64,000 bases of DNA from Scenedesmus sp. PABB004. Lineage: Eukaryota. The translations under genes were made by a program, and so were the position numbers. The first letter of the stretch is position 1; each line of letters begins with the position of its first letter. Positions 1-64,000 of the stretch are shown one piece after another. The notes under the pieces are model-generated. The model was not told the DNA's origin. It did no database searches and saw only the letters and a program-made list of their open reading frames with translations. Where the stretch lies: assembly GCA_014905635.1 (NCBI GenBank), contig JABVCE010000022.1, forward strand, positions 558,001-622,000, read 5' to 3'.

Positions 1-2564
1 CCTCACGGGCCTGACGTGCCTCGTCGCGCGCTGCAACTACGGCATCAGCCGCCTCCCGCCCGACCTCGGGTCCCTCGGCCGCCTGGTGCACCTCGACGTC
101 AGCAAGAACATGCTCTGGGAGCTGCCGCCCGAGGTGCGGCGCGGCGGGGCGGGGCGTGCCGCGGCAGGCTGCAGGCGGCGCGCACGCGGCGGCGCGCGGC
201 GGCCCGCGACAACACCCACCCCCGCAACACCCGCCCCGCCCTGCAACACCGCCCCCGCGCCGCGTCCCACCGCGCAGATCGGCGGCCTGACGTCGCTGCG
301 GCACCTCGACGTCAGCAGCAACTGCCTGTCGGCGCTCGGCGAGGCCGCGTGCGGGCTGGCCGCGCTGACGCACCTTGATGCGAGCAACAACAGCCGCATG
401 GCGCTGCCGGCGGGGCTCGGCCGCCTCAGCGCGCTGGAGTCGCTCAACCTGAGCTGGGTGTGGAGCGACCTCGGCCCGCTCTGGGTCGCCGCGCCGGCGC
501 TGTCCCGGCTCGCCGCGCTGAACGTCGTCGGCAATGGCATCGCAGAGCTGCCGCCGGGGGTGTCGGGCTTCAAGGCGCTCAGGCGCGCACAGCGCTGCGC
601 CGCCTACACCTTGAGCTGCGCCGCCGCCGCCGCCGCCGCCGCACGCGGGGCGGGCGCGCGCGCGGCGGGGCGGGCGCGCGTCCGCGCCGTGGCGCCTCTG
701 CCTGACGGCGCCCGCCTCCTCCTGCCGCCCGCCGCCGCGCGATGACCATCGCCGCTGCCCGCGCAGCGCGCTGTCCCTGAGCATGAACAACCTCACCTCC
801 CTGCCCGACGCGCTGGGCGGCCTCGGCCCGCTCGCGTCGCTGGAGCTGTCGGACAACCGCCTGTCGGCGCTGCCGCCGTCGCTCGGCCGGCTCGGCGCGC
901 TGACGAGCCTCGGCCTGCGCAGCAACTGCCTCGCGGCGCTGCCCGAGGAGCTGGGCGGCCTCTCCGCGCTCGCCTACCTGGACGTCAGCATGAACCACCT
1001 CTCGGTGCGGCAGCGGCCGCGGCGGGCACAGCGCGCGCAGCGCGGCGGCCGTGGCGGGCACAGCGCAGGCGGCTCAGCATGGCCGCACGGTCGCCCCCGC
1101 CCACGCGCCCGCCCACACGCGCCCGCCGCCCGCCCGCGCGCCCGCCGCCCGCCCGCGCGCAGGCGCTGCCGGACGGGCTGTCGCGCCTGACGGCGCTGAG
1201 TCAGCTCGCGCTGAGCATGAACCCGCTCACCGCGCTGCCGCCGGGCCTCGGCGCGCTGCAGGGGCTGCGCATCCTGGAGATGTACTACGTCCGCCTCCAC
1301 CACCCCGCGGCCGCCGGCGGCGGCGGCGGCGACGCCGGCGGCGGCGGGGGCGCCGGCGGCCAGGGCGGCGGCGAGGCCGGCGAGGCCGGCGGCGACGAGG
1401 CCGGCGGGTGCGCCGCGCCGGCGTGCCTCGCGGCGCTGCAGGAGCTCATCCCTGGGCTCTACATCTTCAGCAACAGCCTCTGGCCCGACGGCGCGGCGCC
1501 GCCGCCGGGCGGCGAGGCGGCGGCGGGCGCGGGCGCCGACGGCGGCGAGGCCGAGGCGCTGCTGCCGGGGCTGGGCGGCCTGCCGGCGCAGGCGCAGGTG
1601 CAGGTGCACTTTGCGCCGGCCGCGTGGGAGGGCGACGAGGACGACGCCGGCGGCGGCGGCGACGCCGCGGGCGGCGCGGCACCGGCGCCGGCGCTGGCGC
1701 CGGCGCCGGCGGGGCGGCTGTCGCCGCAGGGCAGCGCCGCGAGCAGCGCCGGCAGCGGCGCCGCCTACGGTGGCGGCGGCAGCAGCAGCAGCACGGCCAG
1801 CAGCGACGCCGCCGCGCTCTCTGCGTCGTCGTCGTCCAGCAGCCTCGCGGCCGACGCGGGCGCGTGGCCCGCCTGGGACGACGACGCCGCGCCGCGGCGC
1901 GACCAGCAGCTGCGCCGCGCCGGCAGCGGCCACGGCGCGCGCCCGCGCGCCACCTTTGCGCCCGGCACCACCAGCCCCGTGGCCGGCGGCGCGCCGGCGC
2001 CCGCGCCGGCGGCGGCGGCGCCCGGGGGCCGTGCCGCCGCTCGCGCTCGGCGGCGGCGGCGGCGGCGGCGGCGGGCCGTCGTCGTCGTCGGGCGCGGGCA
2101 CCGGCGCCCGCGCGTCGTGGTGCCAGCTCGACGCCGCGGGGCGGTCGTGGCCGTCGTTCGCGGGCGGCGCGCCGCACGGCGGCGGCGCGCTGCTGGGCGG
2201 CACGTGGTCGTGCGACCTCGGCGCGCTCGCGGCCGCGGCCGAGGCGTCCGCCGCGTCGGCGAGCAGCGCGGGCGGCGGCGCGGCGGCGCGGCGCGCCGCC
2301 GAGGGCTGGGACGTCGTCATGCCGCTGCGCCCGCTCTCCAAGGCGCACAGCGTGGGCCGCCCCTCGCTCAGCCGCTACTCCCGCGGCGGCGAGGCGACCG
2401 GCAGCCCCACGGGCAGCAGCGGCTACGGCCTCGCCGCGCGCCTGCTCAGCCCCGCGCTGCCGCCGCCGGCGGCGGCGGGCGCGGCGCCGGCGGCGGGGGG
2501 CCAGGGCCAGGGCGGCGGGGCCGGCGGCGGCGAGTGGCGACGCCGCGCGCAGCACGACGACTGA
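1..2564 (+). CDS. Leucine-rich repeat protein (5' end outside window; multi-exon) with low-complexity C-terminus
   Basis: Repeated LxxLxLxxNxLxxLP units (HLDVSKNMLWELP, SLELSDNRLSALP, QLALSMNPLTALP) joined by three introns. Apparent 1-nt frameshift in the G-run near 2024-2028. Stop at 2562-2564 after ...RAQHDD. Confidence 0.85.
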
Positions 2565-3156
2565 GGGGGGCGTGAGCTCCCGTGAGCTCGGGGGGCCGGC
2601 GCCGGTCGGCGACGGTGGGGGCTGTAGCAGCAGCAAAAAACGTCTAGGCAGGCTGGGCGCAGCAGCAGGAAGGGAGGCGGCCGCGGCAGGGTGAGCGGGG
2701 CGGCTCTGAGCGCGGCTGCGGGTGGTGATGGCGGCGCGTCGTGCAGGCTGCTGCCTGCGTGCGCCGGAGGGGGCTGTTGGGAGTTGCCTGAGCTGAGCAC
2801 TTCGAGCAGCTGCAGCTGGGGGGCAACTGGTGCGCCGCCGCGAGAGGCTCTCCTGCCAGCGCCGGACGTGCGCCGCTTCTGCCGCCGCCGCCGCTGCCAG
2901 CCGTCGTCGCGGCGCGGGCGCGGGCGCGTTCGCTGCTCGCGGGCGCGTTCGCTGCTCCTGTGAAGCCCTCGCGGCGATCCGGGCGGCCCAAGCGCGGCAG
3001 CAGCGCGCGTGGGCCAGCCCATCACCCTCCCGCCCTCAGCTGCAGCGCTCGACCACGGTCGCTGGCCAGCGAGTCAGCCCACGACGCCCTGTGCGCGAGG
3101 AGAAGGGCCTCGAGACCTCCAGGCGGCTCTGGGTCGCCCAGGCGGCAAATGACAGG

Positions 3157-3171
3157 CCTCGAGATGCTTCG
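3157..3171 (+). promoter_or_regulatory. Possible degenerate heat-shock element upstream of HSP70B
   Basis: cCTCg-aGATg-cTTCg resembles nTTCn-nGAAn-nTTCn with mismatches, ~150 bp upstream of the HSP70B ATG. GGCCTCGAGA also occurs ~50 bp further upstream. Confidence 0.25.
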
Positions 3172-3317
3172 GCGGCCCGTCCTGCCGCGCGCATAGGCCG
3201 CAGCGCCCGCCCCCGCGCGCCACACTACACGCCCGTGGTGAGCCGCTGCCCGTAAGCAGACAGCCCGCACGCACGCAGCCCGCACACGCCCGCAGCCACA
3301 GGCGCAGCAGCTGCGCG

Positions 3318-7113
<3,796 letters not shown>

Positions 7114-7386
7114 GGGGCGGCGCGCGGAGCGGAGCGGGGCGGAGCGGGGCCGCGGCGCGGCGCGGGGCGCCGCGCGGCTGCAGGCGCAGCCGCGCGGCGC
7201 GGCGCGCGCCGCGTCGCCGCGGCGGCGGGCGGGCGTGGGGGCGCGGGGCGTTGGGGCGTGGCGGCCTGGCCTGCGGCAGGGCTGGAGGCGCAAAACGTAC
7301 ACATTTCGCCTCGTCCGGTGGTGGACGGGCGGGCTGTCGGGCGGTGCGGGTCGTCCCGATGTTGCTGCGCCTCTGAGCGGCGCGCG

Positions 7387-7391
7387 TGTAA
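7387..7391 (+). terminator. TGTAA chlorophyte polyadenylation signal of HSP70B
   Basis: TGTAA ~270 nt after the stop codon; established poly(A) signal in chlorophytes. Confidence 0.6.
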
Positions 7392-7489
7392 CGGCGTGCT
7401 CTTCCTCCCCGCGTCTGGCCAGCTCGCCCGCACTCCTTCCACGCCTCACCCCCAGCCGCGCACCGCCCAGCCACCGAGACGGAACCAGA

Positions 7490-8095
7490 ATGCTGCGCGG
7501 CAGCAGCGGCGCCGCCGCTCGCCAGGGCGCCGCAGCGTCGCGCCAGCGCCAGCGCCCGGTCCAACACCACTCGCTGCAACACTACAGAGGCGCCGCGCGC
7601 TGCAATGCAGCGAGCAGGCCAGATCCGGCGCCGCAGCAGCAGCCCGACGCAGCCTCTGCTGCTGCACCCCCGCCGGACGGCGACGGCGACGACGCGGTGG
7701 CGGCGATGCTCTGGGCGGTGCGCCCACCACACCCCTGGACCACCGCGCACGCCCGCCGCCATGTGCCGGGCCGCCGCGCCATGCCGCAGCGGCCGCCGCC
7801 GCGGCCCGCCGCCGACTGCCGGTCGCGGGCGCGCCGCCGCGGCCGCAGGCGCAGCAGGCGGGCGTGCGCGTCGTGCCAGCGGGGGACGGGGACGCCCTGG
7901 ACGACCTGGACGACCTGGACGACGTGCTGGATGAGCTGGAGGACCCCTGGATGCGCTCGCCCGCGCGTGAGCCCGCCGCGTGGCTGGCTCGCGGCAGCGC
8001 CTAGCCCAGGGGGCGGCCGCGAGTCGCGCGGCAGGGGCCCCGGCATCGCGCACCCCGCCAGCTGCCAGGCGCCGCCGGCCCACGCGCCCCCGCCG

Positions 8096-8132
<37 letters not shown>

Positions 8133-8589
8133 CGCCGCAGCGCCAGAGTGGGCCGAGGCGACCGGCATGCTGCCCCCCGCGCAGGGGCAGCCGGGCGGCG
8201 CCGTGGCGGCGGCGCCGCCGAGCGGCCGGAGCGTGACGACCGTGAGCTGGGCGGAGCTGCAGGCGCAGCGGCCGCGCGCGCTGCTGGTCCTGTCGGTGGC
8301 CGTGCCCGACGACGACGCGCCGGTCGCGCGGCAGCTGCCCGACCCGCTGCCCTGGCAGGCCGGCGGGCAGGCAAGCGGCGCGGAGGTGGAGGAGGCGTCG
8401 CTCGCGCTGCACGAGCTGACGCGCGATGCGGCCGAGGCGTGGAACGGGCGCACGGTGGCCGTGCTCGACGCGGGGCACCCGTCGGCGCTGGCGGCGGCCA
8501 TCCGGCTGGCCGTGGTCTACCGCCTGCCCGACGTCGTGCTGCTGCAGCTGGGCGAGCCCGCCGCCGGCGGTGCGCCGCCGCGTCTGTGA
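7490..8589 (+). CDS. Uncharacterised protein with transit-peptide-like N-terminus and degenerate rhodanese-like C-terminal domain (3 exons)
   Basis: MLRGSSGAAARQ...AMLWA | AQQAGVRVV...DDLDDLDDVLDELEDPWMRSP | EWAEATGML...VSWAELQ...VAVLDAGHPSALAAAIRLAVVYRLPDVVLL; GT-AG introns. The rhodanese similarity is by eye only. Confidence 0.6.
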
Positions 8590-8762
8590 GCTGCGGTGGT
8601 TTTGCTGCTGGCAACCGCGCGCGACCTGACCAAGCCCCCCGCCACCGCTCTCGTGGCGACCACCGTTCCGCTCCCAGCGCCCTAAAGCAGATCATGCGCC
8701 CCAGCTGAGCTCATCTGCACCCAAACTCAGCGCTCGCCCGCGCCGCCGCTCCGCCGCTGCCC

Positions 8763-9826
8763 ATGCAGCTCCTGCGGCAGCGCCTGCACTGCCACCACGC
8801 GCGTGAGCAGTCCACCAGCTTACGCGCCTCCCCAAGCCCGTGCCTGCGGGCCGCGCGGCGTCGCCAGCGCGCTGGCAGCGTGGCCGTGCGCGCGGACATG
8901 AGCCTGGGCGACGCGGTGCTCACGTACGGCGCGCTGGGACTAAGCCTGGGCGCCGCAATCTACACCGTCTTCTACCCCTGGCCCCGGCGCGCCAAGCCGG
9001 GCCCCCCGGCGCGCGGCGCGGCGCCGGCAGCAGCGCCGGCGGCGCCGCCCAGCCTGCACGGCGGCCCCGACAACTTCACCTGGGGCGTTATGGGCGCCGT
9101 GGCGTGCCTGCCGCTGTTCAACTCCATGGTGGGCGCCGGCGCCGGCAGCAGGCGCGGGCTGCGCACGCATGCATGCGCCGCGCCGACGCCGCGCGGCGCC
9201 GCCGCCGCCCGCCGCCAGGCCTGGGTGCTGGGCGCGCTGCAGAGCGAGGCGCCGCGGCCCTACTACTGGGCGGCGGCGCTGTACGCGCTGCCGCTGCTGC
9301 GCAACGGGCTGGAGCAGGACTGGTTCTCCTGGAGCCTGCTGCTGCTGGGCGTGGCGCACGTGCAGGCGCGGCCGCCCGTGCGCGCCGGCTGGGCTGGCCG
9401 CCGGGGCCCGGCGGCAGCGCTCGCCCAGCGGCGGCGGTGGCGCGCCCACGCGCCCGCCGGCGGCCGGCGGCCGCACCGCAGGCGCTGCGCATCGCCGCCA
9501 CCGAGCCGGAGGTCCAGGCGGCGCTGCAGCAACAGCTGCGCCCGCTGTCGCTGGTGTCCGGCCTGGCGAATGCCGCCGGCGCGGCGGCGTCCGCCGCGCT
9601 GGGCACCGGCGCGGGCGCGCCGCGGCCAGGGCAGCAGCGGCTGGGCGCGCGCGGCAGCGCCGGCGGCGCGCCCGTGTCCGAGGCGCTCGGGCGAGGCGGC
9701 GTGGAGGAGGCGGGCGCGGGCGCGGGCGCGGACGAGGAGGAGCTGGCGCGGCGGCGCGAACTGGAGGACTTCGACCGCAGGCTGCAGGCGAGCGCGCCGG
9801 CGCGCCGCGAGCTGGAGGTCGACTGA
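8763..9826 (+). CDS. Probable plastid-targeted multi-pass membrane protein of unknown function (3 exons)
   Basis: Arg/Ser-rich transit-like N-terminus ending VAVRA, hydrophobic segments (NFTWGVMGAVACLPLFNSM|AWVLGAL..YYWAAALYALPLL..SLLLLGVAHVQ) and C-terminal ELEDFDRRL. Second intron is GC-AG (9366-9481). Confidence 0.75.
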
Positions 9827-10524
9827 GCGCTGCCGGCAGCGCCGGGGCGCTGCCCTGCGCTGCGCGCCACGGCAGGCACGTGGGGCAGGACGGGCGCGCC
9901 GGGGAGCGCGGGTGCCCTGCAACTGGTGGGCCATCCGCCGTGAAGTCACCATCAAGACTCCGCACCCGCGCAGAGCAAGTCAATCCATGCATCCACGCGC
10001 AGTGCGCAGTGTGGCCACCGGCACCAGCGGACAGAAAAGCGGCATCAGGCAGACAGAACAGCAACAGGGGCGCAGCAGACGGGCGACACGCTCAGTCGAT
10101 TGGTTGGCTGGATCGATCCTGCAGCCGCTGCGAAGCAGCTGCGAGGCACATCATCAACAGCTTTGAAGCAGCAGCCAAACGCCGACGCAGGGCGCCCTAA
10201 CGCTGCACCCGCGGGATCCAGGCCCTGATCTGCAAATGCGCGCCCGAGTGCCGATGGATGACAGTACTGTCATCTGGTCACTAGTGCTGGGGTTGCCCGC
10301 GTGGCAGAGCGCCGCGTGGCAGTGGCAGCAGCAGGAGGCGCAGGCTCGTCGCTCGTCGCTGCTGCAGCACACGTTATGCAGTGTCGACAGTGCGTGCCCG
10401 CAACTCACCAGTGCTCTGGCGCGGCCGCTCGGCTCGCGCTGCCAGTGTCGGCGGCCAGCTTGGCCGCACCCGCGCAGATGGAAGCGTGCTGCACAGCAAG
10501 CGCGAATAGCCGGACCACAAAAGC

Positions 10525-12722
10525 CTACTGCGTGCCCGCGAGCTGCTTCAGCAGCGACAGAAGGTCGGCACTGGGGGCTGCACCGGCTGCGCCGGCTGGC
10601 TCGGCCACCGCGCTGGGGCCCGCCTGGCCGCCGCCGCTGCCGGGGGCCATGCCCGCGGCCAGCATGCGCAGCAGCGCCGCCTGCGCGGCAATGGGGCAGC
10701 CACCGACGCGCGCGGCGCCGGCATCGTCCCGGTCAACTCCAGGCGACTGCCGGCCAGCGGGCGGCATGACCGGTGGCGGCACTCTCGGCGGCGGCACGCC
10801 CGGCTGGCACGCCAGCGCTGAGCTCCGGAGCGCTGCGGTCAGCAGCTCTGCCTGTGCCAGCAGCAGCGGCGCCGGGCTCGGCTGCGCGGCGCCGGCGCTG
10901 TGCGCGTCGAGCGCGGTGCGGCCCGCGACGCGCTGGCGGACCTGCTGCAGCAGGCTGTCGCTGTCAGTGGGCAGCCGCGCTGCGCCGCGGTCGTGCGGCG
11001 AGCGCGCCTGGCGCTTGGCCGCCGCTGCTCGGTGCAGCTGCTCCTCGGGCTCGCGCTTGGCGCGCCCTCCGCCGTCCGCGCCCTCGGCGCCGCGCGCCGC
11101 CCACGCTGCGGCGGCGTGCTGCAGCGCGGGCGGCGCGGCGCCGTCGGCGGGGCGCGCGAGCTGCTGCAGTAGCTGCCACAGCTGCTGCCCGTCCGCGCCG
11201 GCGGCCGCAGCGGCGGCCTCGTGTGTTGGCGGCGGCGCCGCCGCCAGCAGCGCGCCCGCTGCGGGGCGCGGCGCCGGCGCCCTCTCAAGCTCCCAAAACA
11301 TGCCGGCTGCGAGTTCGTCGCACACGAGCAGCAGCTGGCTGAGGCCCATGCCGCGCAGTGCGTGCGCGCCGGGGCCCGAGCCGCGGCCAATGGCCGCCGC
11401 GATGGCCCGCCGCAGCCCGCCCACGCTCAGCCAGACCGGCACGCTGCCGCTGGGCGGCGCGCTGGCGGGTGGCGGCGGCGCGGGCACGGGGGCGCTGTGC
11501 ACGAGGGCGTCGACCGGCCACGCCGCCGCCGTGGCGGCGTCGGGCCAGGCCGCCCCCGCGCGCGCGCGCGGCCGCACGGCAGTGAGGCTGCTGGCCAGGC
11601 CCGGGAGGCCGCCGTACCACGTGAGGCCGGCGGCAGCCTGCTGGGCTCCCGCCACCGCGCCCGCCGCTGCCGGCAGCCTGCCGGCGTCGGCGCCGGCGCC
11701 CTCCCGCGTGCTGCCCGCGCCACCAGTGCCCTGGGTGCGCTGCCTGCCCGGCGCGCCGAGGTGCCGGGCCACCACAGCGGCGGCGCCGTGCCCCTCCGCC
11801 TCTGGGTCCTCCGCCTCGCTGCTGGCGCGGCGACCGTCGACGGCCGTGGCCGACATGGAGCGGTCGCAGCCAGGCGACGCGCTGCCGCTGCCGCCGCCGC
11901 CGCCGTCGCCGGCGCGGCGCGGCTCCGCGGCCTGCGCCTTGCGGCGCCGCGTGTTGTGTCGGCCGAGCTGCACGCGGCAGCTGCGGCGGTCGCCGTCAAA
12001 GTCGGCCACGCCGTGCAGCGCGCCGCACTGCTGGCAGAAGCGCATCGCCGCGCCACCGATCACCACGTGCGGCGCCCTCGCGTGCGCGCCGCACATGCGG
12101 TGGCGCCGGAAGTAGGCCGTCACGCTCGGCGCCCACAGGTCGGCGCTGCAGCCGGGCACTTGGCACGCGATGGCGCCGGGCCGCGGCGGCGCCGCGCCGG
12201 GGGCGCCGCCCCTGCTGGCCGCCGCGCCGGGGGCGCCGCCCCCGCTGGCCGCCGCGCCGGGGGCGGCGCCCCCGCTGGCCGCCGCCGCGTCGCTGAGCAG
12301 GGCCAGGCCCGCGCAGGCCTGTGCGCGCTGCTGCATCAGCTGCGCCGCCGCCAGCGCAGACTGCGGGAGCGAGGCGTGCGTTACTTGTGCCGCATCTGCT
12401 GGTTCAGACGCGTCCTGTGCGCTCACGGCGCCACGGTGCGCCGGCTCGCCACAGTGCGCGGGCTCGTCGGCGCTGCCCGGCGGCGGCGCGCTCGCCAGCG
12501 GCGGCGGTGCGGCGGCCTGCTGCTGCTGCTGGTCCTGCGCCGCAGCGCTCGCTCCTACGTCGCTGAGGATGCGAGGTGAGGCCTCTGGGCTCGCCTCTGG
12601 GGCAGGCACCTGCGCGGGCGGCGTGGCAGGTGGCAGTGGTATCAGGTATGCCTCACCGCTCCGCCCAGCCTTCCGGATAGCCCGCCGGCGCTCCCAGGAA
12701 TTACCTGATCACTGAAGGTCAT
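10525..12722 (-). CDS. SBP-box (SQUAMOSA promoter-binding) transcription factor
   Basis: CQVPGCSADL...YFRRHRMCGAH...RFCQQCGALHGVADFDGDRRSCRVQLGRHNTRRRK is an intact SBP domain. Short first exon MTFSDQ (12705-12722) with GTAATT donor; intron 12610-12704. Confidence 0.93.
12188..12285. repeat. 30-bp tandem repeat (~3 copies) within the SBP coding sequence
   Basis: gccgcgccgggggcg(c/g)cgcccc(t/c)gctggcc repeated; encodes AASGG(G/A)APGA units. Confidence 0.8.
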
Positions 12723-13321
12723 GGTGCGCGCTGCTCCGCGCCGATACGAGCGGTGTCACCGCACAAGGCCCGCGGCATGATCGCGTGCGCGCCGGCGCCC
12801 GCGCGGCCCGCGGCAGCGCTCAGTGTGCTGGGGCCTGGCCTGCCGAGACCGGGAGCAGCGGCGTGGAGGGCCCGAGCGCGCGGCAGGCACAGACGGCTGT
12901 CGCCCGTCACGCGCGCCGCCGCTGACGGCCAGGCGGTCACGGCGACGGCCCCCCACCCGCGATCTCTCCGCGAGCTCAGACGAGCGGCGGCCAAGGCCAC
13001 GGGCATTTTTGGCAGCTGATGGGCGCGACAGTCGCGAGATCGGGGCGGCAGCGCTGCGCGCCAGTCGGCCGGCGGGCCGTCCCCGACGCCCGTCCCTCCC
13101 ATGCTGACCACGTCTGTGCAGCTTGACTGGCGGGCTCGGAGCTGCTCGCGCGGTTGCCGGGCGCACGCGCACGCGCTCCCCGGCCGCGCGCGCGGCGGCG
13201 CCGGCAGCGGCCCGGGCCCGCGCGCGCCGCGGCGTGGCGCTGCGCGTGCTCCACGCTCCGCCGCGCGCCGACCGCCGCGCCGGGGGTCGTTTTGAACCCT
13301 GACTGGTTCGGCCTCTTGGCC

Positions 13322-14772
13322 TCAGCGCAGCAGGTCGACGTGGATGTGGAACTTGATGGCGTTCAGCTCCATGCTCGCCTGCGCAGCGCACAGCGCGCGG
13401 GGTCGGCCCGCCCTCAGGCGCGCCCCGCCGCGCCCGTCGGCGGCGCGGCAGCCCCGCCCCCGCCCACCGCCCCGGCCCGCCTCGACGCCCCCGCGCGCCG
13501 CACAGCACGCGCGCGCTGCCAGCCGCGCCCACGGGCGCACCTTGGCGACCTTGACAAACTCTGGCCACGCGCGCACGTCCTTGCCGTCCGCCTCCAGGTA
13601 CAGCCGCGTCTGCCCGATCGCCATGACCGCCGCGGTGACCGCCTCCATGCCGATGCCCACGAGGCACACCGGCGCGCCATCGCGGCACCTCGCCGCGAGC
13701 GCGCCCGCCACGACCGTGGGCTGGCTCGTGCCCGACACCTGCCGCGGCGGACGCGGCGGACACGGCGGCGGCGCGAGCGGGCGCGGACGCGCGGTGGAGC
13801 TCCGCGCGGGCGGAGCTCCGGCGCGGGCGCCCCTCGGCACCGCCGCCGCCGCGCGGCGCCGCGCCCGCGCCCGCGGCGCCGGCCGCGCACCGCCAGCTCC
13901 ACCTCGCCCGGCTGCGGGACCCAGTGGCTGTTGGGGTGCTTTGAGAGGTACAGCGCGACGCTGGGCTTGTCGGGCGTGCCGCCCTCGCGGAACGCGGTCT
14001 GGAAGGTCAGCTCCAGCTGGCTCTCAGCCAGGTAGCCTGGCCGGCGGCGGCGCGGCGGCGGCGGCGGCGGCGGCGGCGGGGTGGGTGAGGTGGTGGTGGT
14101 GGTGGTGCTGGTGGTTGCAGGAGGGGGGCGCGGCGCGCGGGGCGCGGCGCGGGCGCGGCCGGCGGCGCGCGCCGTGCGCCGCGCGGCGCGGCGCGCACCG
14201 CGCGCGATGGCGATGGCCTTGACGGCCTGGTTGATGCACTTGGTGCCGATCGTGAGCATCGCGGGCGCGGCGTTGTCGCGGCACGTGTGCGCGAGCTTGC
14301 CCGCGACCTTGCGCGGGTCGCTCTCGCCCGAGACCTTGACAAAGGCGGGCAGGCCCGGCCCGAGCGAGCCCAGCGGCGCGCGCGGGTCGAGCGCGGCGCC
14401 GCGCGCGGCGGCGGCGCCGCCCGGCGGGCCGACGCCCGCGGCCATGACCGCGGCCGCGGCAGCGGCCTGCTGCTGCGCGATCGCCGCCGCCGCCGCCGCG
14501 GCGGCGGCCTGCTGGATCGCCGCCTGCGTGGCCGCGTCCAGCACAACCGCCTGCGCCGCCGGGTCCGGCACCGCCGCGACTGCGGCCCCTGCTTGCGGGA
14601 CGGGCGGATGGGGTGGTGCTGCTGGGCTGGGCTCGCTCGGCGCGGCCGCGGGTGCGGCGGCGGCGGCATGCTGCTGCTGCTGCTGCGGGGGCTCGTCCTT
14701 CACGCCGGGCCTGCTGTAGGGCCCCGGCCGCTCCGCGGGCTCATTCTGCCGCCGCTCCGGCCCAGGAGCCAT
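13322..14772 (-). CDS. Protein with two tandem SpoVS (stage V sporulation protein S; Alba-like) domains (4 exons)
   Basis: Domain 1: VKVSGESDPRKVAGKLAH...IGTKCINQAVKAIAIARGYL. Domain 2: VSGTSQPTVVAGALAAR...IGMEAVTAAVMAIGQTRLYL...PEF. Both match the SpoVS pattern KVSxxSxPxxVAGAxA...IGAxAxNQAVKAIAIARG. Confidence 0.85.
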
Positions 14773-15310
14773 CGCGGGCGACGCGGGGCGGCCCCGGCGG
14801 CGGTCGCGGCGGCGGCGCGGGCGCAGGCCGAGCGCGGGCGGTGCTGTCGCGGAGCGCGCGCTGCGCTGCGCTGTGCGGGGACCGGGAGGCTGCACTCGGC
14901 GCGTGGGGAACAGTGCCGACGCGCCGGGCACCGCCGCGGCTGGAGGGCACGGCGCCCTGCGCCGGGCGTCGCGACGCGGCATGGTCGCGCGGAACGGCGC
15001 GCACGCCTAATCACACACTGGGTCTCCACCCCCTGCTCTCGCTGAACGACCGCGCCTCGCCGGCGGCCACGGCAGCAGCGCCGGCGGCGGCGCCCCGTCC
15101 GCGTCGACGCGCCGCGTCCTCCCTCCAGCCCGCCAGGCCGCAGCGACAGCGCGCTCTGCCACTGCGCCGGCCCCAAAGCGAGCCGCCGCGCGAGCGGCGG
15201 TGATCAGCAGCGGCGGTCTGCGCAGCGGCGCGCTCCGGGCCAGCGCCAGACCCCTCTCCACAGCGGCCGTCGGCGCACACCGGCGTTGCTCAGCGCCAGC
15301 GGCGGCAGCG

Positions 15311-17222
15311 ATGGACCAGATCCCCGCGGCGCCGAAGGCGCCCGCGCGCGGCGCGGCCGCGGGTGCGGCGCCCGCTGCTGCCGCCCGCGCCCGCCCGCGC
15401 GCCCGCGCCCGCCCGCGCCCGCCCGCGCCCGCCCCGCCCGCGCCCGCGCCCGCCCGCGCCCGCCCGCGCCGCCGCCGGCCCCTCCTTCCCCCACCCGGTC
15501 TCGCGCGCCGCCGCCGCCGCGCGCCGCGCGGCGCGCCGCAGGCATCAAGGCCGACATGGCCCGCAACGCCGACGGCAGCTACAACCCCGTCGGCACGGGC
15601 GCCGCGTGGAGCCACAACTTCCTCAATCAAAAGCCCTGGCACCCAATGAACTTCCGGAACCAGGTGGCCACCCGAGCGGGGGCCAGCGGGGATGGATGGA
15701 GCGCGCGGCGGCGCTGCGGCGGGCGACGGCGGCCGGCCGGCCCCGCGTACGTGCGCACGCCGGCGCCAGCAACGCGCGCCCGCGCGCTCCCTGGCAGGTT
15801 CGCAAGTATGACGCGGAGCAGAAGGCCATCAACGACGCCAAGGCCCGCGAGGTCGCGCTGGTGCGCGCCAGCGCCGCCGCCAGCGCCGCGCCTTGCGCCG
15901 CCCCGCGCCGCCCCGCCGCGAGCGCCGCCCACCGCCGCGCGGCGCGCGCCCGCAGGCCGAGTGGCAGGAGGAGCAGGAGCGCACCGCGGCGCTCGCATTC
16001 CTCAGCCCAGAGGAGGCCAAGCGCCAGGCCGACCGGTGCGCGCCGCCGCCGCCGCCGCGCGCGGCCGCCGCGGCCTGCCTGCGCGCGCGCGGCCGCCGCT
16101 CCGCCCGCACCCCGGGCGCCCCCCGCTGGCCCGCCGTTGGGCCCCGCCCCGCTGCTGACCCGCTGCGCGCCCCACCCCGCCTGCAGGGCGGCCATTTCCT
16201 TCATGTACAGCAAACCGCCCGGCATGGAGGCGGCGCTCGCGCGCGACCGCGAGCTCGCGGACAAGGCCGCGGTGCGCGCGCGGCGCGCGCAGCGGCGGCG
16301 GCGGGTGCTGGCGCGCGCGCGCCCGCCCACGCCCGCCCGCCCCGCGCCCGCCCGCAGCGCGACGCGGCGGCGGCAGCGGCGGCGGCCGCCGCCGGCGGCG
16401 ACGGCGCCGCGGCCGGCGGCGCGGCAGGCGGCGCGGCGGCCGGCGCCGCCGTGGCCGGCGCCGCCGCGGCCGGCGCCGCGGGCGCCGGCGGCGCGGCGGG
16501 CGAGGCCGACGCGGCGCGCGCGCGCCAGGCGGCGCTGGACCGGCTGCGCGAGGACCCGTTTGCGGCGATCCTGGCTGCGCGCGCGTCGCTGGCCAACAGC
16601 GAAAAGTTTGTGCTCAAGTCGACCGCGGCGTACGGCGGCACCGAGCCGGGGTGCGCCAACCAGCTGCTGCTCGGCGACGACGACGAGGCCGCCGGCGGCG
16701 GCGGCGCGCGGCCGGCGGGCGGCGGCGCAGTGGGCGGCGAGATGGACGGTGCGTCGCGCGCGCGTGTGAGCCGGCACCGGCGCCACGCAGCGCGCGCGCG
16801 CCGCCGCCTCTGTCGCGCCCGGCCGCGACCGCCGCGCGGGCGCCCGCCCCGCAGACGCCGAGGCGCTGCTGGCCAGCCTGGACCCGGGCGAGCGCGCGGC
16901 GGTGCTGGCGGCGCTGGAGAAGAAGCGGCGCCGCGCCGAGGCGGCGGACCGGCTCGCGCAGGCGCAGGAGCTGCTGCGCTCGGCGGGCATCGACCCGTCC
17001 GCGCTCGAGGGCGGCGGCGACGGGCGCGGCGCCAAGCGCCACAAGTCCAAGTCCAAGAAGCACAAGGCCAAGGAGGGCAGCAAGAAGCGGCGGCGCGAGC
17101 GCGACGAGCCCGGCGGCGGCAGCCACAAGCACGCAAAGCGCTCGCGCGACCGCCGGCGCGGGAGCGACAGCGGCGGCAGCAGCAGCGAGAGCGGCAGCGA
17201 CGGCGGCCGGCGGCGGCGGTAG
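15311..17222 (+). CDS. CIR_N (CBF1-interacting corepressor N-terminal / CWC25-like) nuclear protein
   Basis: AWSHNFLNQKPWHPMNFRNQ|VRKYDAEQK, ISFMYSKPPGM and a Lys/Arg/Ser-rich tail (KRHKSKSKKHK); ~7 exons. Confidence 0.85.
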
Positions 17223-17475
17223 GGCGGGGGAGGGGGGGGGGGGGAGGAGGGCGGACATCCGCGGGCGGACCGCGGCGCGCAGAAGCGCGACCAGTGACGC
17301 CTGTCGCACGACCGCCGCTGCAAGGCGCACATTCCCGCAGGCGACGCCGCAACCGCGAGCCCGCTGTGTGAACGGCAAGGCCCCGGCCCGCAGCAGCAGC
17401 AGGGCGAGCCACTTCCCACCCGCCGCCGCCGCCGCAAAAGCAGCCCCCCCGGGCCGCGGCCGCGGTGCGTTCGCC

Positions 17476-19280
17476 ATGGCGGTGTCCGCGGCGTCCGTTC
17501 TGGGCATATCTCTCTTCAAGTCGCTCGCTGCGGGCGGCGGGGCGGCGGTCATCTCACCCCTGAGCATCCTCGTGGCGCTGGTGCTGGCCCTCAACGGCGC
17601 CAGTGCGTTGGCCTGCGCGCCCGCAGGGGCGCCGGGGCGCGGCGCGGCGCGGCGCGCTGGGGCGGGCGGGCGCGCGATGCCGGGACGACGCCGGCGGCAG
17701 CCCCCGGGCCGGGGCACGCGGCCACGGTCGCGGACGAGCTCTCCCGGCGCGGCAGAGCGGCGGCCGCAGCGCGCGCTCAGCCCGGGCGCACACACCCGGC
17801 GCCCGCTGCTGACCGCCGCTGCCGCCGCTGCCGGCCGCGCTCCCGCCCGCAGCGCTGCCGTCGGCCACGCACTCCCAGATGTGGGCGGCGCTGGCGCCGC
17901 CGCCGTGGTCGGGGCGGAACGAGTCCAACTTCAACGCGTACGTAGCCCGCGTGTCGCGCCAGGTCGCCAAGGGCGCCGGCCCCGGCACGGAGCTGCTCGT
18001 CGCCAACGCGGTCTTCACCAACCGCACGCCCGTGGCGCGGCCGTTCCGCACCGAGATGCGCCGCCGCTTCCGCGCGCACGTGATGGACGCGGAGACCGTG
18101 GGCGTCGTCAATGCGTGGGCGGCCAACGCGACTCGTGGTCTGGTGCCCGCGGCGGTGCCCGAGGACGTGCGCTTCAAGCTGCTCCTGGCCAACGCGGTCT
18201 ACTTTTTTGGCAGCTGGGAGATCCCGTTCAACAAGTCGGACACGCAGCCCGGGAACTTCACCACGCCCGACGGCAACGTGATCCAGGCGCGCGACGCACG
18301 TGACCGGCGCGGGCGCAGCGCGCGCGCAACGCGCAGCGCAGCGGCGCGCGCGCCGCAGCGCCACCCCGCGCCTGCGGCGAGGCAAGCCCGGCCCACCCGC
18401 GCTCCCACCCGCGCTCCCGCGCGCGCTGGGCGCAGGTGCACATGATGCACCGCTCGTGGACGGGCATCAAGCAGAACGAGTCGCGGCAGGTGCTGCAGCT
18501 CGAGGGCGGCGGCTTCCGCGCCGTCAAGCTGCCGTACCGCGGCTCCAGCCTCTCCGCCATCTTCGTCCTGCCCAACGCGAGCTACGCCAGCCTCGGCGAC
18601 GCGGCGGCCGCGCTCGACCTCGGCGCGCTGCTCGAGTTTGGGCCGAGCGGCCCCTGGAGCGCCGCGGCGCCGCCCGCGCCGCTCTACCTTCCGCGCTTCA
18701 AGGTCGGCGGGTCGCCGCTGAGGCTCAAGACGGTGCGGCGCGGGGCGCGCAGGGCGCGCGCGAGGGGCGCACGAGGGGCACGCACTGCCTGCCGCGCGCG
18801 AGAGCGTGCGGCGCGACCGCGCGGCGCGCCGGCGCCGTCCGCAGGCGCTCGAGGGTCTGGGCATGACCGCCGCGTTCGACCCCGACGCGGCCGAGTTTGG
18901 CCGCCTCTCGCCGCAGCCGCTGTTCATAGAGGACGTCATCCACACCGTGCGCGCCGCGCCGCGCGGCAGAGCACCGTGCTGCGGCGGCTCGCGCGTGCGA
19001 GCGCGCGCGCGCGCGCGCTCGCCCCGCCGCTGGCGCCGGCGCTGACGCGCGCTCGCCGCGCCGGCGGTCCCGCGCGCGCGCGCAGGCGGTGGTGGAGGTG
19101 GACGAGGAGGGCACCGAGGCGGCGGCGGTCACGATCGTGCCGTTTGGCCCGACCGCGGTGCTGGCCGAGCCGCTCGTGTTTGACCGGCCCTTTTTCATGC
19201 TGCTCGCCGACGAGCGCCCCGGCACGCTGCTCTTCATCGCCGCGGTCGAGACGCCGACGCCCGTGGGGCAGGGCGCCTAG
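17476..19280 (+). CDS. Serpin (serine protease inhibitor family), 5 exons
   Basis: VISPLSILVALVLALNGA, VNAWAANATRGLV, LLANAVYFFGSWEIPF, LYLPRFKV, VEVDEEGTEAAAVT, FDRPFFMLL..LLFIAAVETP. Confidence 0.95.
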
Positions 19281-19770
19281 GCGCGGCGCGGCGGGCGGGC
19301 GCATTTTCTGCGGGCGCGGGGCGCACTTTTTGCAGGCGCGGGCGGGCGCGGGCGCGGGCGAGCACTGAATCGGTCGGCGGCTGCGCCACCCGGCGAGCAC
19401 TGCACATCAGGTCTTGAGCATGTTTTGGCGGATGCACCGAGAGTGCAACGACAACAACGACGACAGCGCGCGCCGCCGACCGCGCCGGCCAGCGCCCGCC
19501 CTGCGCGCCGCCGCCGCCGCCCCGCGCGCCGCGGCGCAGCCCGGGGCGTCTCGCCCGCGTGTCGCGCGGTCGGACCTCCGGGCGTGCGGTCGCGCCCTCG
19601 TGTGCTTGGGCTCGGCGGCAGCTGGGACCTGGCGCGCCCGAGGCGTCCCGCGCCGCCCGGCGCTCTGCGCGCCATTCCTGGATCATCACCTTTGGGCCCC
19701 CCGGAGCCATTCCATTGCTTCGACACGCTAGAGCTGCGGGGCGCGAGCCAGCGAGCAAGCGCCGCGTGCC

Positions 19771-22562
19771 ATGGCGCAGCTGGGCGGGGGGGCGCCGGAT
19801 GGCATGCACCACGTGAGACGCCGCGCGGGGGCGGGGCGGGCGGGGGCGCCGCGCCGCCTGGGCGCGGCGCTGAGGCCGCCCGTGCCGGGGATGCCCGCCT
19901 CGCCGCGCAGGAGCCGCAGCTCTCGGGCGCCGCGGCCGACAGCAACGATTCCAGCACTGAGCAGTTCCTCATGTATGGCTACAAGGTGGTCCACTGCTCC
20001 AAGCGCTACAGGTGGGCGCCCCCGCCGCGCGGCCCGCCGGGGCGCCGGGCGAGTACGCCCGCCCCGGATCCGGCTCCCCGCGACGCCGCCGGAGGCTCCG
20101 CCGCGCCGCCGGGGGGCGGCGGAGGCTCGAGGCGCGGGCGGGGGGGAGGGCATGCGATGGCCGCCCCCCGCCAGCGCGCGGGCGCGGCCGCGCGCCCGCG
20201 CAGCGCCGCGGCGCCGCGCTGCGGGCTTGCTGCGCGGGCGCCGGGCGCACGGGGCGCGGCGGGCCGACTGTTGGCCGGCCCACCCTCGCTCGCCTTGGCC
20301 GCCGCCTGGGCTGTGGAGAGGGCGCCCCCGGCTGCGGGCGGCGGGCCCTCGAGCGCGCGCCCGCCGCCTCACGCGCCGCCGCCGCTGCCGCGCTGCCGCC
20401 GCCGCCGCGCTGCCGCCGCCGCGCGCCGCAGACACGACTGGAGCGTGTGCCCATTCGGTGAGCTGCCGGCGCGATCACGGGGCGCGCGGGGCGCCGCCCG
20501 CGCCGCCCGCGCCGCGGCCACGGCAGCGCCGCCGCGGCAGCGCGCTCACGCGCCGCACGCCCGCCGCCGCCCGCGCAGCGCACACGGGCGAGATGGCGGC
20601 GCGGCGCGACCCCTCGCGCTACCTGCCCATCTTCTGCTTCCACAGCAAGCAGCGCCTCCCCTGCCCGCGCGGCGAGGAGTGCCCGTACAGCCACAACGTG
20701 CGCCGCCGCGCCCGCGCGCCCGCGCGCACGCGCCGCCCTGCGTGCGCCGCCGCCGCGCGCACCGCGCCGCGCCTGACGCCGCGCCCCGCCGCCGCGCCCC
20801 GCCGCCGCGCCCGCCGCCGCAGCTGTTTGAGTACTGGCTGCACCCGCAGCGCTACCGCACAGAGATGTGCCAGTTTGGCGCGAGCTGCACGCGCCCGGTC
20901 TGCTTCTTCGCGCACGGCGAGCACCAGCTGCGCCACACGGGCATGCCGGGCGGCCCGCAGCCCGTGGTCGCGCCGCCGGAGCCCAACCCCGCGCTCTCCG
21001 GCGGCTACGGCGGCGGCGGCGGCGGCGACCCGGCGATGAAGCAGCAGCAGCAGCTCATGGCGCTGCAGGCCGCGGCGGCGGGCTTCTGCGGCGCGGGCCC
21101 GCCGCCCGGCGTGCTGCCGCCGGGCGCGCACGGCGGCATGCGCAGCGACTCGCTGCTGCCCGGCGTGGACCCGCACGGCCTCGGCGGCGGCAGCGGCGGC
21201 AGCGGCGGCGGCGGCAGCGGCCCGTACGGGCCGCTGCTCGACGGCGGCGGCAGCATGGACATGACCATGGGCGCGCTGCAGCGCGAGCTCAGCGCCATCT
21301 CCATGCCCTCCAGCGCGCCGCTGAGCGCGCCGCTGCCGCAGCTCTCGCCCGACCTGCTCGCGGCGCTGCAGACCATGGGCGGCGGCCCCGGCAGCGGCGG
21401 CGGCGGCGGCGGCGGCGGGCTGCCGCCGCCGGGCAGCCTCATGCACGCCGGCAGCGGCATCCCCTCCTACTCGGGCGCGCTGCCGGGCGGCCGGCCGCTC
21501 GCGCGCAGCCTCACGGTCGGGGCCAACCACCCGTCCATGGGCGGCGGCGGGCAGCCGAGCTTTGACGAGATCGCGAAGCAGCTGCAGCTCATGCAGCTCA
21601 TGCAGGCCAACGGCGCCGCCAACGCGAGCTCCCCGCTCCCGCACATGGGCGACGGCATGGGCGACTTCCTCGGCAGCCTCGCCGCGCTGCAGGCCGGCGG
21701 CGGCAGCAGCGGCGGCCCGCCCTCGAGCGGCGGCATGGACCTGGAGGCGTTCCTCGCCGGCGGGGGCGGCGGGCTGTCGTCGATGCCGGCGGACGCGAGC
21801 TTCAGCTGCCCGCTGCAGCCCGTGTACAGCAACCCCTCGCTGCCGCGCCTGCTGAGCCAGGCGCCGGGCAGCGACCGCCTGCCGCGCGTGCCCAGCGCGG
21901 GCGCGGTCGGCCTGGGCCAGCAGCACGCCGGCGCGGGCCAGCAGCAGCAGCAGCAGCAGCAGCTGGGCGGCCTCGTGGCGCGCCCGACTGCGGCGTCGCC
22001 CGCGCCCTCGGACAGCGGCGTCGACGCGGCGCAGCAGGGCGGCCGCGACGCGGGCGCCGCCGCGAAGAAGGCGCAGCAGGCATGGAGCGCGCCGGTGTCG
22101 CCGTGCACCAGCAGCCGCGGCGGGAACGACCTCGGCTCGGCCGCCGCCGACACCAAGCTGTCGGGCATGCGCTTCAGCCAGCCGACGCAGAGCAGCAGCC
22201 CCAGCTGCAGCAGCGCGAGCGAGGCGAGCAACAGCGGGGGCGGCCTGCCGAGCGTGGGCAGCGGCTCGCTGCGCCGCGAGCGCAGCGACGTGGCCGCCGG
22301 CGCGCCCGGCTCGGCCGCGGGCTGCGCGGCCGCGCCCGCGGGCGCCGCGCCCACCGACGGCGACGCGCCGCTGCTGCTCATCGGCGACGCGCCGCTCACG
22401 CACGTGGGCGAGGTGCGCGACGCGCTGGACCGCGAGCCCAGCGCGACGGGGCAGGCCGGCGCCGCGGGCGGCATGGGGCAGGAGATGGCGGTCAAGCTGC
22501 TGGCGACGCTGCCGGAGGAGTCGGTGCGGCGGCTGCTGGACCTCGTGGCGCAGCAGCAGTGA
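19771..22562 (+). CDS. Plant-type RR-TZF tandem CCCH zinc-finger protein (5 exons)
   Basis: [78 protein letters not shown]; 26-nt microexon at 20432-20457. Confidence 0.93.
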
Positions 22563-24526
22563 CCGACCCCGCGGCGCGCTGCCGCCGGGCCCACACAAAG
22601 CGGGCGGGCGGGGCGGGGCGGGTGGCGGGGGGCGCAGGCGCGGCAGCAAACGCGGGCGGGGCTGTGTTGAACGTGGGCGGGGCTGCCTCGCGTGCGCGGC
22701 GCGGCGGCGCGCGCGCGCTGCGCCGCCGGGGATGTGTGACGGGGAATAACGACAAGTGGGCTGTGGGCATGCTGGGCAGCCGACGGGCGGCGCCGCGGCC
22801 TGGCCGAGCAGCAGGCCGCGGCGTCGCAGGGGCGCGCACGCTTTGCGCCGTAGCCGGGCGCAGCTGGGCAGCCCCGCTGCCATGCGTGGCGTGGCAGGCG
22901 GGGCACGTGGCGCCAGGGCGCGCGCGCGTCGCCGACGAGCGCGCGCCTGGTCGACCCATGCTGCTGAGCGACGGCATAACACGGCGGGCTCACTTCCACT
23001 GTGGCTTGCACATGCGCGGCAGCGCCCGGCGTGAGCCCGGGCCGCCGCCGCGCCACTCCTTCTCTCTTTGTGCGGCGGCGCGGCGCGGGGCGCATGCGCG
23101 GCCACAGCCGAGGCGGCACCGTGGGCGGGCGGGGTGGCCGGCTCACGCGGGCAGGCTTGGCGGACGCGCGGCCGGCCGGCTCTCCTCCTGCGCGCGGGCT
23201 GGGCGCGCCGGCCGGCCAGCGCCCAGCAACGCATGCGGAGCCCCAGCGGCCCGCGGCGGCGGTCCTGCCGCCGCCGCTGCAACGGGGTGCGTTCTTGCTC
23301 CAGGGCGGGTGGCGCGTGCTTTGCGTGGTGCGTGCGTGCATGGGCGGCGGCGGGCGCCCTCCCCTTCCTTTTGCCTGCAGTCGTCGTTGGCGGCACATGC
23401 CACAGTTGCGCCCGACAGGCCTCGGGCCCGCCGCCGCTGCTTCCTTTGGTTGCTGGGTCCTGCGCTTGCGGCCGCGTGGGTCGGCGCTTCCTCTCCCTTT
23501 CCATCATCATTGGCTTGGCGCGCTGCACGCTCGCGCCGAACAATGACGCCGACACCCTGGCGCCGCGAACCGCGCATCAGGGCGCGTCGGCGCCGTGCGC
23601 CCGGCGGCGCTGCGCTGCTCTGGCCGCCGCAAGAGGACTCGTGTTTGCAAGTCATCGCCTTAGCGCACGCACGCATGGACCAAACACCAACGACCCTCCT
23701 CCTGCGGAGAGACTTTGCTTTTGCTTGCTTTGGCGGAGGGTTGGCGTGGTCGGCCGGAACGGAATCGGGCTGTCGGGGCGTAGGTCAGGGCCGGAGGACG
23801 AGCGACGAGGACGAGTCGGCACCGCACGCGTCCCCCGCGGGCGCCGGCGGCGCCGCCGCCGCGCGTCACTTCCCACTACCACCAACTGTGTGTCACGTGT
23901 GCTCACTCAACTCGCTCTCAATAATCACCCTAGCAATCGCGGCGGCGTCTGCATTTAAACGGCGCGAGCCTCACGCCGTCACGCGCGCGAGCGCACCCCC
24001 GGCGCGCGCGGCGCGGGTTGGGCCGACCGCGTGCGCGCGGCGCACGGCAGCAGCGCCAGGCGGGGGGGGGGGGGTTGTTCCCCCCTAGAAGCCGCGAAGC
24101 GCGGAGCGTTACGTTCAAAGCGCCGCTGCGGCGCGCAGTGGCGCCAGGGCGGCCACCATCGCTGCTCCCGCCGCGCCACAGCGCCCGGCTCACGGCGCCA
24201 CTCCGCTCCGCACGAGCTCGCGGGCGAACCAGGCGGCCCGGAGACGCCTTCGCCACCGACGCCTTCAAACAGCGATGCGCCCCTGACGCGGCGCCGCGGG
24301 TGCAGGCCGGCGCCCCAAGGGTGCGTCCAGGCTCCAAGAGCAGCCCGGCTGCGGCGCCGGGCGTGGGAGGGGCCCTGGCGGGCGCCCGCCAGGCCACCCG
24401 CTCGGCGAGCAGGCGCGGTCGCCGATCGCGGGGGCGCGGGGGCAGGCTGATCAACGCGCGCTCCCGCCTCACTCACGCCCTTCGCCGCGGCGCGGTCGCA
24501 GGCGGCGGCGGCGGGGAGCGGGCGCG

Positions 24527-27500
24527 ATGAGCGGAGCGGGCGGCGCCGGCGATGACGGCGGCCAGGGTGCGCGGCGGCGCGGGGCCCGGCCCTCCCCCGG
24601 CCCAGGGCGGGGAGCGGGAGGGCGCGCCGCGCCCGCGCAGCACGGCGCGCGCCAACAACCGCCTCGCGCCGGCCGCGCCGCGCGATCGGCGCGGCGCGCA
24701 GGCGGCGGCTTTTTCCTGGCGCGCGTGGGCGAGCAGCTGCTGCTGCCCGCGCCGCCGGCGGTGGCGTACAAGCGCTGCAACTGCAAGAAGGCCAAGTGCC
24801 TCAAGCTCTACTGCGTCTGCTTCGGCGCCGGTGCGCAGCGCCGCGCGCGCGCGCCGCGCTCACAGCGTGCCGCGGCCGCGCGCCGCGAGCGCGCCGCGCC
24901 CGCCGCGCGGCGCAGGCGTCTACTGCGCCGGCTGCAACTGCGCCGACTGCTCCAACATCCCGGAGCGCTCGGGGCTCGTGTTTGAGGTCCGCCAGCGCGT
25001 GCTGCAGCGCGAGCCGATGGCCTTCCAGTCAAAGGTGTGGGCGCCCCGGCGGCCCGCGAGGAGAGGGGGCGGGGAGGGGGGGGGGGGGCAAGGAGGGGCG
25101 CCGCACGCAGGCCTGCGCGCCGGCGCGCGCGCCGCGCGTTGAAGCCTCGCGCTGCCGCCGCCGCCGCCGCCGGCGCGCCGCCGCGCAGGTCGTCGGCCCC
25201 GCGCACTTCAAGGGCTGCAAGTGCCGCAAGTCGCGCTGCGTCAAAAAGTACTGCGACTGCTTTGACGCGGCGGTCAAGTGCTCCGAGATGTGCAAGTGCA
25301 AGGACTGCCAGAACCAGCCCGGCCCTGCGGCCAGCGCGGCGGCGGGGGCCGTGTTTGGCCTGCCGGCGTCGCAGCCGCTGCCGGCGCTGGCGGGCGCGGC
25401 GCACCACCAGCCGCAGTCGCTGCTGCTGCAGTCGCTCGGCCTTGCGCAGGCGGACCAGGCCGACGCGCTGGGCTGCATGCAGCTCGGCGGCCAGGTGGGC
25501 GGCGCGGCGCGGGGGCCGCTGCCTGGCGCCGCCTGCGCGCGCGGCCTGGCCGCGCGGCGGTGCTGCCGCGCGCGCAGCCGCGCCGACGCGCGCCACGCCG
25601 CCTGCAGGAGCTGCTGCCGGCGGAGCTGCAGCTGCACCCGGGCTCGCTGCCGGTGTGCCTGCCAGGCTCGCAGCCCGGCTCCGCCCCCGGCAGCCGGCCA
25701 GCGTCGCCGACGGGTGCCATGGTGCGTGCCGCGCGGCACGGCCCAGCCCGGCCTGGCGCGCGCGCAAGCAGCAGCAGCAGCAGCAGCAGCAGGCGGCTGG
25801 CACCGCACGCGCGCGCTCGCGACGCCATGCCGCGCCCGCCACGCCGCCGCAGATGGTGCCGCGCGCCGGCGGGCTGGGGCACCTGGCGGTCCTGCCCCCG
25901 TCGTCGCGCCCGCAGGCGCCCGCCGGCTCCAGCGCGTCGGCCGCCGCCGCGGCGTTTGGCGGCAATGCCGCCAGCGGCGACGCGGGCGGCGGCGGCAACC
26001 AGCTGGCGCCGCTGGCGATGGGCATGCCACCCGGCGCGCTCGGCCTGGCCAGCGGGTGGGGCTGGCAGGAGCTGCAGGCGGGCGCGGAGCTCGACGGGGC
26101 CGCGGCCGGCGCCCCAGAGCAGGAGCAGGCGGCCGCCTGGCAGCCCGCGGCGCAGGCGGCGCGGCGGCGGCGCTGGTCGCCCAGATCCAAGCTGCCACGA
26201 CCTCTGGCCTGGGCAGCCGGCCGGGCAGCCGCGAGCGCAGCGCGTCCGCGGGCGCCGAGCAGGCGGCCGAGCCGGACGGCGCGGCGGGCGGCGGCGCTGC
26301 GCCGGCGGCGCCTGCGGGCGCGAGCGGCGGAGGCGAGGCGGCCGCGGCACCCCCAGACCAGGAGCTCGCGGGCGACGTTGCGCTTGCGGGCGGCGCGATG
26401 CCCGGCGCGCCGCAGGAGGAGGGCCAGGAGCAGCGGAGCAGGGACGCGCTGGCGGCGGCCGGTGCTGCGGCGCTGGCGGTGGAGCACGAGGCGCTGGGCG
26501 GCTGGGCGCTGGTGAGCGGCGACGCGGACGCGGGCGGCATGGCCTGGGAGGAGCTGCCCGCCGACGCGAGCGCGGACGGCGCCGACGCGGGCGGCTTTGA
26601 CGCGTCAGCGCTCGGCGCGGCGCGCGGCGCGCCCGAGCTGGCGGCGCTCCTGGCGGACCCCGGTGCTGCGGGCGTGCTCGCGGCTCGGCTTGGCCTGGCT
26701 GAGAGCATACAGGTCGCGGCAACAAACGCGGCGCAGTTTTTGCGGTGAGGCGCGGGCGGCCGCGCGGCCGCGGCCGCGCCGCCGCGGCCGCCGGCCTGCC
26801 AGCTGCGTGCGCGCGCGCTGCCGGGCTCACCCCCGCCCCTCTGGCCCCGCCTCCCGCAGCGACATCATCTGCCTGAGCTCGCTCGACCCTGCGACAGTCG
26901 CGGCGACGGGCGGCGCGCTGTGCGGCGGCGGCCTGGCGCCCGACCAGCTGGGGCTGCTCGGCCACGCGCCGAGCCTGCCGCCGGCGCCGGCGCGCGAGCC
27001 GCACCGGCTGCGCCACACGGCGCGGGGGCCGGCGCCGGCGGGCAGCCAGGTCGCGGTGCTGACGGACCAGCCGCTGGCAGCGATCGCTCCGTCAGCCGGC
27101 GCCGGCGACGCGTGCTCACCGGCGGTGCAGGCCGTGCAGCTGGCGCGTGCCGCGGCGCAGCTGTCGGGCCTCGCAGGCGCGTGCACGCCGCAGGGCGCCG
27201 CGGTGGCGGCCGCCGCCGCGGGCTTTGCTGCCGGCCTCGCCAGCGGCGCGGCGCGGAGCGCGGGCAGCACGCCCAGCCCCGTGACCGCGCACGGCCTGCG
27301 GGCGAGCGGCAGCGTGCGCGGGCCCTCACCGCTGGGCCCCGTGGGCGGCGGCCGCGGCGGCGGCGCGGGGCTGCACGCGCTGCTGGCGGAGCGGCAGGCG
27401 CAGCACGGCACGCCCCTGGGGCACGGCCCGCCGCCCGTGCCCGCCGCCCCGGGGTCTGGCACCAGCAGCGCAGCGGGCAGCGCGCGGCGCAGCATGCAGC

Positions 27501-29752
27501 TGCTGCCAGGCAGCTTCCGGCTGGCTGGCGCGGGGAACTCGCCGGCGGCCGGCAGCCACGGCAGCCCCGCGCCCGGCAGCCGCGGCGGCGCGGCGCTGGG
27601 CGGCGGCCACGGGCTGCTGGGGTACGTGCTCGCGCAGCAGGGCGGCGCCGCGGGGCACGGTCACGCCGACAGCCCCGCGGGCTCGATCTCCTTCGCGCCG
27701 TCAGCCGGCAGCGCGGGCCCCCCGGGCGCGCCCGGGGGCGGCAGCGCGGAGCACACGCCCGTGCACAGCAACGCGACCAAGGCCGCGGCGCTGGGGGAGC
27801 GCGCCGCGGCCGACGGCGGCGGCGAGGGCGGCGCCGGCGCGGCGCTGGGCGCGGGCCCGCGCCTGCCGCCGCCGCCGCCGCTGGCCATCGGCCACCCCGC
27901 CGGCGCGCAGACGCCGCTGAGCGACCTCAACATGGCGGCCGCGGCGGCGGCCGCCGCCGCCGCGAGCGCCGGCCTGCCGACGCCGACGTTCTGGCAGCGC
28001 CAGGCCGCGGGCGGCGCGGGCGCGGGCGGCGACGCCGACGCGTGCCTGGCGGGCATGCTGTTTGCGGGCGGGCCCGGCGCGGGCGGGGGCAGCCTGTCTG
28101 AGATGACGCCCAGCAGCCTCTTCCTCGCCAGCCTGCTCGCCGCGGGCGGCACGCCGACAGACGTCTTCCTCACTTCGCCGCTGCCGCCCATCGGCTCGGC
28201 GCTGCGCGGCGCGGCGACGACTGGCCCGCACCGCCTCGGCGGCGGCGGCCGCCTCGGCGACGTCACGCCCGTGCTGCTGAGCATGTGCGCCGGCGCGCCG
28301 GGCTCGGCCGCCGCGGGCAGCGGCAGCGCGGGCGCCCGCGCGCGCGGCGCGGGCGGCGCGTGGCAGCGCGGCGCCGGCGGGCGCGGCCGGAGCGGCGTGG
28401 GCGTGAGCGCGCTCTGCACGGGCTGGCCCGGCAGCGCCGCCGCGGCGGGCGCCGGCGCACCGGCGCCGCCGCCGCGCGGCGCCCAGCCGGCAGCCGCGCC
28501 GGGCGTGGGCGTGCAGCCGCAGCCGCAGCCCCAGGACGACGCGCCGGCCAGCGGCGTCAAGGCCGACACGGACAAGGCGGCGGCGCGCGCAGCGGCGCAC
28601 GACGGCGGCGGCGTGACGAGCCTGCTGGCGGCTGCGAGCTTCATCTCCAGCCCGGGCTTTGAGGCGGACGAGGTGCGGGCGGCGGCAGGGGAGCGCGCCG
28701 CGCGGGAGCACGCCGTGCGGCGCGCTGCGGCTCACGCCGCGGCCGCGACGCGGCCGCCGGCGCGCCGCAGGCGCCCGCCAAGCGGCAGCGGCAGGACGCG
28801 GGCGGCGACGCGGCGCCGGGCGGCGGCGAGCAGCCGGGCGTGTGCGCGGGCAAGCTGGCGCGCGGCCTGCAGGCTGAGCAGGACACCAAGTGCGCCGCCG
28901 ACGCGCCGGCGGGCTCCGACCGGCTGCTCGCGTTTGCAGCCGCGGTTGCGGCGTCTGCCGGCGCGTCCGCGGGCGGGAGCGACGGAGCGCACGCCGGCGG
29001 CGCGGCGGCGGCGGGCGCCGCGCGGGACGCGGCGCCGCCGCCTGGCGCGCCTGCCGGCGGCGCCGGCAGCCAGGGACTCGCGGACTGGGGCTCCCAGCCA
29101 GGGCTGAGCTGGCCCGCCGCGCAGGCGGCCAGTGCCAGCAGCGGCCAGGCGCAGGGCGCCGCGGGCGCGCAGCAGCCAGCGGCGCAGGCGCAGCAGCCAG
29201 CGCCTGCGGAGCAGCAGCGCGGCGCGGCAGCGCAGCAGGACGCGCGGCACGGCGCGAGCGAGGCCATGGACGTGGACCGCGAGCAGCCCACGCCGCCGGC
29301 GGCTGCCGCGCTGTCGCCGGCCTCCCAGCAGAAGTGCGCGCGGCGGCCGGTCAAGCCGTGCCCGGTGTGGCAGCAGCTCCAGCAGCAGCACGGCGCGGGC
29401 TGGCCGCCCTCGTCGCCGGCCGTCGGCGGCAAGGTGCGCGCGCTGGGCTCGCAGGTCGGCCGCCGACCTGGGGCTCGCTTGCTCGCAGTTGCCGTTCCAC
29501 GGCAGCGCCCTCCCACCACCACCACGGACACCTCCGCCCGCCCCGCCCCGCCCGCAGGCCGTGCGCGGCGCGCCCCTGCCCGCCCCGGGCTGCGCCCGTG
29601 CCGCGGAGCACGACGCGCTGCTGCAGTCGCCGCCGGCGCTGCCCAAGCCGCGCGAGTGCGGGGGCCAGGACCGCAGCCCCAGCATCGAGAGCTTTGCTGC
29701 AGCCGACGCCATGCTGGCACTGTGCGACCCCTCGCACTTCCGGCAGCGCTAG
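24527..29752 (+). CDS. CRC-domain (tesmin/TSO1/LIN54-like) protein
   Basis: [34 protein letters not shown]...AFQSK|..[37 protein letters not shown]. Long low-complexity C-terminus joined by GT-AG introns, with one apparent frameshift near 26160. The 3' extent is less certain. Confidence 0.88.
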
Positions 29753-31192
29753 TGGGCTGGCCGCCTGGCTGGCTGGCCGCTGCCCGGCGGCTCCCGCGGC
29801 GCGGGCGCATGGCGAGGGACAGGGGGCGGGGCCTGGGGAACTGGGGTGCGGGCGTGGGGAGGGCGACGCTGCAGTTAACAGTGGCGTGCGCTGCCGTTGG
29901 AGTCGGTCAGCCACCTCCACAGCACGCTCCGGGCCACTTGCAGCGACACACAGCCCACCCACACAGGTTCAAAGAGAGAAGTCGCCCCAGGGCCCCAGTC
30001 CTTCCGAGGCCTGCCGAGGCCTGCCGAGGGTGCGGTTGCCGTGCGGCCACACGCACAGACCGCGCACGCACGCACACACGCACACAGCCCAGCCCAGACG
30101 GCAGCAGTTCGAGCGCCACGACGACACGTTATTGCGTGGCCACGCCTCCCACACCCACCCACCAAGAGCCCCGGCGCGCCGCGCCCAGGCGCGGCGCACG
30201 CGCGGCATGCGTTTCTCAGTGTTCTAGCTGTCGGCGGCAAGGGCCAACGCCACAAAGCGTTGGTGTTTTGCGCTTGCTCGCGGCTCGCGTACGCGGCCCC
30301 GGGGGGTCGCCGCCGTGCTGCGGTGCTATGGTGCACCGGCGGCGGCCGCCCCGGCGGCCCCCAATATCGTCGCCGTCACTCGACACAAGAGACAGGGAGC
30401 GGGTGGCCACGGGATTTGAGCTGCTGTAGGCAGCGGTTGCTGCAGCTCAAACCCGCGCCGTGCATTGATGGAAACACACCGCCCGATATGCCAACTGGAT
30501 CCGCGCCGCGGACGCGCCCCCGCCAGGTGGCGGCGGCGCGCCCCGGCCCCTCGCGCTGCGGCGGCGGGCAGGGCTGCTGGTGGGCCGGTGTCGGGCGGCG
30601 CGCGGGGCGCCGCCGAGCCCCAGCCCTGCCTCGCCGCCGTGGGAGCGCAATGGCGCTCGCCCCTCCTCCTCCCCCCTCTGCCCTCGGCCACTCCCCGCCC
30701 CTTCCTGTGCAGGCCAGCATGACACGCCGCCGCGGGGCACGCGCGCAAGCTCAAGCCATGGCAGTCCCGCATGCACCCGTCGCTGTTCACCGCCTGCTGT
30801 GCGTGCTGCGCCGCGCGCAGCGGAGCGCGCCCACCCGCCGCCGCCCAGTGGCGGGGGCGCCGTGCCCGCCAGCAGCCAGCGCGGGCCGGGCTGTCCCTGT
30901 GCGCCGCGGTCGGCCGCGTGTGGTGTACACCCCCGTGCGCCATGTGCCCCTCCGCCGCCGCCACCGGCCAGCCGCCGCGCAGTGATCAGTGCTGGCGAGT
31001 GCGCGCCCGGCCCGCCCCACAGGAGGAGAGCGCCGGGCGCTGCGCGGCGCCGCCGTGCGCGCGGTTCAAGCGTGCGTCGAGGCGGCCGCCTCACTCGAAG
31101 CCGTGCCGCCGCCAACCAGGGCCGGGGGCGCGGCGTGGCCGTGTGCCCCCGCGCGCCGCGGCGCGGGGCTCAGTCAGTCGTGCGGGCCGCGG

Positions 31193-31450
31193 TCAGTCGA
31201 GGCAGAGCAGGTCTGCCGCCACGTCCTCGGGCGCAAGCATGCTGGCCATGTCATCCAGGGCGCCCAGCAGGCAGTCGTCGTCGCGGCCGAGCCCGCCCAG
31301 CCCGCCCAGGTCGGCCAGGTCGCCGAGGCCGCCGCCGAGCGCGGACGCGCCGCCGAGCAGCGCCTCGTCGCGCGGTGCGGCGGCGCCGGCGCCGCCCCGC
31401 GCGCGAGCACGGCCGACTCGAGGACGCCCAGCGCGGCGGCGCTCGCGAGG

Positions 31451-31505
<55 letters not shown>

Positions 31506-32447
31506 GCGCGTCGGGGTGGCTGTTGTGGAAGCTGGCAAACGCGCCCACGCTCGCGCTGCGGCGCGCGGGCGGGCCGACCGCCGACGGCGCCGGGCCGGAC
31601 GGCACAAAGCCCGCGCCGCGCAGCACGGGCGGCAGCGGGCCGAGCGCGTGCGGCCGCGGCCCGCGCCCGGCCAGCCCGGCGCGCCGCCGTCGGGCGCGCA
31701 CGCCAGCATCAGGTTGGGCGCGCTCGCGGCGCGGCTGGCGGGGCCGAGCGGCGCGCCGCGCGGCGAGTAGCCGCCGCGCGGCGAGTAGCCGCCGCCGCCG
31801 CCGCCGCCCGGGCCGTAGCGCCCGCCGCCGTACGGCAGCTGGTAGGGGTGCGGCCGGCGGCCCCCCGGCGGCGGCGGCGCCGCGCCGAGCGGCTCGAGCG
31901 GCCGCCCGCGCACGGGGCCGCCCGCGGCAAAGGGCGGCGGGCCGGGCATGTAGACGCCGGCCGCCGCCGCCGCCTGGCAGCACTCCCAGCAGTCGCAGCC
32001 GTCCGGCCCCGGCCCGGGGCCCATGGGCGCCCCGTAGGGCGCTGGGCCCCCCATGGGCGCCCCGTACAGCAGGCCCAGCCCCGGCGGCGGCGGGCCGTAC
32101 GGCCGGCCGCCGCCGTACGGCGGCGGCGCGTAGAAGCCGGGCGGGCCAGAGGGGTCGGCCGGCCAGGCGCCGCCGGCGCGCGGGTCGCCGAAAGCGTCAA
32201 AGCCCCGCGCCAGCCGCGCGCCGCCGCCGGGCGCGGGCAGGAACGGCGCGGGCGGCACGCCGCCGCTGCTGCGGCGCCGCCCGCCGTCGGCCGGCGCACG
32301 TGGGCTGGCCGCGAGCGGGCCGGGCGCGGCGCGGCGCGCGCTGCTGGGCGTCCCGGGCGGCTGCGCGGTCGCGGCCTCGGCCGCTGCCGGGTCGCCCTGC
32401 GCGGCCTGCTGGTCCCTGGCCGGCGCCACGTCGTCGCCGTCGCCGCC

Positions 32448-32479
<32 letters not shown>

Positions 32480-35058
32480 CGTGCGCGGGCTTGGCGCCGC
32501 TGTCGCTGCTCGCCGCGGGCGCCTCGCCGCATGGCGCGGCCGCCGCGGGCGCCGCCGCCGCGCCGCCGCCGCTGTCGCTGCCCGCCGCGTCGGCGGACGT
32601 CCCCAGGGAGGGCCGCGCCGCGCCGGCCGCCGCGTCGGCGCCGCCCGCGGCCAGGCGGTTGACGCTCAGTGATGAGCCGAACGAGCCAAATGAGCCGAGC
32701 GCGCCGCGCGCCGCCGGCGCGCGCGCGCCCGCGCCGCCGCTGTGCTGCGCCGCGCCGGCGCTGTCGCTGAGGCTCCGGCTGCTGCCCACCGTGCCCAGGC
32801 CGGCCGCGGGGGGCGAGCCGCCGGCGCGCGGCACCAGCGGGCTGCTGCCCGAGCCAGCCCCGGCTGGCGCCGCGGCGGCGGCCGCCGCGCCGCCGCCGTG
32901 GCCCGCCGTCCAGTCCATGGGCTCGGGCTGGCCGCCGCCGGCGCCGCCCGGCGGCGCCCAGTACTGCGCGGGCGACGCGTGCCAGCCGGGCTGGCAGCAG
33001 GGCCCGGTGCAGTAGCCGGGGGCGGGGCCGTCAAACGGCCCCGGCCCGGCGCCGTACTGCCACGCCCCGCCGGCGTGGCCCCACTCGCCGCCGCGGGCAA
33101 AGGGACCCGGCTGGCCGTAGGGCAGGTGCTGGCTCGGCCCGTAGCTGGGCGGGGCGTAGCCGGCGGGGCCGCAGCTCGGCGGGCCGCACTCGTCGCCGCC
33201 GGCCATGCTGCTGGGCGCGTAGCCCGTGGCGCCCGAGTGGCTGCTGGCGCCGGGGCCGGGCCCGCCCGCGCTGCCCAGGCCCTGCAGCTGCGCCGACCAG
33301 GTGCCGGGCGGTCCCGCGGCGGCCGCGGCGGCCGCGTCCAGCGTGCCGCTGCCCGCCGCGCTGCCGCCAGTCAGCAGCGCGGGGCTGCCGCCGCAGCTGC
33401 TGACCTCGGAGCTGTTCATCGTGCACGAGGGCAGCGCCTGCGCCTCGCCCTTGCACGCGCCGCCGTCCTGCGACGGCGACAGTGACCAGCCGCCGGACCC
33501 CGCGTCGCCGCCGGGCGGCGCCACGCGCAGGCGGCGGTACGCGGCGCCCGCGCCGGCGGCCGCCCGCTGCGCCTGCGCGGGGCGGTTGGGGCTGCACGCG
33601 GTGGCCGCGCCCGCCAGCGCGCTCGGAAGGCCATAGCCGGGCGTGGCCGCCGCGGCCGCCGGGTCCAGCGCCAGCGCGAGCTCCGCGGCGTCGACGCCGC
33701 CAGACGTCGCCACGCACGCGCCGTCGGCCGCCGGCGCGGCGAGCGCCGCGCCGCCGCCGCCCCTGGCCGCCCTGCCCGGCGCCCTGGCCGCCGCGGCAGC
33801 GGCCGCCGCCGCGGCTGCGTCGCTCTCGGTGCTGCTGTCGCTCCAGCGCGGCGCGCGCGCCCTGCTGGCGCGGCGCTTGGTCACCTTGCCGCGCAGCGCG
33901 CCGCCCTTGGACGCGCCGGGCTGCGCGGGGACGGCCGGGCGCGGCGGCGGCGACGGCGGCGGCGGCGCGTGAGCTGGCGCCGCGGCCCGCGCTGCCTGTG
34001 CGTTTTGCGGCAGGGGAGGGCGGCGGGCCCACCTTACTCAGGATGGCGCGGCACGCCTGCTCCTGCGGCGCGCCGTGCTCCGGGTGCGCCAGCAGCCACT
34101 CCAGCGTGGCGCCATCGGACAGGTACCTGCACGGGGGCGGCGGGCGCCGCGCGCGTCGGCCGCTGCCGCGCGCGTGGCGCGGCGGCCGCGGCCCGGCGCG
34201 GCCGCGGCGCGGCGCAGGCTGGCGCGCGCCTGTTTTTGAGGGTGCCGTTCTGGTGCTTGCGGTTGAGCGTGGCGTGCCAGTGGTTCTTGACGGCGTTGTC
34301 GGTCCGCCCGTTGAGCAGGCGCGCGATGGCTGCGGGGAGGGGCGGGGCGGGTGTGCGCGCCGGGCGTGCAGGCAGCACGCCGGCAGCAGCGCCGGCCCCT
34401 GCCAGGCACGCGGCGGCGGCGTGGCGCGAGAGCCCCCGGCATGCGCACCTGCCCAGCGGTTCTGGTGCACCGTCTGCGCCTGCGGGCGGGCGGGCGCGCG
34501 CGCGCGCGGCGCGTGAGCGGCGGCGCCAGGGCTGCGCCAGGCCTGCCAGCTGCTGCCGTCGCCAAATCGCACCTGAACGATGACCGCCTGCTCCCACTCC
34601 GAAAACGGCAGCTTGGAGACCGTCGGGTTGAGCTGGTTGTGCCACCTGCGCGCCGCGATTGCGTGAGGTCGTCGCAAGGATTGGGCAGCCTCTGGCGCCC
34701 AGCCCGCGCCGCCGCGCCCGGCTCCGCGCCACCCATCGATCGCGGGCGCGGCGAATGCATGTCACGCGCCCACGCGCGGCCCGCGGCGTTGCCCACCTGA
34801 GCCGGCAGGACTTGCCCGACCGCCCCGCGATGCCCGCGGCTATGATGGACCAGCTCTGCGTGCCATGCTGCTTCACAAGGGACTGGAGCAGCTCGTCCTC
34901 CTGCGGCGGCGCGCCAGGGTGAGCCGGGGGGCGCAAGTGGGGCTACGCGTCGCGCGAGATGGCCGCCCCGCCGCGCCGCGCCGCACCTCCGGGCTCCACG
35001 CGCCCTTCCTGCTCTCGCCGCACGCGTCCTGCGCAGCCTCGGCGTCGCTGGCGGCCAT
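31193..35058 (-). CDS. R2R3-MYB transcription factor
   Basis: RKGAWSPE|EDELL..SWSIIAAGIAGRSGKSCRLR|WHNQLNP..PFSEWEQAVIVQ|AQTVHQNRWA|AIARLLNGRTDNAVKNHWHATL. The acidic C-terminus ...LDDMASMLAPEDVAADLLCLD* is reached only with apparent frameshifts near 31375 and 31660. Confidence 0.92.
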
Positions 35059-37029
35059 GGCCGCGGCGCCCGCGGGCCGCAGAGCTCGCTGCACCGCCCG
35101 CCTAGCGCGTGGGACGGCGCGGTCTATGCGCGTAGCGTCGCCATCACACGTTCCTAGCGCGATTGGGTGTGGGGGCGGCGCGCGGGAGCACGCGTTTTGC
35201 CGCCAGGCTGGCTGGTTGATGCGACCGGCGCCCGCGACCCACGCCGCGTCGCGGCGTGCCGAGTGCGCCGCCGGGGCGCGACGCGCCGCCGCAGCCTGCT
35301 CCGGCGCCTCCGCGCGGCCGCGGCGGCCGCGCGTCACCGGCGGCGCGACATCACCGCCGCTGAGGCGCGGCCGGCCGGCGGCGGGCGCGGCGGGCGTGGC
35401 GGGCGCGGTGGGCGCGGCGGGCGCGGGGCGGCACACAGCGCTTACCAGCCGCCCGGCGCCAGGGGCGGCGCCCACCCTGGAGCCCTGCCGGTGCCGCGCA
35501 GGGCAGCCGCCGAAAGCGGCGCGCGCGCGCGCGAGCCAGGCGGCCAGCCAGGCCTCAGCTCGCGCTGGCCGGCGGCTGCCACTCCTTGAACGCCGCGCCG
35601 TCCCACTCCCACCACTTGGCGCCGTCCCAGTAGCACCCGCTCGCGGCGTCCCACGCCAGCCCCGACGCGGCGCTGAAGTACATGCCGCGCGCGCCGTCCC
35701 ACGTGTACCCCGGCGGCGCGGCGGCGGTGCCTGGCGCGGGCGCCTCCGCCAGCCGCTTGACCTGCGCGCGCGCGCGCGCGTGGGGCGGGCGAGCGGGGCG
35801 CGAAGCCTCGCCCATGCGCCTCGGCAGCTCTGGCGGCCTGCGGGGGCTGGCTGGGGTCTCTGCTGGCCGGCGGCCCGCGCTGCCAGCGCACCTCGCTGAC
35901 CAGCTCCGCCTTGTCCACCATGCCGGCGCTGTCCACGCCGCGCTCGCGAGGAAGCGGCGCAGCTCCTTGACCGGCCACGCGCCATAGTCAACCGCGGCGG
36001 CAGCTGCGCAGCTGCCGCCGCGGCGCCGGCATGCCGGCGCCGCGCCCATCTCGGCGTCGCTGGCGGCCATGGCCGCGGCGCCCGCGGGCCGCAGAGCTCG
36101 CTGCACCGCCCGCCTAGCGCGTGGGACGGCGCGGTCTATGCGCGTAGCGTCGCCATCACACGTTCCTAGCGCGATTGGGTGTGGGGGCGGCGCGCGGGAG
36201 CACGCGTTTTGCCGCCAGGCTGGCTGGTTGATGCGACCGGCGCCCGCGACCCACGCCGCGAGTCGCGGCGTGCCGAGCGCGCCGCCGGGGCGTGACGCGC
36301 CGCCGCAGCCTGCTCCGGCGCCTCCGCGCGGCCGCGGCGGCCACAGGTCACCGGCGGCGCGACATCACCGCCGCTGAGGCGCGGCCGGCCGGCGGCGGGC
36401 GCGGCGGGCGCGGCGGGCGCGGGGCGGCACACAGCGCTTACCAGCTGCCCGGAGCCAGGGGCGGCGCCCACCCTGGCGCCCTGCCGGTGCCGCGCAGGGC
36501 AGCCGCCGCGGTGCCGCCGCGCGAAAGCGCTTTCGCGCGGCGCGCGCGCGCCCGAGCCAGGCGACCAGCCAGGCCTCAGCTCGCGCTGGCCGGCGGCTGC
36601 CACTCCTTGAACGCCGCGCCGTCCCACGCCCACCACTTGGCGCCGTCCCAGTAGCACCCGCTCGCGGCGTCCCACGCCAGCCCCGACGCGGCGCTGAAGT
36701 ACATGCCGCGCGCGCCGTCCCACGCGTACCCCGGCGGCGCGGCGGCGGTGCCTGGCGCGGGCGCCTCCGCCAGCCGCTTGACCTGCGCGCGCGCGCGCGC
36801 GTGGGGCGGGCGAGCGGGGCGCGAAGCCTCGCCCACGCGCCTCGGCAGCTCTGGCGGCCTGCGGGGGCTGGCTGGGGTCTCTGCTGGCCGGCGGCCCGCG
36901 CTGCCAGCGCACCTCGCTGACCAGCTCCGCCTTGTCCACCATGCCGGCGCTGTCCACGCCGCGCTCGGCGAGGAAGCGGCGCAGCTCCTTGACCGGCCAC
37001 GCGCCGTAGTCAACCGCGGCGGCAGCTGC
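35038..37029. repeat. ~1 kb tandem segmental duplication (copy A 35038-36007, 42-bp filler, copy B 36050-37029)
   Basis: Near-identical sequence starting ctcggcgtcgctggcggccatgg and ending tagtcaaccgcggcggcagctgc in both copies, with scattered substitutions and indels. Confidence 0.95.
35555..36070 (-). CDS. Candidate chimeric ORF: MYB first 7 codons + filler + CD2BP2-like C-terminus (OCRE-like domain)
   Basis: MAASDAE-MGAAPACRRRGGSC-AAAAVDYGAWPVKELRRFLA...VKRLAEAP...GYTWDGARGMYFSAASGLAWDAASGCYWDG...ASAS*; open from the duplicated ATG to the duplicated stop. Confidence 0.5.
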   Translation of the reverse strand: MAASDAEMGAAPACRRRGGSCAAAAAVDYGAWPVKELRRFLASAAWTAPAWWTRRSWSARCAGSAGRRPAETPASPRRPPELPRRMGEASRPARPPHARARAQVKRLAEAPAPGTAAAPPGYTWDGARGMYFSAASGLAWDAASGCYWDGAKWWEWDGAAFKEWQPPASAS

Positions 37030-38937
37030 TGCCGGCTGCGCCGGCGCCGGCGCCGGCGCCGCGCCGGCGTCCGCTTCGCCGGGCGCGGCCGCGGCCGCGG
37101 GCACGCCCGCCGCGCCGGAGACGGCGGGCTGCTCCTGCGCGGAGGGGGGCGGCTTGGCCGGCGGCGGCGCCTCGTCGTCGCTGGCAAACATGTTGCCATC
37201 GCCGCCGTCGTCACCGCCTGGCGCGGGGCGGGAGCGGCTCGGCGCGCGCGCCCCGCGCGCCCCGCGCGCCCCGCGCGCGCCCCGCCCCTGCACCGGCGCC
37301 GGCGCTGCCCGCCAGCCCCGCACCCTGCAGCAGGTCTGTCGCGGGCAGCACCGCCGCCGCCCAGCGCTCGAGCTGCTCGCGCCGGTGGCTGTACACGTCC
37401 AGCTCGCCCCCCGCGCTCAGCAGCAGGTCGGCCAGCTCAGTCAGCCGACCAAAGTCACGCTCCGCGGCCGCGGCGTCGGCGGCGCCGCCGCCGGCTGCGG
37501 CGCCCTTGGCGGCCGCCGCCGCCGCCGCCGCCGCGAGGCGCTGCTTCTCCCGCTTGCCCAGCGCTGCGTGCGGAAGGCGCGTGCAGGGGCGGGTGTGTTG
37601 TCTGGAGATGCAGGCCGCGGAGCCGGGCGCAGCTGCCCAGCTGGCCGGCAGGCCGCGCCCGTTGCTGCCGCCCGCCGCCCGCCGCCCGCCGCCCGCCGCA
37701 CCTTTGCCCGCCGCGGCGCCGCCGGCCGGCCGCCGCGCCGCGCCGAGGCGCCGCAGCCCCGCCGCCACGGTCTCGCCCGGCAGCAGCAGCGCCGCGGCCT
37801 CGCGCTGCGCGCGCGCGACCGCCGCCTCGCCCAGCGCCGGCGCCGCGTCGGCCGCGTCCAGCGCCGCCTGCCGCGCCGCCGCAGCGGCCTTGCCCTTCTC
37901 GCTGGCCTGCTTGGCTGCGCGGCCGCGTGTGCGAGCGCGACGCGAGCGTGAGAGGCGCAGGCGCGCGCCTCTCAACCGCGTGGCTGCCGCGGCCGCGGCC
38001 GGGCGGCGCCGCCGCCGCCCCCATCCCGCGCCGCGCCCGCCGCCGCCGCGGCTCACCCTCCTCGGAGTTGAGCCACGCATCTGCTGCGGCGTCGTCGTCC
38101 GGCGGCGGGACGTAGTTTCCCTGCCGCGGCGCGCAGCGCGGGCGGCGGCCGGCGCGTGAGCGGCGCCGCCGCGCCGCCGCGCCGACGCGCGCGGCCGCCG
38201 CGGAGCTGCGCCGCCGCCGGCGCACCTCCTCGTCGATGTTTCCCTCCTCCCGCTCCGCGGCCATGTTGAAGCCGGTGACCGCGTAGCCGCCGTCGCCCTC
38301 CATCGCCGCGGCGACCGCTTCGCTCACGCCGCGCAGCCGGCCGCGCGCGACGCGCGCGACGGCGCCGCCGCCGCCGCCCTCCTCCTCCTCCTCCTCGCAC
38401 GCCGCGAGGTCGCCCGGGAGGGCCGTCTCGTCGTCGTCGGCGGCTGCGGCGCGCGCGCGGCGCGCGTGGGGCCGCGGCGCCGTGCCACGCGGGGCATGGC
38501 CCGCGCCGCCGCCGACGCCGCCGCGCCGCGCCGCGCCGCGCTGCCGCCGCGCCGCGCCGGGCCGCACCCTGGCCGCGCTTGCGCCGCGCGGCGCGGCGCG
38601 TCGCCGCCATGCCGACGAGGCTCTCCTTGACGGGGCCACCCTCCTCGCGCTCAATCTCAGCCAGCGTCTGGCCCTTGGCCTTGCCGCGCGGCGCGGCGGC
38701 GGGGCCTGGCGGCGCGGGCGGCGGCGGCGGGCGCGGTCGGCGGCGGGCGCGGTCGGCGGCGGCGGCCCCCCGGCAGCGCGCGGCGGCGGCGGCAGTGCTG
38801 CTGCGCGGCGCACCGCCGGCGTCGCCGCCCTTCTTGGCGCGCTTGGCCTGCTGCTCCTCCGCCAGCGCCGCCTGGATCAGGCGCTCCGTCTCATCGTCAC
38901 GCGGGCGCTTGCCCACCTCGGGCAGGGGCAGGGACAT
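36576..38937 (-). CDS. CD2BP2/LIN1 (U5-52K)-like splicing factor with C-terminal OCRE-like domain
   Basis: TGFNMAAEREEGNIDEE|GNYV...DAWL, LLLPGETVAAGLRRLG, FGRLTELADLLL..ELDVYS, NMFASDDE and terminal GYAWDGARGMYFSAASGLAWDAASGCYWD. Confidence 0.85.
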
Positions 38938-39365
38938 GGTTGCCCTCGTCTGCTGGGCGGGGCGCGAGCGGAAGGCGGCGCTGCTGCCGCCTGCGCGCAC
39001 AGGGCGCCCGACCGGGCGGCGGGCTGCTCTGCGGGCCAACGACGAAGAGGAGAGTCGCCGGAGCGAGCGGGCGTCGAGCCGACGGCGAGCGGCGCAGCGG
39101 CAGAGCGGCCGCTGCCGCTGCTGGTGCGGAAGGGCTGCGCTGGCTGCCGTCGCCGCCGCTGCTGGCGAGCAGACGCGCACACACTGGGGGGCCCTGGGGC
39201 GCCGGCGATGGCAGACGCCCGACAGCGGCGCGGTCGTAAAACCGCGTGTGACGACTCCGGCCCGCGCGGCTGCCCACGCGCGCCGGCGCCGCGCACTGCC
39301 GCCCACTCCCGACAGCCCCTCCCCCCCCCCCCCTGGCCAGCCACACGCCCGCCCGACCAGCAGCC

Positions 39366-40182
39366 ATGGCGAAGCGCGAGCGCGACGAGAGCGCGGTGGA
39401 GGCGGCGGTCGGCGAGCTGGAGGCGGCGCTCGCGCGCGACGCCGACATGAAGCTGAAGGCCCTGGTCGCGCTGGTGGCGCTGGTGGACTTCAAGGACGAG
39501 GGCTACGCCGCGCAGGTGCGGCGCGGCACGGCGCGGCGCGGCGCGGCGCGGCCGCCACGCTGGCAGCAGCGCCGCCGGCGCCGCCCGCCGCGGCCTGCCG
39601 GCGGCGCTGATCGTGGCGGCGTGCATCGCGGGCGTGCGGACGTGCCAGATCGCGGCTGGGGGCGCGCTGGCTCCCGCCCCGCGCGCTCGGCGGCGCGCCA
39701 ATCCTGACCCGGAGATGCCGGCATTGCGGGGCGCGGCGCCGGCGCCCGCGCCCCGCAGCGCCAAGCCGCGGAGGCTGGCGCGCTGGCGCTGCTGATGCAG
39801 CTGCTGGAGGACGAGAGCGACGCGGTGCGCGTGCAGGCCGCCAAGACGCTGGTGGCGGTCACCAAGCACTCCACGCCCGCCCGCGAGCGCCTCTCCGCGG
39901 GGAAGGGCCTGGGCTTCTCCCAGACGCCCGCCAAGGTGCGGCGCGGCAGGAAGCGGCCGGGCAGGCGGCGGCGCCCGATCACGCGGCGCGGCGCGGCGCC
40001 GCCGCTGCTCGCCTGGCTGGCCAGCCCGGCCGCGATCGACCGCCGTCGCAGGTGGCGCTCAACCCGGTGCAGGACGAGGTCACCGAGCTGGACGGCGCGT
40101 TCAAGTGAGCCGCGCGCGGCCGCCGCGCAGCGCGCACGCCCGCCGCGCGCTCGCCCGCCGCGCGCTCGCCCCTGTGTGCCGC

Positions 40183-40214
<32 letters not shown>

Positions 40215-41251
40215 CCCTGCCCTGCCCCCCGCCGCGGCGTGCAGCCTGCTGACCAACATGCGCTTCAGCGACGACACCGAGATGCAGCAGGCCGGCGCCG
40301 CGGCGCTGGCCGCGATCTGCGCGCTCAACCGGCCCAACACGCTCGCCGCGCTGCGCGAGCTGGTGCACCGCCTGCTGCAGCACGAGCCCAAGGTGCCCCC
40401 GCGCGCGGGCGGCGGGGGGCGCGCGCGTGCGGGGGGCGCGCGCGTGCAGCTGCGGCGCGGCCGCTGCGGCGCGCGCGCCGCCGGCAGCATCGTGACGCGC
40501 GGCCGCCGCCGCCGCGGCGGCCGCCGCGGCGCCGCCGCCAGGCGCTGCTCTCGCTCGAGGACACGCTGGCGGGCCTGGACGTGCGCGACGACATGGCGGT
40601 GCTGCTGGACCAGGCGCTCGTGCCGGCGCTCTCCTTCCTGCGCAACGGCAGCGCGGGCGAGAAGCTCGACGCCGTCACCCTGCTGGGCAGCATCTGCGAG
40701 AAGCGCCCCGGCGCGGCGGCCTTCCTCGTCGCCGAGGGCGCGCTGCCCGCGGCGACCGCGCTGCTCTGCGCGGGTGCGGCGGCCGCGCGCGCCGCCGCGC
40801 GCACCGCCGCCCGGCGCCGCCCGCGCCGCCCGCAGGGGCCGAGTCCGCGCCCGCCCGCCCGCCCGCCCACGCGCACGCAGGCGACCTGTCGGCGTCTGAC
40901 GCCGCGGCGCGCAGCCTGTGGCTGCTGGTCAAGGACAACAAGCGCCTCCTCGCGCCGGGCAAGGACGGCCTGGGCGTGCCGGGCACGTCGCTCGTGGAGC
41001 CGCTGCTGGGCCTGGTCGAGGCGGCGGAGGACCAGGAGGACGAGGAGGACGCCGCGGACGGCGACGCCGGCGACGACGACGACGACGAGCCCCGCGGCGG
41101 CGCCGCGGGGTCGGCGGTGGTCGAGGCCAAGGTGGACAACGGCGACGACGCGCTGCTGCTGCTGCGCGCGCTCGCGGGGCAGGACCCGGACGTGCGCGAC
41201 AAGCTCAAGGGCCAGAGCGACGTGCTCGGCAGCCGCTGCGCGATCATGTGA
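39366..41251 (+). CDS. ARM/HEAT-repeat protein with C-terminal CaaX motif
   Basis: AEAGALALLMQLLEDESDAVRVQAAKTL, LVAEGALPAATALL|GDLSASDAAARSLWLL; ends ...GSRCAIM*. The exon 2 region is uncertain. Confidence 0.75.
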
Positions 41252-41732
41252 GCCGCGCCGGCGGCGGCGCGGGGCCCGGGGGCAGCGGGCGTGCGGCGGG
41301 CGGCGGGCGGGCAGGGTGGCCGGCAGCGCGCGGGCTGGCGGCGTGGCGGCGCACGCCGCCGGGGCAGTGACCGGACGGGCGGGCGGTGACCGGACGGCGT
41401 GGGCGCCTGGACTCAGTTTTGGGGCGCCCGGACCAAGGGATTCGTGGCGGAGCGCTGGGGGGCGCGGAGCATAACAACGGCCGCCGCGCGCGGCGCGGCG
41501 CAGCTGCTGGTGGTAACGCATGCGGCGGGCCTCTCGTGAGCTCGCCTGGCCGCGCGACAGCTGCCCCGGCGCGCGCGCGTGCCGATCCGAGGGACGCCGG
41601 CGGCACTGCCGCGTGGCAAGCGCGGCCGGGCAGCGGTCGGAGAGGTGTAGTCACGCCAGCCCGCCCGCCCGCGCCCGCCCGCCCCTCCCTGGTGTCCCCT
41701 GCTGCACGCCGCCCGCCCGCCCGCGCGCGCGC

Positions 41733-43469
41733 TCACACGACGCCCTGCGGCCGCGCGGCGCCGGCCTTGCCCGCCGTCGGCTCGGCGCCGGCCATGAAGC
41801 GCCGCGCGACGTGGCGCACGCAGCGGAAGCCGAGCCCGCTCTCGTCGCCGATCCCGGGCGTGCCGCTGTAGGTGTAGGGCTCGGCGTAGCCGTGGCTCTC
41901 GTACCAGCCCACGTAGTCGCCGCACTCGGACCGCACCTCGTCGAGCAGCGTCTCAAAGCTGCGCAGCGCGCTCGCGACGATGTCGGCGCCGCAGCTGTCC
42001 TGCAGCTCCGCCTTCTTCTGGTCGAGCCGCTTGTTCGCGAGCTCCCAGAGCTGCAGGTCCTGCTCGTTCACGCTGAGGATGTAGTCGTTCAGCTGCGCCG
42101 GCATGTCCTTGGCCGTCTTGTACTTGCCCGTGCGCACCTGCGGGCGGGGCGGCCAGGGCGCGCGCGTGGGCGCGCGTCGCCGCGGCCGCCGCGGCGGGGC
42201 CCCGCCCGTGCGGCCGCCGCCCGCGCTGCGGCCGCCCGCCCCGCCCCGCTCGCGCCGCCCGCGCGGCACGCCCGGCACGCCCGCCGCAGCGCGCGCCTTG
42301 CTGGGCAGGTATGCGATGTCCTCGTAGGTGAGGCCGTACTCCAGCATGAACACCACCAGCGCTGCGGGGGGCCGCGCGGGTCGGGGCGCGCGGGGCGCGG
42401 GGCGGGCGGCCCCGCGCGGGGCCAGCGGCCGCTGCCGGCGGCCGCTGCCCGGCGCCGCTGCCGTCGCCGCCGCCAGCAGCGCCGCGGCTGCTGCCGTCGC
42501 TGCCGCGCGCGCGTGCCGCGCGTGCCGCGCGTGCCGCGCGTGCCGCGTGTGCCGCGCGCGCGCCGCACCCTCGTTCATGCGCTCCGCGACAAAGATGAAG
42601 TCGTACTGGTCCGCCGCATCCTCCACGGTGTTCGCGTCGCCGCGGATGTACCAGTACATGAGGTTCTGCTGGAACTTGCGCCGCGCAAACTCCCAGCGGC
42701 TCTCGAGCGTGTCGTCGGCGAGCGCCATCTGCCAGTAGGTCGAGTCGTCGCCGCTGTCGCACGCGGACGGCCCCGGCGGGCCGGTGCCGTCGGCGGGCGC
42801 GCCGGGCGTCCAGCCCATCTTCTGGGCGGTCACGAAGCAGAGGTTTTGGATGAAGTGGCTGTGCAGCCGCGACACGGGGTGCCGCACGCTCGTGAAGCGC
42901 ATGAGCGGCTGCTTGAACAGCCCCGCGACCGTCTCGCTGTAGGGGATGTGGCTCGTGATCGCGCTGTGCGCGATGTCCGAGGCCTTGTGCACCGCGCCGA
43001 CCGCGGCGGCCATGGCCGCCTCAAACGGGCTCGGGCGCGGGCCGTCCTTGGGCGCCTGGAACGCGTCCTTGACCGCGTCCCACTTGAGCCACACGACGCC
43101 GTAGTGCACGCAGATGCTGTTGAACACGCTGGACAGCGTGGTGGAGCCGGTCTTGAAGGTCTTGACGTACCAGAAGTTGGTGGGGAAGGGCGTCGTGGTC
43201 GGGAAGGGGCTGTCCGGGTTGGGGCACCACGCCTGGTGCGTCGGCAGCCGCGCGACGCGGTCCTGCCGCACCGGCGCGTCCCGCACGCCGCTGCGGGGGC
43301 CGCTGAGCATCCCGCTGAAGGTCAGCAGCAGGAAGGCGGCGCCCAGGCCGAGCGCCACGTGCAGCGGCCGCATCCCGCCGCCGCCCGCCGGCGCGCGCCG
43401 CCCGCGCCGCCCGCTGGGGCTGCTCTGCTGCTCGCCGGCTCCGCCTGGCAGTAAGGAAGGCTCGGGCAT
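41733..43469 (-). CDS. Galactose-3-O-sulfotransferase-like Golgi sulfotransferase (3 exons)
   Basis: N-terminal TM (LHVALGLGAAFLLLTF), PAPS-binding motifs YVKTFKTGSTTL and SVRHPVSRLHSHF, plus YDFIFVAERMNE and NEQDLQLWELANKRL. Confidence 0.85.
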   Translation of the reverse strand: MPEPSLLPGGAGEQQSSPSGRRGRRAPAGGGGMRPLHVALGLGAAFLLLTFSGMLSGPRSGVRDAPVRQDRVARLPTHQAWCPNPDSPFPTTTPFPTNFWYVKTFKTGSTTLSSVFNSICVHYGVVWLKWDAVKDAFQAPKDGPRPSPFEAAMAAAVGAVHKASDIAHSAITSHIPYSETVAGLFKQPLMRFTSVRHPVSRLHSHFIQNLCFVTAQKMGWTPGAPADGTGPPGPSACDSGDDSTYWQMALADDTLESRWEFARRKFQQNLMYWYIRGDANTVEDAADQYDFIFVAERMNEGAARARHTRHARHARHARHARAAATAAAAALLAAATAAAPGSGRRQRPLAPRGAARPAPRAPRPARPPAALVVFMLEYGLTYEDIAYLPSKARAAAGVPGVPRGRRERGGAGGRSAGGGRTGGAPPRRPRRRAPTRAPWPPRPQVRTGKYKTAKDMPAQLNDYILSVNEQDLQLWELANKRLDQKKAELQDSCGADIVASALRSFETLLDEVRSECGDYVGWYESHGYAEPYTYSGTPGIGDESGLGFRCVRHVARRFMAGAEPTAGKAGAARPQGVV

Positions 43470-44211
43470 GCACGGGAGTGGCGCAGCGGGCAGGCGCGCG
43501 GTGGGGGGCGGTTATCGGCTGGCGCGCAACGGGCTGCGCGTTGCCACGCGGGGGCTGGTCGCTGCGCGCGCACGGGAGCCTTCTTCTGACGCTCGCGCGC
43601 TGCTGGGGGCAGCGGTGGGGCGAGCAAGCGGCGGGGCAGCGCGCGGGGCTTAAGAGCGGGCGGCGCGCTTCTCTCAGCTCGTTCCGTGACCGGGAGCTGG
43701 ACCTGCCGCTCGCGGGAGCTCGGAGGCGACTGCCAGCGAGCTGCGGCGAGCTGAGGCGGGCAGCTGCTGCTCGCAACAGCGGCGGCCAGCGCTGGCTGCA
43801 CGTGGGATCGTCGGTTGCACCACAGATCAGCAAAGGCGCGGCAGACAAAGCAAGGGATGCGGTGCATGTGCAGCAGGGCAGCCGCAGTGATTCAGCGCTT
43901 GGCCCTGGCTGCGCGCCGGCCATCAAATCGCCGCCTAGCTACCAGCGCACTAGGCGTCGCCACCGCTGCTGCGGCGCGGCGCCGCGGCCGCGGGCCGGCC
44001 TCGGCGGCCCCCCACAGCAGCGCCCACCGCGCTCGCTGGAAAAAAGGACGCGCGTGCGGGGGGGGGGGGGCATGTTGGCGTGCTCGCGCGTCTCTGCCGC
44101 TCGCACCGCGTGCTTGCCTGCGGGCTCGCTCAAGGCCCCAGCCCTGCTGACCAGCGCTCTGCCCGGCCGCGCCAGCCGCGCCAGCAGGCCTGTGCGGCCG
44201 CGCGCGGCGGG

Positions 44212-46021
44212 TCAGGCCTCGTGCGCGAAGCCGTGCCCCGCGCGGCGCTGCAGCTCGTTGACCAGCTCCTCGCCCAGGTCGCCGGCCTCGTTCTCCGCGT
44301 CAAACCAGTGGCTCGGGCTGCAGGCGATCTTGCACTTTTTGATGCCGCTCGCGGGCGCGTGGATGATGAGCGCGTTGGCGTTGACCACGGCGGGGACGAA
44401 GCTGTAGCCGCTCTTGGACATGATGAAGATGTCGGCCGTCCACATCTGGTGCCACGTCCAGAGCAGGTCGGAGTCAAACAGCAGCGTGAGGTTGGGGACC
44501 TCGCGCCGGATCAGCGCCAGCTCTTCGTGCTCCCGCACGCTCGTCGCAGGCTCGGTGAACCACTCGACGCTGTAGTCCTGGCCCAGGCCCTCCAGCTCCT
44601 GCGTGGACCGCGGCGGGCGCGGCGGCGCGTCGGCGGGCACGCCGGCGCGCGGCGGCAGCGCCCGCTGCCGCGCTGCCCGCTCCCCAGCGGGCGCCCGCTC
44701 CCCCCGCGCGCCGCGCCGCCCCGCGCCTTGATGAGGTTTTTGACCACGTTTGTGTAGTACGTCGCCGGCAGCTCGCGCTTTGCCGACGCGGTTGCCAGGT
44801 CGCCGCGGCGCATGTGTACGACGATGCGGCAGCTGCGCGACCGCGTGAGCAGCCACGACGGCTGCAGGCTGGTGGCGTTGGTGCTCACCTGCGGCGGCGA
44901 CGGGGCGGCGGCGGCGGTGCCGGTGGCGTGAGCGCATGGCGGCGGCGGCTGGCCGGGCGGGCGCCGGCGTGCCGCGCCGCCCGCGCGGCGGCGGCGCGGC
45001 GCCCGCGCTCACCCGCGCCACGCGGGCGGCGCTGCCGCGGCGCGGGGCGCCGCCGGGGCTCACCCTGTCCTCGGGCGGGCTCGCTGGGCGCCAGGCGGGC
45101 ACATGGTAGAAGATGTCTGGGCAGACGCTGATGAACTCGTCGACCAGCTCCAGCTTGACCAGCGTCGGGCGGCGCGCGCGCAGCGCGGTCGCGGTGATGT
45201 TGGCGAGGCGCGCCCAGTCGCCGCGGAAGACGTACGCCACGTCCCAGGCGCTCGTGTTGGCGCGCGTGGACGTGGGCAGGTGGATGTGGCGGCTGATGCG
45301 CGCGAGCTTGTGCAGGTCGGGCGGCGGCAGGTGGTCGCACCGCATGTTGCGGTAGTGCGGCACGCCGCCGATGTGCCCGATGCACTCAAACGGCGAGTGC
45401 ACGTAGGGGATGCCGAGCGCGTGCGCGACGGCGTACACGCCCAGCATGCGCGCGGTCTGGCTGCCGAGGCCGTCCCGGATTTTCAGCCCGTACGTGACCG
45501 CCACGTTCTCGCGCACCCAGGGGTCGTCAAACACCGCGTCCCGGGGGCAGCCGTACACCGTGCGCCGCTCCGCCGCCGGCGTGGGCGCGCCAAACTGCGC
45601 GAGCGCGCGGCCGGCGCCGGCGCCGGCGGCCGCGCCGCCGTGGGCGCGCGCCTGCGACGCGGGCGGCGGCGGCGGCGGCGGCGGCGGGCCGGCGGCGGCA
45701 TGAGCGGTGGGCTTCTAGCGGGCTGGCTGCTGGCTGCTGGATGCTGGCTGCTGGCTGCTGGCCGCTGGCTGCTGGCTGCTGCGGCGGCCAGCGGAGCTGG
45801 ATCCACCGCCGGCGGACGCGCAGCGCGCGCCGCGCCGTGCCCGCGAGGCTGCGGCAGCCCGGTCTCGAGCCGCTGGCAGCCTTTCCCAGCCTCAGGCCCT
45901 CCCAGCGACCGCCCGGCCTCACCAGGGGCGCCCAGGCGGCGAGGGCCAGCAGCAGAGAGGCCAGGCACGCCGTCCGTCGCCCGGCAGCCAGCTGCAGGTC
46001 GGGTCCGACATGGCGGTGCAT
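44212..46021 (-). CDS. Fucosyltransferase-like glycosyltransferase (GT11/GT23-type motifs), 4 exons
   Basis: Signal/TM ACLASLLLALAAWAPL, DGLGSQ..GVYAVAHALGIPYVHSPF, VVHMRRGD and ADIFIMSKSGYSF motifs. Confidence 0.75.
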
Positions 46022-46440
46022 CTAACTACTCGCGTGACCCGCCCGGAGCCACGGCGCGGCCCGGGCGTGGCTGCTGGCGGGCTACCGCGATGCCTCGCTC
46101 CTCGCACGTCGCGGCGCCGCCGCGGGCGGGCGCCCTCCTGGGCAGCGCCAGCAGCGGATTCTCGTGCTCTTAACGGCCCTGCGGGCCTCAGGGCGGCGCG
46201 TTCGCGAGGCGGCAGTACGCGGGCCGCGCGCGGCGAGCGGCGTGCGAGCTGGGTGTCGTGCGTCGCCCGGCGAGTCGACGTTTTCTCCAGAGCATCACCA
46301 CACCCAGCGCGTGGCGTGCTGGCGGTCCCTGCGCTGGGCCCTGCGCCCGCCCGCCGGGCTGCCGTGCGCCACCGCTGCCGCCGCGCAGCGCCCCGGCCGC
46401 TCGTCGCAGCTGCCGCGCGCGAGATGAGGGAATCACAGAG

Positions 46441-46445
46441 TTACA
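46441..46445 (-). terminator. TGTAA polyadenylation signal of PCF11
   Basis: ttaca on the + strand, ~120 nt downstream of the PCF11 stop. Confidence 0.55.
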
Positions 46446-46562
46446 CGCAGCGTCAGCACGCCGAGCATTCGCGGCTCGGCGGCCGCACACGTGCGGGGCA
46501 CGCGGGGCTGGCGTCCCACCTCAGGGCCGGCGGCGGGGCAATGCCCCCGCCGCTGCTCCAGC

Positions 46563-49519
46563 TCAGCCCGCGCCCGACTCCAGCTTGGCGCGCTTGGCGG
46601 CGGAGCCCACCGCCTCCGCCTCGCGCTTGACGCCCGCCGCGGCGCCAGGCTCCGCCTTGACCGCCGGCGGCTCGTCCTCCAGCTTCACGGCGGCGCCGGC
46701 GGGCGGCGCCGGCGCCGCGCCGGCGCCGGCCTCTGCCGCGCCCGCCTGGACGCCGCCGCCGGCGTCCGCGCGGCCGGCCGCCGGCGCGCCCGCGGCGGCT
46801 GCCGCGATCTGCTGCTGCTCGTCCAGCCCGCCGCCGCCGCCGCCCTCGGCCGCCGCGGCCGCGAGCGCGTCGGCGCCGCTGCCCAGGCCCGCCTCGGCGA
46901 GGCACTTGACCTTGACGAGCGACCCGTCGGCCACGCCGTAGCGGGCCGCCTCGGCGCCGTGGATGCGCGCGGCGCCGCGGAAGAACCAGGCCTCGCGCTC
47001 CTGGTCAAACACCTTGTCAAACGCCTCCCCGCTGATCGCGCAGCACGGCTGCTCCGGGTCCTCCGGCTCCAGCGCCGCCGCCTCCTCGCCGCTCGCGCCG
47101 GCAGCCTGCGCGGGCGGCGGGAGCACGGACGCGTGCGTGGCGGGGCACGCTGCCAGGGCGGCGGTGCCGTGCCGGCCGCAGGCGCGGCGCGCGCGCGCAC
47201 GCGCGCCCTCTGCGCCATCGCCACCACGGTGGCGGCGCCCGCACCTGCGCCTCCTCCTCGAACGGGTTGTGCGCCGCCGCCTCGCCCGTGGCGGCGGTGC
47301 CGGCGATCCAGGTGTCAACGGCGAGGTACCATGCGCGGCTGACGCCGCCCCCCGCCGCCGCGGTGCGGCGCTTGTTGCGCTGGAACTCGACGTCCCGGAA
47401 CCGAGGGCGGCTGAGCTTGGACAGCGCCGCGAGCTGCGCCAGCGCGGCGGGGTGCAGCTCCTGCGCGCGGCGGCGGGCGGCGCGCGTGTCGGCGGCGGCG
47501 GCCCCGCAGCTGCTGCCAGCTGCCCAGGCTGCCCGGTCTGCGTCGCTGGCGCTGTGGCTGCGCCTGCCAGGCTGTCCGGCTGCCCCTGGCGCTGCTGCCC
47601 GCCCAGCCCGCCAGCTCCCCGCCCCGGGAGCCACCGGTGGCGCCGCGACGGGAGTGAGTTGCGGGCGGTGAGGCAAGGCGTCTGGGCGCGGCCCAGGGCC
47701 AGCCGAGCGCCCAGCCGCAGTGCGGGCGGGGCGCGCGGGCCATCGCGCTTGCCCGCGGCCGCAGCGCGGCCCTGTGGGCCCCGCCGAGCACGCCGGGAGC
47801 CGCTGGCGCCCCCTGAACGCTGACGGCGCCAGCGATCGGGCGGCCGCGACCTGGTGTGCGCCCAGCGGCGCGCGCGCTGCCGGCACCGCCGGCGGCGGCG
47901 CCGCGCGGCGGCGGAGGGGCTGCCAGCCCGCGTCACAGAACGCCGGTGCGCCCCGAACACCGCTGGCGGCGTCACACGTCTCGCACGGTGGCGCCGCCGC
48001 CTGGGCGGGGCTCGACGGCGCTTGCTCGCCGCCGGCTTGGGGGTCGGCGAGCTTGGCCGGCGGCCGCCGTCGCGCGTTGCCGCCGTTGCCGCCGGCCGCC
48101 ACCTGCGCCGCGGGCGCCGCCCGCCCACGCGGCCCCCGCTCGCGCCGCACCTGCCCCCACGCCCCGAGCGCCACGCGCCTGCGGCCCTCCGCGGCCGCCC
48201 CCGCCCGCCCGGCCCGTCGCCCCGCAGCGGCCCGCTGCGCCGGCCCGCTGGCGCTGCGCTGCTGCCGGCCGTCGCTGCCGCTGCCGCTGCCGCTGCCGCG
48301 CTCGGCGCCGCACGCACCTTGAGGAAGGCGGCGCTGAACTCTGTCGTCTTCACCGCCTCCGCGTCCGCCTCCCTCGATGTGGCGCCGCCGCCCGTGGCCA
48401 GGCTGCTCAGCAGCTTGTCGAGCGCGTCGCTGGTGAGCTCGGTCGAGCGCGGCGGCTGCGAGGGGCTCTTGCGCCCCCCGCCCGGCGGCGGCGGCCCCGG
48501 CAGCGCGTCCAGCTGGTGGTGCACCGGCGCCGCGGGCGAGCGAGGCATCGCGGGCGAGCGCCGCACCATCGGCCCGTGCGCGCCGGTCGGCGCCGCGGCG
48601 GCCTGGCCGGGCGGCAGCGGCGCGACCTGCGCCGGCGCGAGCTGCCCGAGGTGCGGCTGCGGCAGCGCGCCGACGGGCACGAGCTGGCCGTTGATCGAGA
48701 CGTACGCCGTCGCGACCTGCGGCGCGAGGTAGCCCTGCTGCGGCAGGCCGACGTACGCGGGTCCGCCGAGCACCGCGACGCCGGGGTGGTGGTACCCCAG
48801 CACCTGCTGCTGCTGCTGCTGCTGCTGCAACTGCAGCTGCTGGTGCTGCTGCTGCAGCACCAGCTGCTGCTGCTGCGACGTGAGCGGCGCCGCCGCCGCC
48901 ACTGCGCCGCCGCCGCTGCTGGCCATGCGCTGCCGCACGCGCGCGAGCGTGTCGGCGCCGAGCACGCCCGTCCACGTGCCGAACAGCTTACTCAGCGCGG
49001 GGCGCTTGTCCTGCAGCGTGCTGTCCCAGACGGCGCCAAACACCTGCGCCGGTGCGCCGCGCGGGCGCGCGTCGCGGCGCGGCGCGGCGGCCGCGGCAGC
49101 AGCAGCGGCGGCGGCAGCCGGGCGCGATCCCGCGCGCCCGGGGCCCGCCGCGGCGCCGCGGCGCACCTCCGGCAGCCGCGCGGAGAAGGCGGCCTTGAAG
49201 GGGTCGCCCACGTTCTTGATGATGCTGTCCACGAGGTACAGCGCCGGCAGCTTGGCCGGGGGCGGGCACTGCGGGCCGGCCACGCCGCGCCGCGGCGCGC
49301 GCGTGGGCGGGGGCGTGCACCCGGGGCAGAGCCAGCGCGGGAGCGGGCGCGCAGGCCGCGGGGGCGCACCGTGAGGATGTGGCGCTCGAGGCAGCCCACG
49401 ATGCCCTCCGCGAAGGCCTTGTTGTCCTCGGCAAGCATGGTGAGCGTGTTGATGCGCGTCTTGTCGTTGCGCTGCAGCCCCCGCAGCGCCGAGCCGTACT
49501 CGGCCAGGAACTCCTGCAT
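46563..49519 (-). CDS. PCF11: PCF11-like cleavage/polyadenylation factor (CID domain)
   Basis: YGSALRGLQRNDKTRINTLTMLAEDN..|CPPPAKLPALYLVDSIIKNVGDPF, SRAWYLAVDTWI and DPEQPCCAISGEAFDKVFDQEREAWFFRGA. Confidence 0.9.
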
Positions 49520-49764
49520 CGCGCCGCTGCCGCCGCCCGCCGCTGCCTGCTGGCGCTCAGGCGCCCATGCCCGCGTCGCGTGCGTGTGCGTGCGTGCGTG
49601 CGTTTGAGGGTTGCAGAAGCGGTGTGTGGCGTCGTTGGGCGGCGCGCGGGCGGGTTTGGAAGCGCGGTGCGGCGGCGCTTCTGCGGTGCGCGACGTCACA
49701 CGGGCGCGCCGTCGCGGGGGTGTGGCGGCCATGCGGCCGCTCACGCCGGCGCCGCCGCGGCGCC

Positions 49765-52714
<2,950 letters not shown>

Positions 52715-53007
52715 CACGGCCCGCTGCGCCTGGCGAGGGCTCCTCGGGATGCTGCTGCTGCTGCCCCGACGGTGAGAGCGCGTGGGCGCCGCGCGGCGGT
52801 CGCAGGCTCGCGGCGACGTTTTGGCGGGACCGATCGTGGGGCGGGCGTGGCCGCCAGGTTGACGCGCCGGGGTTCGACGACGGCGGCGCCGGCCGCGGCG
52901 CAAGGAGGGGTGCGGCGCCGCCGCTGGCGGCGGTCAGTTCCCCGCCGCCGCCGTGCATCCCCGCCGCCGTTCGACCGCCGCCAGGACAGCGGCAGCGGTG
53001 GGCGCCG

Positions 53008-53470
53008 ATGTCGGACGCGGAGCCGCTCGTGTACGAGCCGCTGCCGCAGCGCGACGCCGCGCGCACCAAGCGGCGCCGGCGCGAGCCGCCGGCGGCCGCC
53101 GCTGCGGCAGCCGATCAAGCCGCCGCCGCAGCCAGCGCTGTCGTCGCCGCCGCGCCGGCGCAGCCGGCGGCGGCACAGCAGGAGCCGGCGGCGGCGGAGC
53201 AGCTGCAGGAGCAGCCGCCGGGGCAGGCGGGCGAGGCAGAGCAGCAGCCGCACGAGCAGCCGCCGCTGGACCGCGAGCCGGCGCCGGAGCAGCAGCAGCA
53301 GCAGGAGCTCGAGCAGGATCGTAGACAGCAGCCGGAGCAGGAGCAGGAGCAGCTGTGCGAGCCGCCGCCAGCGTACCGCTCGGCGGCCGTGGGCGCGCAC
53401 AAGTTTGAGTGTGCGCGCCCCGCGTGCGCTCGCTGCCGCAGCCGCCCCGCGCCGCCCGGAGCCCGCCCCA

Positions 53471-53545
<75 letters not shown>

Positions 53546-54318
53546 GCCGCGCCGCAGACCTGGACCACACCGCCGACGTGCAGCTGCACGCCTGTGAGCG
53601 CGCCGCCGGCGCCGCACGCGCCCGCAGCCCGCCGCGCGGCCGCGCCCACTCTCGCCGCGCGCGCCGCCGCGTCGCCGCGTCGCACGCCGCCGCGCGCGCC
53701 CGCTCCGCCGCAGGGGGCGCGAGCCTGGGTGAGGCGTTTGAGCAGGTTGGCCTGGCGCTCTTCAACTACATGACGCCCATCGATGCCCTCGCCGACGACC
53801 CCGCCTGCACGCGGTGCGCGCAGCGCGCCAGGGGCGCGGCGCAGCGCGCGGCAGCGCCAACCACGCGCGCGGCTGGCGCGGCCGCGTGGCGCCCGACCGC
53901 GCCGCGCGCGCCGCGCCGCGCGCCGCGGCGCGCAGCGAGCTGCGCGCGTGCGGGCACGACCTCCACTCGCTGCTCTACAACTGGCTGGACGAGCTGCTGG
54001 GCGTGTACTGCGCCGACTACACGATGCTGCGGTCCATCACCGTCACAGCGCTCGACGACGCCGCGTTCACCATCACCGCGACCGGGTGCGCCGGGGGGCG
54101 GCCCAGAGCGGCGAGGCGCTGGGCGGCGCGGTGGTGGCGGCGCGGGGCGCCTGCGCGCGCCCGCACTGACGACCGGGCGACGCGTGCGCAGGCGCGGCGA
54201 GCGCTTTGACCGGTCGCGGCACGAGGCGGGCACGGAGGTGAAGGCGATCACGTACAGCGCGATGCAGGTGTCGGTGTCGCCGGGCGACGCCGAGGTCTTT
54301 GTCATTGTGGACATCTGA
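53008..54318 (+). CDS. Archease (RtcB ligase cofactor) with Gln/Glu/Pro-rich N-terminal extension
   Basis: KFE|YLDHTADVQLHA|WGASLGEAFEQVGLALFNYMT, GHDLHSLLYNWLDELL and GTEVKAITYSAMQV..EVFVIVDI*. Confidence 0.95.
53472..53544. repeat. (CCG)n trinucleotide tract at the 3' end of archease intron 1
   Basis: Uninterrupted gcc/ccg run of ~24 units just before the CGCAG acceptor. Confidence 0.9.
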
Positions 54319-55023
54319 GGGAGGGGGAGAGAGAGAGGGAGAGAGAGAGACAGAGAGAGGGAGAGAGACAGAGAGAAAGACGGAGAGGGGGAGACTCGGC
54401 GGAGGCCGCAGCGCGTGCACGCGCACGCGGGCGCAGCAGCTGGGCGCGGCGGCTGCTGCGGGCGCGATCGGTGTGACCGGGTTACCCAAACAGGGTTGCA
54501 CAACAGTTCTGTTGCTCGCTTCCGCGCGGCATGTGTTCAGTTTTTTCGCCGGACCCGGTCTCTCGGACAGCTTGCCAGCCCGGGCAGTGCAGTTCATGGA
54601 GCCGGTCAGCCCCAGTGCCCTCACTCAGACCTGATGCGACTCAGTGTGGGGGGCAAACCGAGGACAGCTTCTCGGTGTGGGGGAAACGGTGAGTGTGACG
54701 TGCCGGACAAACAACGGGGCGACGAGGTGATGCCAGGAAGGGCGCGACGCGCGCGCGCGGGAGCTAGCTCTGGCCTGGTGCAGCGCCAGCCCACCCGTGC
54801 CCGCGCCTTCACGGCGCGGGGCCAGGTCATATACACGTGCTGCTCAGGCAACCAGGCGCTCACAACAGGGTGTGCCGCCGGACGAGCCGAGGCAAGGTGT
54901 TATTGGTCTCAGATCAATAAACTGTACAGAACCAGGGCTGCCACCAGGTTCAGAACCAGGGCCGCACCAGGTTTAAGTCTAGGCGTCGGATCGCTCACGG
55001 CCGCGCGCCTCCGCACGGTCCGC

Positions 55024-57024
55024 TCAGGACGTCGCCACCGCCGGCCGCGCCGCGCGCGTGTCGGGCAAGAACATCTTGTCGAAGCGCTCGTTGCGCAGGA
55101 GGCGGTGCGGGTCAAACGCGGCCGCCTGCTCCATAAACTCGGCGACCGGCAGGCCGTAGCCGGGCACCGACGGCAGCGCGTCGTCAGAGTAGAACTTGGC
55201 GTGGTGCGGGCGGCCGCCGCGCGCGGTGAGCACGCGCTCCATGGCGGTGAAGTAGGCAGACCACTCCTCCCAGGGCGGCAGCGGCGCGTCCATCGACGGC
55301 GCGACGAGCGCGAGCTCAAACGCCGCGCACACGGCGTGGCCGTAGCAGGGGTTGAGCATCGACAGCGTGTCGCCGCCGACGTAGCGCACGTGCAACCACA
55401 GGTGCGTGCTGGGCGCCGCCTGCCCGCGTGACGCCGCGACGTCGGCAAACGCGGCGAGCACGTCGCGCGCCGCGGACGCCTCGCCCGCGTCGTCCAGGGC
55501 CACGTAGTACTCGCCGTTCCACAGCGGCTGCGCCTCCATGTCCACCGCGTGCGTCAGCGAGCGGTACGACACGTCGCTGCAGTTGTCCTGCGAGCGCCGC
55601 GGCGGCCAGCGGGTCAGCGGGCGCGCGACGCCGCTGCGCGCGGCCGGCCGCGCCGCGCGCCGTGCCCCGCGCTGCGCTGCGCGGGAGGGGGGAGCGGGGC
55701 GGCGGCTGGCTCACCCAGCGCATGATGAGGGGCAGGCCGTCGACGCCAAACTCCTTCTCCGCCGCGTCCTCGTGCTGCTCGATCGCGGTGCGGCACGGCC
55801 GGCCCTCGGCCGCGCTCTCGGCGGCGGTCGCCTCCTCCCAGTACATCGGCCACGCGCTGTCGGTCGCGGGGTGAGCATACCTGCGCGGCACACGGGGCGC
55901 GCGTCGGCGGGCGGGCGGGCGGGGCGGCGCGACTGAGCCGGCGCGGCCGTTGAGAGCGAGCCCCGGGCAGGGGCGCTTGGCCGGCGGCGCCTCGCGCCCC
56001 GCGCCGCGCCCCGCCGCGCGCACCAGTGGAAGCGGTCGTACGCGGCCTTGAGGCGGGGGAGGTCGGGAAGGAGCGCCTCGACGCCGCCGTCGACGCGCCA
56101 GCGCCGGCGGCGCAGGTGGAACTGGGGCGTGACCGGGAGCGTGACGCGCGTGAGGATGCCGACCATGCCGACGCCCATGCGCGCCGCGCGCATCGCCTCG
56201 GGCGCGGTGGCGTCGGAGAGGTCGTGCGCGTTGCCGTCGACGTCGAGCAGCCGCAGCGCCCGCACGACGCTGCTCACGCCGCCGACGGAGAGCTGCGAGC
56301 CGTGGAAGCCGACCGACACGGCGCCGCCGACGGTGAGGCCCTGGATGCCGCCCGGGGGCCAGGCGAGCGCGAGGCCGCGCTTCTCGAGCTCGTGGAAGAG
56401 CGCCGCGAAGCTGGTGCCAGCCAACACCTCGACCGCGGTCGGCGACACGCGCGTGATCCCCGACAGCCGGTGCAGCGCGAGCGTGACGCCCGGCGCGCCG
56501 CCGGCGCCGGCCGCGGGCGTGTAGAGCCCCGCCCAGCTGTGCGCGTAGCCGACGACCTTGAGCGGCAGCCGCGGCGCGCCGCTCGCGGCCGCGGCCGCCG
56601 CCTGCGTGCGCAGCCAGGCGGACAGCTCGGCCTCGCTCTCCGGCGCGACGACCGCGCCGGGCGACCAGCGCACGGTGCCGGCCCAGTTGGAGCAGCTCCA
56701 GGCGGTGGTGCCGTTGGGCCCCCCCTCGGCGGCGCAGAGCTGGCGCGGCGGCGGGTGCACCGCGCCGATCGCCTCCTGCTCGGGCGGCACCTCCACGTAC
56801 AGCGCGCTCAGCGGGGCGCCCGCGGCGGCGCCTGCGCGAGCAGGGCAAGGTCGGGTGCGGCGAGGGAGAGTGAGACAGCCTGGCCGGGTCGGGCACCAGC
56901 TCGGCACGAGAGCCGCGGTGTGCCGGCCCTGCGCGGGGCCGCACGGCCCGCGGGCGGCGGCGCGGTCCGCACCGGCAAAGCACAGCGCGGCCACCAGCAC
57001 GGCGAATTCACTCAATCGGCTCAT
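55024..57024 (-). CDS. FAD-linked aldonolactone oxidase-like (GULO/ALO family) protein with signal peptide
   Basis: MSRLSEFAVLVAALCFAGA signal, SNWAGTV, KVVGYAHSW, LTVGGAVSVGFHGS, GMVGILTRVTL, GGRPHHAKF and FDPHRLLRNERF. Confidence 0.9.
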
Positions 57025-57179
57025 GTCGGCGTGCTATGGAGCGGTCGCGGCAGCGCTACTCGCAACGGGGGGCGGCTCGGAGTTGGCTAGGCTTGCGACA
57101 GGCTCAGGCGTGTCGTTCTACGGCCGACGTGCAGGCCGGGCTGCTGCTTATGAGGTCTTGTGGCACTCTTGACCCGGCT

Positions 57180-57567
57180 GCGTGTAGCGCGCACGTCGAC
57201 CTCTGTGACCTCACTCGTCCCTGACCTTCCGCGGTCGGAGCCGAGCCCAAACGCGGCTGGAGCTGGGCGCGGCTGCTACCGCTCGGCCCAGCGCGACGGA
57301 CCGCAACGCCTGCGCAGCTCGCCGGCGCTGCTCACCGAGCGGCACCCGGCGCCGCCGCTGCTCCGCTGCTGCCGCTCCGGCCGGACGGCCAGGCGCGAGC
57401 CGCGCGCGCCAGCAGCGCTCAGAACGCCGCCCCCAGCCCGCCTGACGTGCATGACCGGGCGCATAGCAGCAGGCCGCCCGCCCTCAGGCCGGCCCCGGGC
57501 CGCCGTGTGCCGCGCCGCCGCGCTGCAGCCTCAGCGCGGCCAGCTCCGCCTCCAGCAGCGCCTGCCC
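57180..57567. repeat. Diverged direct repeat copy 1 (homologous to ~59960-60326)
   Basis: Shared blocks include cgctgctcacc, ggccaggcgc, tgacgtgcatgaccgggcgca, cagcaggccgcccgccctcaggccggccccgggcc and cagcgcggccagctccgcctccagc. Confidence 0.85.
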
Positions 57568-57601
57568 GGGGGTGGACTGGGTGGCGGCGCAGGGGCCGAG
57601 C

Positions 57602-59924
57602 ATGGGGGTCCTGCCCGCCGACCTCACGCCCCTGTCGCTGCGCACGGTGCTGGCGTGCTGCTGCTGCCCGCTCGCCACGGGGTGGCTGATCGGTGCGCCC
57701 GCGGTCCGCGCCGCGCGCGCCCGCCCCGCTGACGGCGCGCGCCGCCCGGCGAGCCGCCCGGCGAGCGGCCGACGGGCGCGCGCCCGCGCGCAGGCATCTG
57801 GGGCGGCGTGGCGGCGACGCCCTCGTTTGCGGAGCTGCTGCCGCCGGGCCAGCGCCCCGGCGGCAGCGGCGACGGCAGCACGTGGTGCCTGTTCAGTGAC
57901 CAGCTGCTCTCGTTCACCGGCAGCGTCATCTACGTCTCTGCGCTCCCCGCGCTCGCGGTCGCCGCGCGCGTCACGCACGGCTACGGGCGCAAGCCGACGA
58001 TGTGGGCGATCGCGGCGCTCACCGCGGGCGGCGCGGCGCTGGGCGCGGCCGCGCGCGGCCTCGGCGCGGTCTTTGCGTCGCGCGCGCTGCTCGGCGCGGC
58101 GATGGGCTGCAGGTGCGCCGGCCGTGCGGGCGGGCGGGCGCGCGCCGCGCGCGCACGCCGCCCTGGCGGGCACCCAGATAGCAAGCCCGCCGCGCAGTGC
58201 GGGGCGCGCCGGCGCGCCGTGCGGCGCTCAGGCCGTGCGCCGCCCCTCGGCCGCCGCGGCCGCCGCCGGCGCGGGCGCAGCTTCCAGGCGCCCACGATGC
58301 TGCTGGTGGAGGTGCTGCCGCGCGGGCGGCGGGGCCAAGGCATGTACGCATTCAACACGTGCATGGCCGCCGGCTTCCTGCTCTCGGGCGCGGCCAACCA
58401 GGCGCTGGCGGGGCCGGCGTGGGGCTGGCGCGCGAGCGTCGCGCTGCTGGCGGCGCCCGCGCTCGCGCTCGCGGCGCTGCTGCCGGGCGTGCGGGAGAGC
58501 CCGCAGGCGCTGCTGCAGCGTGGGCGCGACGACGAGGCCGCGGCCGCGCTCGCCGCGCTGCGACCGCGCGGCGCCGACGTGGGCGCGGAGCTGGCGCAGA
58601 TGCGGCGCGCCGCCGCGCGCGCCGCGCGCGCGGGGCGCACCGGCGCGCGCCTGGCCTCCCTGGTCACGCGATACCGCCCCGAGCTCGTCGCGTCGGTGCT
58701 GTGGCCGCTCGTGCTGATGCTGACGGGCCTCAACGTGCTCTCCTCGTGGACGCCAAACCTGCTGCTCGCCCTCGGCGCGAGCCACGCGTTTGCACTGGCA
58801 GCCAACACTGGCATGATGGCCCTCGGCCTCGCCGCGGCGCTGACCGGTGCGGGGGCCGGGGGCCGAGGGCCTCGCGCGCGTGCGCGGTGCCCGGGGCGCA
58901 CGCGGCGGCCGCGCGTGCCTGCCGCGCACCGCACCGACCGCGGCCGCCCTCCTCTTCTCCCCTGCACGCGGGCCAGGCTCGTTCTTTGTCGAAAAGGTGC
59001 GCCGCCGCACACTGCTGGCGGCGGGCGGCGCGACCGTGGCGGGCAGCATGGCCGCGCTCGCGGTGCTGCTCGCGGCGGCGCCCCCGCGCGGCAGCGGCGG
59101 CGGAAGCAGCGACGCGGTGCTGGTGGCGGCCCTGGTGCTGCTGTGTGTCAACCGCGTTACGCTCACCTGCACCCTGCAGCCCCTGGCGGCCACGGGTGCG
59201 CTGCGCGGCGGGGCGGCCGGCCGGCCGGCAGCTGGCGCCGCGGCGCGCGGCGCGCTCCGACGCCCGTCTCGGCCACCGCGCGCAGTGCCCGCGGAGGTGC
59301 AGCCGCTGCAGGTGCGCAGCGACACGAGCAGCCTGACCACGGGCGTGCGCAACGGGGTGAGCTTCTTCGTCTCGCAATTCTCCCTGCCCCTGCTGGTGAG
59401 GCGGTGGTCCCCCGCGCGCCGGCTACCTGAGTGCGCGCGCGCGAGCGCACCCCCGCCTCGCGCGCGCCGTCCCAACGCGCCGCCCCTGTCCTCCCCTCCC
59501 CCGTGTGTGCCGTGCGCAGTGCGCGACGCGGTGGGGGCTGTTCCTCATCTTTGCCGGCGCGACCGCGGCGGGGAGCCTTGCGCTGTGGCTGCTGGTCCCG
59601 GAGACTCGCGGCCTGCCGCTGGAGGAGGTGCACCTCGCCTGGGAGGCCCACTGGCTCTGGGGCCGCACGCGCTGCGTGCGCGAGCGCGGGCACTCGAGCC
59701 TGACCGGGCCAGCGCCGGGCGCGGCGGCGCTCGAGGGCGGGGCGGCGGGCGGCACATCCGACGGCGCGTCTGACGGCGCGTCGGAAGGCGAGGTCGACGG
59801 CGCGGCTGCTGAAGGCGCGGCGCCGCCGCCGCGCGCGCCTGGCAGCGGCGCCGCGCTGGGCGAGGGCTGCCAGGTGGCGATTGACGTTCAGCAGCCTGGC
59901 GAACGCGCCAAGGAGCAGGGCTGA
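57602..59924 (+). CDS. Divergent MFS sugar-porter (STP/HUP-like) transporter, 6 exons
   Basis: WCLFSDQLL, VTHGYGRKPTM, EVLPRGRRG, WGWRAS, RESPQALLQRGR, RYRPELV, VEKVRRRTLL, PAEVQPLQVRS and LVPETRGLPLEEV..WEAHWLWGR. Confidence 0.92.
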
Positions 59925-59959
59925 TCGCGGCTGGGTCTGCGACAGCTTTGAGCAAGGTC

Positions 59960-60326
59960 CGTGTGGCCTTTCACGTCAACGGTGAGGCTCACGACTCAGC
60001 CTCATGACCTGCCCCGAGCCCCAAGCAGCTCCGCGCAGCTGCCGCCTCTCTCCCCCAGCACGCGCCCAGAGACAGACCGCCAGGCCGCAGCTCAACACCG
60101 CTGCTCACCAGCCAGCGGCACCCGCCGCTGCTGTTGAACTCCAGCGGGGCGGCCAGGCGCAGGCCGGGCGCGCCAGCAGCGGCCAAAACGCCACCCCGGG
60201 ACCGTCTGACGTGCATGACCGGGCGCAGACCAGCAGGCCGCCCGCCCTCAGGCCGGCCCCGGGCCAGCAGCCGTGCCGCCGCGCTGCAGCTGCAGCGCGG
60301 CCAGCTCCGCCTCCAGCGCCTGCTCC
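59960..60326. repeat. Diverged direct repeat copy 2 (3' end and 3' UTR of the coiled-coil gene)
   Basis: Same shared blocks as copy 1 at 57180-57567. Confidence 0.85.
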
Positions 60327-60411
60327 TCCGCGCTGAAGCACCGCGACAGCTCGGCCTCGCCTGCACCGCCCGCCTCGCTGGCCTCGATCGCCGCGTGCAG
60401 CGCCTCCAGCT

Positions 60412-60452
<41 letters not shown>

Positions 60453-61810
60453 AGCTGAGACGCGCGCCAGGGCAGCGCACCCGGCGCGCCCGGCGCGCAC
60501 CGCGCCCGCCGCCGCACCTCGCCCTTGTCTGCGCCGCGCGTGAGCTGGTCGAGCAGCAGCTGGCGGTCAGCGAGCGCGAGCTCCAGCTGGTGCGTGAGGT
60601 GGTCCAGGCCCGCCTCGAGCCCCCGCACCGCCTCGTCCTTGCTCCCTGCGGGCGGGCGGGCGCGCGTGGGGCCCGCGCTCCAGGCCGAAGCCGCCGCTGC
60701 GCTGAGCCCCTGAGCCCGCGCGTGCCGCCGCGCACCCAGGTCGTTCAGCAGCGCGCGGCGGTCGTCCAGCAGCTTGGCGGTCTGCCGCGAAATCATCTCC
60801 TGCGACTCCTCCGCACGCTCCTTCTCCGCCTCCAGCTCGCCCAGGCGCGCGATGAGGCCCGCCTGCTCCTCTTCGGCTGCAGTCTTGGCCGCGCGCAGCG
60901 CCGCCAGCTCGCCCAGCAGCTTGTTGCGGCTCACGCGCTTGGCGTTGACGCTCCCGGGCGGCGGCTCGGGCACGCCGCCGCCGCCAGCGGCGGACGCGGG
61001 TGCGGGGCTGCTGCTGCTGCTCGCGGCGGTGGTAGCGCGCGAGAGCATGTCCCGCAGCAGCATGAGCTCCCGGAGTAGTTGTTGGATCGTCGCCTCGGCC
61101 TGCGCGTGCTCGAGCCGCACGTAGCTGCGGCGGGTGCGGCGGCGGCGCGCGCGCCTCGCTGAGGGCGCGCCGCGCCGGGCGGGCGCGGCGCAGCGCGTGC
61201 TGCGCGTGCTGCGTGCCGCGCCGCCGTGCCGCCGCCGGCCGCCGCGCTGCCCCCGGCGCCGCCGCCGCCCCCGGCGCGCACCGCAGCTCCGCCATGCTCC
61301 GGCTGAACGCGTCCTCCAGCCGGCCCTTGGCCGCGGCCGCCGCCTCCAGCTCCTTGGTCTGCGGCGCGCGCGCGGGCGGCGCGCGGGCGGCGGCGCCGGA
61401 GCGCGCGGCGGCCGGCACTCAACCCTCGCCCGCCCCGGCAGCGCCCGGGTTGGCGGCGCGGCAGCCCATCGCCGCCTGCCCCCGCCTCCCGCTGCCCCAT
61501 CCCCCCCGTCTCCCCGGGCGCCGCGCCGCACCTGGCGGACGAGGCGCTCCTCCGCGCGCTCCCGCCCCGCGCGCTCGAGGCGCAGCTCGTCCCCAAGGCG
61601 CTTGCGCTCCGACGCGCTCGTGGCCTTGGCCTGCTCCAGGCGCTGGCGCAGGCTGTCCGTCTCGGCCTTGAGCCGCGCCGCCGCGCCGCCGCCGCACGCG
61701 GCGCACGGGCCGTCCGAGTCGCTGCCAGAGTCGGGGTCGTCGTCCGTCGCGCGGTGCAGTACGCGCGCGCCGGCCGGCGTCGGTGGCCGGTCGGGCGCCG
61801 CCGCCGCCAT
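60248..61810 (-). CDS. Coiled-coil protein of unknown function (5 exons)
   Basis: Heptad-rich exons (RLKAETDSLRQRLEQAK, YVRLEHAQAEATIQQLLREL, LEAGLDHLTHQLELAL) separated by GT-AG introns. Confidence 0.75.
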
Positions 61811-62351
61811 CGCAGGCGGCCGTCAGCAGCGGTGGTGGGCGTGGCGATGCCCCACCACAACGCGACCGACGCCTGCGAGCCCGGCGCGCGAGCGCCCCTG
61901 GCGCCAGCTGCTGCTCGAGCGCTGCGCCGCCGCGCGCGCTGCTGGCCGCCGCCGCTGCTCCCGCGAGCGCTGGGGCAGCCGGTGGTGGTGGGGGCGGCTG
62001 TGCGAGGGCTGGGCGCTGGGCGTGGAGGGGGAGAGGCAGGGCGCTGCTGCTGAAGGTGCCGAAGCTGGCGCGGAGGCCTGGCCCCGATGGTCGTGGCCCG
62101 GGCTCGGCTGGCGAGGAACGGAGAGGCCGGCGCAGGCAGCAGGGCAAGCACCAGGCCAGTTTTTTTTGTCCCCTGCTTGCGCCCTGCGCCCGCGCTCTAT
62201 GGCGGCGTGTCCGTGTGCTGGCATCTCATCGCAGAGCTCGCAGAGCGAACTGGATCGCTGCACCGAGCACCGCTGCTGCGCGCCCTCATCTCGACAGCAG
62301 CTGCCGCCAGGTCCAGCTCGGGCGCGCATTGGCCACCGTCCCGCTTCCGAC

Positions 62352-63986
62352 ATGCTGCACAGCCGCGCACCCGCAGCCGCGCGGCGCGGCGCCGGCGGGC
62401 GCAGCGCCGCCGCTCCCGTCGCTGCCGCCGCCCGCGCGCCGGCAGCGCTGCGCCGCCGCCGGCCCGCGCCCGCGGGAGCAGGCCGGGAGCCGGCAGGGGC
62501 GGGCGGCGAGGGGGAGCAGGCGCCGCCGCCTGCTCCCCCTGGCGCGGCGCCCGCCGCCGCGGCGCAGCAGCCGCCGCCGCCGCTGCCCGAGCCGCTCGCG
62601 GCGGCGCTGGCCGGCGCCGGCGGCGGCGGGCGGGGCGTCGCCGCGGTTTACTACGCAGCGGCGGGCGGCATGGCGGCTGCGGGGCTGCTGGCGGCGGCGC
62701 AGGCGGGCCCGCTGGCGGGCGCGTGCCTGCGGCTCGGGCCGGCGCTGCCGGCCGCGCAGGCGGCGGCGCTCGTGGGCTGCGGCGCCGCGGCGCTGCTGCG
62801 CGCGGCGTCGCTGGCGGCGTTTGTCGCGGTGCGCGCGGCGCTGCGGAGCGGCGCGGCTGCGCAGGGGCGGCGCGCGCCCATCGCCCCTCGCCGACCCCCG
62901 CGCCGCCCGCGGCGCGCGCAGGAGGGAGCCGCGGCGGGGCAGCTGGGCAGCTGGCGCGTCCAGGTCGCCAACGTCGGCCTCGCCGCGTGCGCCGCCGCGA
63001 CCGCGCTGCTGCAGCCGCTGTCGCTCGGCGCCGCGCAGCCGTGGCTCGCGCTGCCGCTGGCGGCCGGCGGCGCCGCGGGCGCCGCGCTCTGCGGCGCCGT
63101 GTTTGTCGCGCAGGCGCGCGCGGGCGCGCTGCGCCTGCCGTCGGGGCTGGACGAGTGGGCAGCAGGTGCGCGGCCGCGCCGGCGCCGCGCGGGGCCCCCG
63201 GGGCGCGCGGCTCCGCCGCCCGCGCAGCACGCCGCCCGGGCTGACCGACCTCCCCGCCGCCGCCGCCGCCGCCGCCGGGCGCTGCTGCCGCCGCGCCCCG
63301 CCGCCGCTCGTGCAGCCGCCGAGGCGGCGTGGCTGCGCCTGCTGCTCACGCTCACCACGCTGTCGGGCTGCATCACACTCGGTCTCGGCGCCTTTGCGGC
63401 CGCGGCCGGCGCGCAGGCGCTGCTCGGCGGCGCCCCGCCGCCGGCGCTGCCCTGGGCCGTCGGCGGCGGCGCCGCCGGCGCCGGCGGCGGCGCGATGGCG
63501 TACCTGTGCCGCCTGTCGGGCGTGGGCCTGCTGCTGACGGCGCTGCAGTGCGCCGCGCTGTCCGAGGTCGCGTCGCGCGCGCGGCGGCTCTCGCCCGACA
63601 CGGCGGTCAAGCTGCTGCTGCTGGCGCGCGTGCGCGCCGACGACGGCGACGCGGGCCCGCCGCTGGGGCGCTTCGACCTGCTCACGGCCGGCTTTGTCGC
63701 CGCCGCGGTGGTGCAGGGCGCCGCGCTCGCGGGCGCCGGCGGCGCGGGCGCGGGCGCGGGCGGGCCGCTGGGCCTCTGCGCCGGCGGCGCGCTGCTGTGG
63801 CCGGGGCTCTACTGGGGCGTCCTCGCCACCGCCGCCTACGGCGTGTCGCTCCTCGCGGCGTGGGACTGGCGCGACGTCGCGGCCGGGGTGGCCGGGCTCG
63901 CGAGCGCGGCGTCGGGCTGGGTGTCGGCGGTCATGGTCGCGCTCTTCGTCGACTGGACCTGGCTGCAGGACAGCCGGCGGCGGTGA
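62352..63986 (+). CDS. Probable plastid-targeted multi-pass membrane protein of unknown function
   Basis: MLHSRAPAAARR transit-like N-terminus, many Ala/Leu/Gly hydrophobic segments and two GT-AG introns; ends FVDWTWLQDSRRR*. Confidence 0.7.
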   Translation: MLHSRAPAAARRGAGGRSAAAPVAAAARAPAALRRRRPAPAGAGREPAGAGGEGEQAPPPAPPGAAPAAAAQQPPPPLPEPLAAALAGAGGGGRGVAAVYYAAAGGMAAAGLLAAAQAGPLAGACLRLGPALPAAQAAALVGCGAAALLRAASLAAFVAVRAALRSGAAAQGRRAPIAPRRPPRRPRRAQEGAAAGQLGSWRVQVANVGLAACAAATALLQPLSLGAAQPWLALPLAAGGAAGAALCGAVFVAQARAGALRLPSGLDEWAAGARPRRRRAGPPGRAAPPPAQHAARADRPPRRRRRRRRALLPPRPAAARAAAEAAWLRLLLTLTTLSGCITLGLGAFAAAAGAQALLGGAPPPALPWAVGGGAAGAGGGAMAYLCRLSGVGLLLTALQCAALSEVASRARRLSPDTAVKLLLLARVRADDGDAGPPLGRFDLLTAGFVAAAVVQGAALAGAGGAGAGAGGPLGLCAGGALLWPGLYWGVLATAAYGVSLLAAWDWRDVAAGVAGLASAASGWVSAVMVALFVDWTWLQDSRRR

Positions 63987-64000
63987 CGGCGCGCGCAGCG

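Follow-up and report, generated by a model that had tools for sequence, protein, structure and literature searches.

Chimeric genes derived from tandem duplication constitute a well-documented and ordinary kind of event, in which a head-to-tail copy extends across parts of two same-strand neighbours, joins the downstream gene's 5′ end to the upstream gene's 3′ end, and leaves both parents intact. The locus described here shares all of these properties and differs in its size (1 kb), its residence in a 79%-GC green-lineage genome, its frameshift and the 1.4% divergence of its copies; moreover, the copy looks damaged. As 24 out of 76 tandem-duplication chimeras in Drosophila yakuba are described in PMC5460883 as having raised expression of the duplicated segment, the expression of such chimeric units may be regarded as common. 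The upstream parent of the present chimera has its closest described relatives in CD2BP2 and yeast Lin1 (U5 snRNP 52K), with which it shares a colinear core. In human CD2BP2 the GYF domain occupies the C-terminal position, and it is in this position of the animal protein that our gene carries an OCRE domain; in algae a SAP-like motif lies ahead of this domain. The OCRE domains of RBM5 and RBM10 (PF17780; 5mf9 and 2mxw) reside in RRM/zinc-finger splicing factors, as opposed to the end of a CD2BP2/LIN1-like protein; the RBM5 domain binds the tails of SmN/B/B′, and its tyrosines 470, 479, 486, 488 and 495 contact the proline-rich Sm peptide (Mourao et al. 2016, PMC5127646). With regard to the origin of such duplications, templated insertions (including inverted ‘snap-back’ copies) are presented as hallmarks of polymerase-theta end joining, which in brc-1 worms also generates tandem duplications that range from 1 kb to 1 Mb (Kamp et al. 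2020 and Kent et al. 2016; PMC7368036, PMC4912351).

Within the window (the whole stretch of 64 kb that was analysed, which contains no N), positions 35038-36049 (copy A) and 36050-37065 (copy B) are head-to-tail copies that align end to end and represent the only direct repeat of at least 150 nt. The copied unit runs from the last two exons of a LIN1-like/CD2BP2 gene across a spacer of 0.5 kb into an R2R3-MYB gene, of which it includes codons 1-7. In copy B lie the 3′-terminal part of the parent gene, which is intact, a spacer (36071-36575, minus strand; the parent 3′ flank together with a second MYB upstream region, which precedes the chimeric reading frame) and a second MYB start. Copy A holds the junction scar, a truncated SAP/OCRE tail, its own spacer (35059-35554, minus strand; delimited by alignment as the region upstream of the true MYB gene) and the 21 nt with which the true MYB coding sequence begins. 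The sequence-only reading had proposed that the whole MYB upstream region was duplicated along with the peptide MAASDAE, and this was borne out: 36071-36575 aligns to 35059-35554, and MAASDAE is encoded on the minus strand both at 35038-35058 (the true MYB start) and at 36050-36070 (ATG at 36068-36070, followed by 6 codons). The 211 nt adjoining the ATG are 100% identical between the copies (36050-36260 versus 35038-35248), an identity which, by a rough calculation (19 events over ~1 kb), is not significant evidence of constraint.

Over 970 aligned nt (35038-36007 versus 36050-37029) the two copies differ by 14 substitutions (1.4% of sites) and by 5 indels of 2, 18, 15, 10 and 1 nt. These differences belong to ordinary mutation types (a repeat-unit change, palindrome-associated indels and 14 scattered substitutions): the 18-nt indel is due to a two-unit change in a 9-nt repeat array (6.8 units in copy A, 35364-35426; 4.8 units in copy B, 36378-36422), and the 10-nt and 15-nt indels fall on a perfect 28-nt palindrome in the spacer of copy B (36515-36542). 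We consider that the ~1.0-kb tandem duplication is most likely real and evolutionarily young. The epithet ‘newborn’, which had been attached to the chimera, is only relative, the copies being 1.4% diverged.

The junction between the copies had been described as a 42-bp filler (36008-36049). This tract does join its neighbours in frame, but it is for the most part templated, consisting of 25 nt of replacement sequence (36008-36032, standing in place of the 22 parental nt at 37030-37051), a block of 14 parental nt (36033-36046, identical to 37052-37065) and three inserted bases (36047-36049; CAT on the plus strand, ATG on the minus strand) that mark the true duplication junction, occur in neither parental flank and preserve the frame. 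The replacement tract is made of inverted copies of both flanks, which overlap by 5 nt within it: 36008-36023 is the exact reverse complement of 35992-36007, and 36019-36031 that of 36032-36044. It creates perfect palindromes of 32 nt (35992-36023) and 26 nt (36019-36044), which account for 2 of the 7 perfect palindromes of at least 24 nt in the whole 64 kb, and the only untemplated bases of the junction are the inserted CAT and a central AT (36031-36032). The 42-bp tract is a templated repair scar and not a random filler, and such a flank-copied junction argues that the duplication is real and not the product of an assembler. Furthermore, the right-hand breakpoint (37065/37066) is contained in a (GCGCCG)5.5 hexamer repeat (37038-37069), and a 7-nt microhomology available at the two breakpoints (read directly from the sequence) went unused. 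With the polymerase-theta scars described by Kamp et al. 2020 and Kent et al. 2016 the locus shares a ~1-kb duplication, a small junction insertion and snap-back tracts; a single scar, however, cannot name the enzyme or the pathway, and replication template switching leaves a similar mark.

Both parent genes remain intact. The downstream one (5′ part at 34256-35058, minus strand, ATG at 35056-35058) encodes R2R3 repeats spread over several short exons (Pfam Myb_DNA-binding E 1.4e-18, in two stretches), to which the repeat peptides were mapped. The upstream parent (36576-38937, minus strand, ATG at 38935-38937, stop at 36576-36578) is an intact green-lineage LIN1-like/CD2BP2 gene, in whose product a CD2BP2 core is followed by a SAP-like motif and, at the C-terminus, by an OCRE domain. 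As tblastn with the homologues P0021 and P0004 (low-complexity unfiltered) returned alanine/glycine-rich chance matches, its exons were compared by exon-wise blastp: 7 of 8 exon pieces match P0030 (an OCRE domain-containing protein of Volvox africanus) in colinear order, and the eighth matches P0004 at 68% identity. Two of the exon pieces have human CD2BP2 as their sole PDB match, again in colinear order (E 0.016 for residues 49-103 and E 0.12 for residues 140-184), and the full-length homologue P0021 matches human CD2BP2 at E 9.4e-16 over residues 63-255. The earlier assignment of this gene to CD2BP2/LIN1 is in agreement with the PDB matches, the P0021 match and the source names found in the family (‘LIN1-like protein isoform X1 [Carex littledalei]’ and ‘OCRE domain-containing protein’ [Volvox africanus]). 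For SAP, the Pfam match of the parental copy (E 0.0013, 18.8 bits) lies under the cut-off of 23.9. No GYF domain was matched at E≤0.1 in 6 minus-strand open-frame translations covering most of the gene in three frames, and its place is taken by the OCRE domain, as it is in the named homologues from plants and algae.

That the duplicated tail is an OCRE domain, as had been suggested, is upheld by the family profile, which matches RBM5 OCRE (5mf9_A, E 4.2e-11) and RBM10 OCRE (2mxw_A, E 1.8e-10) in the PDB, the next and unrelated match standing at E 0.11, and by Pfam OCRE (PF17780), which hits every one of the 21 aligned members of the family with E≤0.01 (the best being 2.7e-19; P0004 scores 51.8 bits). 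Across green algae and plants the tail is conserved as a module. The copies in the window score below the Pfam gathering threshold of 24.7 bits (parent exon 23.0 bits; the 171-aa reading frame described below 21.0 bits, E 3.3e-4). An AlphaFold2 model of the last exon of copy A is predicted to contain six strands (mean pLDDT 76.5), and its top two Foldseek matches are the OCRE domains of RBM5 (probability 0.92, TM 0.55/0.58, but E 0.21) and RBM10 (probability 0.84, TM 0.59/0.45, but E 0.78). In the HMMER alignment (RBM5 residues 449-508), the positions of Tyr470, Tyr479, Tyr486, Tyr488 and Tyr495 are occupied by M, A, C, W and W respectively; the aromatic character is thus shared with RBM5 at the last two of them, and the first two are aromatic in most of 19 aligned homologues. 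Since three of the five contact tyrosines are replaced, RBM5-like binding of Sm proteins by the OCRE domain of the window appears uncertain.

The SAP/OCRE tail is fused in frame to the second MYB upstream region and its ATG (36070), and the parental frame is maintained after MAASDAE and across the junction up to a 1-nt deletion, where copy A is without one C of a CC pair present in copy B (35945/35946). The deletion falls in the duplicated part of the penultimate exon (35892-36007, minus strand; SAP-like motif, with a single synonymous substitution, at 35984), within the motif that is best conserved in the tail (VDYGAWPVKELRRFLAERGVDS..., 80% identical to homologue P0004); hence the unit is frame-broken as assembled, with one base missing in a conserved SAP-like motif. 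The duplicated intron (35762-35891, minus strand; one substitution, at 35815) measures 130 nt, as does its parental counterpart (36783-36912), with identical ends (GTGCGC...GCGCAG, i.e. the GT...AG of the parent). The duplicated last exon (35555-35761, minus strand; 68 OCRE codons and the stop at 35555-35557, by alignment to copy B) has neither a stop within these codons nor an indel relative to copy B, and shows two non-synonymous differences (35704, T in copy A and A in copy B; 35607, E in copy A and A in copy B), both at positions that are variable across the 19 aligned homologues, by which the two differences could not be polarised.

Several statements of the sequence-only reading about this frame proved correct: the lack of one C was seen in the copy-to-copy alignment, the length and position of the duplicated intron agreed with the parental copy, and translation from the ATG at 36070 with the intron retained yielded the expected 171 aa, ending at the parental stop (35555-35557). 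The arithmetic for a normally spliced product holds as well, given that the exonic stretch between ATG and donor site measures 179 nt, to which one extra base would add up to 60 codons and, with the 68 of the last exon, to 128 aa. As assembled, canonical splicing places the OCRE exon out of frame, misses its stop and leaves the frame open for 355 codons; the chimeric reading frame is therefore broken under canonical splicing in the assembled sequence, and would be intact if the lack of the C were an error of the assembly. The further argument that an open product exists either way describes the frames correctly but carries no evidential weight: at 79% GC stops make up 0.8% of codons in any frame, and 46,539 of the 126,970 windows of 171 codons in the six frames of the 64 kb (36.7%) are stop-free, so that the openness of the 171-aa frame is near chance level and uninformative.

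With the 171-aa frame as a query, no similar protein of 94-300 aa was found in a collection of 5.8 billion proteins; the same search, which is weak for longer proteins because of crowding, gave no relatives of 301-2000 aa, and 7 long relatives were found by a later profile search. The family also includes 20 short matches (68-137 aa), many of which start either close to where the last exon begins or, in the preceding exon, at the ‘EKAELV’ motif; on account of these start points we read them as probable fragments, as opposed to free-standing small OCRE proteins. In metagenome contigs the junction 30-mer had 0 matches, and the OCRE-exon protein gave 304 pattern matches, among which tblastn found no relative. 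Among sequencing runs, small fractions of the sequence words (0.06-0.11) were shared by 4 DNA runs labelled freshwater metagenome and by no RNA run, which bears neither way on the duplication, the missing C or expression. The usual green-algal poly(A) signal is TGTAA; it occurs 3 times in the window (2.87 expected) and in neither of the spacers, and being at chance frequency and absent from the spacers, it leaves the 3′ ends unpredictable. A scan for bacterial promoters and terminators, which is inapplicable to a eukaryotic locus, returned 0 sites.

With moderate confidence, we interpret the locus as a real, young and frame-broken chimeric duplicate that is probably neutral and decaying, a chimeric pseudogene in effect, as opposed to a functional gene for an OCRE protein. 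Its history may have begun with a break within the structure-prone GC hexamer repeat, in the penultimate exon of the LIN1-like gene, which would have been repaired by error-prone, template-switching end joining or by replication restart; in the course of this repair, the stretch from the penultimate exon through the spacer to codon 7 of the downstream MYB gene would have been copied a second time. The outcome in the assembled sequence is a third unit at the junction, composed of a MYB upstream region with its ATG, a SAP-like/OCRE tail in frame, a stop and a 3′ flank. On the assumption that the elements driving MYB lie within ~0.5 kb of its ATG, they would also precede the chimera, and the whole ancestral upstream context would be kept; owing to this duplicated context a junction transcript is plausible, from which, as assembled, the OCRE domain would be readable only in a minor, intron-retaining RNA. 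Several points go against the pseudogene reading, namely the CC-to-C difference itself (should it stem from an assembly error, an intact SAP/OCRE reading frame of 128 aa results), the OCRE exon of copy A, which is unbroken, has its changes at variable positions and is modelled with six strands, and the frequent expression of such units, as judged from the D. yakuba chimeras.

An alternative, put forward in the sequence-only reading, is a working chimeric gene, in which the duplicated MYB upstream region would drive a small OCRE protein (171 aa by intron retention, or 128 aa with a SAP-like motif if the C is missing through an error of the assembly) that would bind proline-rich partners such as Sm tails and might act as a competitor. 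Every sequence component of a transcription unit was duplicated (the upstream region, the ATG in its 211-nt identical context, the splice sites, the stop and the 3′ flank), the fusion is in frame, the unbroken OCRE exon is predicted to fold in silico, and the tail is a module conserved across green algae and plants; in addition, published accounts describe binding of SmN/B/B′ tails by RBM5 OCRE (PMC5127646) and frequent expression of chimeras of the same origin in Drosophila (PMC5460883). We nevertheless judge this explanation unlikely, as the frameshift strikes a conserved motif, the OCRE domain can be read only in unspliced RNA, a frame of this kind is expected to be open by chance in ~37% of cases, both OCRE scores (23.0 and 21.0 bits) fall under the Pfam cut-off of 24.7, the RBM5 contact residues Tyr470, Tyr479 and Tyr486 are M, A and C, and the 5.8-billion-protein collection holds no protein of 94-300 aa that resembles the product. 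A divergence of 1.4% together with indels is also met between alleles, and this, along with the 0 matches of the junction 30-mer in metagenome contigs, would suit an assembly artefact, in which a single genomic copy is accompanied by a mis-joined allele or a chimeric read. Against it, the window is free of N, the copies are distinct enough for long reads to tell them apart, the 7-nt microhomology offered by the breakpoints was left unused, and the junction is no clean overlap join, since it has 3 bases that occur in neither flank and an inverted tract templated by the flanks; as assemblers do not invent such tracts, we hold an artefact to be improbable. Finally, the second promoter may act as a regulatory by-product, whose read-through RNA would either encode a MYB with an N-terminal extension or disturb the proximal promoter; the canonically spliced frame fits this account in that its 355 open codons from 36070 run past the tail stop and the whole spacer, in register with the MYB MAASDAE at 35058. 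That one particular frame of the three should stay open for ~300 codons has, however, a probability of a few percent by chance (at 0.8% stops per codon), and the account further needs 3′-end formation to fail in the spacer of copy A; we therefore regard it as very improbable.

There is a slight chance that the chimeric duplicate captures a gene near its birth, in which a small SAP/OCRE protein (128 or 171 aa) would have come under MYB-type regulation, detached from the U5-snRNP core of its LIN1-like parent. If confirmed by reads, the duplicate would represent a cleanly resolved 1-kb, boundary-crossing duplication that gave a green-lineage genome a complete hybrid transcription unit, with a repair scar still legible at base resolution, and it would permit a direct test of the expression and the decay rate of such units. 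Moreover, next to nothing can be concluded from an open reading frame at 79% GC: with stops at 0.8% of codons, frameshifts and retained introns leave products untruncated, and chimeras in such genomes could tolerate early damage unusually well.

Two copies of a ~1-kb segment (copy A, 35038-36049; copy B, 36050-37065) are arranged head-to-tail across the boundary of a CD2BP2/LIN1-like gene and the downstream R2R3-MYB gene (start at 35058, Pfam E 1.4e-18), and constitute the sole direct repeat of at least 150 nt within the 64-kb window (all genes under discussion lie on the minus strand). By virtue of this arrangement, copy B provides another MYB upstream region (36071-36575) together with the seven opening MYB codons (36050-36070), and these precede a copy A penultimate-exon part (35892-36007), a 130-nt intron (35762-35891) and a last exon with its stop (35555-35761). 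Copy alignment and translation confirmed that, as the sequence-only reading had proposed, the MYB upstream region and ATG are joined in frame to the OCRE-like tail. Compared over 35038-36007 and 36050-37029, the copies are separated by 14 substitutions (1.4%) and 5 indels (2, 18, 15, 10 and 1 nt), of which 8 and 3, respectively, fall within the 254-nt spacer half next to the upstream gene's stop, while the first 211 nt at the MYB-start end are 100% alike. A 9-nt repeat differs by two units (6.8 vs 4.8), and the 10-nt and 15-nt indels fall on a perfect 28-nt palindrome in the copy B spacer (36515-36542). Scans of metagenome contigs gave no match to the junction 30-mer and no tblastn relative of the OCRE-exon protein.

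The segment at the fusion point, previously described as a 42-bp filler, is indeed present but proved to be mostly templated: it comprises 14 nt of parental sequence (36033-36046, identical to 37052-37065), a 25-nt inverted-copy tract replacing 22 parental nt (36008-36032), and 3 inserted nt (CAT, 36047-36049) at the true junction. The replacement tract contains two inverted copies with 5 nt in common: the left flank (35992-36007) recurs in exact reverse complement at 36008-36023, and the right flank (36032-36044) at 36019-36031. This yields perfect palindromes of 32 and 26 nt, two of the window's seven of at least 24 nt. Both changes preserve the frame (insertion +3 nt, replacement +3 nt net), and the right breakpoint of the duplication lies within a (GCGCCG)5.5 repeat. 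Together with the spacer palindrome, the junction ones bring to three of seven the share of these palindromes that sits on inter-copy differences, which hints at recurrent template-switch mutation. Polymerase-theta end joining is reported to generate flank-templated and inverted 'snap-back' insertions, as well as tandem duplications from 1 kb upward (PMC7368036, PMC4912351); the junction described here has in common with its products the flank-templated inverted tracts and the ~1-kb tandem duplication. The duplication may have arisen by polymerase-theta end joining or by replication template switching, which would leave similar marks and are not distinguishable here.

The parent gene (ATG 38937, stop 36576-36578, minus strand) was taken by the sequence-only reading for CD2BP2/LIN1-like with an OCRE tail, an identity borne out by CD2BP2 matches, the family profile and Pfam OCRE. 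Two separate exon pieces have human CD2BP2 as their sole match in the PDB, in colinear order (residues 49-103, E 0.016; residues 140-184, E 0.12); seven of eight pieces are colinear with P0030 (a 563-aa Volvox africanus protein named by its source as OCRE domain-containing), and the eighth shows 68% identity to a second homologue, P0004. The 413-aa homologue P0021 matches human CD2BP2 residues 63-255 (E 9.4e-16) and carries OCRE at its end. Of 7,999 candidates scored in a profile search for longer proteins, 7 reached E<=1e-5; each of these carries PF17780, and one bears the name 'LIN1-like protein isoform X1' (Carex littledalei). Six minus-strand open-frame translations, covering most of the parent gene, gave no GYF match at E<=0.1. 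Green-lineage CD2BP2/LIN1 homologues (P0021, P0027, P0030, P0031) were seen to end in OCRE, preceded in algae by the SAP-like motif. The parent has the domain architecture typical of the green lineage, in contrast to animal CD2BP2, where (as positioned in the human protein) GYF takes the place of the C-terminal OCRE. Full-text literature searches listed no paper on this GYF/OCRE swap; both domains are reported to bind proline-rich SmB tails (PMC5127646). On the opposite strand, ~430 nt from the LIN1-like ATG, a plus-strand ORF starting MAKRERDES (~39366 onward) may represent a divergently transcribed neighbour.

The last two parent exons encode a SAP-like motif (Pfam E 0.0013; 18.8 bits, cut-off 23.9) and the OCRE domain (23.0 bits, cut-off 24.7), both scoring under their Pfam thresholds. 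With the last exon as query, a full HMMER search of 1.84 billion representatives retrieved 25 proteins with E<=1e-3, of which none reached E<=1e-10; 19 of the 25 were aligned with the two window copies, leaving out P0004, P0012, P0020 and P0021 (long or reading through introns) and P0008 and P0025 (unrelated WDG-repeat proteins). All 21 aligned members matched Pfam OCRE at E<=0.01, and in the PDB the family profile matched RBM5 OCRE (E 4.2e-11) and RBM10 OCRE (E 1.8e-10), the next unrelated match being at E 0.11. Of the five RBM5 tyrosines reported to contact the SmN peptide (470, 479, 486, 488 and 495; PMC5127646), both window copies (36579-36782 and 35558-35761, minus strand) have W at Tyr488 and Tyr495, whereas Tyr470, Tyr479 and Tyr486 correspond to M, A and C. 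At the Tyr470 and Tyr479 positions, the majority of the 19 homologues are aromatic. The M, A and C residues, which are older than the duplication, account for the sub-threshold Pfam score and, since Y479A and Y486A are reported to weaken binding in RBM5 (PMC5127646), make Sm-tail binding by the PABB004 OCRE uncertain, the parent included.

The absence of one C from a CC pair in copy A as assembled (35945/35946) was verified against copy B; it falls within VDYGAWPVKELRRFLAERGVDS..., a motif 80% identical to that of P0004. Translation with the intron retained reproduced the re-entry into the OCRE exon (171 aa). Canonical splicing of the unit as assembled puts this exon out of frame and bypasses its stop, and the frame from ATG 36070 stays open for 355 codons (34873-36070, minus strand) across the copy A spacer, reaching the true MYB ATG (35058) in frame. 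With the C restored, the 179-nt exon part arithmetically becomes 180 nt, giving with 204 nt a 128-aa SAP/OCRE protein. TGTAA is the usual poly(A) signal of green algae. It occurs 3 times in the 64 kb (2.87 expected by chance) and in neither spacer (35059-35554, 36071-36575); if PABB004 uses this signal, it is not apparent here.

The most likely reading, which we hold at somewhat better than even, is that a real, young tandem duplication produced a complete-looking chimeric unit that is already frame-broken and probably non-functional. That the locus is an assembly artefact appears quite improbable, mainly because an assembler would not create a flank-templated scar; moreover, the remaining inter-copy differences (the 9-nt repeat change and the palindrome indels) are ordinary mutation types. 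A functioning SAP/OCRE mini-protein gene, rather unlikely in our view, would be in keeping with the predicted fold of the copied OCRE, for which the AlphaFold2 model built with the alignment retains six strands (mean pLDDT 76.5; best two PDB fold matches RBM5 OCRE, probability 0.92, E 0.21, and RBM10 OCRE, 0.84, E 0.78), and with its two residue changes (T for A, E for A), both at positions variable among the 19 homologues. Against it stand the one-base deletion in a conserved motif and the out-of-frame OCRE upon canonical splicing. Least expected of all is a regulatory effect on MYB, for which the 355-codon frame in register with the MYB ATG could speak; this run is probably a by-product of stop-codon scarcity. 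In Drosophila yakuba, raised expression of the duplicated segment was reported for 24 of 76 tandem-duplication chimeras (PMC5460883).

As the origin of chimeras by tandem duplication is a well-known mechanism, the probably non-functional unit adds a further example of an already known type of event. The window (79.1% G+C, free of N) has stops at only 0.80% of codons over six frames and contains overlapping-frame ORFs of 300-900 aa on both strands; 46,539 of its 126,970 171-codon windows in six frames (36.7%) are open. That an open product results in either case, as claimed earlier, is therefore true, but near chance and devoid of coding evidence, which also counts against a working gene. Gene calls resting on ORFs in the PABB004 genome require further support.
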